Positions 1 through 64,000 of a stretch of 64,000 bases of DNA are shown in pieces. Source of the DNA: Mobula birostris (Eukaryota); contig NC_092394.1 in assembly GCF_030028105.1 (NCBI RefSeq), positions 30,610,752 to 30,674,751 on the forward strand. Reading direction: 5' to 3'. Numbering within the stretch: the first letter of the stretch is position 1; every line of letters begins with the position of its first letter. The notes beneath the pieces are model-generated. The model ran no database searches. It saw nothing but the letters and a program-made list of their open reading frames with translations, and was not told where the DNA came from. The position numbers and the translations under genes were made by a program.

Positions 1-352
1 GCTGGAAGCTCATTCCACACAGCTACCACTCTGAGTAAAGAAATTTCCCCTAATGTTACCCCTAAACTTGTGTCCTCTAACTCTCAACCCATGTCCTCTT
101 GTTCGAATCTTCCCCACTCTCAATGGAAAAAGTCTAACCATGTCAACTCTATCAATCCCCTTCATAATTTTAAACACCTCTATCAAGTCCCCCCTCAACC
201 TTCTATGCTCCAAAGAATAAAGACCTAACTTGTTCAACCTTTCTCTGTAACTTAGGAGATGAAACCCAGGCAACATTTTAGTAAACCTCCTCTGTACTCT
301 CTCAATTTTATTGACATCTTTCCTATAATTCGGTGACCAGAACTGTACACAA
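1..352 (-). mobile_element. CR1 LINE ORF2 3' fragment (continues off the window edge)
   Basis: ORF 10..426 encodes CVQFWSP..IERVQRRFTKMLPG..LGLYSLEHRRLRGDLIEVFKI, the typical CR1 ORF2 C-terminus. Confidence 0.9.
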
Positions 353-359
353 TTAAGTC

Positions 360-590
360 TACAATCAGTTCCTTGATCTGACATTGAGTGAGAAGCTATT
401 ATTACATCACTCAGCCAAATTTTCAATCTCTATCCTGTATGCTGATTCATCACCTCCTTTGATATGGCCAAGTGGTATCATCAGCAAACTTGTATCCGGT
501 GTTGGAGATGTACTTAGCCATAGTCATAGGTGTAAAGCAAGTAGAGTAAGGGGCTAAGCACACATCCCTGTGGTGCTCCTGTGCTGATGG
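360..590 (-). mobile_element. Rex1/Babar-like LINE RT fragment
   Basis: The minus strand reads GAPQGCVLSPLLY..YTYD and YKFADDT-like RT motifs. Confidence 0.7.
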
Positions 591-2285
591 TAATCTTAAT
601 GACATAAACAAGTTAAAACATAGCATAGATTGAGGAGGAATGAGGGGTTCTCTACTTTAGTAATACAAAACGGGATATTATTTAAATGAAAAGACAGCAG
701 AGGTAGCTACAAATGGGATCTGGATTCTTTGCACAAGAATTAACAAGTATGCAGATAAAGCAAAGAAATAAAAAAAAGGTCTTGTAATAAAAGGAGAGGA
801 AATGAAGTCTTGTTTGATTATACAGTGAATTAGTCAGGTTGTATTTGGAGAAAGGTACATAGCTCTGCGTGCATTTAAGGATATATATACTACTTTAGAG
901 GCAATTCTCAAAAGCATCACTAGTAAGTTCCTGTGATAAAGGAGCTGCTCTATAAAGAGAGAGTTAGTTGCCTTTATGTATATTCATTACTTTTAGAATG
1001 AAGAGTAACTGCACAAATACCAGGGAAAATTCTGAGATGGCTTGACAGGGTAGCACTTCCCACCTTAAGGAATTGGCTATTTTATCACAGATAAGGAATG
1101 TCTTACCTCAAGAGCCATGGCTTTGGAATCATCTTCCAATGAACTCTGTAGGCAGAGTAATTAATGTACTAATGGGCAAAATATTGGATTAATGGAATAA
1201 ACAATGATTATAAAACAGGAAATTCCAAAGTTCAAAGTAAATTTATTATCCAAGTACATACATGTAACCAAGTACTACCTTGAGATTCCAAGGTGCAGCC
1301 AAGCCCAAAGGTCAGCACACCCTTGTCTTCATTAATGATACAGCAGCTCAAGGAACAACAGTCAACCACTGCTCATTAAAATTTGAATTACAAAGCAACT
1401 GTACTTTTAAAATCCTTATTTATTTCAGCATTAATAACTAAAAGCTACACCTCAAGAATTAAAGTGTTCTATCTTAACTGCTCTAATCAATTTAGCAATT
1501 TTTCTTTTTAAATATTAAATTGACAAAGCTTAGAAGAATTAATTACATTGAAATACTGTACTTAAAGGGACATCATAATGAAGGTCGAATTCATGCTATA
1601 AAATCCAATTGCATTCATGTTCTGCAGGGTTGATATCTCTTCATTCAGGGGAAAACTTGTCCAGACTCCACCCCCACCCTTCTTCTTGATTGAGACAAAT
1701 TGGTGTCAAGGATATTGCAGCCAAAATTTCCTAATCTATCAAGATTAGAGATTAAAGATTTTTTAAGCAAACATTGATCTACATCTAACTGTAGAACCAC
1801 AACAAAATCATTGAGCTCTTGTAGATGAAGTTTCTGTATATGATTTGCAAAGTAACTTAAAATAGATAAGATAACCAATATGCACTCTTAGAAACAAGGA
1901 CATTTTCGGAGGATTCTGAACTGAAAGTGTGATGAGGCGATATAAAATTCTGATCAAACAATTGCAACTTCATTCACCCTTTCATTAACTCAGGTTTGGA
2001 TGGAATATTCATCCACAACACAAAAACAAAATCATGCCATCTCTCCAGTATAAAATTGCTTTCAGCAGAAACACTAGCTTCTATGCAATCTGAAGTTGGA
2101 AGGTAGAATCTTTATTGCATTTTCTTTTTGGGGCATGACTCCTTAAGTGTCAAAGAGATGAAATCATGTTTCTAGAACAAACTACAATTAAACAGGAAAT
2201 ACCAGCCTTTTAACCAACACAATAACAAGACGAAATCAGGGTCAATCCTGCCACGTGGCTGTAAAAGATGAAGCCTATTCCATTG

Positions 2286-3947
2286 ACACAAGGAAATCTG
2301 CAGATGCTAGAAATTCAAGCAATGCCCACAAAAAATGCCGGTGAACACAGCAGGCCAGGCAGCATCTATAGGAAGAGGTACAGTTGACGTTTCAGGTCAG
2401 GACCTTTTGTCAGGGCTAACTGAAAGAAGAGATAGTAAGAGATTTGAAAGTGGGAGGGGGAGGGGGAGATCTGAAATGATAGAAGACAGGAGGGGAGGGG
2501 TGGATCGGATCTAAGAGCTGGAGAAGAGAGAGGATCATGGGACAGGAAGCCTGGGGAAAAGGAGAAGGGAGGGGGAGGGGAGCCCGGAGGGTGGAAAGCA
2601 GGCAAGGAATTATAGTGAGAGGGACAAAGAAAGAAAAGAGAAAAAAAGGGGAACAAAATTTTAAAAATATATAAAATAAATAAATAAGGGATGGGGTGTG
2701 AAGGGGAGGACAGGCATTAACGGAAGTTAGAGAAGTCAATATTCATGACATCAGGTTGGAGGCTACCCAGACGGAATATAAGGTGTTGTTCCTCCAACCT
2801 GAGTGTGGCTTCATCTTGACAGTAGAGGCCGTGGATAGACATATCAGAATGGGAATAGGATGTGGAATTAAAATGTGTGGCCACTGCGAGATCTTGTTTT
2901 CTCTGGCGGACAGAGCGTAGGTGTTCAGCAAAACCGTCTCCCAGCCTGCGTCGGGTCTCGCCAATACATAGAAGGTCACACCAGGAGCACCAGATGCAGT
3001 ATATCACCCCAGCCAACTCACAGGTGAAGTGTCGCCTCACCTGGAAGGACTGCCTGGGGCCCTGAATGGTGGTGAGGGAGGAAGCGTAAGGGCATGTGTA
3101 GCACTTGTTCCGTTTACAAGGATAAGTGCCGGGAGGGAGATCGGTGGGAAGGGATGGGGGGAACCGAATGAACAAGTGAGTCGTGTAGGGAACGATCCCT
3201 GCGGAAAGCAGGGGGGGGGGGGGAGAAGAGAGGAAAGATGTGCTTGGTGGTGGGATCCCGTTGGAGGTGGCAGAAGTTACGGAGAATTATACGTTGGACC
3301 CGGAGGCTGGTGGGGTGGTAGGTGAGGACAAGGGGAACCCCATTCCTAGTGGGGTGGCAGAAGGATGGGGTGAGAGCAGATGTGCGTGAAATGGGAGAGA
3401 TGCGTTTAAGAGCAGAGTTGATGGTGGAGGAAGGGAATCCTCTTTCTTTAAAAACGGAAGACATCTCCTTCGTCCTGGAATGAAAAGCCTCATCCTGAGA
3501 GCAGATGCAGCGGTGACCGAGGAATTGCGAGAAAGGGATGGCATTTTTGCAAGAGACAGGGTGGGAAGAGGAATAGTCCAGGTAGCTGTGAGAGTCCATA
3601 GGCCTGTGAGAGTAGATATCAGTAAATAAGCTGTCTCCAAAGAGAGACAGGAAGATCAGGAAAGAGGAGGGAGGTGTCGGAAATGAACCAGGTAAACTTG
3701 AGGGCAGGGTGAAAGTTGAAGGCAAAGTTAATGAAGTCAACGAGCTCTCAGCACGCGTGCAGGAAGCAGTGCCAATGCAGTTGTCAACGTAGCGAAGGAG
3801 AAGAGGGGGGACAGATACCAGTATAGGCTTGGAACATGGATTGTTCCACAAAGCCAACGAAAAGGCAGGTATAGCTGGGACCCATACAGGCGCCTGTGGC
3901 TACACCTTTAGTTTAGAGGAAGTGGGAGAAGCCAAAGGAGAAACTGA
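2286..3947 (-). mobile_element. Penelope-like element, 5'-truncated (RT C-terminus, GIY-YIG endonuclease, pLTR)
   Basis: ORF 3114..3857 contains LRYVDNCIG and SYLDYSSSHP..CKNAIPFSQF. ORF 2717..3175 contains GVIYCIWC..CIGETRRRL..EHLRSV (GIY-YIG). A degenerate hammerhead lies at 2382-2417. The element is frameshifted. Confidence 0.9.
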
Positions 3948-6567
3948 TTGTCAAAACTACAGGACTCTTGAAACCAGTTTTAATATGCCTCACCACCCTT
4001 TCAGACAGCAAGTCTCAGATCATGGCTACATAAATGTGCTTTACCTCATATCACCCCCATAATTAGACAAGCTGAGGCATCCAAAAAAACCCCACTAATG
4101 TACAAGTTGCTAGCCAGAAAGAAAAAACGCATGAACAGTATTGAGGTTATGCTCAATACCTGTAACCTATAAAATCTGAAATTGTTTAAAAATTATCCAA
4201 GTAGCTAAGCCACAGAGTTCATTTCCCTACAAAATGAAAGCCCATCAAGTTTTAGCATTCACAAAGGAATCCCATTCCCATTATTTTCCATGTAACCTAT
4301 TCTCCCCATGTTCACATCAATTACCACCAGATTTTACCTTTTACCTTCTCATTACGGGCAATTTAAATAGCCAATTAACCTACTTATGCACACATCTGTG
4401 ACCTGCTAAAAGAAACCAGAGGTCCAGATTGAACCCAAATTACCATGAAAAAAAACACTAAGTTTGCTCCTACTTGCAATCAAAAAATCCCTGCTTACAC
4501 AACACAACATGGTGCTGTCATCTTTACTGCTGTAAATGTTTACATTTTCAATTAGTTGGTCACTAAAAGATTTAATAAAAGGGTGTGAGAGAAAAGTAAA
4601 TAATGGAGAACTATAATGAATACTAACTTGTATTTGTCCTTGGATAGACAAAACCACATTCCCAGTGAATTTATACACTGTGAATAGAGAAGCGCTATAA
4701 TCAGGGTTTAATATTTTGTGCAGTTGCCAACATTGTACTTCCAGCTTTAAAGCCAGATTTGACCAAATATCTCTCAGAACTTAGTCACATCAAATTTAAT
4801 ATATTAAGTACTTCAAATAATGAAAATAAATTTAAAATACTGTAAATATTCAGGTTTGAGAGCATCTGGAGTGAGAATATTTCAAAGTCAGGCCAAGTTG
4901 GAAATCATAAGCACTTTTAAGTCATAGATAACATCAAGAATGGAGGCTCTGCCTGTGATAAGAGTGAAGATAAGACTAGTGACAGGAACTGGTAGTCCCA
5001 GTTGAGAGGGGGTAAAGGCTTGTCCCTAGATCATCTGCAAGTGGCTTTTAAGTAGGGTGAGGATGACCTGGTCAAAATTGTATCTCCCTCTTCCTTGTTC
5101 CACTGCAGCACCTCCAGATGAAGCTGCCAAAATTGAAAGGGTCCACTAAGGTTTTAATGTCAGTAGTGTTCCTAGATCTTCATTGCCCTGCATACTCTTG
5201 GTTCTCCTTATCCACCAACTTCACCAACTCAAAACATTTAATTCCTAACACTTCCTACTGTTGGTAAAATATCAGACTTGAACCATCTCCACTGCTATGT
5301 GACCTGTCGAGTACTTCCAGCACCTTCATTTTAGTGTACTGTTCTTAAAACTTGTGACTCATCATAGTCCATAGAAAAACCAAAAAAATTATAGCTGTTA
5401 CCACAAGGTCTTAACAAAGTGACATTCTATGTTACTATTTTACAAAATATTTTTCCCTGAGATCTTTAAACTGTTTGGATCAGCTAACATGGACAGGAAA
5501 ACAGAACTGGAGAGCCTTTGTCAGTCTTTCATTGTAATATTAGTTTTCATGTAGGAAATTTGAGACATCGCCATAATGTATGCTAATCTAAACCTAGGCA
5601 ATTTTGCAGTTGCATCATTGCATATATTTGGAGAGGAATAACAGCAAAAAATGCCTCAAAGCTGAATGATGTTAAAATTTTCTATCAATAAACCCAAATT
5701 AAGAACATCCACTAACGAAAACCAAAATTAATTAAAATGTCCAGATCAAACATCCACTGTCACTCAAAAAATACTTGGATGAGGTGTCCGGAAGGAACCT
5801 GCACCCTTTTGTTGTAGAGAGGAAAAACATTACAGCAAGTGTATTTTGAAGAGCACCATAGCTCATCATGTGGATTACTTAAATCCAATGCGGTAACATT
5901 TTCTTCTTTCAAACATGCTGCAAGACATAATTCATTGAATAAGACCAACCCATACAAAGCCAATTGGAAGATCCAATAATCAAAAGTGGACGTAAAACAA
6001 TGAAAACAAAATCTGTGCAATTCCAAATATATAGTTTAAGAACTTTATTTACCAATAATCAAATCAAACTGAAGCTTAATGTGCAGAGTTTAAAATATCA
6101 GAACCCGAGTTTGTATTAACCTATAACCACTAAAACCAGGAAAGTGATTTCAGAAACACTGGACTCTTAAATTTATCAGGTTTGAAAAAAAATGCATCTT
6201 CAGTATGCCACCTTACATTATGTCAAGACCTTACAAGCTTCCTATCAAAAAGAAAACTCACTCACCCCCATGCTGTCACAGCCCCAGCTTTCAGCAAAGA
6301 ACTGCTCATACACTATTTTTCAAAATTCTTCAAAATAACTGTTCACAATTATAAACTTAATTCAAAATTCTTCTGGCAATACCTTAACGAACATGCCTAC
6401 TAACCATCACTCCAATGTTCAATGACCAATAATGGCATTAAAAAAAACTTATGTCACCCCATAAATGGTCAAAACTTCCAGATGCTAACACGGAATATAA
6501 TATCAACATGCCTATCCTTTGACCAAACTTTTACTCATCCCTTGGCTTGGTGCATATCATTATTTAT

Positions 6568-6765
6568 TTAGAGGTATCCTTCTGGTCCAATGAGCCTGCA
6601 CTGCCCAATTACACCCATGTGACCAACTAACCTACTAACCCATGCATCTTTGGAATGTGAGGGGAAACCAGGGTACCTGGAGGAAACCCACACAGTCACT
6701 GGGAGAACATACCAAGTCCTTACAGGGAGCAGCTGGAACTGAACCCAGGTCACTGGTGCTGTAAT
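6568..6765 (-). mobile_element. V-SINE (HE1-like) tRNA-derived SINE
   Basis: The minus strand has the B-box-like GGGTTCAGTTCC followed by the V-domain-like gtatgttctcccagtgactgtgtgggtttcctccagg..ccaaagatg. Confidence 0.75.
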
Positions 6766-6999
6766 AAATATTTCTGACACACGACTGTGTCATCGATCTA
6801 ATATTTATATTCATTACCGTAAAAAGATTTTCTGCCATGCTCACATCACTACTTCCAATATTGAAAAGGATCAAGTGTTTAATTTTACAATTACACAAAG
6901 GACAATTCACTTCTCACCAAAGGGAAAAAGGGATTGTTGTGAACTGGCAAAGACTCAATGACCTAAAGGAATGTGAAATAAGGACTTAACCATGATCAC

Positions 7000-7268
7000 T
7001 GGAGCACAACGATAACGTTGTGGTTAGTGTGATGCTATTACAGCTTAGGGCATCAGGGTTTGGAGTTCAATTCCGGCATCCTATATAAGGTTTGCATGTT
7101 CTTCCCGAGTGCGTATGGGTTTCCACCAGGTGCTCCAGTTTCCTCCCAGTCCAAAGACGCAATGCAGTGGAACGGTTGGCATGTTAATTGGTCATTATAA
7201 ATTATCCAGCTATTTGGGTTAAGTTGGTGGGCTGCTGGGTGGCGTGGCTCCGCGCTGTATTTCTAAAC
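7000..7268 (+). mobile_element. V-SINE (HE1-like) tRNA-derived SINE
   Basis: A-box-like tggttag, B-box gagttcaattcc, then gtttgcatgttcttcccg..gggtttcc..ggtgctccagtttcctcccagtccaaagacg. Confidence 0.8.
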
Positions 7269-8994
7269 AAAAAAAATCTCTTGATTGCTATACTCATTTT
7301 AAAACTATTGGACTAATTTCTGCCAAACTAGAAAGACGGCAGGCAGTTTCTTTCTAAAGAAATATTGGGAAAGCCTATTTCAATCACACAATTCATAATA
7401 CATGACAGGGAAAACAAGTTGGATAACAGGATTGTTGTGAACTGGAATAAACTCAATGGCTTAAAGGAATCAGCAACTCCCACCTCTCAAGTTATCACCC
7501 AGTCAGATGTCATTGCACCTAAGTTTCACTATTTCAATACACTCTTGGTTGACTTTTCTCTGGACATTTTCCACCAGAATCTAAAAAATTTGTCAGCATT
7601 CTACCTCAGAACAAGACCCATTTACCCAAACTAGCAAAACCTTCATCACTACAATCTACAACACTATAACCAGTTTGCTGCGTTAAATAGACTTTTTTGG
7701 TTCTACTTGGGTTTTCTTGTGAAGGCTGTATATAAATTGTTTGATTCACGTTTCTCTTGTGAATTCTCCTTATATGACGCTACAAGTCTGTGATACTGCA
7801 AGGAAGTGTTTCATTGCACCTGTGGATACATATACTTGCACATATGGCAATAAACAATTTTGACCTTGATCTTCGCTGATGGCCTGAATTTTAAATTTCC
7901 CATCAACTTCAAATCCCTGTAACCTTGCACTATTTCTAACCACTGCAACCCTGCGCTCCGAATTCCTGCACACCCCGTTGTCCAGCTGCTCAAGGCATAA
8001 CCTCTAACTGTATAATGCTCTTTGAAATCTGATCCTTGACTAGGCTTTAGATCACCTGTGATAGTCAGGGTTAACTCGCACTTGCTGCAGTGACCCATTT
8101 TGGGCGGCCTCACCAATTCTGACTATCAGCCTAGATTTCAGTGAATTAAATGTACAATCTAACAAGCATAACCAAAGAGCCAAGTAACAAAAGTAGTTCA
8201 AATCCTCAATCATCTCCAAGAATTAATATTCACATCAGCATATAACAGAAACAATTATAAAAAACTGAAAGAATGGTGAAATAGGTTCAACATTTCTAAA
8301 GATGGAATGGTGAAAGTAATTAAACAGAACAGCTGAAAGTCTGCCACAATTAGTAGGAAAAAGTGAGGTGGGAAAAGGTGGGAGAAGTGGAAAAGGAGCA
8401 TCCAAGGGCAAGGCAAAAGTACATTTTAAATTTCACATGCACAGACGTAGGCACTGGCTACCTAATGCAAACTCAAGTTCAATGTGTACAAAGAAAAAGA
8501 GAAAAAAAATCACAGATTTAGCTCAGAACTGACTGGCCAAATCTCCATAAAATAATATACTTAAGGCTATTTACTATAGCACATTCTTGGGTTAACTGCT
8601 CACAAATAGGTGGAAGAATGCAAGCAACATAGGAAGTGATTCCTAGTTTGATTATGTGGTTTTGCTATGAAGCCTGGCTGCCTAACCTGTTCCCAATGGG
8701 ACTTGACAGTTTGTATCACTTTCTGCATCAAAAAGGTTCCAAGTTATCATTCAGAGAAATCAGTTGTGTTTTAATTTTCTGCCTCAGCGGACCACTGAGA
8801 GAGGCAGGCACCACAATAAACTGGATTGTACTGATGTAGAAAGTGGAAGGGGTAGAATGGATGTAGGCAATGTGGCCTAAATAGGCACTTTCCAAACAGA
8901 ATATAGGAATTTAGTACAGAAATAGGTTATGCATCCCATTCCATTTTTTCCATCAAGTACCAATCTACGCTAATTTCCAACACATCATGTGTAG

Positions 8995-9167
8995 ATTTTC
9001 TAATCTCCCCCTCCCTGTTTCAAATCTCTTACTATCTCTTCTTTCAGTTAGTCCTGACGAAGTCTCTCGGCCCAAAACGTCAACTGTACCTCTTCCTATA
9101 GATGCTGCCTGGCCTGCTGCGTTCACCAGCAATTTTTATGTGTGTTGCTTGAAATTCCAGTATCTGC
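8995..9167 (+). mobile_element. Penelope pLTR fragment with degenerate hammerhead
   Basis: Same sequence family as 17821-18005. CTGACGA core at 9054, but GAAA is mutated to AAAA. Followed by a poly-G run. Confidence 0.8.
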
Positions 9168-9199
9168 CGGGGGGGGGGGGGGGGGGTCCTTCTATGCCT

Positions 9200-9740
9200 G
9201 CCAATTCAAGTGCTCATTAAGGTACTTTGTAAATGATGCAGGAATCTGTTCCTCCACCACTCCCTCAGGCAGTACACTCCCAATTCCACCCATTCTCTTT
9301 CTCTCATCCATTCTAAAACTCCTACACAGCCACCCCAAATCATGCCTTCCAATTTCAGGTAGGTCTCCTGTGGGGGCAAAGTTATTTGCTAGCCATACTA
9401 TACACGTCCCTCAATCTTTAACATCTCACGTATACCCCTTTACAGCCTCATCCACTAAGGAAAACAAACCCCAACTTATCCAGTCTCCCCTCTGAATTAA
9501 ACACTCCATCCTGGTAAATTCTTCCACATATTCTCTAGTATAATTATGTCCTCCCTACATATAGTAACCAGATCTGTACTCAAGACGCAGTCCAACCAAC
9601 ATTTTATGAAGTTGTATCAAAATCTCCTTGGCCTTGTATTTTATTCTTTGGATAATGAAGGCAATTATCCTGTATGCCTCGGTAACCAAAACACCTGTTC
9701 TGCTACCTTCAAGAAGCCTTGGACTTGTACACCAAGGTCT
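9200..9740 (-). mobile_element. Old degenerate CR1 3' fragment
   Basis: Residual similarity to the younger minus-strand CR1 copies (ctccaccactccctcaggcag, catcctggtaaat, cttggacttgtacaccaaggtc). Confidence 0.55.
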
Positions 9741-12739
9741 TTAACTTTCAATATGCATGTTGTCCCAAATGGCTCGACTCACAAACACTGAACACCAAAT
9801 GATTACCATCCTTTAATTAATCAACAAGTGCACAGCATGCAATTATATACCCATTTACATCAATGTGCCCAGGTTTACAAATATGAATGATTTCATGGAA
9901 TTGTGAATTTAAATGTAAAATTTTTGTCAAAACAAGCCAATATCACCAAAAATGCATGGCATAGCTTTAGCATTCTCAAAAAAATGAATATTTGCAGATT
10001 TCTTAAGCAAATTCTTCTGCTTAAAATACAAAAAAAGCTTTTCAAAAACTCACATGCAGCTTCCATTGTGATCTTAGCATGTTACAATACCATGGTCAGG
10101 TCATGCAAACCAAAATGCCTTTTGATCCCTCAAGTTAGTTCTGCCATTCTTTTACTTCAGCACCACTTGCTTGCATTAACACATGCGCTGTAACTCAGAA
10201 CCTGGCATCAGAGGGACTCTAATGATGACAAACTAGAAGATTTTCCCCGCTATTGGAGGCAATATTAATGTCCCAAAACACTTAATTTTTTTATATATAC
10301 AAAATATATTACACAGTAGTAATAGTAAATTTTCCAGTGAACCAGGTGAGACTAAAAATAGCACGAGAACCAGATGCCAAGCATTGAGGTATTCAGATTG
10401 GCACAGTTCATCATCTTTTGCATGTTGGGAGTTCATCCTGTGCGTGGCTTTTCATTGAGTGTGTTTCTTTGTATGTACTGGGAATGCCCACAAGAAAATG
10501 AATCTCTGGGTAGTATATGGTGACTTACGTAGCTTGATAATTTCAGAGTTTTACCGTATCCCTTAATTTCCTGATCATCCAATAATCTAGTGATATTTAC
10601 CTAAAATATGCCTAACAGAGCCTTTAGTCCTCAAGGCAGAGAATTCCATCCAAAAACATTTCTAATTAGTTCAGTCCTGAATGGCCAGCCGCTTAATTTA
10701 AGAATGTGACACCATGATCTCTGACTTCACAACCCAATTTTGTAGTTTTGTAATTTTGTACTTGAAGCCTTGACATATTAATCTTCATTTAACATTCCTA
10801 GGATGTTAATCTGACTTTGCATAAATTTTCCCATATACAATTTTAAAGCATTTACCCAAAATCATAATAATGTGCTTCATGGTATTCATTAATGGTTGCT
10901 TACAGTTTATTTTCCATGAATTTAATTACAGGCTATGCTGAGCTGAATATATGACAAAATGAAATGATACAAAGTTTACGTAGAATGACAGGACACAAGT
11001 AACTTTAGAAACAGGTGTATTAGGATTTGGTGACTTGGAGAAATGGGTTTATTGACAGTCGTCAAGAAAAAAATCCCTTGCATAACCCAGTGACTAACCA
11101 TATCTTTCCTTAAACAATAGACCAAACAGTATCCAATAGTCTAGATGTCCTTTTAGTGGGGTCCTATATAAACTGGAGAAAGACACTGTTATTCTTGTAT
11201 TAAATTCTTGCAACATTAACATATTGTTTGCCTTGCTATACCCTCATGTTAACTTTCAGTAATTCTTGTACAAAGACAAGCAGATTACAATGAATGTTAA
11301 CATCTTATGATCACTCAGCTTTTAAAAAATCCGAATTTCTACTTTTGGTACCAAAGTGGATGACCTCAGATTTTTTACCACAATGTATCCAAATCAGTTT
11401 CAACTCAAGAATGATCCATTCCAACACTTTAATCTTACTAAAGTCCTCAATCTACAAAAGTATACCAACTCCAATAGATGCTGTAATTTTGTTTAACAAT
11501 TGTGTCACAAGTATACATTTGCCACCTTCCAAACCATGGGAACTATTGGAATTTTGGAATATGACAACCACCTTCTTCAAAACCTTAGGATGCAGTCATT
11601 GGATTGCGTAGAATTAGCGGCTTTTAGTTCCATTTTCTGTAACTCTAAAGCTCAAATCAACTTTTTGTTTGCTGATATTAATTTCTTAGAGCTCTTCAAT
11701 CACTAAATCTGCAAGAAGTGCACTATTTCCAGTTCGTCAGTATGTCGAACACCATCCCTCCAGCATGACATAAACAGTTCTGTCTTTTGTTTTGGATTCC
11801 CCAATGCCACCCATCCAGCTCTGCAAGGTACCCACACTTGGGTAGTTACAAGCCTTCTCTTTGATCTATTACTTTCTTTACCTTCTCTTTACTGTCAAAA
11901 GAGACTAACTGCAAGGCACTAAAAATGGTTTGATTCATTTGAACTAGCAAATGGAGATCTACAGGGTCTCAGCTTGAAATGTTGATTTATTATTCTCCTT
12001 CATAGATGCTGCCTGACTAGCTGAGTTCCTCCAGCATTTTGTGTGCGTTGCTCAGGATTCCCAGCATCTGCAGGATCTCCTCTGTTTATAACTTAACTGA
12101 GCATTTTTTGGGGGGGGGGGGGGAGACAGGAGAAAGACAGTGCAAAAGCATAAAACAAATGGGAGACATGCCATCAGCAACAAGCTGGAAAGTGAACCTG
12201 TTCAATATGCAAAAGACAGTTCAATTGTAAAGGCCTACAGTCACTCAGTACCTAAAAGCAAGCATGACAAGCCACTTAAGGAAACGCAAATTAAAGAGGC
12301 AGTGTTCTTCAAGTGGTAAAGGTCCAGCAATAATAACTGCACGTTGACATTGAAATCTACGGACATTTTGTGATGATTAGGTAGACTATAAGTAGCCACA
12401 AACGGTGGGTAACAATTTTTTAAAAACCCTACATGCAGCCACCCTAATCTAACATAGGAAACTACACAAACTGGTGACTGGCTTAATTTTACGTCTTCAA
12501 AAGATATTTTGACAAGTCAACTCTGGACTACACAATAATATTATGAAGAAATATGTAAAAATATTAAAGATTAAATTTTGCAACTAACGCAAATACTCAT
12601 AACGTACCCCTATTCTAAAGAAACGACGAGAAGTTTGCGCTATAGGAAATATATCTTTGGCTCTAAAAATACTTGAGAAATTTTAAAGAAAGATATATCA
12701 TATAAACCAACGTTGAACTTCGCAACATAAAGCGCCCAA

Positions 12740-13810
12740 AACATGGCTTGCCAACCGGCCTAAGCAAACTCAAGTTTTATTGCCACGGACACCATTTCAT
12801 TCCTGCAAGCCGAGTGAGCAAGGACTTCGGCCTCTCTGCGGAAATTTCACTCCTCCTCATCACCGATAGAGGAGGTATCGAAGAGAGAGGGAAAAAAACA
12901 ACTAGTAGGCCCGGCTCAACAACCAGGGCCTACTGCGAAAGCCCGGGGCCCTGCTGGGGCCTCCTCACCCAGGCACGGGTGGTAAACGAAGGCCCTCCTT
13001 CGCGCGGCGTCGCCCTTATTTCACCCACCGTCAACGTGTCGTCGATGTAGAGCGGGATCTGCCTCTTCTCGAAGGGGAACTCTTCCTCGCCTTCCCTGCA
13101 GACGGCCACCAGGCGCGCCATGTCGACAGCCGAAGGGGAGAGGAGGGCCGGGCCGAGTTCGACAGAGAGAGGAGGGACAGGAAAGGGAGCGGAGCCTTGA
13201 CACCACCAACCGCCGCTACCTGACGGGCCGACGGCAAGACGGGTACGAGAGGCGGCTGCTGTCTGCGGGCACAGCAGCGGCAAGCTGGAGCTAAGGGGGC
13301 ACGGAGGGGAGGGGAGCTCAGGCCGAGAGGCGAGAGGCCGGGGCGGGATCTGAGCGGACCAGGCGCAGCCTCGCTCTGGCAGCGCCGCTCTCCACCAAAA
13401 TATTCGAATAAAAATGGAGCGCGTCAGAGCCGCAGCACCGCCGGCGCCGCCGTCCGCCCCGGCAAAGAGTCCCAGACAACCGGCTCCAGCCTCCACGTTC
13501 CCACCGCGGCCCGTGGCTCCCCTTCCCCGCCCTCATCTCGCCGCTTGGCCCAGCCGGATTTCTGAAAGGAAAGTTGGATTTCAGCCGCCGTTTCAGTCTT
13601 TTTCCTAGCAGGTACGGGATACGTGGCGACAGATTAAACAGCGACCTTTCGCCTCCCTCCACCCCCGCCCCATCTGGAGACGTTGGTGAAAGTAGTCCCG
13701 CGGCCGACGACGCGTGACCGCGGAGGGCAGTGCGGGAGCGCGCGCCCGGCGCGGTATTCGGGCGCTCATTCAAATTGTGCCAAGCAAGGGAGCGGTGTCA
13801 GGGGTAGCGT
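12740..13810. promoter_or_regulatory. CpG island / GGNBP2 promoter and 5' region
   Basis: Abrupt GC- and CpG-rich segment in an AT-rich background, surrounding the GGNBP2 start codon. Confidence 0.9.
13029..13121 (-). CDS. GGNBP2: Gametogenetin-binding protein 2 (ZNF403), first coding exon
   Basis: Encodes MARLVAVCREGEEEFPFEKRQIPLYIDDTLT, nearly identical to the vertebrate GGNBP2 N-terminus. ATG context is gacATGG. Phase-0 donor ACG|GTGGGT at 13028. The next exon (MVMEFP..) was not found in 1-13028, so the intron extends beyond the window. Confidence 0.95.
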
Positions 13811-14180
13811 CTTGGGTGTTTTTTATTTATTGTAGACTTTGTTGATTTGTGACTAATCGAATAGAACCAGCGAACTGGCCGGAGATAATAATGCATAACT
13901 GGGAATTTTTTCAAGTAAATTGCAGCTGGTGAATTATTTTTGAAAATAGGAAATTTCTACAACATAATCCCCTTGCAGGCAGTATTGTGGTAATGGTAAT
14001 AAGCTTGACAAGTATATTGTATGGTCACTTACTCCTTTTTTTCTCTATAGATGCTGCATTGCCTGCAGAGTATTCAAAGAAACCCAGTTTATTGTCATAT
14101 GCACAAGGAGACTTAGGTATCACAAGTACACGACATTAGATGCGCATTGCTCACACCAAAAACATAAATTATACAAGGAA

Positions 14181-14550
14181 GAATCAGATTTATTATCACT
14201 GATTTATATGACATGAGATTTGTGGTTTTACAGCAACAGGTATAATTGGAACAAAACAAAGTCTGTGATAGGCCATGGTGGTGTTGTACTGAGATAGTGA
14301 TTAAAGTTCTGCAAGTTTGGTCAGGAACTGAATGGTTGAAAGGTTCTTGAACCTGGTGATCTTGGACTTCAGGTGTCTGTACCTCCTGCCCGGTTGGTAC
14401 CTGCAAGATGATGGCATAGCCAGGAGAGACAGCACTTAATGTAGATACTACTGATGTGCAAGAATGTATTGGACTGAGCCCACTACAGTTTAGAATTACA
14501 ATTCTGCATATTCAGCACCGCCATACCAGACCACATTGCAACCATGTACA
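14181..14550 (-). mobile_element. Rex1/Babar-like LINE 3' fragment
   Basis: gaatcagatttattatcac tail, the reverse of the family's aataaacctgattc end, plus a degenerate ORF end (tgtacctcctgccc, ccataccagac). Confidence 0.65.
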
Positions 14551-15334
14551 TGCAGAAAAGTATGACATTTACTTTTCAGTACAAGGGAAACCTTCAATAT
14601 TTTAAATGAAGTAATTTTTCTGTAAAATTGTGTACAAGAAAAGAATGAGCAGTATGCTCTGCTCCCCAGTCTCAGTTAGAATTACACTTTGCAGCCACAG
14701 CCATTGAATGGAATGAATTGATGTTTTTCCCCAGAGGAGTTTAAAATAGAAACAAAGAGGTAAAGTACTGAAAGGAGAGACTTTATACAAAAAGAGGATC
14801 CTGGGTTTTGGACTGGAAAGAATTTGATATTATGTGTTAAATGAATCGTGCATGACTTAGTTTTCAGTAACAAGGGCACGAGGAAATATAATGGTAATGT
14901 CAAACAAGATGGAAAGCCACTTGTGTGTGGTTGATACTAGAATAGCCAGATTCCCGGACTTTGCTATGGAGGGAGCACAAAAAAAGATAAAATATATTAA
15001 AAAGTCAACAATTTTATTTCTACCTTCTGAACAAGTTTATATTTATTGTACTAATATAATACTAAACTTTGGGGTAGCCCTGTATTTGTAGTGGGCATGT
15101 GGTGATATTACACCTCCAGACTGTCAACTGTTGCAGGATTTCCAAGTATGCACATCTGCAAGTTGTTTTTTTCAGGAATTCAGTTTATAATTCTGAAGAG
15201 TGCTCCCTCTGATATTGAACACAACATAGACTTGCTAAAGACCTACTAAAACCAATTTTTTTAAAAATCCGTTGGCAATTAATTTTAAAAAGTTGCCATG
15301 TTTCAAGTCTTATTGAAGTTTTGTAGTTTAAGAG

Positions 15335-16430
15335 CATTTTACATAGGAGCCAATCAGCCCACCTCATCTGCTGTGCCATTCAATCATGGCTGATTTATTA
15401 TTCCCCTTGACCCCATTCTCCTGGCTTCTCCCTGTAACCTTTGACACCCTGACTGATCAAGCACCTGTCAATTTCTGCTTTAAGATTATTCAGTGACTTA
15501 GTCTCCACAGCTGTCCATGATAATGATTCACCACCCTTTGGCTAAAGAAATTCCTCCTCATCTCCCTATTCTGAGACTGTGCCGTATGGTCCTAAACTTA
15601 TCCACTATAGGAAGCATTCTCTCCACATCCAGTCAATATTCAATAGTTTCAATGAAATCTCCCCTCATTCTTCTAAACTCCAGTGAGTACAGGCCCAGAG
15701 CCATCAAACACTCCTCAAAGGTTAACACTTTCATTCCCAGAATCATTCTCATGAACCTCCTCTGGACCCTCTCTTATGCCAGCACATCTTTTCTTAGATA
15801 AGGAGCTCAAAACTGCTCACAGTACTCCAAGTACCACCTGACAAATGCCTTATAAAGCCTCAGCATTACATTCTGGCTTTAATATTTTAGTCCTTTCAAA
15901 TGAATGCTAACATTGCATTTGCCTTCCTTACCGCTGACTTAACCTGCAAGTTAATCTTTAGGGAATCCTGCACAAGGACTCGCAAGATTCCCTACACTAT
16001 ATTCCGTCTGCCACTTCTAGGCCCATTCTGCCACTCTGTCTAAGCCCTTCTGCAGAGTCCCTGCTTCCTCAACACTAACTGCCCCTCCACTGACAGTGTC
16101 TTTGTATTATTTGCATTCTTGGCCACGAGGTCATCAATTCCATCATCCAAATCATTGACATAGGGCATGAAAAGAAGTGGTCCCAATACCTCCACTGTAG
16201 AACACCACTTGTCACTGGCAGCCAACCAGAATAGATCCCCTTTATACCCACATTTTGCCTCCTGCCAGTCAGCTAATCATCTATCCATAGTAGTATCTTT
16301 CCTGTAATACAATGGCTCTTATCTTGTTAAGCAGCCTCATGTGTGGCACATTGACAAAGTCCTTCTGAAAGTCCAAATAAACAAAATCCACTGACTCTCC
16401 TTTGTCTACCCTGCCTGTTATTTCCTCAAT
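15335..16430 (-). mobile_element. CR1 LINE 3' fragment, degenerate
   Basis: ORF 16040..16225 has VLGPLLFMPYVNDLDDG. Nucleotide similarity to the intact CR1 at 59.8-61 kb. Confidence 0.85.
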
Positions 16431-17651
16431 GTCCTAAATTTTTGTATGTCTTTAAAATATTAAAGCTGCAACTGTTCTGGTGGTGAGAGGGGGTTTGTCA
16501 GTTAATACGCTGATTCTTTTCAGATTTTATGGACATCACCTTGATTACATCACAAGACATTATATTTACAACTACACTTCAATAGTGAAACTCATAATGA
16601 AAAATGCTCTCAATAGTTTGTTCAAATTGATTCAGAGAGAGATGCTGAGAATGAGTATGTAATTTATTAAGTAAATTTAGAGGCACATCTTATTGGCTTT
16701 TGCTCTTGTTGACCTCAAAGTCTAGCAAATGATAATTAAAAGATTGCAGTGTCAAAACTGCAAAAATCAGCAGTGTCAGAGTCAGAGAATCTAGAATATT
16801 TCCATTACTGTTTTGTTGAACATAATACATAAAGGTGGGAGTACGCTTTATGGCCATAAAGTTTACTCTGCCATTCAATCAGATCATGGCTGAAAATGTC
16901 TCTTGGATCTACTTGTCCATCCAACCATCATCTCTCTCAATCCATTAACTTACCAACCTTAGCCTCAATGATTCTCAATACACTTGATTACTTCTTCTTT
17001 CATATTAATATCAGTTGAAAATTTAGTTAGAAGTAAAAACAAATGTACACCATCCAAGTCAACTATACAAACAGTGAACATCCGAGGGCCCATCTAATCT
17101 ATGAGGAGCTATTAATCTGCCTAGACCCATCAACCTGCACCTGGAGCATAGCCCTCCATACCCCTCACATCCATGTACCTATCCAAATTTCTCTTAAATT
17201 TTGAAATCAAACCTGCATTCATTACTTACACGGGGAGCTCATTCCACACTCTGCCCATCCTGAGTGAAGAAGTTGTCCCTTGTGTCCTTTTTCAACATTT
17301 CACCTTTCACCCTTAACCCAGGACCTTTAGTTCTAGTCACACCCAACCTCAGTGGAAGAAGCTTGCTTCCATTTATCTTATCTATACCCCTCATCATTTT
17401 GTATACGTTTATCAAATCTCCCCTCAATCGTCTACACTGCAAGGAATAAAGTCCTAACCTATTCAATCTCTCCCTATAACTCAGCTCCTCCAGTCCCAGC
17501 AATGTCCTTGTAAATTTTCTCTGCACTTTTTCAATCTTATTTTCATCTTTCCTGGAGGTAGGTGACCAAAACTAGACAAATATTCCAAGCAACACACATC
17601 AAAGTTGCTGGTGAACGTAGCAGGCCAGGCAGCATCTCTAGGAAGAGGTAC

Positions 17652-17687
17652 AGTCGACGTTTCGGGCCGAGACCCTTCATCAGGACT
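17652..17687 (-). ncRNA. Minimal type I hammerhead ribozyme motif
   Basis: Minus strand reads AGTC-CTGATGA-A-GGG(tctcgg)CCC-GAAAC-GTC^GACT. Core intact, stem I AGTC/GACT, stem II GGG/CCC, loopless palindromic stem III (ACGT). Confidence 0.8.
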
Positions 17688-17885
17688 AACTGAAGGAAGA
17701 GCTAGTAAGAGATTTGAAAGTGAGAGGGGGAGGGGGAGATCCAAAATGATAGTCCTCTCATATCCCTTTTGCCAATCACCTGTCCAGCTCTGGCTCCATC
17801 CCTCCCCCTCCTGTCTTCTCCTATCATTTTGGATCTCCCCCTCCCCCTCTCACTTTCAAATCTCTTACTAGCTCTTCCTTCAGTT

Positions 17886-17921
17886 AGTCCTGACGAAGGG
17901 TCTCGGCCTGAAACGTCGACT
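17886..17921 (+). ncRNA. Minimal type I hammerhead ribozyme motif
   Basis: AGTC-CTGACGA-A-GGG(tctcgg)CCT-GAAAC-GTC^GACT. Core intact, one G-U pair in stem II. Confidence 0.78.
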
Positions 17922-18499
17922 GCACCTCTTCCTAGAGATGCTGCCTGGCAGCAACTTTGATGTGTGTTGCTTGAATTTCCAGCATCTGCAGAATTCCTCG
18001 TGTTTACAAATATTCCAAATTAGGCCTCACGAATGTCGTATATAACTTAAACATAACAGCTTATCTCCTGTACTCAGAAGATTGATTTATGAAGGCCGAT
18101 GTGCCAAAAGGTTTCTTTACGACCCTATTTACCTCTGATGCCACTTTCAACGAATTATGGATTCCCAGATCTCTCCGTTCTACTGCACTCCTCAGTACCC
18201 TATTGCTCACCGTAGAAGACCTGCCCTAGTCGGTCCTCCCAAAGTGCAACACCTCACACTTGCCTGCATTAAGTTCCATCTGCCATTTTCAGTCCGTTCC
18301 AGCTGGTCCAGATCCTGCTGCAAGCTTTGATAGTCATCTTTGCTGTGCACTACATCCTCAAACTTCGTGTTTTATGATGTAAGAACATCCTCTAGTGCTG
18401 CATTTCAAATGCTTTTGGAAAATCCTGATATACTTTACCTTCCGGTCCCTCTTTTCTGTCCAGCTAGTTATACATGGCAGTCTCAATTTTTACATCATA

Positions 18500-18870
18500 A
18501 AACCATAAAACCATAAGACAAAGGAGCAGAAGTCGGCCATTCAGCCCATTGAGTCTGCTCCTCCATTTTATTATGAGCTGATCCATGCTCCCATTTAGTC
18601 CCACTCCCCCGTCTTCTCACCATAACCTTTGATGCCCTGGCTACTCAGATACCTATCAATCTCTGCCTTAAATACACCCAATGACTTGGCCTCCACTGCC
18701 GCCCGTGGCAACAAATTCCATAGATTTACCACCCTCTGGCTAAAAAAGTTTCTTCGCATCTCTGTTCTGAATGGGCGCCCTTCAATCCTTAAGTCATGCC
18801 CTCTCGTACTAGACTCCCCCATCATGGGAAACAACTTTGCCACATCCACTCTGTCCATGCCTTTCAACAT
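18500..18870 (-). mobile_element. Young CR1 LINE 3' end (5'-truncated)
   Basis: ORF 18595..18870 has TRGHDLRIEGRPFRTEMRRNFFSQRVVNLWNLLP. Short tandem tail (aaaccata)n at ~18500-18516. Confidence 0.92.
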
Positions 18871-19177
18871 TAAACCATTTTGACTGTCTAATGTTTTCCC
18901 AAATGTCCTAAGAACATGTTTTTAATGTTTATTTGACTGTACAGAAATACTGATCTGATGTAATACTGATCCATTAAATCCAGTGTTTTGTGCAAATTTG
19001 TGATTGAAAACCACAAGGGTCCTCAAGGAAGAGGATTTAAAAGAATGCCTCTTGGATTTCCATTTTGCAATCTATAAGCCTCAGTAATTTTGCATTTTTA
19101 AATTTGCCATCAATCTGTGTGTATTTTTATTGCTTCTTTTTGCTAATAAAAACTATCTTCTTTGCTACTTCTGAACT

Positions 19178-20466
19178 TCCGCATTGGAGGTTGGTCAAGA
19201 AGGTTCAGTCATTTGACATTCAGGATGAGGTAGCAAATTGGATTAGATATTGGCTCTGTGGGAGAAGTCAAAGTGGTAGTAGATGGTTGTCTCGATGACT
19301 GGAGGCCTGGGACTAGTGGAGTGTCCCAGGGATCGATGTTGGGTCCATTGTTGTTTGCCATCTGTCGCTACGATCTGGATGATAATGCAGTTAACTGGAT
19401 CAGCAGATTTGCAGATGGCATCAAGATTGGAGGTGTCGTGGACAACAAGCAAGGCTATCATAGCTTGCGACAGGATCTGGACCAGCTGGAAAAATGAGCT
19501 GGAAAATGGCAGGTGGAATGTAATGCAATAAGTGCAAGGTTTTGCACTTCAGTAGGACCAACCAGGGTAGGTCTTACACAGTGAACGGCAGGACACTGAG
19601 GAGTGCTGTAGAGCAAAGGGATCTGGGAATACAGCTCCATAATTTACTGTAAGTAGCTTTACAGGTAGAAAGGATCGTAAAGAAAGCTTTTGGCACCTTG
19701 GCCTTCATAAATCAAAGGACCGAGCACAAGAGATGGGAAGTTATGTTGAAGTCATACAAGACATTGGTGAGGCCTGATTTGGAGTATTTGTCTTGTTTTG
19801 GTTACCTACCTCCAGGAAAGATGTAAATAATGTTGAAAGGGTCATCATCATCAGGTGCCATGCCCAGTTTGAGCTTGACTGCCATGGCCCACACACTCCT
19901 GTTTCGGGTCAAGTGGATCAATTCATTGGTATTCACTTCCAGTTCTCTGGCTGCTGTCTCCATCAATTGTCTTTGTCTTGTTGAAAGAGTGCAGAGAAAA
20001 TTTACAAGGATGTTGCTGGGATTGAAGAAGCTGAGTTATGAGGAGCCATTGATTAGTATAGGACTTTATTCCTTGCAACATAGAACATTGAGGGAGATTT
20101 GATAGTGGTATACAAAATTATAAGGGGTATAGATGGGGTAAATGCAAGCAGGCTTTTTCCACTTAAGTTGGATGGGACTACAGCTAGAAGTCATGGGTTA
20201 AGGGTGAAAGGTGAAAAGTTTAAGGGGAACATGGGGGTAACTTCTTCACTCAGAGGGTCATGAGTGTTTGGAATGAGCTGTTAATGCAAGTGATGCATAT
20301 GAGCTTGATTTTAACATTTAAGAGATGTTTGGATAGATACATGGATAGAGTATGGAGGGCTATGGTCCCAGTGCAGGTTAATGGGATTAGGTAGTTTAAA
20401 TGGTTTGGCATGGACAATATGGGCCAAAGGGCATGTTTCTGATCTGTACTTTTCTATGACTCCGTG
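19178..20466 (+). mobile_element. CR1 LINE 3' fragment
   Basis: SGVSQGSMLGPLLF..ISRFADG (RT), VERVQRKFTRML, and a ttctatgact tail. Confidence 0.9.
19843..19978 (-). mobile_element. Short RTE-like LINE 3' end inserted in CR1
   Basis: (GAT)n tail on the minus strand. 12-bp TSD with one mismatch: tgttgaaagggt (19831-19842) and tgttgaaagagt (19979-19990). The clade assignment is inferred from the tail and C-terminal peptide. Confidence 0.7.
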
Positions 20467-21394
20467 AATCAATTACATTTTGCAAAGCTAACTGATGGAG
20501 AATTGGAAAAAAATATTTTAAATTGCCTGCATTTCTCTGGATCTCGGCAATCTACTACAATATTGTCACATGATTTATTGTGACTTACCTTTATGCCATT
20601 TTCATTTTGCAGTGCTGTATTTTTGGTTCCTCTGAAATATGATGGGCTAGAACTTGGTGCTTCTGGTGAACGATTTGTGCTCACCGGTTTCCCCCTATTT
20701 CATAAACACTTAAAAATTTGCATATCTTCTGGTGATTGTTGTCTCAATTCGAAATGTCAAAGCCTTGCAGGCCATGAAACAACACAATGCTTTCATCTGG
20801 GTAAGTCAAGACAAATGCTCATCCAGAAAACAGCTGAATAAATTTTGAAAATCAGACGAGGCACACCCCAGATTTAGCCAATTGCAACGAACTCTGTAAA
20901 CTTCCAAATGTGTCTCACATTCATCAACACTGATAACCTAATAAAGTAATTATGTCATATAGAAAACTTTAAACTAAAAATAGGTAACTAATTAAAAATA
21001 TGTAAAATAACTTACATTTACTTGTATCCATCACTACAGTATATTTTTGTCGAAGCAAGCAGACCTACTGATCCTGCACCAGGTTTAAGGTATTATACTC
21101 TGCATGATGTTTGTATTGCCTATGCATTATAGCGTCCAAAGGCATTTACCACTCACTGAATATTGTTCAGTGTTTTTAAGAGTGGAAGCTTCCAGAACCA
21201 ACTTGATACAGGTTCAGCAGTCAGTTTCCATTTTAGGCACCGAGTAGCTGCGGTAATTTCAGTTTTCACTGCGGATTGCATAAGAAAAACTACTTTATAG
21301 AGTACAATCAGTAAAAATTCCAGCAGTGACACAAGACAGATTGCAACTATTGGGTTTACACATGAATACCAAACCTGGTGGCACGTAAAATCCA

Positions 21395-23271
21395 ATAGTT
21401 ACTGTACATAGCCAAATCAAAACCCGTGAATAGACCAGAATGTTTGCAGTCTGCTGCAGGCTAGAGCTCTGGCATTTGAGTCTGGTGACCCAGGTACGTA
21501 CAAGAAAACCAGGTATGACTTGGAGGGCTCTTTCAAGAGCTAAGGAACAATTTTGAGTGAGGTTGGAAGTGACATCGGATGCAGGTCTACTTTGACAGGG
21601 TTTGCAGGCCATGACTTCCTACAAAGTGAAACCCAGCGTTGTGAGTGGCAGCAATGCTTCACTTCCAGATGAGCTCACTGCTTTGAAAGGGAGAATAAAA
21701 CTACAGCTATGAGGATCCCTGCAGCATCCGAGGACCCTGTAACATCCGAGGACCCTGTAATCTCTGTCTCGGAGGCCAAAGTCAGGCTGTCTTTCAAATG
21801 GGTAAACCCTTCTAAGGTGACAGCCCTGATTGAGTACCTGGTAAGGCTCTGAAAACCTGTGGCAGCCAACTGGCGAGGGTGTTCAAAGACATTTTCAGTC
21901 TCTCATTCAGTCTATGGTCAGAAGTTCCCACCTGCTTCAAAAGGGCTACAATTATACCGGTGCCCAAGAAAAGCAGGGTGAGCTGCCTTAGCGACTGTTG
22001 TCCAGTAGTGCACAGGTCTACGGTGATGAAGTGCTCTGAGAGGTTGTTTGTGACTAGAATCAACTCCTGCCTCAGCAAGCACCTGGACCCACTGCACTTT
22101 GCCTATCACCACAATAGGTCTACGGCAATAGGTCTCCATGCAGCCTTGGATCACCTGGACAACACAAATATCAATGTCAGGACTACAGCTGACGATGTTC
22201 ATCGACTTCAGCTCCGTGTTTGACTCTGTCATTCCTACAATTCTGATCAAAAAGCTCCAGAACCTGGGCCCCTGTAACTGGACACTCGATTTCCTCACAG
22301 GAAGACAACAGTCAGTGCAGATAAGAAATAACAGCTCCACCTCCCTGACAATTGACACAGGCACACCTCAGGGGTACGTGCTTAGCCCAATGCTCTACTC
22401 TCTCTACAACCGTGACTGTGGCAAGGCACAGTTCAAACGCTATCTATAAATTTGCTGATGATACAATCATTGTTGGCAGAATATCAGATGGTGATGAGAG
22501 GGCGTACAGGAGCGAGATATATCAGCTGCTTGAGTGGTGTCACAGGAACAACTTTGCACTCAACATCAGCAAGACCAAAGAATTGATTGCAAACTTCAGG
22601 AAGGATAAGACAAGGGTACAGACATATGTGCTCATAGAAATAAAGGGGGTGAGCAATTTCAAGTGCCCAGGTGTCAATATCTCTAACCTGGACTCAACAT
22701 ATCAATATAGCTATAAAGAAGGCAAGACAGCGGCTACATTTCATTAGGAGTTTGAGAAAATCTGTTATGTCACCAAAACCATTTGCAAATTTCTACAGAT
22801 GTACTGTGGAGACCATTCTTACTGACTGATTTACTGTCTGGTATGGGGGTGGGGGTGTGACTGCACAGGATCGAAGAAGATAGTTGAAAAATTAGTCAGC
22901 TCCAACATGGGCACTAACCTCCATAGTAGCTGGGTCATTTTCAGGAAGGTGGCGCCCATTATTAAGGACCTCTACCACCCAGGACATGCCCTCTTCTCAT
23001 TGCTACCATCAGGAAGGAGGTACAGAAGCTTGAAGGCACACACTCAACAGTTCAGGAACAGCTTCTTCCCCTCTGCCATCTCATTTCTGAATGGACATTG
23101 AACCCATGAACACTACCTCACTACTCATTTTATTTCCTATTTTTTTCATTTTATATAAAACTTTAATTCAGTTTCCTTTTTTTCCCTCTATTATCATGCC
23201 TAGCATTGGAATGCTGCTGCAAAGTTAAAAAATTTCACAACATATGCCAGTGATATTAAACATGATTCTGA
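21395..23271 (+). mobile_element. Rex1/Babar-like LINE, RT region to 3' end, frameshifted
   Basis: [62 protein letters not shown] and HPGHALFSLLPSGRRYRS. Ends with attaaacatgattctgat. Confidence 0.9.
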
Positions 23272-25583
23272 TAGTTTCAAAGGGATACACTATAAGTGAA
23301 TGTTACAAGATGTTCAGTTTCACAAGAATTTTTTACCGTTCTAAACATTGGGGCCTTGTTTCTATTGATGCCTAATAAACAAACTTGATGCAAGTCATAA
23401 CTCAAGATAAATAAAGTGTAGCTGAATCTCATTCAGTGCTTCTCCATGAAACAGTCATTTTGAATTAATGGGAAGGAAGATGAAAGCAAAGGATCTTTGA
23501 ATCAGTTTTTAACATCAATGTTTTAGAACATTTGAAAACGATTACTTACCTAATTATGAAAGATGCACTAATTTTCTGAAACCACAACATAGCTGGTTTA
23601 TATTTATATTGTGATAATCTTGTATTTTTTTGTTATTTCTCTTTTCTATGGGCTTGTCTATATTACATCATGATGATATCCATTCTTTGGGAGGAGGTTT
23701 TGAAAAGACATTAAAATAAATGTTACTTAGGTAACGATGATGGATTTCTTCATACCCTACCCCAGAATTTTTCATACACCTCTCTCTCAAATCGACTCCA
23801 AGTTGTCCTCTACCAGTTGACCTTTGATATGAAATGCATGTGATTTATGGAAGTTCGGATTCTGTAAAGCAAAATGTAACCCTATTATGGGTACATGAAC
23901 CAATTTTTATTCCACAGCTGCCATCCCATCCCTCCATCCCCACTGGAGAATAAGCAAACTCCACAGAAAGCTAGTTAAATTTGAGATCTTTGTGCTCCTC
24001 TGCCAGTTCACTGAAATAAACTGTGAGCCTCTAAGAAATAAATTACTGAAAATACTATCAAGTGTATATGGTTTTGTGGTGCTTTATTTCAACTGGAAAT
24101 TGTACGTGCTTTGTGGAGGATTTTGAGAGCTGTTTCGATATTATTTATTGCATCTTCTTTGGAGAAAAATATTCATGAATAGCAGAAGCTTAAATTGTAG
24201 TTCTCAGCTGAGGATTATGCTTGTAGAGCCAAAGAAATGTTGCCTTGGTTACCGATGTCATGGTTGCATGACAATGTAGTCCACTTATAATTTATGCAAA
24301 AGACAGTCTAGCTGATTGCACCCCCAGTAATAAAATAACATAGTCTAAAAGTTCATAATAATTTTTTGTATAAATAGAGAAATCTTACAAAGATAATGAA
24401 TTTATTTCATAAATGTTAAGACATCTGTAATCAACAGGAGTCACAGAGGATGGTTAATTTTGTCACCAACAGACAATTCTACTTACTATATCTCTGCTGC
24501 TAAAAAAAAATCCCCTTCAATCGTTCTTAATTTTCATCTATCCCTCCTGAAATCATTGATTCATTCCTTGCAATATTTTTCCATGGAAATCAGTGACCCT
24601 CCATCACTTACCTTGGTAACCATTCTTCTTGCATAAATCTGTCATCAGTGGTTTGATTTTGTTGTTATACCTGAGGCAGATTCTATCTTCACCACATGGC
24701 CTTCCAGCTGAGTTGTTGGGTGATAATTAAGGTCAGATAGGAACACTAGAATCATGGATTTGTTACCCCACAAAGTAGGCCACTTTGGTCCATTGAGTCC
24801 TTTCAGAGCAATCTAGTCAGTCCCCTGCTTTACTCCAGTATCCTTGCAACTTATTTTCCCTCAAGCAACTGTCCAATTCAATCTAAAGACTGACTGACAG
24901 ACAATGTGTTTCAAATCATAACCATTCTTTCTATAAAAATAAGCCCCTAATATTGGCAGAATCTGTTGCCAATCACTTTCAACCTATGTATGAATAATCT
25001 GCTAATATAAATTATTTCTCAATTTTTCATATCCAAACCCATCTTCCAAATTTAAAAAAAATCACAGAAAGACTGCAGCACAGGAAGAAGTCATTATCTC
25101 TGTTCCGAGTATCTACCAGAGCAGCACTCCTTGACCCTTTCTCCATAACCTTGCACATTTTTATTCACTGTATATGTATCCAGTTCCTCTTATACATTTA
25201 ATGGCACCTGCCTCCACCACATTGGTATTTCAGATTCCAGCCACATACAGTGTAAAATGCTTTCCTTCATGACATATAATTCTTTTCACCTTAATTTTAT
25301 ACCTGTGACTTTTGATCCCAAATCCTCCCCAAAAAAAGGAGAGCGTCCCACCATCTGCACTGTCCACACCTCTCATTTTATGTCATACCTTCTTTTATTC
25401 TCTATACAAAGCAGTTCTAGCCTTTCTGTGAAATGTAAGAAATCAATGTCAAATGACTCCTACCTTCTAAATGTGAGATGAGGAGTATGCTGGTGCTCCC
25501 TAAATATATAATCGGGGCACTTAGAAAGATACTACATTATGCCTTCTGGATAGAACCATGCTGTGGAAGTGAGCATCTTCAGG

Positions 25584-25600
25584 AGAGAGAGAGAGAGAGA
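25584..25600. repeat. (GA)n microsatellite
   Basis: agagagagagagagaga run. Confidence 0.8.
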
Positions 25601-27924
25601 GTGCAGAGAATATTGTGGAAAATAAAATTAAAACTAAGAAAAATTTGGTTTATTCTTCAAATAAAACTTGAAAAGCAAATCAAGCAATGTTATACATTAT
25701 TTAAATATATATTATGCCCCCAAAGGCAGCTACAAGGCAAGGAAATCACCCATGTAGTTATCCCAACATATAATTGGTATTAATATCTGAAATGAGATAT
25801 GCTATTGTTATGAAAAGACCCATCAGTGGAAGTACATATCATAGAGTATGGCCATCATGTACTTATTCTAGCATTTAAAAACCTGTCAGCACTATCTAAA
25901 AGGAGCTGCCAATGTGGTTTCAGTTGCATATCTTTATTGGTAGTTTGTGGTGTCTTAGAGAAGTTCTTCAACACAGAGCCAAACATCTGCTGCAAGATGG
26001 TGGACTATGTTCAGGTCAAAACACTGCATTGCTTTATTGACCTCCATTCTTCTGTAAATAGGCAGAGAAAACTCATTGTGTTGTTGTCAATAAAGCTGGA
26101 GCAAAGGCAATAAACTAGTGCAAATGCCACAATGAAAAGTGCCATGTAAATCTTTTAATAAACTTAGAAAAAATATCAGATTTCTCCCACTCTTACTCAT
26201 AGTTCTGTAAATGTTCCTCTTCATGGAGTAAACACCTCAGTCACAAACTATATACTAAAAACGGAATTTGAAGAAAGTACTGCTCTAATTCTCAGAAATG
26301 CTGCAAACAACTTTATCTTTGACTTGCTTTACCCACAAAAAAAAAGAGGGATAAATTATTTAGCCTAATCCTCAGGTGTTCTTAAATCATGATGTTAAGT
26401 ATTTTGGTGATAATTATATCACTGGCTTCCATTCTAAAATCATGGGTTCAGGCTGAGAATTCAGCATGTAACATTGTACATCATCTCATTTCTGTATTAG
26501 TAGAGATGTTATTATGTTAATAAACCTTCACCTTTCCAGGATATGAAAACTCCCATGGCACCATTTGAAGGGCAAGTTTTCCAGTGTCCTTACTAACATT
26601 AATCTTTCAGCCAACATCACTAAAAACACTAAGAGAATGTTTATCTGCCTGAAACTTTAACATGGTTTATTTCTCCACAGATGCTATCCCACCTACTGAA
26701 CATGTCCATTTATTTGTTTTTATTTATCATTAAAAAGTTATCTGGCCTTTACCTAGATGCTTGCACATTTTGACTACTGTGTTTTTGGATGTGTTAATGC
26801 TAATTAAATGTTTGATTGTAAAGGGCTTCATTTTGAGCAAATAATAAATGCTACCAAAATACAAGTGTTCTTCAAAAAAATTCTGATTAAAGAAATTCTT
26901 TTTTAAAGAAAGGGGCTTCCCTTCCTCCACCATCAACTCTGCCCTCAAACACATCTTTCCCATTTCACGCACATCTGCTCTCACCCCATCCTCCCACCAC
27001 CCCACCAGGAATAGCGTTCCCCTTGTCCTCACCTACCACCCCACCAGCCTCCGGGTCCAACATATAATTCTCCGTAACTTCCACCATCTCCAATGGGATC
27101 CCACCACCAAGCACATCTTCCCCTCCCCCCACTTTCTGCTTTCCGCAGGGATTGCTCCCTACGCGACTCCCCTGTCCATTCGTTTCCCTCCCCCCCACCC
27201 CATCCCACCGATCTCCCTCCTGGCACTTATCCTGGTAAGCGGAACAAGTGCCACACAACACATGCCCTTACACTTCCTCCCTCACCACCATTCAGGGCCC
27301 CAGACGGTCCTTCCAGGTGAGGCGACATTTCACCTGTGAGTCGGCTAGGGTGATATACTGCGTCCAGTGCTCCCGGTGTGGTCTTCTATATTTTGGTGAG
27401 ACCAGACCGCTTCGCTGAACACCTATGCTCTGTCCGCCAGAGGAAGCAGGATCTCCCAGTGGCCACACATTTTAATTCCATGTCCCATTCCAAGATGTCA
27501 ATCCATGGCCTCCTCTACTGTCGAGATGAAGCCACACTCAGGTTGGAGGAACAACACCTTATATTCTGTCCTCCAACCTGCTGGCATGAACATTGATTTC
27601 TCTAACTTCCATTAATGCCCCTCCTCCCCTTCTTACCCCATCCCTGATTTATTACTTATTTATGGAAGTTTTTTTTTCTCTCTTCCCCTCTCACAATAAC
27701 TCCTTGCCTGTTCTCCATCTTCCTCTGGTGCTCCCCTCCCCCTTTCTTTCTTCCAGGCCTTCCGTCCCATGATACAGTACTCCCCCTTCTCCAGCCTTGT
27801 ATCCCTTTTGCTAATCAACTTTCCAGCTCTTGGGTTCATCCCTCCCCCTCCTGTCTTCTCCTATCATTTTGGGTCTCCCCCTCCCCTCCCCCTTTCAAAT
27901 CTTTTTCTATCTCTTTTTTCTGTT

Positions 27925-27960
27925 AGTCCTGACGAAGGGTCTCGACCCGAAACGTCGACT
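27925..27960 (+). ncRNA. Minimal type I hammerhead ribozyme motif
   Basis: AGTC-CTGACGA-A-GGGT(ctcg)ACCC-GAAAC-GTC^GACT. All core nucleotides intact. Predicted cut after 27956. Confidence 0.82.
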
Positions 27961-28066
27961 GTACTTCTTCCTGTAGATAACACAAAATACTCTGCAGATG
28001 GTGGGGTCAAAGCAACACTCACAACACACTGGAGGAACTCAGTGTGGGCAGCATCCGTGGAAACCA

Positions 28067-28106
28067 TCAGTCAACATTTCGGGCCGGAACCCTTCTTCAG
28101 GACTGA
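28067..28106 (-). ncRNA. Minimal hammerhead ribozyme motif (variant)
   Basis: TCAGTC-CTGAAGA-A-GGG(ttccgg)CCC-GAAAT-GTT^GACTGA, with a 6-bp stem I. Confidence 0.65.
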
Positions 28107-28350
28107 AGAGGGAGGTGGAATCTGCCCCCTCTCCCAGCTGCCTATCACCTCCCTCATGGTTCTGCCTCCTTCTACTACCCATTGTGTTTTCCCCTATTCC
28201 TTCTTCACCTTTCCTGCCTATCACCTCCCTGCTTCCCCTCCCCAACCCCTTTATCTTTCCTCTTACTGGTTTTTCATCCGGAACCTACCAGCCTTCTCCT
28301 TCCTACCCTCCCCCCACCGTCTTTATAGGGCCTCTGTGCCTTCCCGCTTC

Positions 28351-28386
28351 AGTCCTGACGAAGGGTTCCAGCCTGAAATGTTGACT
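28351..28386 (+). ncRNA. Minimal hammerhead ribozyme motif (variant)
   Basis: AGTC-CTGACGA-A-GGG(ttccag)CCT-GAAAT-GTT^GACT. Predicted cut after 28382. Confidence 0.62.
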
Positions 28387-28802
28387 CATTTCCACGGATG
28401 CTGCCCGACCTGTTGAGTTCCTCCAGCGTGTTGTGAGTCTTCCTATAGATGCTGCCTGGCCTGCTGCGTTCCATCAGCATTTTGTGTGCGCTGATTAAAA
28501 TACTGTATTAATTGGTTTTGTTGAATTCTAGATTTGACCTTGACAAAATCTTTGCTCTTCCCTATACTTTTAAAGCATTAGATCGCCATCTGAAACTTTT
28601 TTTTATTAATGGTGACAGATTATAATTAACTCTAATAAGTACTCCCACACACACAAACGCTGTTTGGTAAGTTGTCCTAAGAAAATGGACAGCGGCAGTT
28701 AAATTCCTTCTTTCTTCTTCGTGATTTGGTGGAATGCTTTTGGTGCCTCATCCTTAAAACTGCCTGAGGTCAACTAATTCAGTCTTCAATGGGGAATCAT
28801 CT

Positions 28803-29470
28803 AATCAGAATCAGGTTCATTATCACCGGCATGCGACTTGATATTTGTCAATTGCAGTTCAATGCAATGCATGATCTAGCAGAGAAAAATAAATAAATAA
28901 AAATGATTTTATACATTAATCAATTACATACATTGAATAGATTAAAACATGCAAAAACAGAAATACTGTATACTTTAAAAAAAAAAGTGAGGTAGTGTCC
29001 AAAGATTCAATGTCCATTTAGGAATCGGATGGCAGAGGGGAAGAAGCTGTTCCTGAATCACTGAGTGTGTGCCTTCAGGCTTGTGTACCTCCTACCTGAT
29101 GGTAACAGTGAGAAAAGGGCATGCCCTGGGTGCTGGAGGTCCTTACTAATGGACACTGTTTTTCTGAGACACCACACCCTGAAGATGTCCTGGGTACTTG
29201 GTAGGCTAGAACCCAGGATGGAGCTGACTAGATTTACAACCTTCTGCAGCTTCTTTCGGTCCTGTGCAATAGCCCCTTCATACCAGACAGTGATGCAGCC
29301 TGTCAGAATGCTCTCCATGGTACAACTATAGAAGTTTTTGAGTGTATTTGTTGACATGCCAAATCTCTTCAAACTCCTAATAAAGTATAGCCGCTGTCTT
29401 GCCTTCTTTATAAATACATTAATATGTTGGGACCAGGTGAGATCCTCAGTGATCTTGACACTCAGAAACT
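28803..29470 (-). mobile_element. Rex1/Babar-like LINE 3' fragment
   Basis: ORF 29058..29486 has KKARQRLYFIRSLKRFG..ESILTGCITVWY..HPGHALFSLLPSGRRY. Tail aatcagaatcagg. Confidence 0.9.
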
Positions 29471-29832
29471 TGATGCTAATTAGCAATAACTAGTGGATCC
29501 AGAAAGACAAATGAGGAAACAAGAATATTTGTTAGTACATGCCATTAAATGGCAATGCTTAAATGTAGTAGGGAACAGCTTAGGTTTATTAATGCAGAAG
29601 GATTAATTAAATGCAAAGGCCGTACACCATAAATAAGAATGAACAAACTTTATGATTAATTTGTTAATTTAGTGACACTGAGTTGAAGAAATTTAAAAAA
29701 AAATGATTTTGAAATTCTGAAGATTAATATTTCCTTATTTGTTACAGGCTACATGCTGAGGTTTCATGGTTGATGCAAGAACTATTTCAATGGCCCGACA
29801 AACAAAAATTAGTTTTAATTTAAGAGATTTTC

Positions 29833-29975
29833 TGGCCGGCTGGTGGTGCAGTGAGATCAGCACCAGACTCCAGAGCAAAGGTTCCTGAATTTGAATCCAG
29901 GTTGGGCCACCCCCGAGCACACTTTCCATCCGTGCTGGGTTGAGTGTTGAGCTAGCCACTCGGCCTCGTAAAAAA
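29833..29975 (+). mobile_element. tRNA-derived SINE head
   Basis: A-box-like tggtgcagtgag and B-box-like atttgaatcc with tRNA-like spacing, followed by a non-tRNA body. Not a cloverleaf gene. Confidence 0.55.
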
Positions 29976-29998
29976 TACAAGCGTCGAGTCAGGAACGT

Positions 29999-30860
29999 TC
30001 ATAACATAGAATAGTACGCACAATACAGGCCCTTCAGCCCACAATGTTGTGCCGACCCTCAAACCCTGCCTCCCATATAAGCCCCCATATACCTGTCTAG
30101 TAGTCTCTTAAATTCCTCCATATACCTGTCTAGTAGTCTCTTAAACTTCACTAGTGTATCTGCCTCCACCACTGACTCAGGCAGTGCATTCCACGCACCA
30201 ACCACTCTCTGAGTAAAAAACCTTCCTCTAATATCCCCCTTGAACTTCCCACCCCCTACCTTAAAGCCATGTCCTCTTGTATTGAGCAGTGGTGCCCAGG
30301 GGAAGAGGCGCTGGCTATCCACTCTATCTATTCCTCTTATTATCTTGTACACCTCTATCATGTCTCTTCTCATCCTCCTTCTCCCCAAAGAGTAAAGCCC
30401 TAGTTCCCTTAATCTCTGACCATAATGCATACTCTCTAAACTAGGCAGCATCCTGGTAAATCTCCTCTGTACCCTTTCCAATGCTTCCAGATCCTTCCTA
30501 TAGTGAGGCGAACAGAACCGGACACAGTACTCCAAGTGTGGCCTAACCAGAGTTCTATAGAGCTGCATCATTACATCGCGACTCTTAAACTCTCTCCCTC
30601 GACTTATGAAAGCTAACACCCCATAAGCTTTCTTAACTACCCTATCCACCTGTGAGGCAACTTTCAGGGATCTGTGGACATGTACCCCCAGATCCCTCTG
30701 CTCCTCCACACTACCAAGTATCCTGGCCATTTACTTTGTACTCTGCCTTGGAGTTTGTCCTTCCAAAGTATACCACCTCACACTTCTCTGGGTTGAACTC
30801 CATCTGCCACTTCTCAGCCCACTTCTGTATCCTATCAATGTCTCTCTGCAATCTTTGACA
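29999..30860 (-). mobile_element. Young CR1 LINE 3' fragment
   Basis: ORF 30059..30730 (223 aa) has EQRDLGVHVH..YRTLVRPHLEYCV..LERVQRRFTRML. Internal ~33-bp tandem duplication at 30086-30147. Confidence 0.93.
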
Positions 30861-33842
30861 ATAATGTTACCCGGTTAATCCTGACACCACGTGCCAGCCA
30901 ATAATGGCTGAATGTCTGGTATGACACACTTACAAAAGAGATTTTCTAATCTCTTAATAAATTTGAGAAATGCAAGATTGAAGTAGAATATCAGTGATCC
31001 TTTCAGTTCACCTGAGAGAGCAGGCAAGCGTGGATAAAAATCACATCTGAAAGTTGACACCACTGACTGAAAATTTTGTGTACTAGTCCTCCAGGTTCAA
31101 TGGAAAACTCATTATCAACCGAGTCATTACATTTACATGATGTTAGAAATATATATCTTTGTATTTTTAGACAAGAATTTGCATCTATACCTGAGCCAGC
31201 CAGAAACTTTGTATGCAGGCATTATTTTTTTAAATTATCATTTTTAGGATATAAAGCAAACAATCTGTGTTGACATTGAAAGCAATAAGTGATCGGATGA
31301 TCCTTTGTGGGATTGCTACTAAATCCTGAAATTTGTTACTATTCATTTCAGTTTATATTCAGAAATTTGTGCCATTAGAAAGCATTGTACTTATATTCTA
31401 TTTCCCTGAACTGCTGTAGTCCAAAAGTATAAGGTCACTAATCTCAGCCATCAGAGCTCTTTTTGTTCCACCTAATCCTCTTCCTCACTTTCTTACTTAT
31501 TTCTTTTTCTCAGACCTGAAACATTAACTGTGCATAACTTATGTTTTTCCTGTGAATGCTGCTTATACAAAGCTACATGCCTCTGCATTACATGAAAATA
31601 AATTTAACTTTGATTCTCTGCTTTTATTTAACATTTCTAGCAGCTGAGAGTTTTTTTAATTTCATGATTACTTTTGTCCTATTTGTGTTATCTTGATGAT
31701 AGGGTAGTTCATTTACCAGGAATATTTCAACATGCTAAAAGGCAGTTCACAGTTGGTATTACATAAACTGGAGCTGTTGTCCAGACATTTTACACCATGG
31801 AGTAAATAAGACATATTTTCTTTGAAAAGTTTTGGCCAACTTTTTTTTGTTAAAAGTGTTTTTGATGTTACAAGTTTTCAGTCTTTGTTTTATGCACCAT
31901 TCGTGATTGGAAAAAAAAATCGTTTTCAACCTTTCATCATACCACTGTAGTCGGTCACAAGATGTAAACATGGAACTTGTTCTGTGGTTTTGCCAGTACT
32001 TCCCCTTGACTAAAATGAGGAAATTATATATATATCAGAACCATATAAAATTCCACCTCTGAGCAAAATACAAATTCTCAAGAATAAATCTAGAAAACAT
32101 CCTCAGACATTCTTCAAAGTACATACCACCTCAAATAAGACCAAACCTGATTGCAGTACTTCAGGTTTTATCTCAAAGCCTTGTACAATCATAGTACTTT
32201 ACTTCTGTGCTTTGTCCCCTTTGTAATAAAAGCCATTGCTCCATCTGTATTCCTAATTACTTGATGCATCTGCATACCAACTTTGTTTCATATATCACTC
32301 TACAGGAGCACTTTGTAGTCCAACTCCATTTAGACAATTTGCTCTTTTCTATTCTGCCTAGCAATGTATAACTTTACATTCCTTAAATTGTACTGTATAC
32401 CCTTGCAGATTCTTTGCCCAGCCCTTACAACCTACTGTACTTACCCAATTATCATTTTATAGTACACAAATACACCCTTACCATTATCTTGGCCATTACT
32501 CCTGATTATAAATAGTTGATGCACCAGCACTGATCTTTCTACCACACATCTGACCAACTTGAAATTGATTTATTTATCCCAGCTGTTTTCTGTTACTTAG
32601 CTGATCCTCAATCTATTCTAATACAGTGTATGCAATATCATGAGTTTTTGCATCGCATTCGCAGAGCCTTCAGCATAGTCAATGACCCGCCTCGTCCATC
32701 GTACGTTGGTTTTGACTCCTACCGTCAAGTAGAACAAGGACTGTTAGACTGCATAACATCATCTTCTTCCAGGCCATGAGGCTTCTGAACACGCCACTAC
32801 CATCCAGTGTACATTATTTATGATGGCTTAAGTAGCATTCTACAGTATATCTAACTATATGTAGTAGTTGCACTCTATGTCAACTTGTATATCCTCTACA
32901 GAACTTTTTTGAATTATGTTATTATTTTATGTGATATATGCACCGCGCTTAGCACAGAGGAACATTGTTTTGTTTAGCTGTTTACATGTGTACAGTTGAA
33001 TAATAAACCTGAATATGTGCAGTAACCTTTTATGTGGCACCTCATCAAATACCTTTTAGAAATCCAAATACACTTAATTTGTTGTTTTCCTTTTCCCACC
33101 TTGTTCATTATGCTCTTTAAAAAAATCAGTCAAATGTGATTTTTCTTTCTTGCTGCTTATTAATACAATTTTCTACAATTTGCTAACTACAGATTCTAGC
33201 ATTTCCTTAATGGTAGTCATTGCTTCTGCAATATATGTTATGGTCTTCCAAACTCCTGTATGTATATTGTATCCCTACAGCCACCTAGAATACAGGCCAT
33301 CGGGTCCAAGGGACTTGTCAGACTTAAGTCCCATTAGTTTATTTTACACATATTTTCCGGCAAAAATTATTTCATAAAAATTCCAACCTCCCCTTTCTAC
33401 CTAAGATGATTATTAGTTATTGACTAATTTTATTTTCTTCCACTCTGAAAATACCTACAAAATATTCGTTGAAAGTCTCTACCAGATATTTTATCTTTAT
33501 TTCTCTTTCTCAATTTTTACTTAAGCCCATCAACGGCCCTTTATACACTTGGGTGAAATGCTTGCTGAATAATTTTATATTTCATACTTATTTACTCTTA
33601 AGTCTACTTTCTTCCGCTATGCTTTTCTGCCTTCTAAATTTTGCCCCCACTCTGCTGGCTTACCACTTACAACACAGTATACCTTTCAATTGGAGGCAAT
33701 ACTTTCCTTTAAGTAAGCTGCTGATGGATCAACCTTTCAAAGAGTTTTTAAGTCAATGGCAAATTTTTCCTTAAAGGTGTACCACTACTTAGCCACATTA
33801 CCCGTTACTATATTACCCTGTGCACCTTAACCATCTAGACCG

Positions 33843-33848
33843 TTTATT
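33843..33848 (-). terminator. Candidate PIGW polyadenylation signal
   Basis: AATAAA on the minus strand ~50 nt downstream of the PIGW stop codon. Confidence 0.5.
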
Positions 33849-33898
33849 TTCCAGAAATAGAAGTTGAAATAAAGACAATTAAGGATGGATATTGTAAA

Positions 33899-35425
33899 TC
33901 ACCAGAACTTTAAAGTAATGTCTTTGATATGCAAAATATATACAAAGGTACAATTGCATAATGTATAAACCAACAGTACAAATAAGGAAATAAATGTGTT
34001 GGTATGAATAGTATCTACAGTAAGATTCACCAAACCTGTCAAAACATTAGATTGCAGGAAAAACAGTAGTTGGTTTCTGCTTATGGCATCGATAAGACAG
34101 AAACGTATCGTGGTTTTATCTACTTTTTCCACAGCATTGTTTTTGAACAAAGTCCTTTCTTTTCTGTGTCGGGCAGAATCCGGTAAAATGTTCCATGAAC
34201 ACGGCACGTTAGTCATCCCTGACAGAAATTTGACAAATACCAGCACAAAATCAGCAAGCATTTTCACACTGATAAAAAATAAACTCTGCTCAACTGTCCA
34301 TATGATGTAACTGAGATTAGCCAACCGGCGCGATACAGGTTCTGTGAGTACCTCGCACACATGCAACAGTAACAATAACAGCAAAGTGCTCACTGCAAGG
34401 CAACCCTGAATTTTTATCCAGTCTATTACCAACATCCTCTTCTTCATAATAAAAATGCCAGTCTGAACACCAGCCATGTAAATAGATACATATCCAAACA
34501 TTGAAAAGAGTCCTTCTCTGTTAGCATTAATGAACCCATCCCTGGTATCTTTGCCATCACTGCCATGTAATATGAATTGCTTCAAATTTGTTGTTTCAAG
34601 GAGTAATTGATAACATATAGCAATGCCACATGACAGAATCCATGATCTTCTGACAGAACATAATATCAAAAGAAAAGATGACAGGATCCTAACTATTGCC
34701 AGTGTGAAAAAGAAATTCCAGTGCAAACCATATTCAGAGATATGCTCATGATAATTCACAGTCTTAACACTAAATAGACGAGCTAATCCCAAGAAAACTA
34801 ATGGCCAGACTGCTATTATCTGTTTCACTACAGAAACCAATTTAGAATGTGATACAATTTTGTTCCTCTGTCTTGTTTCAGGAGAAACAAGTGCATTTGA
34901 AAATACAAAAGCTGCTGTACCAAAATCCATATACCCAGTGCCATATGTTTCAGCTTTAGCAAAACGTCTTGGAAATATTGGAAAGTCCACAGCTAGAATG
35001 CAGATGCTAGTCAGTATGTTAACATAGACTCGAAACAAGGTGACAAAGGGAATATGATCCATATCCAGACTGGTTTCCAAAAATCCTGCCATGACATCTT
35101 GGAAGTTCTGATGGATACTCCTTTTTCTCTGACAGTATACCTGAAATATAGATATCACCAAAACAGCTACTAGACCCAGCACTATCCAGTGAAGCACATC
35201 CGACAAAACAGTGCAGAAGAATACAGGCAGTGCCACCAGTACAACAAAGTCGATCAACAGGAATTTTCTCCACACCGATTCTGTAGCTCCTCCAAAGAAA
35301 TACATTAAAACCAGTCCTCGATAGACGACACATAATGCACATGAAATCAAAGCCACTGAATTCTCAGTCAGAGTAGTACCATTCAGGTTACTGACAAAGG
35401 CTTCTTTGTATTCTTTTTGTTTCAT
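33899..35425 (-). CDS. PIGW: GPI inositol acyltransferase PIG-W (GWT1 family), 508 aa, single coding exon
   Basis: KEAFVSNLNGTT N-terminus, ILAVDFPIFPRRFAKAETYGTGYMDFG, YHEHISEYGLHWNFFFTL, ANREG, VSRRLANL and C-terminal KFW. Multi-pass hydrophobic protein. Splice acceptor (minus: ttttttttcccag|) 17 nt upstream of the ATG; the exon starts at 35442. Confidence 0.97.
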   Translation of the reverse strand: MKQKEYKEAFVSNLNGTTLTENSVALISCALCVVYRGLVLMYFFGGATESVWRKFLLIDFVVLVALPVFFCTVLSDVLHWIVLGLVAVLVISIFQVYCQRKRSIHQNFQDVMAGFLETSLDMDHIPFVTLFRVYVNILTSICILAVDFPIFPRRFAKAETYGTGYMDFGTAAFVFSNALVSPETRQRNKIVSHSKLVSVVKQIIAVWPLVFLGLARLFSVKTVNYHEHISEYGLHWNFFFTLAIVRILSSFLLILCSVRRSWILSCGIAICYQLLLETTNLKQFILHGSDGKDTRDGFINANREGLFSMFGYVSIYMAGVQTGIFIMKKRMLVIDWIKIQGCLAVSTLLLLLLLHVCEVLTEPVSRRLANLSYIIWTVEQSLFFISVKMLADFVLVFVKFLSGMTNVPCSWNILPDSARHRKERTLFKNNAVEKVDKTTIRFCLIDAISRNQLLFFLQSNVLTGLVNLTVDTIHTNTFISLFVLLVYTLCNCTFVYILHIKDITLKFW

Positions 35426-35442
35426 TTTGGATTATTTTTCAC

Positions 35443-36202
35443 CTGGGAAAAAAAATAGAGAATTGATCACTGGAAAACAAACTGGAAATAATATACTTGA
35501 ACTCTTATCAACACAAATAATTACTCGTTTGTTCAGTGTTCTGGGAAATATAAATATTATTAGATCAAGATCTAACGTTTTGTTTTGGATATCTATTTTA
35601 TAAAACTGTTTGCACTGTGGTCACTAATTCCTGGCTGAAAAGACTAAACTTCTGACCCCATCACATAAATTTCTAAAAGCCACTTCAACAGTTCAGCTAC
35701 AGCAGATAAAGCATTCAATCTCTAAAATGTTGTTCTGTGATTGTACCACTGACAGTAAACTATCAGCTGACAATATACTGGAAGTTCTGTCTGTTTAGTT
35801 TGTAATAACCCTAATACTTCAATTAAATCAAAGTTTCAATTAGAAACAGATGATAAACGAGAAATGGTTAATGTTTACCTGGATTATAGTACAGAAAGGT
35901 CACTGAAGCAATTAAGAGTTTAGATATCCAGGATGTGTTCTCGGAGTTTGCCTATTTCAGCAAGGCCAGGTGATACCAGGCAGGAAGAATGGAGTGCCAG
36001 CCTTTTGATCTTATATTGGTTGTCTATTATATTTATACTCCCGAGAACTCATATTTTACAATAACAAACAATCTGCCGGAAGAACTCGGCCGAGTTCCTC
36101 CAGCTGATTATCTGTTGTTCCAGATACCAACATCTACAAAACCTCGTGTCTCCCTACTTGTCTTACTGTTGTCCCTCCAGCAGCAATAGCTCAGTACCTC
36201 AC
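35443..36202 (-). other. PIGW: Predicted PIGW 5'-UTR intron
   Basis: Minus-strand donor CAG|GTGAGG at 36203/36202 at the CpG island edge, and a polypyrimidine acceptor at 35443. Confidence 0.7.
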
Positions 36203-36491
36203 CTGGACTAAAAGTATCGTTCAGGTGGGTCGGGGCTCAGCAACAAGGTAAGTTTCTCCCCCAGAGTCCTGGACGGGAATGCACTTAAATCATCAATGTA
36301 ACACCTTCGGAGCCGAAAGATAACGATATTTATTTTCACCGGCGTTGTTTACCATCGGCCCAACGCTCACAGTGCGGCTGGGAGTGTACTGGCCACGGTA
36401 CGGAACCAAAACCAGCGAGCGCCGCCCCGGACCGGCCACCGGCCAGCGCGTAGGTGTCAAAGGTGAAGGAATGACGCGGCTTGCCGCCAGA

Positions 36492-36501
36492 TCTCGCGAG
36501 A
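36492..36501. promoter_or_regulatory. TCTCGCGAGA motif (BANP / 'Kaiso-like' CGCG element)
   Basis: Perfect consensus inside the 14-bp palindrome GATCTCGCGAGATC (36490-36503). Confidence 0.8.
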
Positions 36502-36657
36502 TCGGAGGGGGCGCGTCCTTCAAAGTGGTTTGAACTTGCGAGTGGCGCTGGGAGAGTCGCTCTTGGTCCCGCTCCCGTTCCCGCGTCCACGGGCAGATGG
36601 GGTTGTGAGATAGTCGACGTTGCGGCTTGAATGGCCGTCTGTAACACTAACCGAGCC

Positions 36658-36672
36658 ATGGCAGCACGCCAG
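36658..36672 (+). CDS. MYO19: Myosin XIX coding exon 1 (MAARQ)
   Basis: Strong Kozak gagccATGG and donor CAG|GTAAGA. Phase 0 fits exon 2. An in-frame upstream ATG exists at 36631. Confidence 0.72.
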
Positions 36673-38146
36673 GTAAGAGGGGGTGGGACTGCTCCCTGTA
36701 AACCGTCCGGCCGAGGCACGGAGTTGAGCAGGTTTGACCATCAGGAGGGCGATGTCACCTTCATGTGCGGGGACATCCGCTGCAAATCTGGTTTTGCAAA
36801 TATGGACGAACTGCGAAAGATAGAGTGTGAAATAAACACTAGTGACGCTTCGGAATTTGAAATTTCATACCTCGGCTCTCATTACTGAGCTATTTTTAAT
36901 CATGTTAAAATGTTGATTCTTGCTGATTCCTGAAAGGGGAAACATTTTTTTTGGATGGACGTTACTCTATAACCGGACGTGCCAGTAAATCAAAACTGAA
37001 GCTGCATAACTGTGTTCAGATGAGTAACCTATTAAAATACAAACGAAACACTGAACAGGGGAGCGCCACTTTTTTACTGTACAGTACTAATATTTCCAGA
37101 ATCACTTGTATGTTTGGCCACTGTATGTAAAAAAGACCACACTAAATCAAGCTATTTTAACATTTTAATTATTATAGGCCATATAAGATTCAAGTTATTA
37201 ATTTTGGACTGTTTTTAATACTTGATGCACGTATGCCCTTCTTCGCCCTATACCACCATGTATTGATACTTTATTTATACGCAGACGATTCTGCCTATTT
37301 GCCTTCAAATCCACTTGGCTATTTATACTTAAAGTTACAGTTGTGTAACTAACAAGACAGAAAGTTTGTACACACGGAGCCCTGTGAATATCAAAAGTAT
37401 GTCATTTGTTGTGATTCTGACGTCACAAAATTTTATATTAAAAAAGCTATTGATTAGCATCTTAGACACTTGGAGAGCATTCAAATTAACTTTCCTTCCA
37501 ATTTATAAATGTGGTATAGTAAATGTTTTATTTAGTAGGAACAAAGCATTGCTTTTGATCAGCCTAGTGTTCTGTGTTTTCCCACAGCTTTTCTTTACAG
37601 ACATTGTTAGACATTATGGTATTCCTTTAAAACGTCCTGATTTTAAGATTTGTCCCTATCTTTAAGAGGTGTCAGTGGAAAAATATTACCTGTCATGAAG
37701 CATATTTATTTCAGAAGACTGGTATTAAATAAAAATATTGGTGGACTTCAATCATTTTAAATGGCACACTTTGGAGTTATTCACATTTTTTGTTTTAATG
37801 TTTAGTCTCAAGTAATTAATTCTCTTACTTGATAGGGATAATAGTCATAAAATACAATGTGAATTTTCATTTGAAATCCAAACCAACTTTCTCCCCTTAT
37901 TCAATATCAAAAACATACAGGACATAATGGCAAGTACAACATCAAATTCTGATGTGATCCTGGCTGTAACTGTTCAGCTTGCTCTCCAGGTTTGTGCATG
38001 AAGAATGACAAACTAGCTGGGTTAAAATGTGAGATTTGGTGCAAATAGAACTATGTTCCTTCAGGAAGAAAGGCAGGAATCTTGAGAATATGTTTTTAAG
38101 AGCAGAAGTTAAATTAAGGTTTTTACTTTCAAAAGTGACTTGTGAT

Positions 38147-38572
38147 CAGAATCCAGTTTAATATCACCGGCATATGTTGTGAAATTTGTTAACTTAGTGC
38201 AGTGGTACATTGCAATGCATGATAATATAGAAAGAAGTAAATCAATTACAGTAAGCATGTATGGATAATAAAATTAGTGCAAAAACAAATAATTTTTTTT
38301 AAAAGGTGAGGTAGTGTTCATGGGTTCAATGTCAATTCAGAAATTGTATGGCAGAGGGGAAGAAGCCGGTCCTGAATTGCTGAGTGTATGCCTTCAGGCT
38401 TCCGTACCTCCTTCCTAACGATAACAATGAGATGGGGGCATGTCTTGGGTGATGAGGATCCTTAGTAATGGATGTCACCATTCTGAGGATTGATTGAAGA
38501 TGCCTTGCGTACTAAGGAGGCTAGTACCCATGATGGAGCTGACTCATTTTACAACTTTCTGTAGCTTCTTTC
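38147..38572 (-). mobile_element. Rex1/Babar-like LINE 3' fragment
   Basis: Similar to 28803-29260, with an atcagaatccagtttaatatcaccggcat tail. Confidence 0.85.
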
Positions 38573-41009
38573 ATGTAATCATTGAAACAATAAAGCTGAT
38601 TGACTTAATTAACAAAAGACTTAACTAAGTTAAATACTGTCAATTTGATGTTACTTTGATTATGTTTAATTTGCATCAATAAACTTCTATTCTAAGCCTT
38701 GGTTTTGCTTTATATTGAATGGGAGCAGTTATAAAATGTGATGTTTCTGAATGTACTGTAGGCACATACAGCTTTATACAGTCCAGCAATATGGATGTAT
38801 CGGTTTCTTGGCATATTAAATATTATATATTAATTTTGACAGTAATAGATAATGTGTAAGGTGTTCATATTTATGGAAAGAATTTTTTCTTAAGATGGTA
38901 ATTAAGTCATTAAATTCCTAGTGTACATGGGAATTATGTTTCTCTTTAGCTGAAATGTGAATGGCTTGAATACCTTTCTGACTTTATTTCAGCCATCCTT
39001 TTGTATATGACTTTACAGTAACAGTCACATCATTGAAAAGATTTTTCTCAATACAACTTCCTCTTTCTTAAAGAAAAGTATTATCGTTAGAAGAATTTCA
39101 TTAAAATTGTTTCAGATTTGGTCATGGTGTTCTGTTACAGAAGTTCCAAGTCAGAAATTAACTCTACCAGTCACAATGCATGCAAATGAAGTTACTGTTC
39201 TGGCTTTTGAATAACATATTAGATACAATATGATACTTAAATTTCAAAATAGCAACTTCTGTGGGGTAACTATTAATAGCAACTTTTATCTTTTTTTGGG
39301 ATAATGACTAAGATTATTATAAAATAACATGCTTGGTAAAATAATTTTAAGTGACTGTTGGAAAAGTTGTATTCATAGAGCCTTTTTAACATGTAGTAAA
39401 ATATTAAAGCCATTCATTTGGAAAATGATCTAAACTGAAGTTATACTGCTCAGGTATGCAAATTGTTATGTAATTTGTTTGGAAGCATCCATTCAAGAAC
39501 TGAACAGACACCCCACTGCTGACTTTTCTTGTTGAGGAGTGCTGTTACATTTGGAACAATCTAATGGATACTGCACCCTTTGTGCTTCTGATATTTCAGA
39601 AGTACATTTTTTTTCGTATTTCCCTGAGAAGAAAATGGCATTGTATCATATAATTCAATTGTGTATGCAAATGATTAAGTAGCTCAACCAGTTTTGCCCA
39701 GATTGAATTACGTTAACTTTTTCTCATTAAAATTGATATGTGAATGATGGGTGTTACAATTTGGTGTTCTCAAATTGATTTTGAAAATATGCATGCTAGT
39801 ATTTTGTATAGAGTTCTTTTTAATTTTATGTGCTCTGATCTTTGGCTCCTTGCTGGGGCATGATTCCTTGGTTGCTGCTATTTTTATAATATACTCGTAT
39901 CTAAGCAGTTGTACCATGTGATTGGCCTTTATTAGCAGGTTATTTGGGCATGTGATATTGCTCTATGACCTTGTCTGAAGTTCATTCGATAAATTCTTGT
40001 AATGGTTCTGAGTGGGCAATTGGGAATAATCAAGAGCCTGTCAGTTTATTATTACCAGGTCAACAACTCCATTATTCGTTATAACCAAGCCGTTGCAATA
40101 CAGCCTCCCAAGTTACAGTAAACTAAGTCAGCAAGGAAAGCTATTGAGTCCAAGACCAAATGTGAACTGCTGCTTTTTTTCACTGACTTTTCCTCATTTT
40201 TCATTTGAACTGTTGGGGAGTTAGGGTTCCATTTTGAAAGTCAAATCAGAAGAATAGGTTTCAACTGGTGTTAGAATTGCTGAAGAAGCAAAACCAGTAA
40301 AAATGAATTGAAGATGTTGGCCAACGTACAAATTAATAGCTCATTTGAAAATAACATTGAAGGGTTACTGAGATGATAAAGATGTGAAAGCAAAGATCAG
40401 CAGATAATTAAAGAATATAAGACATTATGATGAAACCAAATAATTTGTTAGATTGAAGTCTTTGCTCCCTTGTTTATTTTTAAATCCAATAGCTTATAAA
40501 TATATCAGAAATACCACCATAGAAATAGGAAGTACAGTGTAATTGGACAAACCTTTCAGCCTTCTTTAAACTAAAAGACCAAATCTATAACTGAAGCAAC
40601 TGTGTTTTGCCTCTTTTAAGAAATATATTTTAAATGCAGCGGTAAGGCCGTGACAGGCAGCAATTACTACTGTTCACTTATAATTGTTCTTTAAAGCTGC
40701 TTGAGCTAACAGAATCCCAGTCTTAACTGCTGAAGTATTCAAATTCTTAAAAAGGAATTTGTTCAGTTAGCGAGTCCTGATATTGGAGGCAAGACAGAAT
40801 CTGACTATTTCTGGAACAAAATTATTTTAAAAGGAGGCATCCTCCAAGTAGAAAATGCACCTGCACATTCATCAGGGGTGTACTGTGGAGAAATGCAGAG
40901 CTTGTTCACACCTGAGAACACTACCTTCAATAATATCAATCAGCCCAAAGCATAATAAGAGCATCAAATATTTTCACTAATGGTGTTTGAATTGTCTTTG
41001 TGATGTACA

Positions 41010-41400
41010 TACAACGAGCGGTGTCTCAGAAAGGCAGCATCCATTATTAAGGACCTCCAGCACCTAGAACATGCCCTTTTTTCACTGTTACCATCAGGCA
41101 GGAGGTACAGAAGCCTGAAGGCACACACTCAGCGATTCAGGAACAACTTCTTCCCCTCTGCCATCCAATTCCTAAATGGACACAGAACCCTTGGACACTA
41201 CCTCACTTTTTAAATATATATTATTTCTGGGGGTTTTTTTTGCATGATTTTTAATCTATTCAATATACATATACTGTAATTGATTTACTTATCTATTTAT
41301 TATATTTTTTTCTTCTATATTATGTATTGCGTTCAACTGCTGCTGCCAAGTTAAAAAATTTCACAACACATGCCGGTGATAATAAACCTGATTCTGATTC
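41010..41400 (+). mobile_element. Rex1/Babar-like LINE 3' fragment
   Basis: ccatcaggcaggaggtacagaagcctgaaggcacacactc..aataaacctgattctgattc. Confidence 0.88.
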
Positions 41401-41849
41401 AATGCAGTTCAAATGAACATTAAGAATGTTTTGTATTTAGTTCCAAAATGTAGAATCAATTAGTAATTTCAAGTACAGTTAATAAAATAAATTTGAGCAA
41501 CAGGTATTGCAGCAAACAGGTTAGCTATACATAATTGACCAATGGGAGTGTTGAGAAAATGTTAGAACAGTACAGATTAATTTAAACTGTGTATGGAGCA
41601 AAAGAAGGTTCCAAACAAGACTTGATGTGTGTCAAATGACTCTCTGCACTATATTGTGCAAGATGAAGATCCCATTGTTACAGAAAGGTTTAATTGGTAA
41701 TGCTGTGACCATGATGGAAAAAATATATGGGTCCAGCAATGAGCAAAACCAATGGGATTCTTTGTAACTGACATTTCTACTACACTCATGCATACTTGGA
41801 CTTCAGGCAGTGTTTTTATTTCCTGTTGGGCCGTTTGCATGGGTGGTGG

Positions 41850-43270
41850 TGATATTGGGCAAGATGTTATTAAGCCTATGATTTGTGGGATGTGGCTAAG
41901 AACCTAGGAAGTGATAGAGGTAGGGTTGAAGAGTTTGGTTAATGTCAAAGGAAAGTAAAAGATTGTATATCTGGAGGAAGATGGAGCATTACAGACAAGT
42001 GTTCTTATCGGTTTTATGCAGTAGAATTTTTTTTGCATGTGTCATTAATCAAGAACACTTTTTGACTAGTGATTTTTGGATCAGCTGCAATTTGGAATGA
42101 AAGGCCAACAAAAAGGACATGGGCGTGGGTGGGTAAGAGAGAGCGGAATGATTAATGAGTTCATTGAAAGTGGAGTGGTTCTGGTGATAAGATTCGTTAA
42201 TATTCCATGAGGAATATAGAGGAAGCAGTAATTTTTGTTTAATTGGGAGGGGTAGAGGTGGCCATGGAAAGTCCTTGGCAAACAGGTTTAAGGAGAATCC
42301 CAAAGCATTTACTATGCTTATTAAGAACAAGGGGTAAAAAGGCAGCCCTCTCAAGCACAAAAGAGGGAATTTATGTGTGGGTGCTGATTAAGTGGATGAG
42401 TTCTTAAATGAGTGGAATCCGCTTTCAATAAGGAGAATGATATGGATGATGGTGAGATCAGGGAATCATATGTTGATATTTTAAGGCTTGTTGAGATACA
42501 AAAGAGGATATTAGATATTAGTTGGGTGTCTTTGAAAATGTCAAGGTGGATAAATTCCCAGGGCAGTGAACTATCCCAGAATACCAAGAAAGGAGAATGC
42601 TTGGGCCTTGACAAAATGTTGTTATCTTCAGCTGCAGACAAGGTCCCAAAAAATGAGAGAATAGCCAGTAATGTTCTTTTGCACAAGAGAGGTAATGGAA
42701 AATTCAGAAAATCATAGGGCAGTAGCCTTGGATCAGTGGTAAGGAAATTATTGGAGAAGATTCTTTGGGATAGAATTCACTTGCATTTAGAAAAGCATGG
42801 GCTTATTAGGAATTGTCTGCAGGGCTTTTTGCGAGGGAAGTCATGCTCACAAATTTTATTGAGGACATGATGAAGGTGATTGAAGGTAGGGTGGTGGATG
42901 TTATCTACATGGACTTTAGTAAAGCTTTTCACAAGGTCCCTTACGATAGGTTGGTCAAGAAGTTTGAGTCACAGGGTAAGTTGTGCATAAAACTGGGTTG
43001 GTTATAGAAGATAGAGGATTGTTATGGAGAAGATTTTTTTCTCTGACTGGAACTCTGAGACCAGCAGTGTTCCACAAGGATTAGTGATGAGACTACTGTA
43101 ATAACTAAATGATTTGGACAAAATTTTAGGTAAGGTTGCAGATGACATTGCTGGAGATGAAGATCATGAGGAAGATTGTTGAAGGATCATTTAGGAATTT
43201 GGGTGGAGAAATGGTAGATGGATGAATGTGAAGTAATGCATTTTGGGAGGTCAAATGCAAGAGAAGTGTA
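41850..43270 (+). mobile_element. Old degenerate CR1 ORF2 fragment
   Basis: ORF 42813..43007 has LTNFIE..VDVIYMDFSKAFHKVP. gtgttccacaagga gives VPQG. Confidence 0.75.
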
Positions 43271-43290
43271 AATAAAACGCTGTTTATTAT

Positions 43291-43495
43291 TTATTTATTA
43301 TGATACTGTGTGGAGCAGGTGATTCCAGCCCTTTGAGCAACACTGCCCAATTTGATCCTAACCACGGGACAATTAACCAACCAGTCAGTACGTCTTTGGA
43401 CTGTGGGAGGAAACCAGAGCACCTGGAGGAAGCCCACACATACATGGGAAAAATGCATAAACTCCTTACAGGCAGCGGCAGGAATTGAACTCGTC
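43291..43495 (-). mobile_element. V-SINE (HE1-like)
   Basis: Minus strand reads gagttcaattcc..gtgggcttcctccaggtgctctggtttcctcccacagtccaaagacg, with an A-rich tail. Confidence 0.82.
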
Positions 43496-43800
43496 AATTT
43501 TCTGAATTATGGATGTTTTATAAAAGCAGAACTGTTTGCTACCCAGGGATGTCATATACTCCTTTTATAATGGAACTCTTACCAGTTTATTCCAGTAATA
43601 ACAAAGCAGGTGATTTCAAGCTGAGGCTACATATTCTATGCGCTTAAGTGTGCAACATATTTGAGGATGACCTACCAAGTGCAGAGCTTCCATAATGTAA
43701 CAAACTGGTCCCTCAAGTGAAATACTATCTGGCAAGAAAAATTAAACAAGAGCTGCTTTTCTTGAAGTATGTGGTGAAGGTCTTGTCATTCTGTTTTCAG

Positions 43801-43951
43801 ACTAATGGCTTCAGAGATTCCCAAAAGACTCTAGATTACACTACATTGACTCATGCAGCCAAAGAGGAGATAAAAGCTTTTCTCATTAATGAAGATGAGT
43901 TGCACCAGATTGATGATCTGACCAAAGTCAACCCAGTAACAACTGTCACAG
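43801..43951 (+). CDS. MYO19: Myosin XIX coding exon 2
   Basis: ttttcag| TNGFRD..LHQIDDLTKVNPVTTVT |gtatct. 151 nt, phase 0 to 1. Confidence 0.92.
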
Positions 43952-45179
43952 GTATCTAATCAATTGGTGTTTTGTTTCTTCTGAAGTACTTTGTAAGCTG
44001 ATTGACGTTTAGCATAACATTTGCTGAACAGAAGGCAGTATTGGAAGAGGAGGGCATATACACCTGAGTGAAGTACAACAGTAAATATGAAATAAGCCAC
44101 TTAGAATGCCATGATAGACACCTTCTGAAAAATGAGCATAAGTAAAGGTTGATCCCTTTAACATTGTTTTTGGGATATGTTGGTTTGACAAGTTTATAAC
44201 GATGTTCTCCTGTGTGTGTTATCCAACTTCTGAGGTCTGGAAATTACGACAAATGGTTCAAAAGCTGATTTTTGAAAAAAACTTCAAAATGCCCATCAAG
44301 CCATGACATGTCAGTAGAGAAAGTTAATATTTCAGGCCATTCATCAGGTGTTGGAAAAGTTTAAATATCGAACAGTTTAAGTGAGAGAAAAGAGTGAGTG
44401 GCTGGGAAGGTGGAGGCAATAAAAAATAGTAATTATATGATGGAGACCATGAATGACAGAAAAAATATTGCTGCTGGCTGAGGGACAATGCTAAAGGGTT
44501 GTTAACTACAACTGACCCATAAGGAGGGGTGTAAAGAAAAAATCACAACAAAGGACGGGGAAAAAATATGAAATCTTTTCACATTTAACAGATAGTAGTT
44601 GCTTGAACTCTAATGTATAATGCAGAAAATGGCACCTATTTTCAATTCCAGACACATTGTAATCGGTAAATTTTCATCATTTTTCTCTTAATGGCTCCAC
44701 TTTATACTATTTATTTACCGTTTGTCTCCATTCTGCCATAGACATTGTCCTCTCCACTGCTCCCCTTTCTTTGCAGATTAAAGTGTGTTTTATTTCTAAC
44801 TTTTTTCCCCAGTTCTAATGAAAAGTTATCAAAATGAAATGTTAACCTTTGTTTCTCCATTTATAGGTGTTGCCTGTCATTGCCAAATGTTTCTAATTTT
44901 TTTTGTTTTTATTTCAGACTTCCAATAACTATAGTTCTTGCCTTTTATAATGGAACTGCAGTGTAAACAAGACCTTGTATTTGAAAAGAAAATAGTTATT
45001 TTTGTAGATACTTGGTTGTTATGCACAGTGACTTGATAATCTAAATGGTTTGGATTACTTAGTTGAAATCTGAACCATTCAGATTAACAAATCACTGTGC
45101 ATAATGCATTAGATTACAGTATTTTTTAATAAGCAATTTGTATGAATTGAACTGTGAATATTTTTTTTATGTCTCTTAG

Positions 45180-45328
45180 TTTTAAAATGTCTCCAGGCAA
45201 GATATGCAGCTGGTGTTTTTTACACTAATGCGGGTTGTACATTAGTGGGTCTAAATCCATTCCAGTCTGTGCCAAACTTGTATTCCTCTGAGGTCATGAA
45301 AGAATACCACAATGTGACTCGACCACAG
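45180..45328 (+). CDS. MYO19: Myosin XIX coding exon 3
   Basis: cttag| VLKCLQARYAAGVFYTNAGCTLVGLNPFQSVPNLYSSEVMKEYHNVTRPQ |gtaact. 149 nt. Confidence 0.95.
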
Positions 45329-45723
45329 GTAACTCAAGTACACTTCGGTGCTTTATTTGACTGCAATAAGCAAATAACATTATTCATCCTTGATTACAAA
45401 TTCTATACATATATAAACAGAACATTAATATTTAATTTGTGTCCAGTTTATTCTGGTCATTTATTTGCGATCAGACCGTATTTAGATTAATACCCAAAGC
45501 TGAGTGAAAACTTTTGATTTGTGGACAATGCATATTAAGAATACAGAAGCTGCAGCTTATTGATTTGTGTAGTAAGAATGGTTAGAATCCAGGATATAGT
45601 CATCAGCAGCAGTTGCAGGTTCATATTAATACTAGTACCTTATTAAAATAATTTGAGAGGGTAGTTTTTACTACTTTGTACAAAAACAAACTTTCAAAAA
45701 AGTTAACTCTCTGTATTCTTTAG

Positions 45724-45837
45724 GAATTGAAACCTCACATCTTTGTGGTGGCTGAACAAGCCTTCAGGAATGTACAGAGTCACATTGAACCAATTGACCA
45801 ATCACTAATCGTCAGTGGAGAGAGTGGTGCTGGAAAG
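45724..45837 (+). CDS. MYO19: Myosin XIX coding exon 4 (P-loop)
   Basis: ctttag| ELKPHIFVVAEQAFRNVQSHIEPIDQSLIVSGESGAGK |gtaaga. 114 nt. Confidence 0.97.
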
Positions 45838-46154
45838 GTAAGACATTAGCATGAGTAAGGTGGTTGGCTCCACCAAGAAACAATTCCTATAACTTAGCGA
45901 ATTAACCAGCGTGGGTATGATTTTTGGAAAATGGATGTCAATGATTATAGTTAACTAATGGGTGCTGTAGGATTTCACTAAACTAGCTACATGGTATAGA
46001 TAGTGAGGCACAATTATGACATTATATTATCAAATTTTATTTTATTCTGTAGTAGATTGACACATTTGTTTTCCTACCTCCTCATTGGTCAGCATACTGC
46101 TCCCAGTATGCTGACCAATGCTAAAGTGCTCCAGCATTCATCATATTTTCTTTG

Positions 46155-46693
46155 TGTGACGAGAATACACATAGATAAGATGTTAGCTGTCCTGTGTGAT
46201 CAGCAGTTGGTCTGCCACCTGTCTTCAAGAGAGAGATAAGGAACACAATGAAACAGCATCTGGAAATGTGCAGTGAAGGGACGGGGGAGAGAGAGAGCTG
46301 TCTGGAGCGGCTCCCCCTTTGAACCCTGAACTGGTTGAAGTGATGGACAGGCGATACCCCAGCAGGGGGATAAAAAGGGACAGGTTCACTAAGGCAGGAC
46401 ACACGACACCCGAGGTAACGAGACCCTGGAAGCGGTGCGCCTCTCACGAGTCGGTGGGAAGTACCGGCCAACGCACAGGGTGGAAAGGTACAATCAGCGG
46501 GAACCCGGTGTGTGTCCACCCTTGCTTGGGTGCCGGGTTCACTGCAGAGGATCGACTGCATCTGGAGGAGGGGTCACAGTGGGTGACCTCAGGTGACATC
46601 ACCAAGAACCTGCCCAAAAGCTGCTTGTGAGCAATTATCGCCGGTCTGTGAGTGGAAACCGTTTCTGAATGATCAGTCGTTCCTGTTTTCTTT

Positions 46694-46724
<31 letters not shown>

Positions 46725-47026
46725 CCCCCCCCCACATTGTCCATCACCATGGCAACGATTACTGCGAACTGAGCTACTAAATTGGACTGAACTTTGTGTC
46801 ACTTTGAAATTGGTCATTTATCCTTAGGCAACGATAGAGCTTGATTGATGCTGTCATCTTAATTCTGTGCATATGTGTGGTTATTGCTGAACTGTTGCAT
46901 TTATTATCCTTTCGATTACTGTGTTGCTTGTTTCTTTAATAAAACTTTCTTAGTTCTAGTAATCCAGACTCCAACTGAGTGATCCATTTCTGCTGGTTTG
47001 GCAACCCAGTTACGGGGTACGTAACA
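46155..47026 (+). repeat. 5' LTR
   Basis: tgtgacgag..gtacgtaaca. Contains TATA-like gataaaaa (~46369), a (CT)n tract (~46699-46722) and AATAAA (46938-46943). Confidence 0.95.
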
Positions 47027-47030
47027 TGAG

Positions 47031-47056
47031 TGGGGTTCTCGTCCGTGATTTTGAAC
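47031..47056 (+). promoter_or_regulatory. Primer-binding site, tRNA-Pro-like
   Basis: tggggttctcgtccgtgattttgaac compared with the tRNA-Pro 3' complement TGGGGGCTCGTCCGGGATTTGAAC. Confidence 0.8.
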
Positions 47057-47125
47057 GCTAAATTTGGGACGGAGTAAATTGATTGGGTTAAAATTCCCGA
47101 AAGAAAGAAAAGACAAACAGCAGAA

Positions 47126-50084
47126 ATGGAGGCTGAGGAATTTATAAAGGCGCCGACCTTGGAGACATTAGAGGATGCCAGGAAATCGGAATTGGTAGCT
47201 GTGGCCAAATGGTTGAATCTTGCTAAGGTGAAGTCGACAATGAGGAGAGAGGAGATACACAGAGCTATTGTAGAGAACTATGTATCTAAGGGTGTGTTTC
47301 CCCAAGGCGAGCTGGGGGTGGTGTCTATTGAAAACCCTGCTGGAGACGTGGTACAGGTGCAGCTTGAAAAACTGAGACTCAAGCACGAGTTCCGGGTACG
47401 ACAGTTGGAGCGAGAAGAGAAGGAGAGAGAGGCAGAAAGACAAGAGAGAGAAAGACAGTTGGAGAGAGAAGAGAAAGAGAGAGAGACAGTTGGAGGGAGA
47501 AGAGAAAGAGAGAGAGAGACAGTTGGAGAGAGGAGAAAGAGAGGCAATGGGAGCGAGAAGAGAGGGGGAAACAGAGAGAAAGGGAATTTGAGCTGGAGAA
47601 GTTAAAGATAAGGGCCGAGCAGGGGCTCGTGCCGAACCAAGGTGGAGGGTTCCGGGCAACCCAGGAGGTTAGGCTGGTTCCCCCATTTGACGATACCGAC
47701 GTGGATCGGTACTTTCTCCATTTCGAAAAAGTGGCTATAAGTCAGGAATGGCCGAGGGATAAGTGGGCTGTGTTACTTCAGAGTGTACTGAAAGGGAAAG
47801 CCCAAGAAGCTTACTCCGCTTTGTCCGCGGAAGATGCCCAGAGGTATGAGGTGGTAAAAGAGGCCATCCTCAGGACTTATGAGTTGGTCCCAGAGGCATA
47901 CCGGCAGAGGTTCCGGAATGCGAGGAAGGAGTGGGACCGCACGTATTTGGAGTTTGCCCGTGAGATGCAGACATATTGTGAGCGTTGGTGCGCCTCAAAG
48001 GGGGTAGAGGGGGATTATGACAGACTGCTACAGCTGATCCTGATTGAGCAGTTTAAAGGTTGTGTCCCTGAGGGTATGAGACCCTACCTCGATGAGAAAG
48101 AGGCAGCCACGTTAGCCGCAACTGCTGAGTTAGCGGATGAGTATGCGTTGATGCATAAAATGAAGGTTGCCCCAAGTAAAGGCTACCAGAAGGGTAGTCA
48201 GGACGGCGGGGAGAGTCCGCCGGAAAAGTCAGAAAGTAAGCCGGTGACTAGTGAGAAGGATAAGGTAGACCGGGAGCAGTCTGGCAGGAAGTCTCCTGGG
48301 GTCATCTGTTATAATTGTGGGAAAGCCGGACACTTTGCGTCCAGGTGCTTTGCCCCAAAGAAGGAGACGGGAAAAGGAAAAACAGTGATCTTGAATGGCT
48401 GTATCGAGCTGTTAAACGAACCGCTAGGGACGGTCAGGTCTGCCAAAGTCCAGGAAGGGCGCGAGAGGTTTATCTCGGCCGGATTGGTGTCAGTGAAAGA
48501 GGGGTTAAAACCAGTTCCAGTGCGGATCTGGAGAGACACGGGAGCGTGTCAGTCACTAATACTGAAGAGTGTATTAGAGTTTAGCTCAGAGACCCAGACT
48601 GGGGAGGTAGAGGTCAAAGGTGTTGGGGAAGGGACAGAGTCAGTCCCTTTGCACCAGATACACTTACAAAGCAACCTGGTCTCTGGACTAGTCACGATCG
48701 GGGTGAGGTCCGAATTACCGATGAAAGGCGTGGAAGTCTTGCTCGGTAATGACATCGCCGGGGGAATCGTGTTCCCAGTCGTGAGATTGACAGGTCGGCC
48801 TGCCAGCAGTGAGGCCCCGCCCATGGACTCACAGGTTCATCATGGGGCTGCGGTAGTGAATTTAGCTGAGACGTTTCTGCCAACCTTGTACGAGAAGAGG
48901 GTAGAAAATGAAAAGAAGGAGTGTAATGAGACAAGAGGCAGTGAGGGAGCTGGGACAGACGTAGCAGTAGCCAGGAAAGAATCTGTGCAGACGCAGGAGC
49001 GAGACGAGGGGCTGATGGTTTCGGCAGAGACAGCTCTGTCTGACACAGCTTTGACGAGGGAACTAGTAGGCTATTGTGTGGAGGAGGAAGTGCTAAGGAA
49101 AAAAGGGAAATCAAGTACAGTACCCGTAGATGAGGAGTGGGGGTGGTGCAAAAGAGTTATGGGGATGAAGTTTTTAACATGGCCCACGAGGTACCCCCCG
49201 GTGGACATTTTGCGGTGCTGGAGGAAACAGTTGGTGGAATCATGAAAGAGGTTTACCAACTGCCCAGGAGGAAGGATGTTATTGATCACGACCGACGCGA
49301 ACTGAGACGGTCACCGGCTTTTGATATGCTAACAAACCTAGTCGGTGTTAGTGTGGAAATCAATGAAGCTAGGGGCCCCCTGATAAGAGAAAAAAACCAT
49401 TTTGAAAAGATTAGTATGGGATCGATCAGATGGGAGAAGGCTAATGTTTTGGCCAGGTCTACTGATAAGGTCTCTCCCTTAATCCCCAAACAAAGCGAAT
49501 CTTTAGCAGAAGTAATTAAACAACTCGCACCCGTGTGCTTGATTGTCCCGAGGCGATGCAAACAACTGGGACGTTGGGTGATGTCTGTTACAATAGGTCA
49601 GCCTAGCAAACAACAGCCATATATAATGAGTAATTCAGTGACTAAAGGGCTGATGAACACAGAGGTGTGTATTGGCAATTTAATACGGCTGTCTGAAGCC
49701 AGCTTGATAGTGAACCTTGAAGAAAACGAATTCGGCCACACGAGGGTCACTTACCTGGGAACTGTGGTGACACAGGGGCAGCTGGCAGCGATGCAAGCTA
49801 CAGTGCAGGCTATCGCTGACCTCCCAACCCCAACAGACAAGAGGGCCCTCAGAAGGCTCTGGGATATGGTGGGGTACTGTAGGAAGTTTTGCAATAACTC
49901 TGCGGTCACTACCCCTCCCCCTCCTACTAAGCCCTTGCGAGAGAAAACTGAGTCGGAATGGGACGACCCTTGTTATTGTGGTCCGGGACAAAACCAAATG
50001 AGAGGTTACATTGATCGAAATTCATCAGTGTTTTTGGCAACTATGAAGTTTGCTGAGTTGGAGCCCGGTCTAAGGGATTATTAA
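47126..50084 (+). pseudogene. Retrotransposon gag (coiled coil, SCAN-like capsid, CCHC knuckle), protease and deleted pol; frameshifted
   Basis: Three ORFs: 47126..47605; 47629..49245 (PEAYRQRFR..LILIEQF, CYNCGKAGHFASRC, RDTGACQSLI); 49137..50084 (AHEVPPGGHF, VTYLGTVV..VGYCRKFC). Frameshifts fall in the GA-rich repeats (~47480-47540) and in a G run (~49140). Confidence 0.9.
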
Positions 50085-50258
50085 TAACACATGTAAAAGG
50101 AACAGAAAATGCGATGACTGTCTGTCAAAGCTGTTGACAACTTCAAACTCGCTGTGTTAGCCAAATAGCTGATAAAGATGTATATTTGTGCGTGTATCAA
50201 ATAATGTATTCATGTTTGTAATTTTTACCTCCCGGTAAAAATCCTTAAAGGGGGGAAG

Positions 50259-51195
50259 TGTGACGAGAAGACGAGAATACACATAGATAAGATGTTAGCT
50301 GTCCTGTGTGATCAGCAGTTGGTCTGCCACCTGTCTTCAAGAGAGAGATAAGGAACACAATGAAACGATCTGGAGATGTGTAATGAAGGGACGGGGGAGA
50401 GAGAGAGCTGTCTGGAGTGGCTCCCCCTTTGAACCCTGAACTGTTTGAAGTGATGGACAGGCGATACCCCAGCAGGGGGATAAAAAGGGACAGGTTCGCT
50501 AAGGCAGGACACACGACACCCGAGGTAACGAGACCCTGGAAGCGGTGCGCCTCTCACGAGTCGGTGGGAAGTACCGGACAACGCACAGGGTGGAAAGGTA
50601 CGATCAGCGGGAACCCGGTGTGTGTCCACCCTTGCTTGGGTGCCGGGTTCACTGCAGAGGATCGACCGTATCTGGAGGAGGGGTCACAGTGGGTGACCTC
50701 AGGTGACATCACCAAGGACCTGCCCAAAAGTTGCTTGTGAGCAATTATCGCCCGTCTGTGAGTGGAAGCCGTTTCNNNNNNNNNNNNNNNNNNNNNNNNN
50801 NNNNNNNNNNNNNNNNNNNNNNNNNNNNNNNNNNNNNNNNNNNNNNNNNNNNNNNNNNNNNNNNNNNNNNNNNNNNNNNNNNNNNNNNNNNNNNNNNNNN
50901 NNNNNNNNNNNNNNNNNNNNNNNNNNNNNNNNNNNGCAACGATTACTGCGAACTGAACTTTGTGTCACTTTGAAATTGGTCATTTATCCCTAGACAACGA
51001 TAGAGCTTGATTGATGCTGTTATCTTAATTCTGTGCACATGTGTGGTTATCATTGCTGAACTGTTGCATTTATTATCCTTTCGATTACTGTGTTGCTTGT
51101 TTCTTTAATAAAACTTTCTTAGTTCTAGTAATCCAGACTCCAACTGAGTGATCCATTTCTGCTGGTTTGGCAACCCAGTTACGGGGTACGTAACA
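50259..51195 (+). repeat. 3' LTR (contains assembly gap)
   Basis: Copy of the 5' LTR with roughly 20 substitutions and a few indels by eye, including an 8-bp gacgagaa duplication at its start. Confidence 0.95.
50776..50935. other. Assembly gap (160 N)
   Basis: Run of N. Confidence 1.
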
Positions 51196-51336
51196 TTTGT
51201 TTAAAATTCAACATCAGAAAGATGACCAAGGCACATGTCAGCAGAAGTACTAGTTCATAATAGCAATGTTTTCAAGATCCATAATAGAAAGCTTCTCAGC
51301 TTTGTCAAGCTAATTAATAAGATTTCCCTTTTGCAG

Positions 51337-51469
51337 ACCTGGACGTCGCGTTGCCTTATGAATTACTTTGCCACACTTGCTGCCTCAAACACTTCTATAA
51401 AGTGCCAAGAAAATGTGGAACGAATAGAAAAGAGAGTATTGGACTCCAATCCAGTGATGGAGGCATTTG
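51337..51469 (+). CDS. MYO19: Myosin XIX coding exon 5
   Basis: ttgcag| TWTSRCLMNYFA..ERIEKRVLDSNPVMEAF(G) |gtagta. 133 nt. Confidence 0.96.
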
Positions 51470-51990
51470 GTAGTAAAACTTGTTGCTTATGTCAGATTGA
51501 ATGTTTAAAAAATGAATGATTGGCGCAGATGAAATATTATTTACTCTAGCATATGGGATCAAAGTCTAATTGTTTACAGGGCTGAATAGATTCTCAGATG
51601 TCGCAGAGTACGTATGTGCTAAGAATCATATAGGGTTTGAAGGCTATCACTCTTTGGTGTAAGAATGTCTGCTGATTGTTGCTCCTTATTCTCCGTAAAG
51701 TTGTGAATATTGTTTCTGTGTTGTGAGTGGTGTATTAGTGTATCTATTTCAGTATTTTAAAAAAGTACAAAAGAGCTAATGTGTCTTCTGAAACTATATA
51801 AATAGCAAACAGTAAACTAAACATTCAAGTACATCATTCTGAATGTGGTGAGCATCATCTCAGACAATTTGAGAACAAGAAAGTAATTCCCTGTTTTGAG
51901 ATATTGGAAAAAGTAGTTGACTAATTTTATATTGAGTGTGTGCACCACCTAGTGGACTACTGAAGGATGTCACTTGCTTAAATATTGGAG

Positions 51991-52611
51991 TAGTCGATCC
52001 GGTGCGGCCTCCTCTACATTGATGAAACCCGATACAGATTGGGGGACCGCTTCGTCGAGCACCTCCGCTCCGTCCGCCACAACAGACGGGATATCCCGGT
52101 TGCCACCCACTTCAACTCTGCTTCACATTCCCATTCGGATATGTCCATACATGGCCTCCTCTACTGCCATCATGAAGCTAAACTCAGGTTGGAGGAGCAA
52201 CACCTCATATACTGTCTAGGTAGACTCCAGCCCCTTGCTATGAACATAGAATTCTCCAACTTCTGGTAATTCCCTCCCCCTCCCTTCCTCTACCCCTATT
52301 TCACTCTACCGCCTCCCCCAGCTGCCTATCACCTCCCTCATGGTTCCGCCTCCTTCTACTACCCATTGTGTTTTCCCCTATTCCTTCTTCACCTTTCCTG
52401 CCTATCCCCTCCCTGCTTCCCCTCCCCCACCCCTTTATCTTTCCCCTTACTGGTTTTTCACCTGGAACCTACCAGCCTTCTCCTCCCCCCACCTTCTTTA
52501 TAGAGCCTCTGCCCCTTCCTTCTTCAGTCCTGACAAAGGGTTCCGGCCCGAAACGTCGACTGATCGTTTCCCCAGATGCTGCCCGAACTGCTGAGTTCGT
52601 CCAGCGTGTTG
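51991..52611 (+). mobile_element. Penelope-like element 3' end (GIY-YIG C-terminus, pLTR, mutated hammerhead)
   Basis: GDRFVEHLRSVRHNRRDIPVATHFNS..RLEEQHLIYCLG..MNIEFSNF. TSD taaatattggag at 51979-51990 and 52612-52623. Hammerhead at 52524-52563 has CTGACAA (core G lost). Confidence 0.9.
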
Positions 52612-53053
52612 TAAATATTGGAGAAGGCAGCTACTCATTTTCTGGTCAGATAACGTGTACTACAATAAGATTGCTGGGTTAGTTTTGAAAGATGTGGCAA
52701 AAGGAATACAAAAAAATTCACAAAAAGAAAACGGGCTTGCAAATGAAAATATCAGGATATTCACAAAATAAAGAAAAATAATTTGAAATGAAAATCTTGG
52801 CAAGCTGTTTCATGCTGGCTATTATGCTATGCATGGATATATAATTTTTTTCGAATTAAAAAAACATATACGGGATGTGTTTAATGCTGAACTTATTTGT
52901 AGTGTGGAATATTTTAAATGTTTTCCAGTCAATTTTATTTTGTTTAATAAAATGTTATGAAATTAGGCAGCTTTTGGAAACAAATGAGATTTGCCAAGGC
53001 AACCATAAAAATGATGCAGTGACTGGTTACTAATCTCACTTACTGTTTCACAG

Positions 53054-53123
53054 GAAATGCATCCACGCTAAGGAATCACAACAGTAGCCGATTTGGAAAG
53101 TACATCCAACTCCATTTAAACAG
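53054..53123 (+). CDS. MYO19: Myosin XIX coding exon 6 (switch I)
   Basis: cacag| GNASTLRNHNSSRFGKYIQLHLNR |gtaatt. 70 nt. Confidence 0.97.
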
Positions 53124-53481
53124 GTAATTTTTGGAACACTGAATGTGTTTATTCAACATCCTGTAATTTTTTGTCAGTTAGTAATTGTGCAGGAGCCTTC
53201 AAAAAGAATTGTTGAATTCAGTAAACTTATCTGTAAGTGATATTATAATACCCCTTATAATCTTGGACAGTAAATATCACCCAGTTTTCCTGCTGCCTTT
53301 TTAACAACAAGTGTTTCTGAAAGTTGTGGGGATAGGGAGAAGAGTACTGGGAGAGAAATGACTGTTAAATGTTTTTCTTGAAGTTTTTATGTAAATTGCT
53401 TAGGGAAATCTGTAATTAAGTAACAGAGAAACATCTTATTTTTCCAGTCCTTTTTTTGCAGCATGTTGCTTTATTTTCCAG

Positions 53482-53584
53482 ATCTCAGCAGTTGCAGGGA
53501 GCTTCTGTGCAAACTTACCTATTGGAGAAAACACGAGTTGCCTATCAAGCTCCTCATGAAAGAAATTTTCACATTTTTTATCAG
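53482..53584 (+). CDS. MYO19: Myosin XIX coding exon 7
   Basis: ttccag| SQQLQGASVQTYLLEKTRVAYQAPHERNFHIFYQ |gtagga. 103 nt. Confidence 0.97.
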
Positions 53585-54172
53585 GTAGGATTTTGGTGTA
53601 TTGCATGCGATGTGGCTTTTTCTAATATGTTGGAATTCAAACTGGAAGCAAACAGTAATAATCGATTCATGGGACAAGTTTCATAAATCATTAAATTCTG
53701 CTGCAGCTCATATTATAAAAGGAAAATAGCATCAATTTTTCAGTGATACATTTATGTAGCCGAAACAAAGTGATGGAAGCACTTGGTAGATAAGGTGGCT
53801 TCTGTTGAGCAAGCAGGCGCAGATTTATTATTTCATTGTAGTTTAGACTCTGAATATAAAAATAATCACTTGTTTGCTCTTTTCTCGTATGTTGACTATT
53901 AATGTAGTTTTTTTTTGCTTCAGATTAGCAATATTTCTTTTTAAATAAATACTTCCTAGTTTACATTGGAGGTGTAAAGTCCAAAACTGATGTATATGTT
54001 TCTGACAGTGAGAGGTTAGAAAGATACTGACATAAGTCAGAAACAACAATAGAGGTAGCAAGATAATGGAGATATTTTTTTGCTGCCCTGCGTAACATGC
54101 CTGTGTTCTGCTAAAGCTACTGATTCAACAATGATCTGAAAACCAAAATTTATTTATGTAATGTTTCCTCAG

Positions 54173-54269
54173 ATAGTGAAAGGAGCCACTGAGAAACAGA
54201 AATCGGAATGGGGTCTTTCTGAAGCCACAGAGTTCTTCTGGTTACCAAATTCTGAGAAGGTTTTAGAAG
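54173..54269 (+). CDS. MYO19: Myosin XIX coding exon 8
   Basis: cctcag| IVKGATEKQKSEWGLSEATEFFWLPNSEKVLE |gttaga. 97 nt. Confidence 0.93.
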
Positions 54270-55226
54270 GTTAGAAGTTTGAAAGCTAAGTTCAACAATG
54301 CTTCTTAAACTCTAGCATACAAATGTAGATATTAATCCTTAAGTACACAAACTTACAGTATTTCATTAACAATTCCTCTATAATGTTACACTTATCAGAT
54401 GTTGCATTTTGTGTATTGAACTGTAGAATATAAATAATATTTAATCTAGCCTCGACTAGCCTATCAAATACTAGAGCTGAATTCCTGTACTTGAACGTGG
54501 ACTGAGATCATTTTAACTTTCTGAAAGGCAGTTGACACTTTCAAAAATGTACAAGTTTGTATAACCACATTAATGCAGAGCACTAAAAAGTTTTTAATTT
54601 TTTTAAGCCATTCTTTTCAAGTCCTATATTTGACCTCCTGTCGAGATGCAGGAGGTCTTTGGCTTAGGGGTTAACGTGCTTATGTTTATTCTTTGTACTT
54701 AAATGTATTGAGTGAAGATATTTGCAGTTGTGATTTCTAACTACAATCAAATGGGAGTCCTGAATTGATTATTCTTTTCCTTCATTGCACAAGTTGGTGC
54801 ATTGAGTCTGGTTGTACTTGCAATGCCGCCCCAACTTATTGCAGCTGACTTAGCATAGAGAAGGAATTCAGTCTGGAACCTTTGGAGTTTTGGCTTCTGG
54901 GCTGAGTAAATTGGTGGAAACTCTGCTTTTACTGTGGAATCCCCCCGCTTCTATGTTTAAAATTCTATTTATTAAACAACTATTGCTTCACTTCAGGCAT
55001 CTTTTTGAAGGCTGATGTTTTCCTTTGTATATCATAACTTTTTAATTGTCGATCTTGCACATGGATTAACTCTTTCAAATAATTTTTGGAGCATAGTTCT
55101 AAGTAATATTTAGTCAGTTTAATTACAAAATGCTCTACTGAGGGGTCAGAAATGAGTATGAGAAATGGAAATAATTTAGATATTCATGAAAATGTCAAAA
55201 AATTGCTGCAATTCCTTGTCCTGCAG

Positions 55227-55303
55227 AGAAACAGTTTGATGAAACCAAAAATGCAATGCTGCATTTGGGTATTGATCACGACACACAACTTAATGTTTTC
55301 AGG
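55227..55303 (+). CDS. MYO19: Myosin XIX coding exon 9
   Basis: ctgcag| EKQFDETKNAMLHLGIDHDTQLNVFR |gtaagt. 77 nt. Confidence 0.95.
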
Positions 55304-56178
55304 GTAAGTGAACATTGTAATTAACTACTTTAACTTGAGTGAAATTTTATTTGTCAGATTATTAACATTTACCGTTTAATTCTTTATACAGTAGCATATT
55401 TATTATAAGAAAGCTTATGTTCATTTTGTAAATTTATTGATGAAAATCATCAATGGCCAAATTAGATTTAAATTTTCTCTCCTGATGTGACAGCCTTTGA
55501 CGTTATAGCAAAATTTTTCAAGGTATTCTGGTAATTCAAGTTTTAAATGAGCAGTTCACTCCATCTTTATTAAAGATGATATACAGTTCCTTAACAGCTA
55601 ATAGAGTAAAACTGATAATCCACTTTCCAACTATGCACAAATCCATTTGGTTCAGCACGTAGCTCACTTGAGGCTTCACGTATACTTCATGTATTTCCTT
55701 TAAATCACCGGTTCCAGTTCTCCACTGACAGTTATCAGATTCACTGGAAAATTATTTATTCTCTGTAACATTTTATTTAAACTAAACACGTGCTGATGTA
55801 TTAATAGGAATCACTTGTAATAGTGGAGAAATTCTAGTCTGGTGGAGCTAAACTCTTAAGAGACACAATTTAATCTCTTGTCTGAAGTCAACATCTCTGA
55901 TGTGGTGCTCCTTCAGTGTCCTGTCAGATTTCCTTTTGGATTATTTTTGTGCACATGAATTCACTACCCTCAGGTTTGAAATGTCAATTACTGCACATTA
56001 CCTTTAACAATATCTAAAAATAGAGCAAGTAATTAAAATAGATTTTTTTAAGTACTGTCATAGGCACACATGCCAATTTTGATCAATTTGTTAGTGTTAC
56101 TTGCCCAATTCTGTTCGTGTTTTTTTTGGGTTTTTTTCCCAATACTTGTTTCTTAATACTTATTTTCTTTTCCAATAG

Positions 56179-56269
56179 ATTTTGGTTGGTCTTCTGCATC
56201 TTGGCAATGTGCAGTTCAGCTCTCCAGTGGATGACTCTTATCCTTGTGATCTCAAGGCAGAAGCTAAGA
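56179..56269 (+). CDS. MYO19: Myosin XIX coding exon 10
   Basis: caatag| ILVGLLHLGNVQFSSPVDDSYPCDLKAEAK |gtaaga. 91 nt. Confidence 0.95.
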
Positions 56270-56693
56270 GTAAGAAAAATCCAATCAATTATTGATTTTC
56301 TTAAAAAAGATCTTTCGAATTCTGAGGCTTCAGGTTTAATATCTTTTGAGTAATTGCTGGGTCCTTTAATTATAAAACATAATTTGGTTCAAAAACTTGC
56401 ATAAAATTTGGTTTGTTTTAACAAATATGCATGGACTGTCATTCAAGGACTCTACAACTCACATTCCCAGTATTATTTACTTTATTTGAACAATTTGTCT
56501 TCTGCAGATTGGTGATCAGTCTTTGTATAGATTTTTATTATTTCTATTGTATTTTTTACCTGTAAATGTCTGCAAGAAATGAATCACAATGTACTGCACA
56601 TTGACATATTCGTACTTTGACAATAAATTGATTTTGAACTTGAATTCTCCTACTAGCAGTGGGAATGATCCTTATATAATTGGCTGTATTACA

Positions 56694-56875
56694 AACACAA
56701 GAAAGTCTGCAGGTGCTGGAAATCCAAAGCAACGCACACAAAATACGGAGGAGCTCAGCAGGTCAGGCAGCATCTATGGAAAAGAATAAGCAATTGACAT
56801 TTCAGGCCAAGACATCAACTGTCTCCATTGATGCTGCCTGTCCTGCTGAGTTCCTTCAGCATTTTGTGTGTGCTA
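56694..56875. mobile_element. Collapsed fold-back Penelope-derived element
   Basis: cacacaaaat..ctcagcaggtcaggcagcatc is inverted against gatgctgcctgtcctgctgag..attttgtgtg. Confidence 0.75.
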
Positions 56876-56930
56876 ATTTGCTATATTGCCATTTTTGTCT
56901 GTTATTAATCAGAATGCATGATTTTTACAG

Positions 56931-57102
56931 GCTTTCTTTCAACCACTGCAAATCTGCTGAAAATTTCTGAGGAAGTCCTTTTGGAACAGATCAGAATTCG
57001 AACTATAAAAGCAGGCAGGCAGCAACAAATCTTTAAAAAACCATGCTCAAAAATGGAATGTGAGACAAGAAAGGACTGTGTAGCCAAAGTTATTTATGCA
57101 AA
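56931..57102 (+). CDS. MYO19: Myosin XIX coding exon 11
   Basis: ttacag| FLSTTANLLKISEEVLLEQIRIRTIKAGRQQQIFKKPCSKMECETRKDCVAKVIYAK |gtaggt. 172 nt. Confidence 0.96.
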
Positions 57103-57926
57103 GTAGGTGACATTATCTTTATTTGAAAATTTATATAGTTTGTTGGTATTAGATTATTTTATTTAAGTTTTACCAAATGGAAAAGATAACAAGTAGAACT
57201 TTACTTGCAACATATTTTAAATTTACACTTGTTTTGCCTATGATTTCATGACGGGTGCCCTGGTGATTTAGTAAAGTAGTGGTCTCAATGTATTACTAAT
57301 TCACATAGTAGCCAGACAATGGGCACTCTAGCTAATATCAAAGAACATGGAATAAAACAAGACAGCACCAAATCTGCTTTTAAAATTAGATTTTAAAACC
57401 ATCCACTTTTCAGTGAATATAAACCGTCTCAGAAGGTTTTTCAAAGAAAAGCAAATAATTTTAATTTTTTATCAATGAACTGAGTAATCGATCATTTTAT
57501 TTTCTTTTTGTGAAATCTTGTAGCGGAATCTCACATTTATAACATGACAAATTAGACATGAAGTAGTTTAAATTATATGATGCATAATTCTTTCCTTGCT
57601 ATAAAGGTGAGCCAATTAAATTGGTGTTTTTCATATATTTGAAAAGTAGATTTAGTTTCAAATGATTATGATAACAACTAATAAATTTGTAACATTCACA
57701 TGAATGGCCAGATCATTGATCCTCAAGGTTTGGTCAACCTAAGTTTTATAATCCATTATGTCAGTGAATAATTTTCTTTCAGCAATTCTCTATGCTCATT
57801 TGCTTCATCGGAGTTGAAAGATCTGTTGGTTTAGTTTAAAACTGCTAACTGAGCCAAGGTTATATATGCAAGTATGTTGGTGTAATAGATGTTTTTGTAC
57901 TTGTGTTTGTCTTACTTTTTTTACAG

Positions 57927-58000
57927 GCTGTTTGACTGGCTGGTAAATGTTATAAATGGCTCTATTTGTTCACATTCTTTTGGATGGACCAATTTTATAG
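57927..58000 (+). CDS. MYO19: Myosin XIX coding exon 12 (gene continues beyond the window)
   Basis: ttacag| LFDWLVNVINGSICSHSFGWTNFI(G) |gtacat. 74 nt. All 12 exons join in frame. Confidence 0.96.
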
Positions 58001-58159
58001 GTACATTTCATAAACTTTAAATCTAGAAAAGTTAGCTGCTTCGTTCCACAAGTTTGTTTTTTTTTCTTAGAAGTGTGAAGTGTATTCCAATCACAAAGCT
58101 GATTTTTAAAAAAAAACAAGCAAAAGATTATTTTTAATCTTCTGATTTGAAAACAGTCA

Positions 58160-59550
58160 TAGCAGCAGAGTGATTATAGCAGAGAAATAAACCCTTTGGC
58201 CCATCACATCCATGTTGAGCATCAAGTATTTATCTATACTAATTCAATTTACCAGTTGGTCCATAGCCTTATGTACCTTGCTAATTCAAGTCCTTGTCAT
58301 TTAGAGTACAGTGTTTTGGGATCCACCATCTTCTTGGGCTGTGCATTCTATACCCTTACAGGTGAAAAAATACTTCCTATATCACCTCAATTTCTTCTAT
58401 GTTGCCTTAAAGCCTTAAATCTCTTCCCTCTGTTCTCAGACATCTCTAACAATGAGAAAGATTTATTATTATTTATTTTTACTATATACTACCTATGGCT
58501 CTCATAATTTTGTATCCCTCTATCGGGTACTATCGCAGCCACCTCAGCTTTAAGGGAAACAAAACACACCTAATCCATTCTCTCTTCAGTAAATGTCCTG
58601 CTGGATCTTCTCTGCACCCTCTTCAATGCAATCACATTTTTCCAATTGCATAATGAATGAAGGCAAACATTTTGTGTGCCTTGGAGACCCAAGAGACTGT
58701 GAATGCTGGAATCTGGTGCAAAGGAACACACTGACTCAGGCAGCATCCGTGGAGGGGAAATGGACGGTTGACATTTTGGGTTAAGACTTTCTGGCTCAGA
58801 TGGTATGCCTTGATCTAAAGCATCAAGTGCCCATTTCCATATACAAATGCTGTTTAACTCTTTGAGTCTTCCAGCAGTTGGTTTTATTTATATTGTATGC
58901 CACCTTCATCATCTTAACCACCTGTGCTGCCACCTTCAGGCATCTTGAGGCTTTACACCAAGGTTTCAATTCCTCTGCCATTCATTGTATATGTCCTACC
59001 CTTACTTGATTTCCACCTCACCCTCACCCCCAAATGCATCTCCTGACATTTAACAGGATAAAGTTCCATCTACTGTTGCTCTGCTCAATGTACCAACTGA
59101 TCAATGTCACTCTGTAGCCAAAGGCATAAGACTACCTTCCTCACTATAAACAACTCAAATTTTTTGTTTTATCTGCAAACTCGCCAATCATACTTCCAAC
59201 ATTTGTGTCTAAATCAACCATAATGACCAGCATGTATCCCAGCATTGATCAATGTGGTACATTAGTGGTCACATTCTCTAAGCACAAAAACAACCCTTCA
59301 CCACCAACTCTGGTCTACTACCAAGCTAATTTTAGATCCAAGTTACCAACTTGCTGACCTTTTTGATCTTCCACATGAGACCTTGTCAAGAACTTTACCG
59401 AATTCCATGTAAACTACAATCAACTGTACCTCATCAAAACCAATCAACGGTTCCTCTTCAAAAAAAAAAGCTCAGTTGAATTAATCAGTTAGGATCTTCC
59501 CACCAGCAAATCCTTGCTGACTATCCTTGATTGGTCCCTTCCTTTCTGAA
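58160..59550 (-). mobile_element. Old degenerate CR1 3' fragment with an old Penelope-derived insert (~58690-58890)
   Basis: Residual CR1 motifs (atctgcaaac = FAD, gaccttgtcaag = DKV), with no long ORF. Confidence 0.65.
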
Positions 59551-59892
59551 TGTAGATTAAATAAATTTCACTTTGCCTTCTTGTGAACCTGAGCAATTAA
59601 TCAATGGAACCAATGCTCATTCTGAGGAAGAGTTATTCATGATCCTTCAATAAATCAGATTACCTTCTGTCTCTAGGGTGATTTTCTAAAAATAAATTTG
59701 AATCCATGGTTGTAATATGACATTTATTGACATTATACGAGAAGTGATTAACTGTTACACTTTATAGGGGTTTCTTGTCTTTTTTCAATGTCTTGATTAT
59801 ACATAGAAACATAGAAAATAGGTGCAGGAGTAGGCCATTCGGCCCTTCGAGCCTGCACCGCCATTTATTATGATCATGGCTGATCATCCAAC

Positions 59893-62800
59893 TCAGAACC
59901 CCGCCCCAGCCTTCCCTCCATACCCCCTGACCCCCGTAGCCACAAGGGCCATATCTAACTCCCTCTTAAATATAGCCAATGAACTGGCCTCAACTGCTTC
60001 CTGTGGCAGAGAATTCCACAGATTCACCACTCTCTGTGTGAAGAAGTTTTTCCTAATCTCAGTCCTAAAAGGCTTCCCCTCTATCCTCAAACTGTGGCCC
60101 CTCGTTCTGGACTTCCCCAACATCAGGAACAATCTTCCTGCATCTAGCCTGTCCAATCCCTTTAGGATCTTATACGTTTCAATCAGATCCCCCCTCAATC
60201 TTCTAAATTCCAACGAGTACAAGCCCAGTTCATCCAGTCTTTCTTCATATGAAAGTCCTGCCATCCCAGGAATCAATCTGGTGAACCTTCTTTGTACTCC
60301 CTCTATGGCAAGGATGTCTTTCCTCAGATTAGGGGACCAAAACTGCACACAATACTCCAGATGTGGTCTCACCAAGGCCTTGTACAACTGCAGTAGTACC
60401 TCCCAGCTCCTGTACTCGAATCCTCTCGCTATAAATGCCAGCATACCATTCGTCTTTTTCACCGCCTGCTGTACCTGCATGCCCACTTTCAATGACTGGT
60501 GTATAATGACACCCAGGTCTCGTTGCACCTCCCCTTTTCCTAATCGGCCACCATTCAGATAATAATCTGTTTTCCTATTTTTGCCACCAAAGTGGATAAC
60601 TTCACATTTATCCACATTAAATTGCATCTGCCATGAATTTGCCCACTCACCCAACCTATCCAAGTCACCCTGCATCCTCTTAGCATCCTCCTCACAGCTA
60701 ACACTGCCCCCCAGCTTCGTGTCATCCGCAAACTTGGAGATGCTGCATTTAATTCCCTCATCCAAGTCATTAATATATATTGTAAACAACTGGGGTCCCA
60801 GCACTGAGCCTTGCGGTACCCCACTAGTCACCGCCTGCCATTCTGAAAAGGTCCCGTTTATTCCCACTCTTTGTTTCCTGTCTGCTAACCAACTGTCCAC
60901 CCACACCAATACCTTACCCCCAATACTGTGTGCTTTAAGTTTGCACACTAATCTCCTGTGTGGGACCTTGTCAAAAGCCTTCTGAAAATCCAAATATACC
61001 ACATCCACAGGTTCTCCCCTATCCACTCTACTAATTACAACCTCAAAAAATTCTATGAGATTCGTCAGACATGATTTTCCTTTCACAAATCCATGCTGAC
61101 TTTGTCCGATCATTTCACTGCTTTCCAAATGTGCTGTTATCACATCCTTGATAACTGACTCCAGCAGTTTCCCCACCACCGACGTTAGGCTAACCGGTCT
61201 ATAATTCCCCGGTTTCTCTCTCCCTCCTTTTTTAAAAAGTGGAGTTACATTAGCCACCCTCCAATCCTCAGGAACTAGTCCAGAATCTAACAAGTTTTGA
61301 AAAATTATCACTAATGCATCCACTATTTCTTGGGCTACTTCCTTAAGCACTCTGGGATGCAGACCATCTGGCCCTGGGGATTTATCTGCCTTCAATCCCT
61401 TCAATTTACCTAACACCACTTCCCTACTAACATGTATTTCGCTCGGTTCCTCCATCTCACTGGACCCTCTGTCCCCTACTATTTCTGGAAGATTATTCAT
61501 GTCCTCCTTAGTGAAGACAGAACCAAAGTAATTATTCAATTGGTCTGCCATGTCCTTGCTCCCCATAATCAATTCACCTGTTTCTGTCTGCAGGGGACCT
61601 ACATTTGTCTTTACCAGTCTTTTCCTTGTTACATATCTATAAAAGCTTTTACAGTCCGTTTTTATGTTCCCTGCCAGTTTTCTCTCATAATCTTTTTTCT
61701 CCTTCCTAATTAAGCCCTTTTTCCTCCTCTGCTGAACTCTGAATTTCTCCCAGTCCTCAGGTGAGCCACTTTCTCTGGCTAATTTGTATGCTTCTTCTTT
61801 GGAATTGATACTATCCCTAATTTCTCTTGTCAGCCACGGGTGCACTACCTTCCTTGATTTATTCTTTTGCCAAACTGGGATGAACAATTGTTGTAGTTCA
61901 TCCATGCAATCTTTAAATGCTTGCCATTGCATATCCACCGTCAATCCTTTAAGTGTCATTTGCCAGTCTATCTTAGCTAATTCACGTCTCATACCTTCAA
62001 AGTTACCCCTCTTTAAGTTCAGAACCTTTGTTTCTGAATTAACTATGTCACTCTCCATCTTAATGAAGAATTCCACCATATTATGGTCACTCTTACCCAA
62101 GGGGCCTCTCACGACAAGATTGCTAATTAACCCTTCCTCATTGCTCAAAACCCAGTCCAGAATAGCCTGCTCTCTAGTTGGTTCCCTGACATGTTGGTTC
62201 AAAAAACCATCCCGCATACATTCCAAGAAATCCTCTTCCTCAGCACCTTTACCAATTTGGTTCACCCAATCTACATGTAGATTGAAGTCACCCATTATAA
62301 CTGCTGTTCCTTTATTGCACACATTTCTAATTTCCTGTTTAATACCATCTCCGACCTCACTACTACTGTTAGGTGGCCTGTACACAACTCCCACCAGCGT
62401 CTTCTGCCCCTTAGTGTTACACAGCTCTACCCATATCGATTCCACATCTTCCCGGCTTATGTCCTTCCTTTCTATTGCGTTAATCTCTTCTTTAACCAGC
62501 AACGCCACCCCACCTCCCCTTCTTTCATGTCTATCCCTCCTGAATATTGAATATCCCTGAACATTGAGCTCCCATCCCTGGTCACCCTGGAGCCATGTCT
62601 CTGTGATCCCAACTATATCATAATCATTAATAACAATCTGCACTTTCAATTCATCCACCTTATTACGAATGCTCCTTGCATTGACACACAAAGCCTTCAG
62701 GCGCTCTTTTACAACTCTCTTAGCCCTTATACAATTATGCTGAAAAGTGGCCCTTTTTAATGCTTGCCCTGGATTTGTCGGCCTGCCACTTTTACTTTTC

Positions 62801-62925
62801 TCCATAGTACTTTTTGCTTCTACCCTCACTTTACACCCCTCTGTCTCTCTGCACTGGTTCCCATCCCCCTGTTGTGAACTAACCTCCTCACGCCTAGCCT
62901 CTTTAATTTGATTTCCACTCCCCAA
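59893..62925 (-). CDS. CR1 ORF2: APE endonuclease and reverse transcriptase
   Basis: APE motifs NARS, GITETW, GGGVA, GDFN and SDH. RT motifs YRPVSLTS, DFQKAFD, GVPQGSVLGP and FADD. The track start at 62925 is TTG; the first ATG is at 62805. Confidence 0.95.
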   Translation of the reverse strand: MGSGNQIKEARREEVSSQQGDGNQCRETEGCKVRVEAKSTMEKSKSGRPTNPGQALKRATFQHNCIRAKRVVKERLKALCVNARSIRNKVDELKVQIVINDYDIVGITETWLQGDQGWELNVQGYSIFRRDRHERRGGGVALLVKEEINAIERKDISREDVESIWVELCNTKGQKTLVGVVYRPPNSSSEVGDGIKQEIRNVCNKGTAVIMGDFNLHVDWVNQIGKGAEEEDFLECMRDGFLNQHVREPTREQAILDWVLSNEEGLISNLVVRGPLGKSDHNMVEFFIKMESDIVNSETKVLNLKRGNFEGMRRELAKIDWQMTLKGLTVDMQWQAFKDCMDELQQLFIPVWQKNKSRKVVHPWLTREIRDSINSKEEAYKLARESGSPEDWEKFRVQQRRKKGLIRKEKKDYERKLAGNIKTDCKSFYRYVTRKRLVKTNVGPLQTETGELIMGSKDMADQLNNYFGSVFTKEDMNNLPEIVGDRGSSEMEEPSEIHVSREVVLGKLKGLKADKSPGPDGLHPRVLKEVAQEIVDALVIIFQNLLDSGLVPEDWRVANVTPLFKKGGREKPGNYRPVSLTSVVGKLLESVIKDVITAHLESSEMIGQSQHGFVKGKSCLTNLIEFFEVVISRVDRGEPVDVVYLDFQKAFDKVPHRRLVCKLKAHSIGGKVLVWVDSWLADRKQRVGINGTFSEWQAVTSGVPQGSVLGPQLFTIYINDLDEGIKCSISKFADDTKLGGSVSCEEDAKRMQGDLDRLGEWANSWQMQFNVDKCEVIHFGGKNRKTDYYLNGGRLGKGEVQRDLGVIIHQSLKVGMQVQQAVKKTNGMLAFIARGFEYRSWEVLLQLYKALVRPHLEYCVQFWSPNLRKDILAIEGVQRRFTRLIPGMAGLSYEERLDELGLYSLEFRRLRGDLIETYKILKGLDRLDAGRLFLMLGKSRTRGHSLRIEGKPFRTEIRKNFFTQRVVNLWNSLPQEAVEASSLAIFKRELDMALVATGVRGYGGKAGAGF

Positions 62926-62930
62926 CCATT

Positions 62931-63866
62931 CTAGTTTAAAGTCACCTCAGTAGCCCCCGCTAATCTCCCTGCCAGGATATTGGTCCCCCTAGGATTCAAG
63001 TGCAACCCGTCCTTTTTGTACAGGTCACGCCTGCGCCAAAAGAGGTCCCAATGATCCAAAAACTTGAATCCCTGCCCCCTGCTCCAATCCCTCAGCCTCG
63101 CATTTATCCTCCACCTCATCGCATTCCTACTCTCACTGTCGCGTGGCACAGGCAGTAATCCCGAGATTACTACCTTTGCGGTCCTTTTTCTCAACTCCCT
63201 TCCTAGCTCCCTGTATTCTCCTTTCAAGACCTCATCCCTTTTCCTTCCTATGTCATTGGTACCTATATGTACCACGACCTCTGGCTCCTCACCCTCCCAC
63301 TTCAGGATATCTTGGACACGATCAGAAATATCCCGGACCCTGGCACCAGGGAGGCAAACTACCATCCGGGTCTCTGGACTGCGTCCACAGAATCGCCTAT
63401 CTGACCCCCTTACTATCGAGTCCCCTATCACAACTGCCCTCCTCTTCCTTGCCCTACCCTTCTGAGCTACAGGGCCAGACTCTGTGCCGGAGGCACGGCC
63501 ACTGTCGCTTCCCCCGGGTAAGCTGTCCCCCCCAACAGTACTCAAACAGGAGTACCTGTTGTTAAGGGGCACAGCCACCGGGGTACTCCCTATTACCTGA
63601 CTTTTCCCCTTCCCCCTCCTAACCGTGACCCACTTGTCTGCCTCCCGTGGCCCCGGCGTGACCACCTGCCTGCAACTCCTCTCTATCACCTCCTCACTCT
63701 CCCTGACCAGACGAAGGTCATCGAGCTGCAGCTCCAGTTCCGTAACGCGGTCCCTTAGGAGCTGCATCTCGATGCACTTGGCGGAGATGTAGACGTCCGG
63801 GAGGCTTGGAGACTCCAGGGCCTCCCACATCCGACACCGAGAACAGCAAACTGCCCTCACACTCAT
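62931..63866 (-). CDS. CR1 ORF1: zinc finger/leucine zipper and SGNH esterase
   Basis: ATG at 63866 (MSVRAVCCSRC). Zipper LRDRVTELELQLDDL. SGNH blocks VIGDSIVRG, HIGTND and DGLHLN. Confidence 0.93.
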   Translation of the reverse strand: MSVRAVCCSRCRMWEALESPSLPDVYISAKCIEMQLLRDRVTELELQLDDLRLVRESEEVIERSCRQVVTPGPREADKWVTVRRGKGKSQVIGSTPVAVPLNNRYSCLSTVGGDSLPGGSDSGRASGTESGPVAQKGRARKRRAVVIGDSIVRGSDRRFCGRSPETRMVVCLPGARVRDISDRVQDILKWEGEEPEVVVHIGTNDIGRKRDEVLKGEYRELGRELRKRTAKVVISGLLPVPRDSESRNAMRWRINARLRDWSRGQGFKFLDHWDLFWRRRDLYKKDGLHLNPRGTNILAGRLAGATEVTLN

Positions 63867-64000
63867 ACTGCCCCTCTCCTCAAATAACAACAGAAAATGA
63901 ATGCCAAACCTTCCTCGCCTGTTTCCGCCTAAGCCCGTTGAGCCGAAGCCCTTAAGTCTTCACTCTGCTCCCGGCTCACTCCGCAGCCTGCAAACTACGC

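Follow-up and report, generated by a model that had tools for sequence, protein, structure and literature searches.

The analysed window, a 64,000-nucleotide stretch at C29:30.61-30.67 Mb of the 4.0-Gb Mobula birostris genome, holds a 417-bp insert that encodes no protein and that appears, by inspection of open reading frames only, to be intergenic. A scan of 50 of the 154 non-repeat open reading frames (ORFs) identified a 510-aa GWT1 (PIGW) protein encoded in a single ORF on the minus strand (33902-35431) and myosin-head exons on the plus strand (45158-45487 and 51226-51516). A minus-strand coding start, presumably that of GGNBP2, is situated within a CpG island at 13001-14000, and the gene order around the insert is taken to resemble the vertebrate MYO19-PIGW-GGNBP2 block. 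The insert is located ~16 kb downstream of the GWT1/PIGW ORF and ~3.6 kb upstream of the CpG-island gene start.

A repeat search of the sequence showed that the insert is bounded by identical 13-mers at 17576-17588 and 18006-18018 (plus strand). It lies within an older high-copy repeat (17289-18305, with 300 bp examined on each side) that is presumably a CR1-type LINE, and the two flanks of the insert gave 51 and 34 matches in a 1.6-Mb genomic sample plus the window. When the flanks were aligned separately by BLAST to these same sequences, they overlapped by exactly 13 bp in 11 of the 15 colinear paralogous pairs, the other four giving -12, -16, -24 and -27. Because the site is present once and the insert is lacking in these 11 pairs, the 13-bp repeats represent a true target site duplication (TSD), as a preliminary description of this DNA had proposed for a 417-bp insert. 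The three nucleotides at the end of the left TSD copy also fit the continuation of the element, a possible priming microhomology.

With element positions numbered from the tail end (position 0), the insert resolves into two arms that abut at 17752/17753, with neither overlap nor filler. The left arm (17589-17752, minus strand) is the 3' end of a 5'-truncated Penelope-like element (PLE), spans element positions -198 to -35 and has no tail. The right arm (17753-18005, plus strand) aligns to -268 to 0 and terminates with the 35-nt Penelope tail (17971-18005), a feature defined in PMC8557442 that was absent from the preliminary description. The inverted arms recognized earlier are borne out by two matching blocks, 17624-17752 with 17821-17949 (129 nt, 98%) and 17586-17610 with 17949-17973 (25 nt, 100%), the match being divided because the right arm has a private 14-nt deletion (17949/17950, plus strand). 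That deletion was considered as a marker of source or lineage and rejected, as it gave six exact matches genome-wide. The 68 nt that separate the inverted arms 17586-17752 and 17821-17973 had been regarded as a ~70-nt spacer, a part of the claim that does not stand: they are additional 3'UTR/pLTR present only in the longer arm (17753-17820, plus strand). The two arms belong to the long class described below, differ at 3 of 148 sites overall and at one of seven non-CpG diagnostic sites, and share a variant at -169 that occurs in just two of 92 other copies. The copy is young.

Many loci resemble the right half of the insert, with matches at 91-94%. Upstream of this region, sister copies encode a GIY-YIG domain with a C-x4-C-xx-C linker ahead of it (seen in L027). 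A protein search yielded 245,362 first-look candidates, 128 of which were scored. The ORFs of two long copies, 1,047 and 1,064 aa in length, contain RVT_1 followed by GIY-YIG (E values of 1e-5 to 7e-3, below the Pfam gathering scores) and run without interruption into the pLTR to which the window arm matches. Judged from this domain order, the parent is an endonuclease-positive (EN+) PLE, which bears out the Penelope origin claimed earlier, and is probably Neptune-like, a clade assignment made from one linker motif. In the open text of PMC8557442, a CX2-5CxxC linker between the reverse transcriptase (RT) and the endonuclease is tied to Neptune, and Nematis also possesses a linker motif. The features of an EN+ PLE insertion are present in the insert, namely an inverted 5'-truncated copy, a 30-40-bp one-sided tail and a TSD with an empty site. 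The near-full-length copy L102 (G000:C3:93595500-93605499) combines an inverted tailed arm with a tail-less far end, and its direct partial pLTR continues through the tail into the ORF region, a textbook partial tandem in which the one-tail rule is obeyed. At L014 and L032, a segment of the RT region is inverted against a segment of the endonuclease region with little overlap, resembling L1-type twin priming. L032 also contains a tandem array of ~68-bp units with long open frames (3319-5431) that is unrelated to the insert.

Each arm carries a minimal type I hammerhead motif with an intact core, at 17652-17687 on the minus strand and at 17886-17921 on the plus strand. The predicted cuts, presumed from the hammerhead consensus, fall between 17656 and 17655 and between 17917 and 17918, respectively. 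Both motifs pass a strict descriptor (stem I of 4 bp, CUGANGA, stem II, GAAA, the ACGU palindrome and GUC) that gave no matches in 1.6 Mb of shuffled sequence. They comprise the CUGANGA/GAAA/NUH core, stems I and II and a palindromic remnant of helix III, in agreement with the earlier recognition of one intact minimal hammerhead of the dimer type on each strand. In the window, the strict descriptor detected five motifs, and BLAST located eight motif-bearing places (five nearer to the focal family and three belonging to a second family) together with one partial, consistent with the previous count of at least eight motifs from two families. The second, older Penelope-like family includes a head-to-head pair at 28068-28479 with its own minimal hammerhead variant (motifs at 28100, minus strand, and 28355, plus strand), which adjoins a longer main-family copy at 26898-27978. 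An Rfam scan returned no hammerhead family match. Six miRNA and snoRNA matches at E<=1, all below the gathering scores, were rejected as hairpin artefacts; no Rfam match reached the gathering score for membership among miRNA precursors. Genome-wide, one 35-nt hammerhead pattern has 34,208 exact matches, and the descriptor leads to an estimate of ~88,000 motifs (bootstrap 60,000-118,000). The very large population of ribozyme motifs that had been anticipated, with a genome-wide count proposed, is thus present.

Folding calculations bear on whether these motifs could act as ribozymes. The full insert is predicted to fold into a hairpin at -302.9 kcal/mol (z -27), in which stems I and II of the hammerhead have probabilities of about 1e-43 and 1e-20, respectively, on either strand. 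The corresponding predicted probabilities are 0.0005-0.001 and 0.02-0.06 for a single-arm transcript, and 0.82 and 0.93 for the isolated 36-mer. RNA spanning both arms would be predicted to bury its single ribozyme in a ~150-bp duplex, in line with the earlier proposal of a long hairpin that masks the ribozyme in a read-through transcript. Since the hammerheads reside on opposite strands, no cis dimer forms within one RNA, and an intermolecular 4-bp helix III is predicted to be worth just -1.7 kcal/mol. The folding model is one of equilibrium; co-transcriptional or protein-assisted folding ahead of the second arm could make trans cleavage possible.

Sequence divergence suggests that the cores largely decay together with their surroundings. 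In young copies, the core has accumulated differences at a rate similar to that of the 3' flank (18/573 versus 98/3947, p=0.32). Old copies compared with the young reference show a slightly less different core (80/636 versus 726/4504, p=0.023), and within the old group the core is not conserved above the flank (p 0.65). Core decay that matches the flank, as within the young copies, is as expected of dead copies. As inserted cores appear to decay like flanks and many reside in predicted hairpins, the number of motifs should not be taken for the number of active ribozymes. The hammerhead core begins at -129, and the predicted cut falls after -102. Both focal arms span the cut site and must thus have been copied through an uncut ribozyme. 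Cleavage by the ribozyme as the origin of 5' ends was also considered and rejected, because only one of 73 young arms ends at -105..-98 versus 23 at -139..-131, some of the latter being inflated by junction overlap. The sole case among the 73 is a single-arm copy in block B161 (G000:C7:110026272-110026372) that starts exactly at the predicted cut (-101).

The point at which many arms end, about -135, is also where the two families diverge and where the short arms stop. The element stretch -152 to -133 (window about 17867-17886), just 5' of hammerhead stem I, can be read as an initiator-like site. The same stretch also resembles a splice acceptor, in that a pyrimidine tract is followed by AG and a branch-point-like motif is present. 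Both possibilities have precedents: the open text of PMC4209133 maps an intron end of the D. virilis element to the 5' end of helix I, and that of PMC2377424 describes a pLTR promoter with an Inr. A canonical splice to -135 was found in none of the 15 joints listed of 359 on a sister copy, in contigs from four putative RNA runs of other organisms in which ends and strand are not resolvable. These other-organism contigs exhibit a depth step at -135 that is explicable by the copy number of stubs together with the divergence of the second family there.

The architecture of the family was sampled in 32 hand-placed 50-kb blocks at round coordinates (1.6 Mb of the 4.0-Gb genome), and clusters without a match of >=85% identity were excluded from the architecture counts. 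Head-to-head pairs make up 28 of the 49 young 3'-end clusters, the remaining 21 being single or of other forms, which scales to ~70,000 fold-backs genome-wide (bootstrap 40,000-103,000). In all 29 pairs, including the focal one, exactly one arm carries the tail (binomial p 2e-9 against 50%). A TSD was called in 28 of the 29 pairs versus 4 of 60 random controls; its length is 13-14 bp in 19 of the 27 TSDs of >=10 bp, and its AT content is 0.71 versus 0.58 for the genome. Arm ends cluster at -6..+9; of the 23 tail-less arms that align cleanly, 18 end at -32..-39. The tail-less arm reaches >5 nt further 5' than the tailed arm in 8 of the 29 pairs, one of which shows no overlap at all. Both hammerhead cores are intact in just 3 of the 29.

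Arm lengths fall into two classes, with 21 short/short, 6 long/long and 1 mixed pair (p 2e-5). Among the 21 short pairs, 16 have a longer arm that ends at -131..-139, and no pair has its longer arm ending between -140 and -174; three rows with equal ends at -135/-135 reflect alignment overlap at a near-palindrome. The short class accounts for ~60% of arms in the sample, in which short arms are over-represented relative to the genome. Genome-wide pattern counts of 59,599 reaching upstream of -137 and 80,205 downstream, together with a deficit in the sample (16 seen versus 23.8 expected), suggest that the short class is nearer 40%.

The paired arms usually share a subfamily, but not invariably. 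Of 18 long pairs, at least one combines two subfamilies, and three more are intermediate. The former, in block B046 (G000:C4:30003429-30005034), has arms that disagree at 9 of 22 diagnostic sites and lie within a single 14-bp TSD, which points to two RNA templates. A rule that both arms always come from one RNA is consequently not upheld. Another candidate for a mixed-subfamily pair, L008, was dropped because its arms do not adjoin each other.

A 28-nt pattern across the focal junction has a single match in 4.0 Gb, and junction coordinates differ across the 29 fold-backs. A unit with a unique junction, in a population whose junctions vary, does not spread as such. The focal insert is a one-off in which two 5'-truncated 3' ends of the element stand head to head, and it does not constitute a family of its own; the mini-element of the preliminary description is not supported on this point.

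The insert is very probably a single, doubly truncated PLE insertion, likely arising from a two-strand cut and reverse transcription from each end, with the hammerheads as predicted inactive passengers. This reading builds on the directly observed parentage, arm coordinates, target duplication, one-sided tail and unique junction. The endonuclease would cut both DNA strands 13 nt apart, a geometry that the genomic pattern suggests. The same pattern suggests that one target 3' end would prime at the tail end (position 0) and the other target strand at a second start site ~35 nt upstream. Both cDNAs would then pass the uncut hammerhead into the 3'UTR and stop at -268 and -198, to be joined end to end, with fill-in yielding the duplication. 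Such a scheme has a biochemical precedent in a lizard PLE protein that, according to the open text of PMC11167929, cleaves and extends both strands in vitro, starts at two RNA sites bounding the tail, accepts uncut RNA, favours AT-rich DNA and was modelled as a dimer. Microhomology-directed priming was considered as an additional feature and set aside: the signal was strong at first and became marginal once the bias of maximal TSD calling was modelled, with a mean primer microhomology of 1.1 nt versus a null of 0.71-0.79 (p 0.04 and 0.07).

Several observations could also be explained by self-priming, in which one cDNA folds back and is copied into the inverted arm, a model proposed for PLEs on an antisense template (PMC3846280). 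It would account for the resemblance of paired arms, which are closer to each other than random copies are (divergence of 0.057 versus 0.077, p 5e-5) and concordant at 92 of 114 polymorphic sites (61% when permuted; the set includes CpG sites), for the agreement of their length classes, and for the -169 variant shared in the focal copy, where the tailed arm is also the longer one. However, the tail-less arm outreaches the tailed arm in 8 of the 29 pairs and thus is not a fold-back copy of the tailed cDNA, and the mixed-subfamily pair, the focal junction without overlap and the diagnostic site at which the focal arms disagree also argue against it. Moreover, the stop of the second arm at about -35 would be left unexplained. 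Self-priming, the main rival, is therefore considered unlikely, though less so for the focal copy taken by itself; the concordance of arm lengths might also come from coupled termination of two RTs.

An alternative in which the insert is itself a palindromic mini-element (MITE- or retrozyme-like), propagating and moving as one unit while its ribozymes process the transcripts, would fit a palindromic, non-coding, TSD-flanked copy with both cores intact, a rare state among the fold-backs, as well as the many short fold-backs with arm ends near -135. The single genome-wide match of the junction largely refutes this explanation, and the variation of junction coordinates, the absence of a tandem direct array and the predicted sequestration of the ribozymes make it still harder to maintain, such that its probability is close to negligible. 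An exapted regulatory hairpin, which would be transcribed and would either give rise to siRNA or piRNA silencing the family or tune a neighbouring gene, is improbable to a high degree. The fold is very stable on either strand, the CpG-island gene start is close by, and with an estimated ~70,000 fold-backs some must collectively sit in introns. However, the stability is a trivial consequence of inverted arms, the copy is young and embedded in an older repeat, its 14-nt deletion is unrepaired, and no exon evidence places it in a transcript.

Insertion from two ends, the preferred reading of the focal copy, may extend to the whole population. On balance, with only a slight preference, the ~70,000 fold-backs are regarded as a fossil record of integration by a dimer that makes a 13-14-nt staggered cut, uses obligatorily different RNA starts and runs off at the RNA 5' end. 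The two starts, for the most part on RNA with a common source, would be the tail end and a site ~35 nt upstream of it, and synthesis of the short products would end where the RNA itself begins, at -133 to -137, and not at the ribozyme cut. This reading was not found stated in open-access text. If true, it would replace self-priming and provide a quantitative in vivo counterpart of the 2024 in vitro work.

The fold-back architecture (PMC8557442) and pairs of hammerheads on opposite strands (PMC4209133) are already published in the open texts of these sources. Taken alone, the insert carries little weight, as the genome contains tens of thousands of scars of this published kind. Their interest lies in their number: together they form a very large natural data set on Penelope integration, from which TSD lengths, arm pairing and adherence to the strict one-tail rule can be counted. 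Mechanistic promise is confined to these family statistics, which can be converted into direct biochemical tests.

In L1 twin priming, the second target strand primes internally on the RNA, resulting in an inverted 5' segment and a TSD, and the two segments do not overlap. In contrast, in the fold-backs described here one stretch is usually copied by both segments, and the second start has a fixed position near -35. A MITE-like family would share an amplified junction, whereas that of the focal insert has one genome-wide match. Non-LTR retrozymes (PMC7229834; bioRxiv 10.64898/2026.07.22.740005) resemble the insert, as far as their open texts describe them, in being non-coding and pLTR-derived with a type I hammerhead. 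Their units, however, are arranged head to tail in tandem, and each has a single ribozyme that points the same way as the others, whereas the focal insert is head-to-head and non-recurring, with its motifs on opposite strands.

Closer parallels are found among PLEs. Cervera and De la Pena (2014, PMC4209133) reported, in the text available, paired minimal hammerheads in metazoan PLEs that lie on opposite strands with ~100-700 bp between them, as well as dispersed motifs related to truncated PLEs; in vitro, the monomer was inactive and the dimer weakly active. The motifs in the window likewise lack helix III, have a palindrome around 15.2-16.2 and a short helix I. They differ in occurring in a new host lineage and in greater numbers than the 4,000 of coelacanth and 9,000 of Xenopus (PMC4209133), yet in smaller numbers than the 126,247 canonical motifs of axolotl (PMC7229834), comparisons across differing descriptors. 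EN+ PLEs typically have a one-sided tail and, next to the 5' end, an inverted 5'-truncated copy (Craig et al. 2021, PMC8557442). With the insertions described in the open texts of that paper and of Arkhipova et al. (2013, PMC3846280; Pen2a), the insert has in common the inverted truncated copy, the short TSD, the pLTR hammerhead, a parent with RT followed by GIY-YIG, and a 30-40-bp tail that is often at one end. Unlike in those insertions, both arms are too short to retain an ORF, the TSD is 13-14 bp versus 8-10 bp in the rotifer examples, and the one-tail pattern is strict, where these sources use "often" or "optionally". Finally, the pattern resembles that of PAc/Poseidon of Anolis in vitro (Frangieh et al. 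2024, PMC11167929) in its AT-rich targets, and hammerhead cleavage was unneeded there. It would also resemble that system in its two RT starts bounding the tail and in the extension of both strands, as the genomic pattern suggests for the ray element. PAc belongs to a clade different from that of the Neptune-like linker, and no difference between strands in the choice of start is reported for it, whereas the genomic pattern in this ray implies one arm per site.

Follow-up and report, generated by a model that had tools for sequence, protein, structure and literature searches.

A conserved slippery heptamer at the end of CR1 ORF1 points to -1 ribosomal frameshifting as the probable route to the reverse transcriptase

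How does a CR1 retrotransposon translate its reverse transcriptase (RT) when the second reading frame opens without a conserved start codon? The question is raised by a 64,000-nt stretch of the Mobula birostris genome (NC_092394.1, positions 30,610,752 to 30,674,751; hereafter the window), whose minus strand carries an intact young CR1 LINE with an esterase-type ORF1 (Table 1). CR1 is described as the most abundant retrotransposon in most vertebrates (PMC13343379). ORF2 of the window element contains the Pfam APE and RT families and no further one, and its 3' end is similar by eye to published amniote CR1 rows (PMC4316615, supplement), the supplement files searched giving matches near the ORF2 3' end only. 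The genome (4.0 Gb) holds many near-identical copies (97-100% identity in the 40 scored of 320 candidates), and the named ORF1 homologues among the matches listed come from sharks, rays, coelacanth, frogs, turtles, squamates and a hummingbird, the closest being from rays. CR1 LINEs end in a short 3' UTR that has a stem-loop and, in place of poly(A), an 8-nt repeat tail, and so does this element. At the other end, the farthest 5' position in the alignment (window-equivalent 64249) is reached by 5 of 29 young copies; the 5' UTR of locus L161 (window-equivalent ~64030-64249) contains a GC-rich unit of ~40 nt twice, ~170 nt apart, possibly a duplicated internal promoter module. The rest of the window includes older 5'-truncated LINE fragments with ORF2 similarity (15517-20334, 30128-30860, 31-351, 32138-32284 and 42643-43227), none of them with an ORF1/ORF2 junction, and 160 nt of N (50776-50935) far from the CR1 element.

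Table 1. Features of the CR1 element, in window coordinates.
Feature	Position	Strand	Basis or remark
5' UTR, 3' part	63867..64000	-	element start ~250 nt past the window edge
ORF1, 311 aa, C-terminal SGNH/GDSL esterase, ending L-N-stop	62931..63866	-	ATG at 63866; Pfam; homologues
Esterase domain of ORF1	62985..63431	-	PF13472, residues 146-294, E 2.9e-16
TGA closing the -1 frame, two codons 5' of the heptamer	62947..62949	-	sequence
Putative slippery heptamer T_TTA_AAC, X_XXY_YYZ phase on ORF1	62934..62940	-	90/107 loci exact
ORF1 stop directly 3' of the heptamer, TAG (TAA/TGA in other families)	62931..62933	-	sequence, cross-family comparison
G-rich tract GGGG-R-NN-GG-R, +11 to +20 from the heptamer, candidate structure-free stimulator	62914..62923	-	conserved columns
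Open -1-frame linker, slip site to endonuclease	62701..62933	-	0 stops in -1 frame
First in-frame ATG, polymorphic ATG/AAG	62803..62805	-	28 young copies
APE endonuclease domain	62074..62700	-	PF03372, PF14529; start set at first beta strand
Reverse transcriptase core	60571..61224	-	PF00078, E 1.4e-33
ORF2 frame, stop to stop, 1017 codons, unbroken	59893..62946	-	open reading frame
3' UTR, stem-loop ~59859-59821, 8-nt repeat tail TTTCTATG x2, without poly(A)	59801..59892	-	stem-loop z -2.13

ORF1 ends GTG ACT TTA AAC TAG. An earlier note on this DNA had read these letters as T_TTA_AAC, phased X_XXY_YYZ and adjoining the ORF1 stop, with a TGA two codons upstream closing the -1 frame; both letters and coordinates proved correct, and the -1 frame is open from directly after that TGA to the end of ORF2. 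Taken in a single copy the 10-mer is weak evidence, because TTTAAAC followed by TRR is common in this AT-rich window (5 observed vs 1.5 expected); the same string with a G tract at +11 occurs once in the window, and a match was found in 0 of 100 shuffles. The evidential weight of the heptamer lies in its conservation across families, beyond any one copy.

Our reading is that ORF2 of CR1 is, very probably, made as an ORF1-ORF2 fusion of ~1,324 aa by programmed -1 frameshifting. A fraction of the ribosomes would slip back one base on U_UUA_AAC, the tRNA-Leu and tRNA-Asn leaving UUA and AAC and re-pairing on UUU and AAA, and would continue via the linker into the APE and RT domains. Unshifted ribosomes would terminate at once and release ORF1p, and this immediate termination would set a high ratio of ORF1p to fusion, as with gag and gag-pol. 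The G tract may act as a protein-bound single strand at the mRNA entry channel, with no pseudoknot, and the adjacent stop may add to the ribosome pause. A heptamer of the form X_XXY_YYZ, phased on the zero frame, is how a -1 frameshift signal is defined (PMC3542737), and the marks of such a signal found at this junction are a phased heptamer, an open -1 ORF without a conserved AUG and conservation at synonymous sites. We favour frameshifting because of the phased heptamer, the open -1 linker, the lack of a conserved AUG, the LN/GN/KN pattern of ORF1 ends and proteins that run on as F-K-L, and also because the G tract matches the position of the C-rich stimulator of PRRSV, 11 nt downstream. The earlier note had proposed a frameshift fusion of ~1320 aa; 311 plus 1013 codons make 1,324, and the comparative tests presented below support the proposal, the mechanism itself being what we infer from them.

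The junction was compared across 161 loci, gathered with divergent ORF1 queries of the own genome and including 38 from metagenome contigs, those of the latter that reach the junction being nearest to bird or reptile ORF1 proteins. The esterase His motif anchored 139 of them and 107 have an intact ORF1 end, defined blind to the heptamer by an ORF1 stop 25-30 codons past the His motif and at least 30 nt beyond; the 54 left out were unanchored, truncated or broken. In this sample, which was anchored with LN-ending proteins and has 99 of its 107 loci from one genome, TTTAAAC is exact in 90, from ray families to bird/reptile-type elements; in 17 it is absent or altered, which counts against frameshifting. 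Columns 1-7 of the heptamer are kept in 21, 23, 22, 23, 22, 23 and 23 of the 23 cluster representatives, and it is kept in 7 of 7 groups at <70% identity. From the codons used across these ORF1 regions (TTA for 16 of 160 Leu, AAC for 37 of 99 Asn, 25% T-ending codons) a joint expectation of ~0.009 follows, and nearby conserved residues use the same codon in 93 of 221 comparisons (42%). Conservation at synonymous positions, a check proposed in the earlier note, is thus found beyond the codon-usage background, and the stop that follows varies among families between TAG, TAA and TGA. Judged from these alignments, the putative slip site is deeply conserved and no peculiarity of one copy.

Some ray families (L032, L037, L050, L055, L060 and kin) have a G run directly 5' of the heptamer, giving G_GGU_UUA overlapping U_UUA_AAC, that is, tandem slippery sites; the run varies in length and ORF1 is broken in many of these copies. 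CR1 loci were not found in viral contigs, and GTDB contigs gave one 506-nt CR1 fragment. Locus L129 and proteins P0020 and P0089 are vertebrate CR1 ORF1 labelled as bacterial (Providencia, Pseudomonas) or flatworm, labels most likely due to host or sample contamination.

The ends of ORF1 proteins extend the comparison. The LN ending, which the earlier note gave as frequent in amniote CR1 ORF1 proteins, is borne out by 76 of the 83 homologues with the His motif near the C-terminus (120 homologues listed), LN-ending proteins occurring in all the animal groups named above. A more distant set, with <50% mutual identity, was drawn from a profile search, whose 150 best-scoring cluster representatives include 94 that qualify; here 46 proteins end in LN, 11 in GN and 3 in KN. 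The preceding residue is one whose codons all end in a purine in 1 of the 46 LN proteins vs 9 of the 11 GN proteins (Fisher p 6e-8, ignoring relatedness): Gln precedes GN in 9 of 11, and Ser or Ala precedes KN. These preceding residues fit X_XXY_YYZ, since U_UUA_AAC, G_GGA_AAC and A_AAA_AAC would give LN, Q-GN and S/A-KN, respectively, and from the proteins alone we infer that the GN and KN ends correspond to G_GGA_AAC and A_AAA_AAC heptamers. Seven further distant proteins have [STRA]KN at the matching internal offset with the stop farther on, so the adjacent stop would not be needed everywhere; 27 of the 94 lack both an LN/GN/KN end and the internal KN, and these count against frameshifting. 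Two database proteins from broken copies (P0037 and P0056) continue as F-K-L, the -1 reading of the heptamer. U_UUA_AAC, G_GGA_AAC, A_AAA_AAC and G_GGU_UUU are all named among the shiftiest heptamers (PMC5009743).

Other distant ORF1 proteins (P0190, P0199, P0236, P0286, P0288, P0290 and P0293) end in GF, FF, FFR, GFR or GFLG, which may reflect G_GGU_UUU or U_UUU_UUY heptamers. Viral contigs gave no DNA relatives of the GN/KN-ending families, own-genome searches for these families returned LN-type families only, and a weak search for longer, fused proteins found none.

What lies beyond the heptamer agrees in frame. The earlier note had asked if ORF2 is always in the -1 frame: the modal linker length keeps this register (a multiple of 3) in 12 of the 16 clusters with a measurable linker, the exceptions being three single old copies that are off-frame and one old 9-copy cluster that is mixed. 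The linkers differ in sequence and also in length (99, 105, 129, 132, 141, 156, 183, 198, 240 and 312 nt), and single-locus linkers of 222, 252 and 171 nt are likewise in the -1 frame. Stops number 0 in the -1 frame of the window linker vs 7 and 9 in the other two frames; intact young copies show the same, with the -1 frame open and several stops in the others. As to where ORF2 might start on its own, the ATG at 62805, named in the earlier note as its first, is present in the window and polymorphic among relatives: 28 young copies with a 240-nt linker have ATG in 16 and AAG in 12, and most or all of the depth falls on the AAG base in contigs assembled from four runs of two other organisms. This ATG is no conserved start. 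Without it the next Met is deep inside the endonuclease, and a Met before the endonuclease is absent in 10 of 27 open copies of the window's family and, for two other families of the same genome, in every open copy (5 of 5 and 6 of 6). Upstream of the heptamer the -1 frame closes within 1-37 codons, with an ATG there in 0 of 17 representatives; in the window no upstream ATG can reach ORF2, because of the closing TGA. In contigs of two runs of one organism, positions 62662-62909 (linker and endonuclease start) are skipped without splice-type ends, probably marking an internally deleted subfamily.

The main rival is termination-reinitiation near the ORF1 stop, either AUG-independent as in L1 or at a UAAUG as in SART1, in which case the conserved letters would be a termination/reinitiation context. 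We consider it unlikely. It is a described LINE route, which the same sources name for ORF2 and call unresolved (PMC2881922, PMC3894237, PMC5009743), and in 6 of 10 amniote-type loci an ATG does stand in frame at the fourth or fifth -1-frame codon from the heptamer start, which counts against frameshifting; however, ray families lack it, and an ATG within the first 7 codons is seen in 5 of the 23 cluster representatives and in 0 of the 15 from the own genome. Nor did the 23 representatives yield a conserved AUG overlapping or adjoining the ORF1 stop, TAATG occurring in 1 (the amniote-type locus L119, ORF1 end at 1998, where the heptamer is followed by a SART1-like stop-start atop the slip site), or near-cognate start codons at any shared position. 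Moreover, reinitiation calls neither for a phased X_XXY_YYZ nor for an LN/GN/KN switch with a matching preceding residue, and the seven distant ORF1s hold KN at the same offset despite their later stop. Both routes could coexist in birds.

A second alternative, which we regard as very improbable, joins the frames in the RNA: either the stop supplies a YAG splice acceptor, or the polymerase slips and adds a base. Bird-type copies do have an acceptor-like TTTAAACTAG-G, and some ray families TTTGCAG-G just after; yet the AG is missing at the stop in TAA/TGA families and at the second site in the window's family, and since it is not kept, splicing is unlikely. The site has no long homopolymer, and its phase-lock to the codons of ORF1 speaks for an event at the ribosome. 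Among the rows shown for contigs from four sequencing runs, presumed to be RNA, there was no splice-type joint and no heptamer indel; rare forms are dropped in contig assembly, so that this weighs neither way.

New here is a G tract that starts 11 nt after the heptamer, with GGG at +12 to +14 in 23 of 23 clusters. Numbering from the last base of the heptamer, the 23 representatives carry G 20 times at +11, without exception at +12, +13 and +14, 22 times at +18 and 20 times at +19. In the -1 frame, +11 and +14 both fall on codon wobble positions; at +11 the G persists whether the codon is for Leu, Gln, Lys, Arg or Ala. These elements have a background of 38% G at third positions, and GGG makes up 46% of their Gly codons; set against this the excess is real, if less extreme than that of the heptamer. 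The tract also encodes G-x-G in the -1 frame, and this, like the share of GGG among Gly codons, counts against our reading. Of the suggestion in the earlier note that a G-rich downstream tract may stimulate the shift, the conserved tract and its fixed position from +11 stand as observations, and the stimulator role is our interpretation.

No conserved local fold follows the heptamer (z -1.67 to +0.99 in 17 representatives, under a nested-structure model), a canonical stem-loop or pseudoknot 5-9 nt downstream was not found, which counts against frameshifting, and Rfam has no match at the junction. Two structural candidates were rejected: a G-quadruplex, predicted by ViennaRNA in 6 of 17 and not conserved, and a long-range partner for the tract, whose best duplexes fall at differing places in 10 long copies (4 of 14 were left out, 3 without a matching junction and 1 with a short ORF2). 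A linear motif ~11 nt downstream, of the PRRSV type, is present in the form of the G tract. PRRSV has, instead of structure, a C-rich motif to which nsp1beta and PCBP bind, 11 nt past its shift site (PMC7939443); protein-linked linear stimulators are placed 12-15 nt from the shift site, and in pea enation mosaic virus a stop 3 nt past it matters for shifting (both PMC5009743). By this analogy we give about even chances to the G tract being a stimulator that acts as protein-bound single-stranded RNA; such a stimulator would likely be of a new type. As for what might bind it, hnRNP H/F and CNBP are presumably candidates, and the basic region of ORF1p is an alternative one; both proposals are speculation.

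The remotest alternative, for which we see hardly any chance, is that overlapping protein constraints fix the letters (L-N for the esterase, F-K-L-x-x-x-G-x-G for ORF2) while ORF2 is started by another means, such as a shorter transcript: a 7-nt overlap would restrict codons and would explain the tract as G-x-G, but a -1-frame constraint at the heptamer requires translation there, which without an upstream AUG is frameshifting again, the +11 wobble G is kept over differing codons, and farther on the linker is conserved in neither sequence nor length.

If frameshifting is the route, the annotated start of CR1 ORF2 is wrong, the RT is tethered to a membrane-binding esterase, the ribosome sets the ORF1p:ORF2p ratio, and host anti-frameshift factors could restrict CR1; a 30-nt cassette would make the shift directly testable. 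To our knowledge, vertebrate genomes have so far yielded few conserved -1 frameshifts. A wider picture, which we advance tentatively and hold to be somewhat more doubtful than probable, is that the Gag-Pol-like RT fusion of CR1, which dominates among the LINEs of sharks, reptiles and birds, predates the jawed-vertebrate split, that its structure-free G-rich stimulator forms a new class, recognised either by a G-tract-binding protein of the host or, as a feedback switch, by ORF1p, and that deeper esterase-LINE lineages swap the four best viral heptamers. In the literature searched we found no report of frameshifting at the CR1 junction, which the 1990s chicken and turtle CR1 papers or Repbase notes may mention; the main text of a 2026 survey of vertebrate CR1-group elements contains neither frameshift, overlap nor start codon.

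The CR1 junction shares traits with several known systems and differs from each of them: (i) L1 and SART1 are, like CR1, LINEs with a bicistronic RNA, on which the yield of ORF2 depends on ORF1 being translated (PMC2881922); their ORF2p is a protein of its own, in SART1 from a UAAUG stop-start, whereas in CR1 a slippery heptamer is conserved and an AUG is not. (ii) Recoding has also been suggested for Paramecium non-LTR groups 1-3 and for Drosophila HeT-A (PMC5405496; PMC5009743), but the Paramecium elements would use a +1 shift, reinitiation or readthrough, and in HeT-A the shift lies inside the gag gene. (iii) The U_UUA_AAC of the coronavirus IBV and retroviral gag-pol signals share the heptamer class and phase with CR1 (PMC3542737, PMC5009743), as well as a layout with a structural ORF upstream and the polymerase in the -1 frame; these viral signals have a stem-loop or pseudoknot 5-9 nt downstream, whereas none is predicted in CR1. 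(iv) The -2/-1 frameshift of PRRSV nsp2, driven by nsp1beta and PCBP on CCCANCUCC, resembles CR1 in having a short motif of low complexity 11 nt past the shift site and no RNA structure (PMC7939443); in CR1, by contrast, the motif is G-rich, the heptamer is canonical and the binding protein is only hypothetical. (v) TRE5-A and TRE3-A of Dictyostelium are two-ORF APE-RT LINEs whose ORF2 is stated, in a figure legend, to require a -1 frameshift (PMC5911963), so that such a shift in a LINE has a precedent. They belong to another clade and host, have another type of ORF1 and target tRNA genes; set beside them, CR1 has an adjacent stop and a G tract that are kept from rays to birds.
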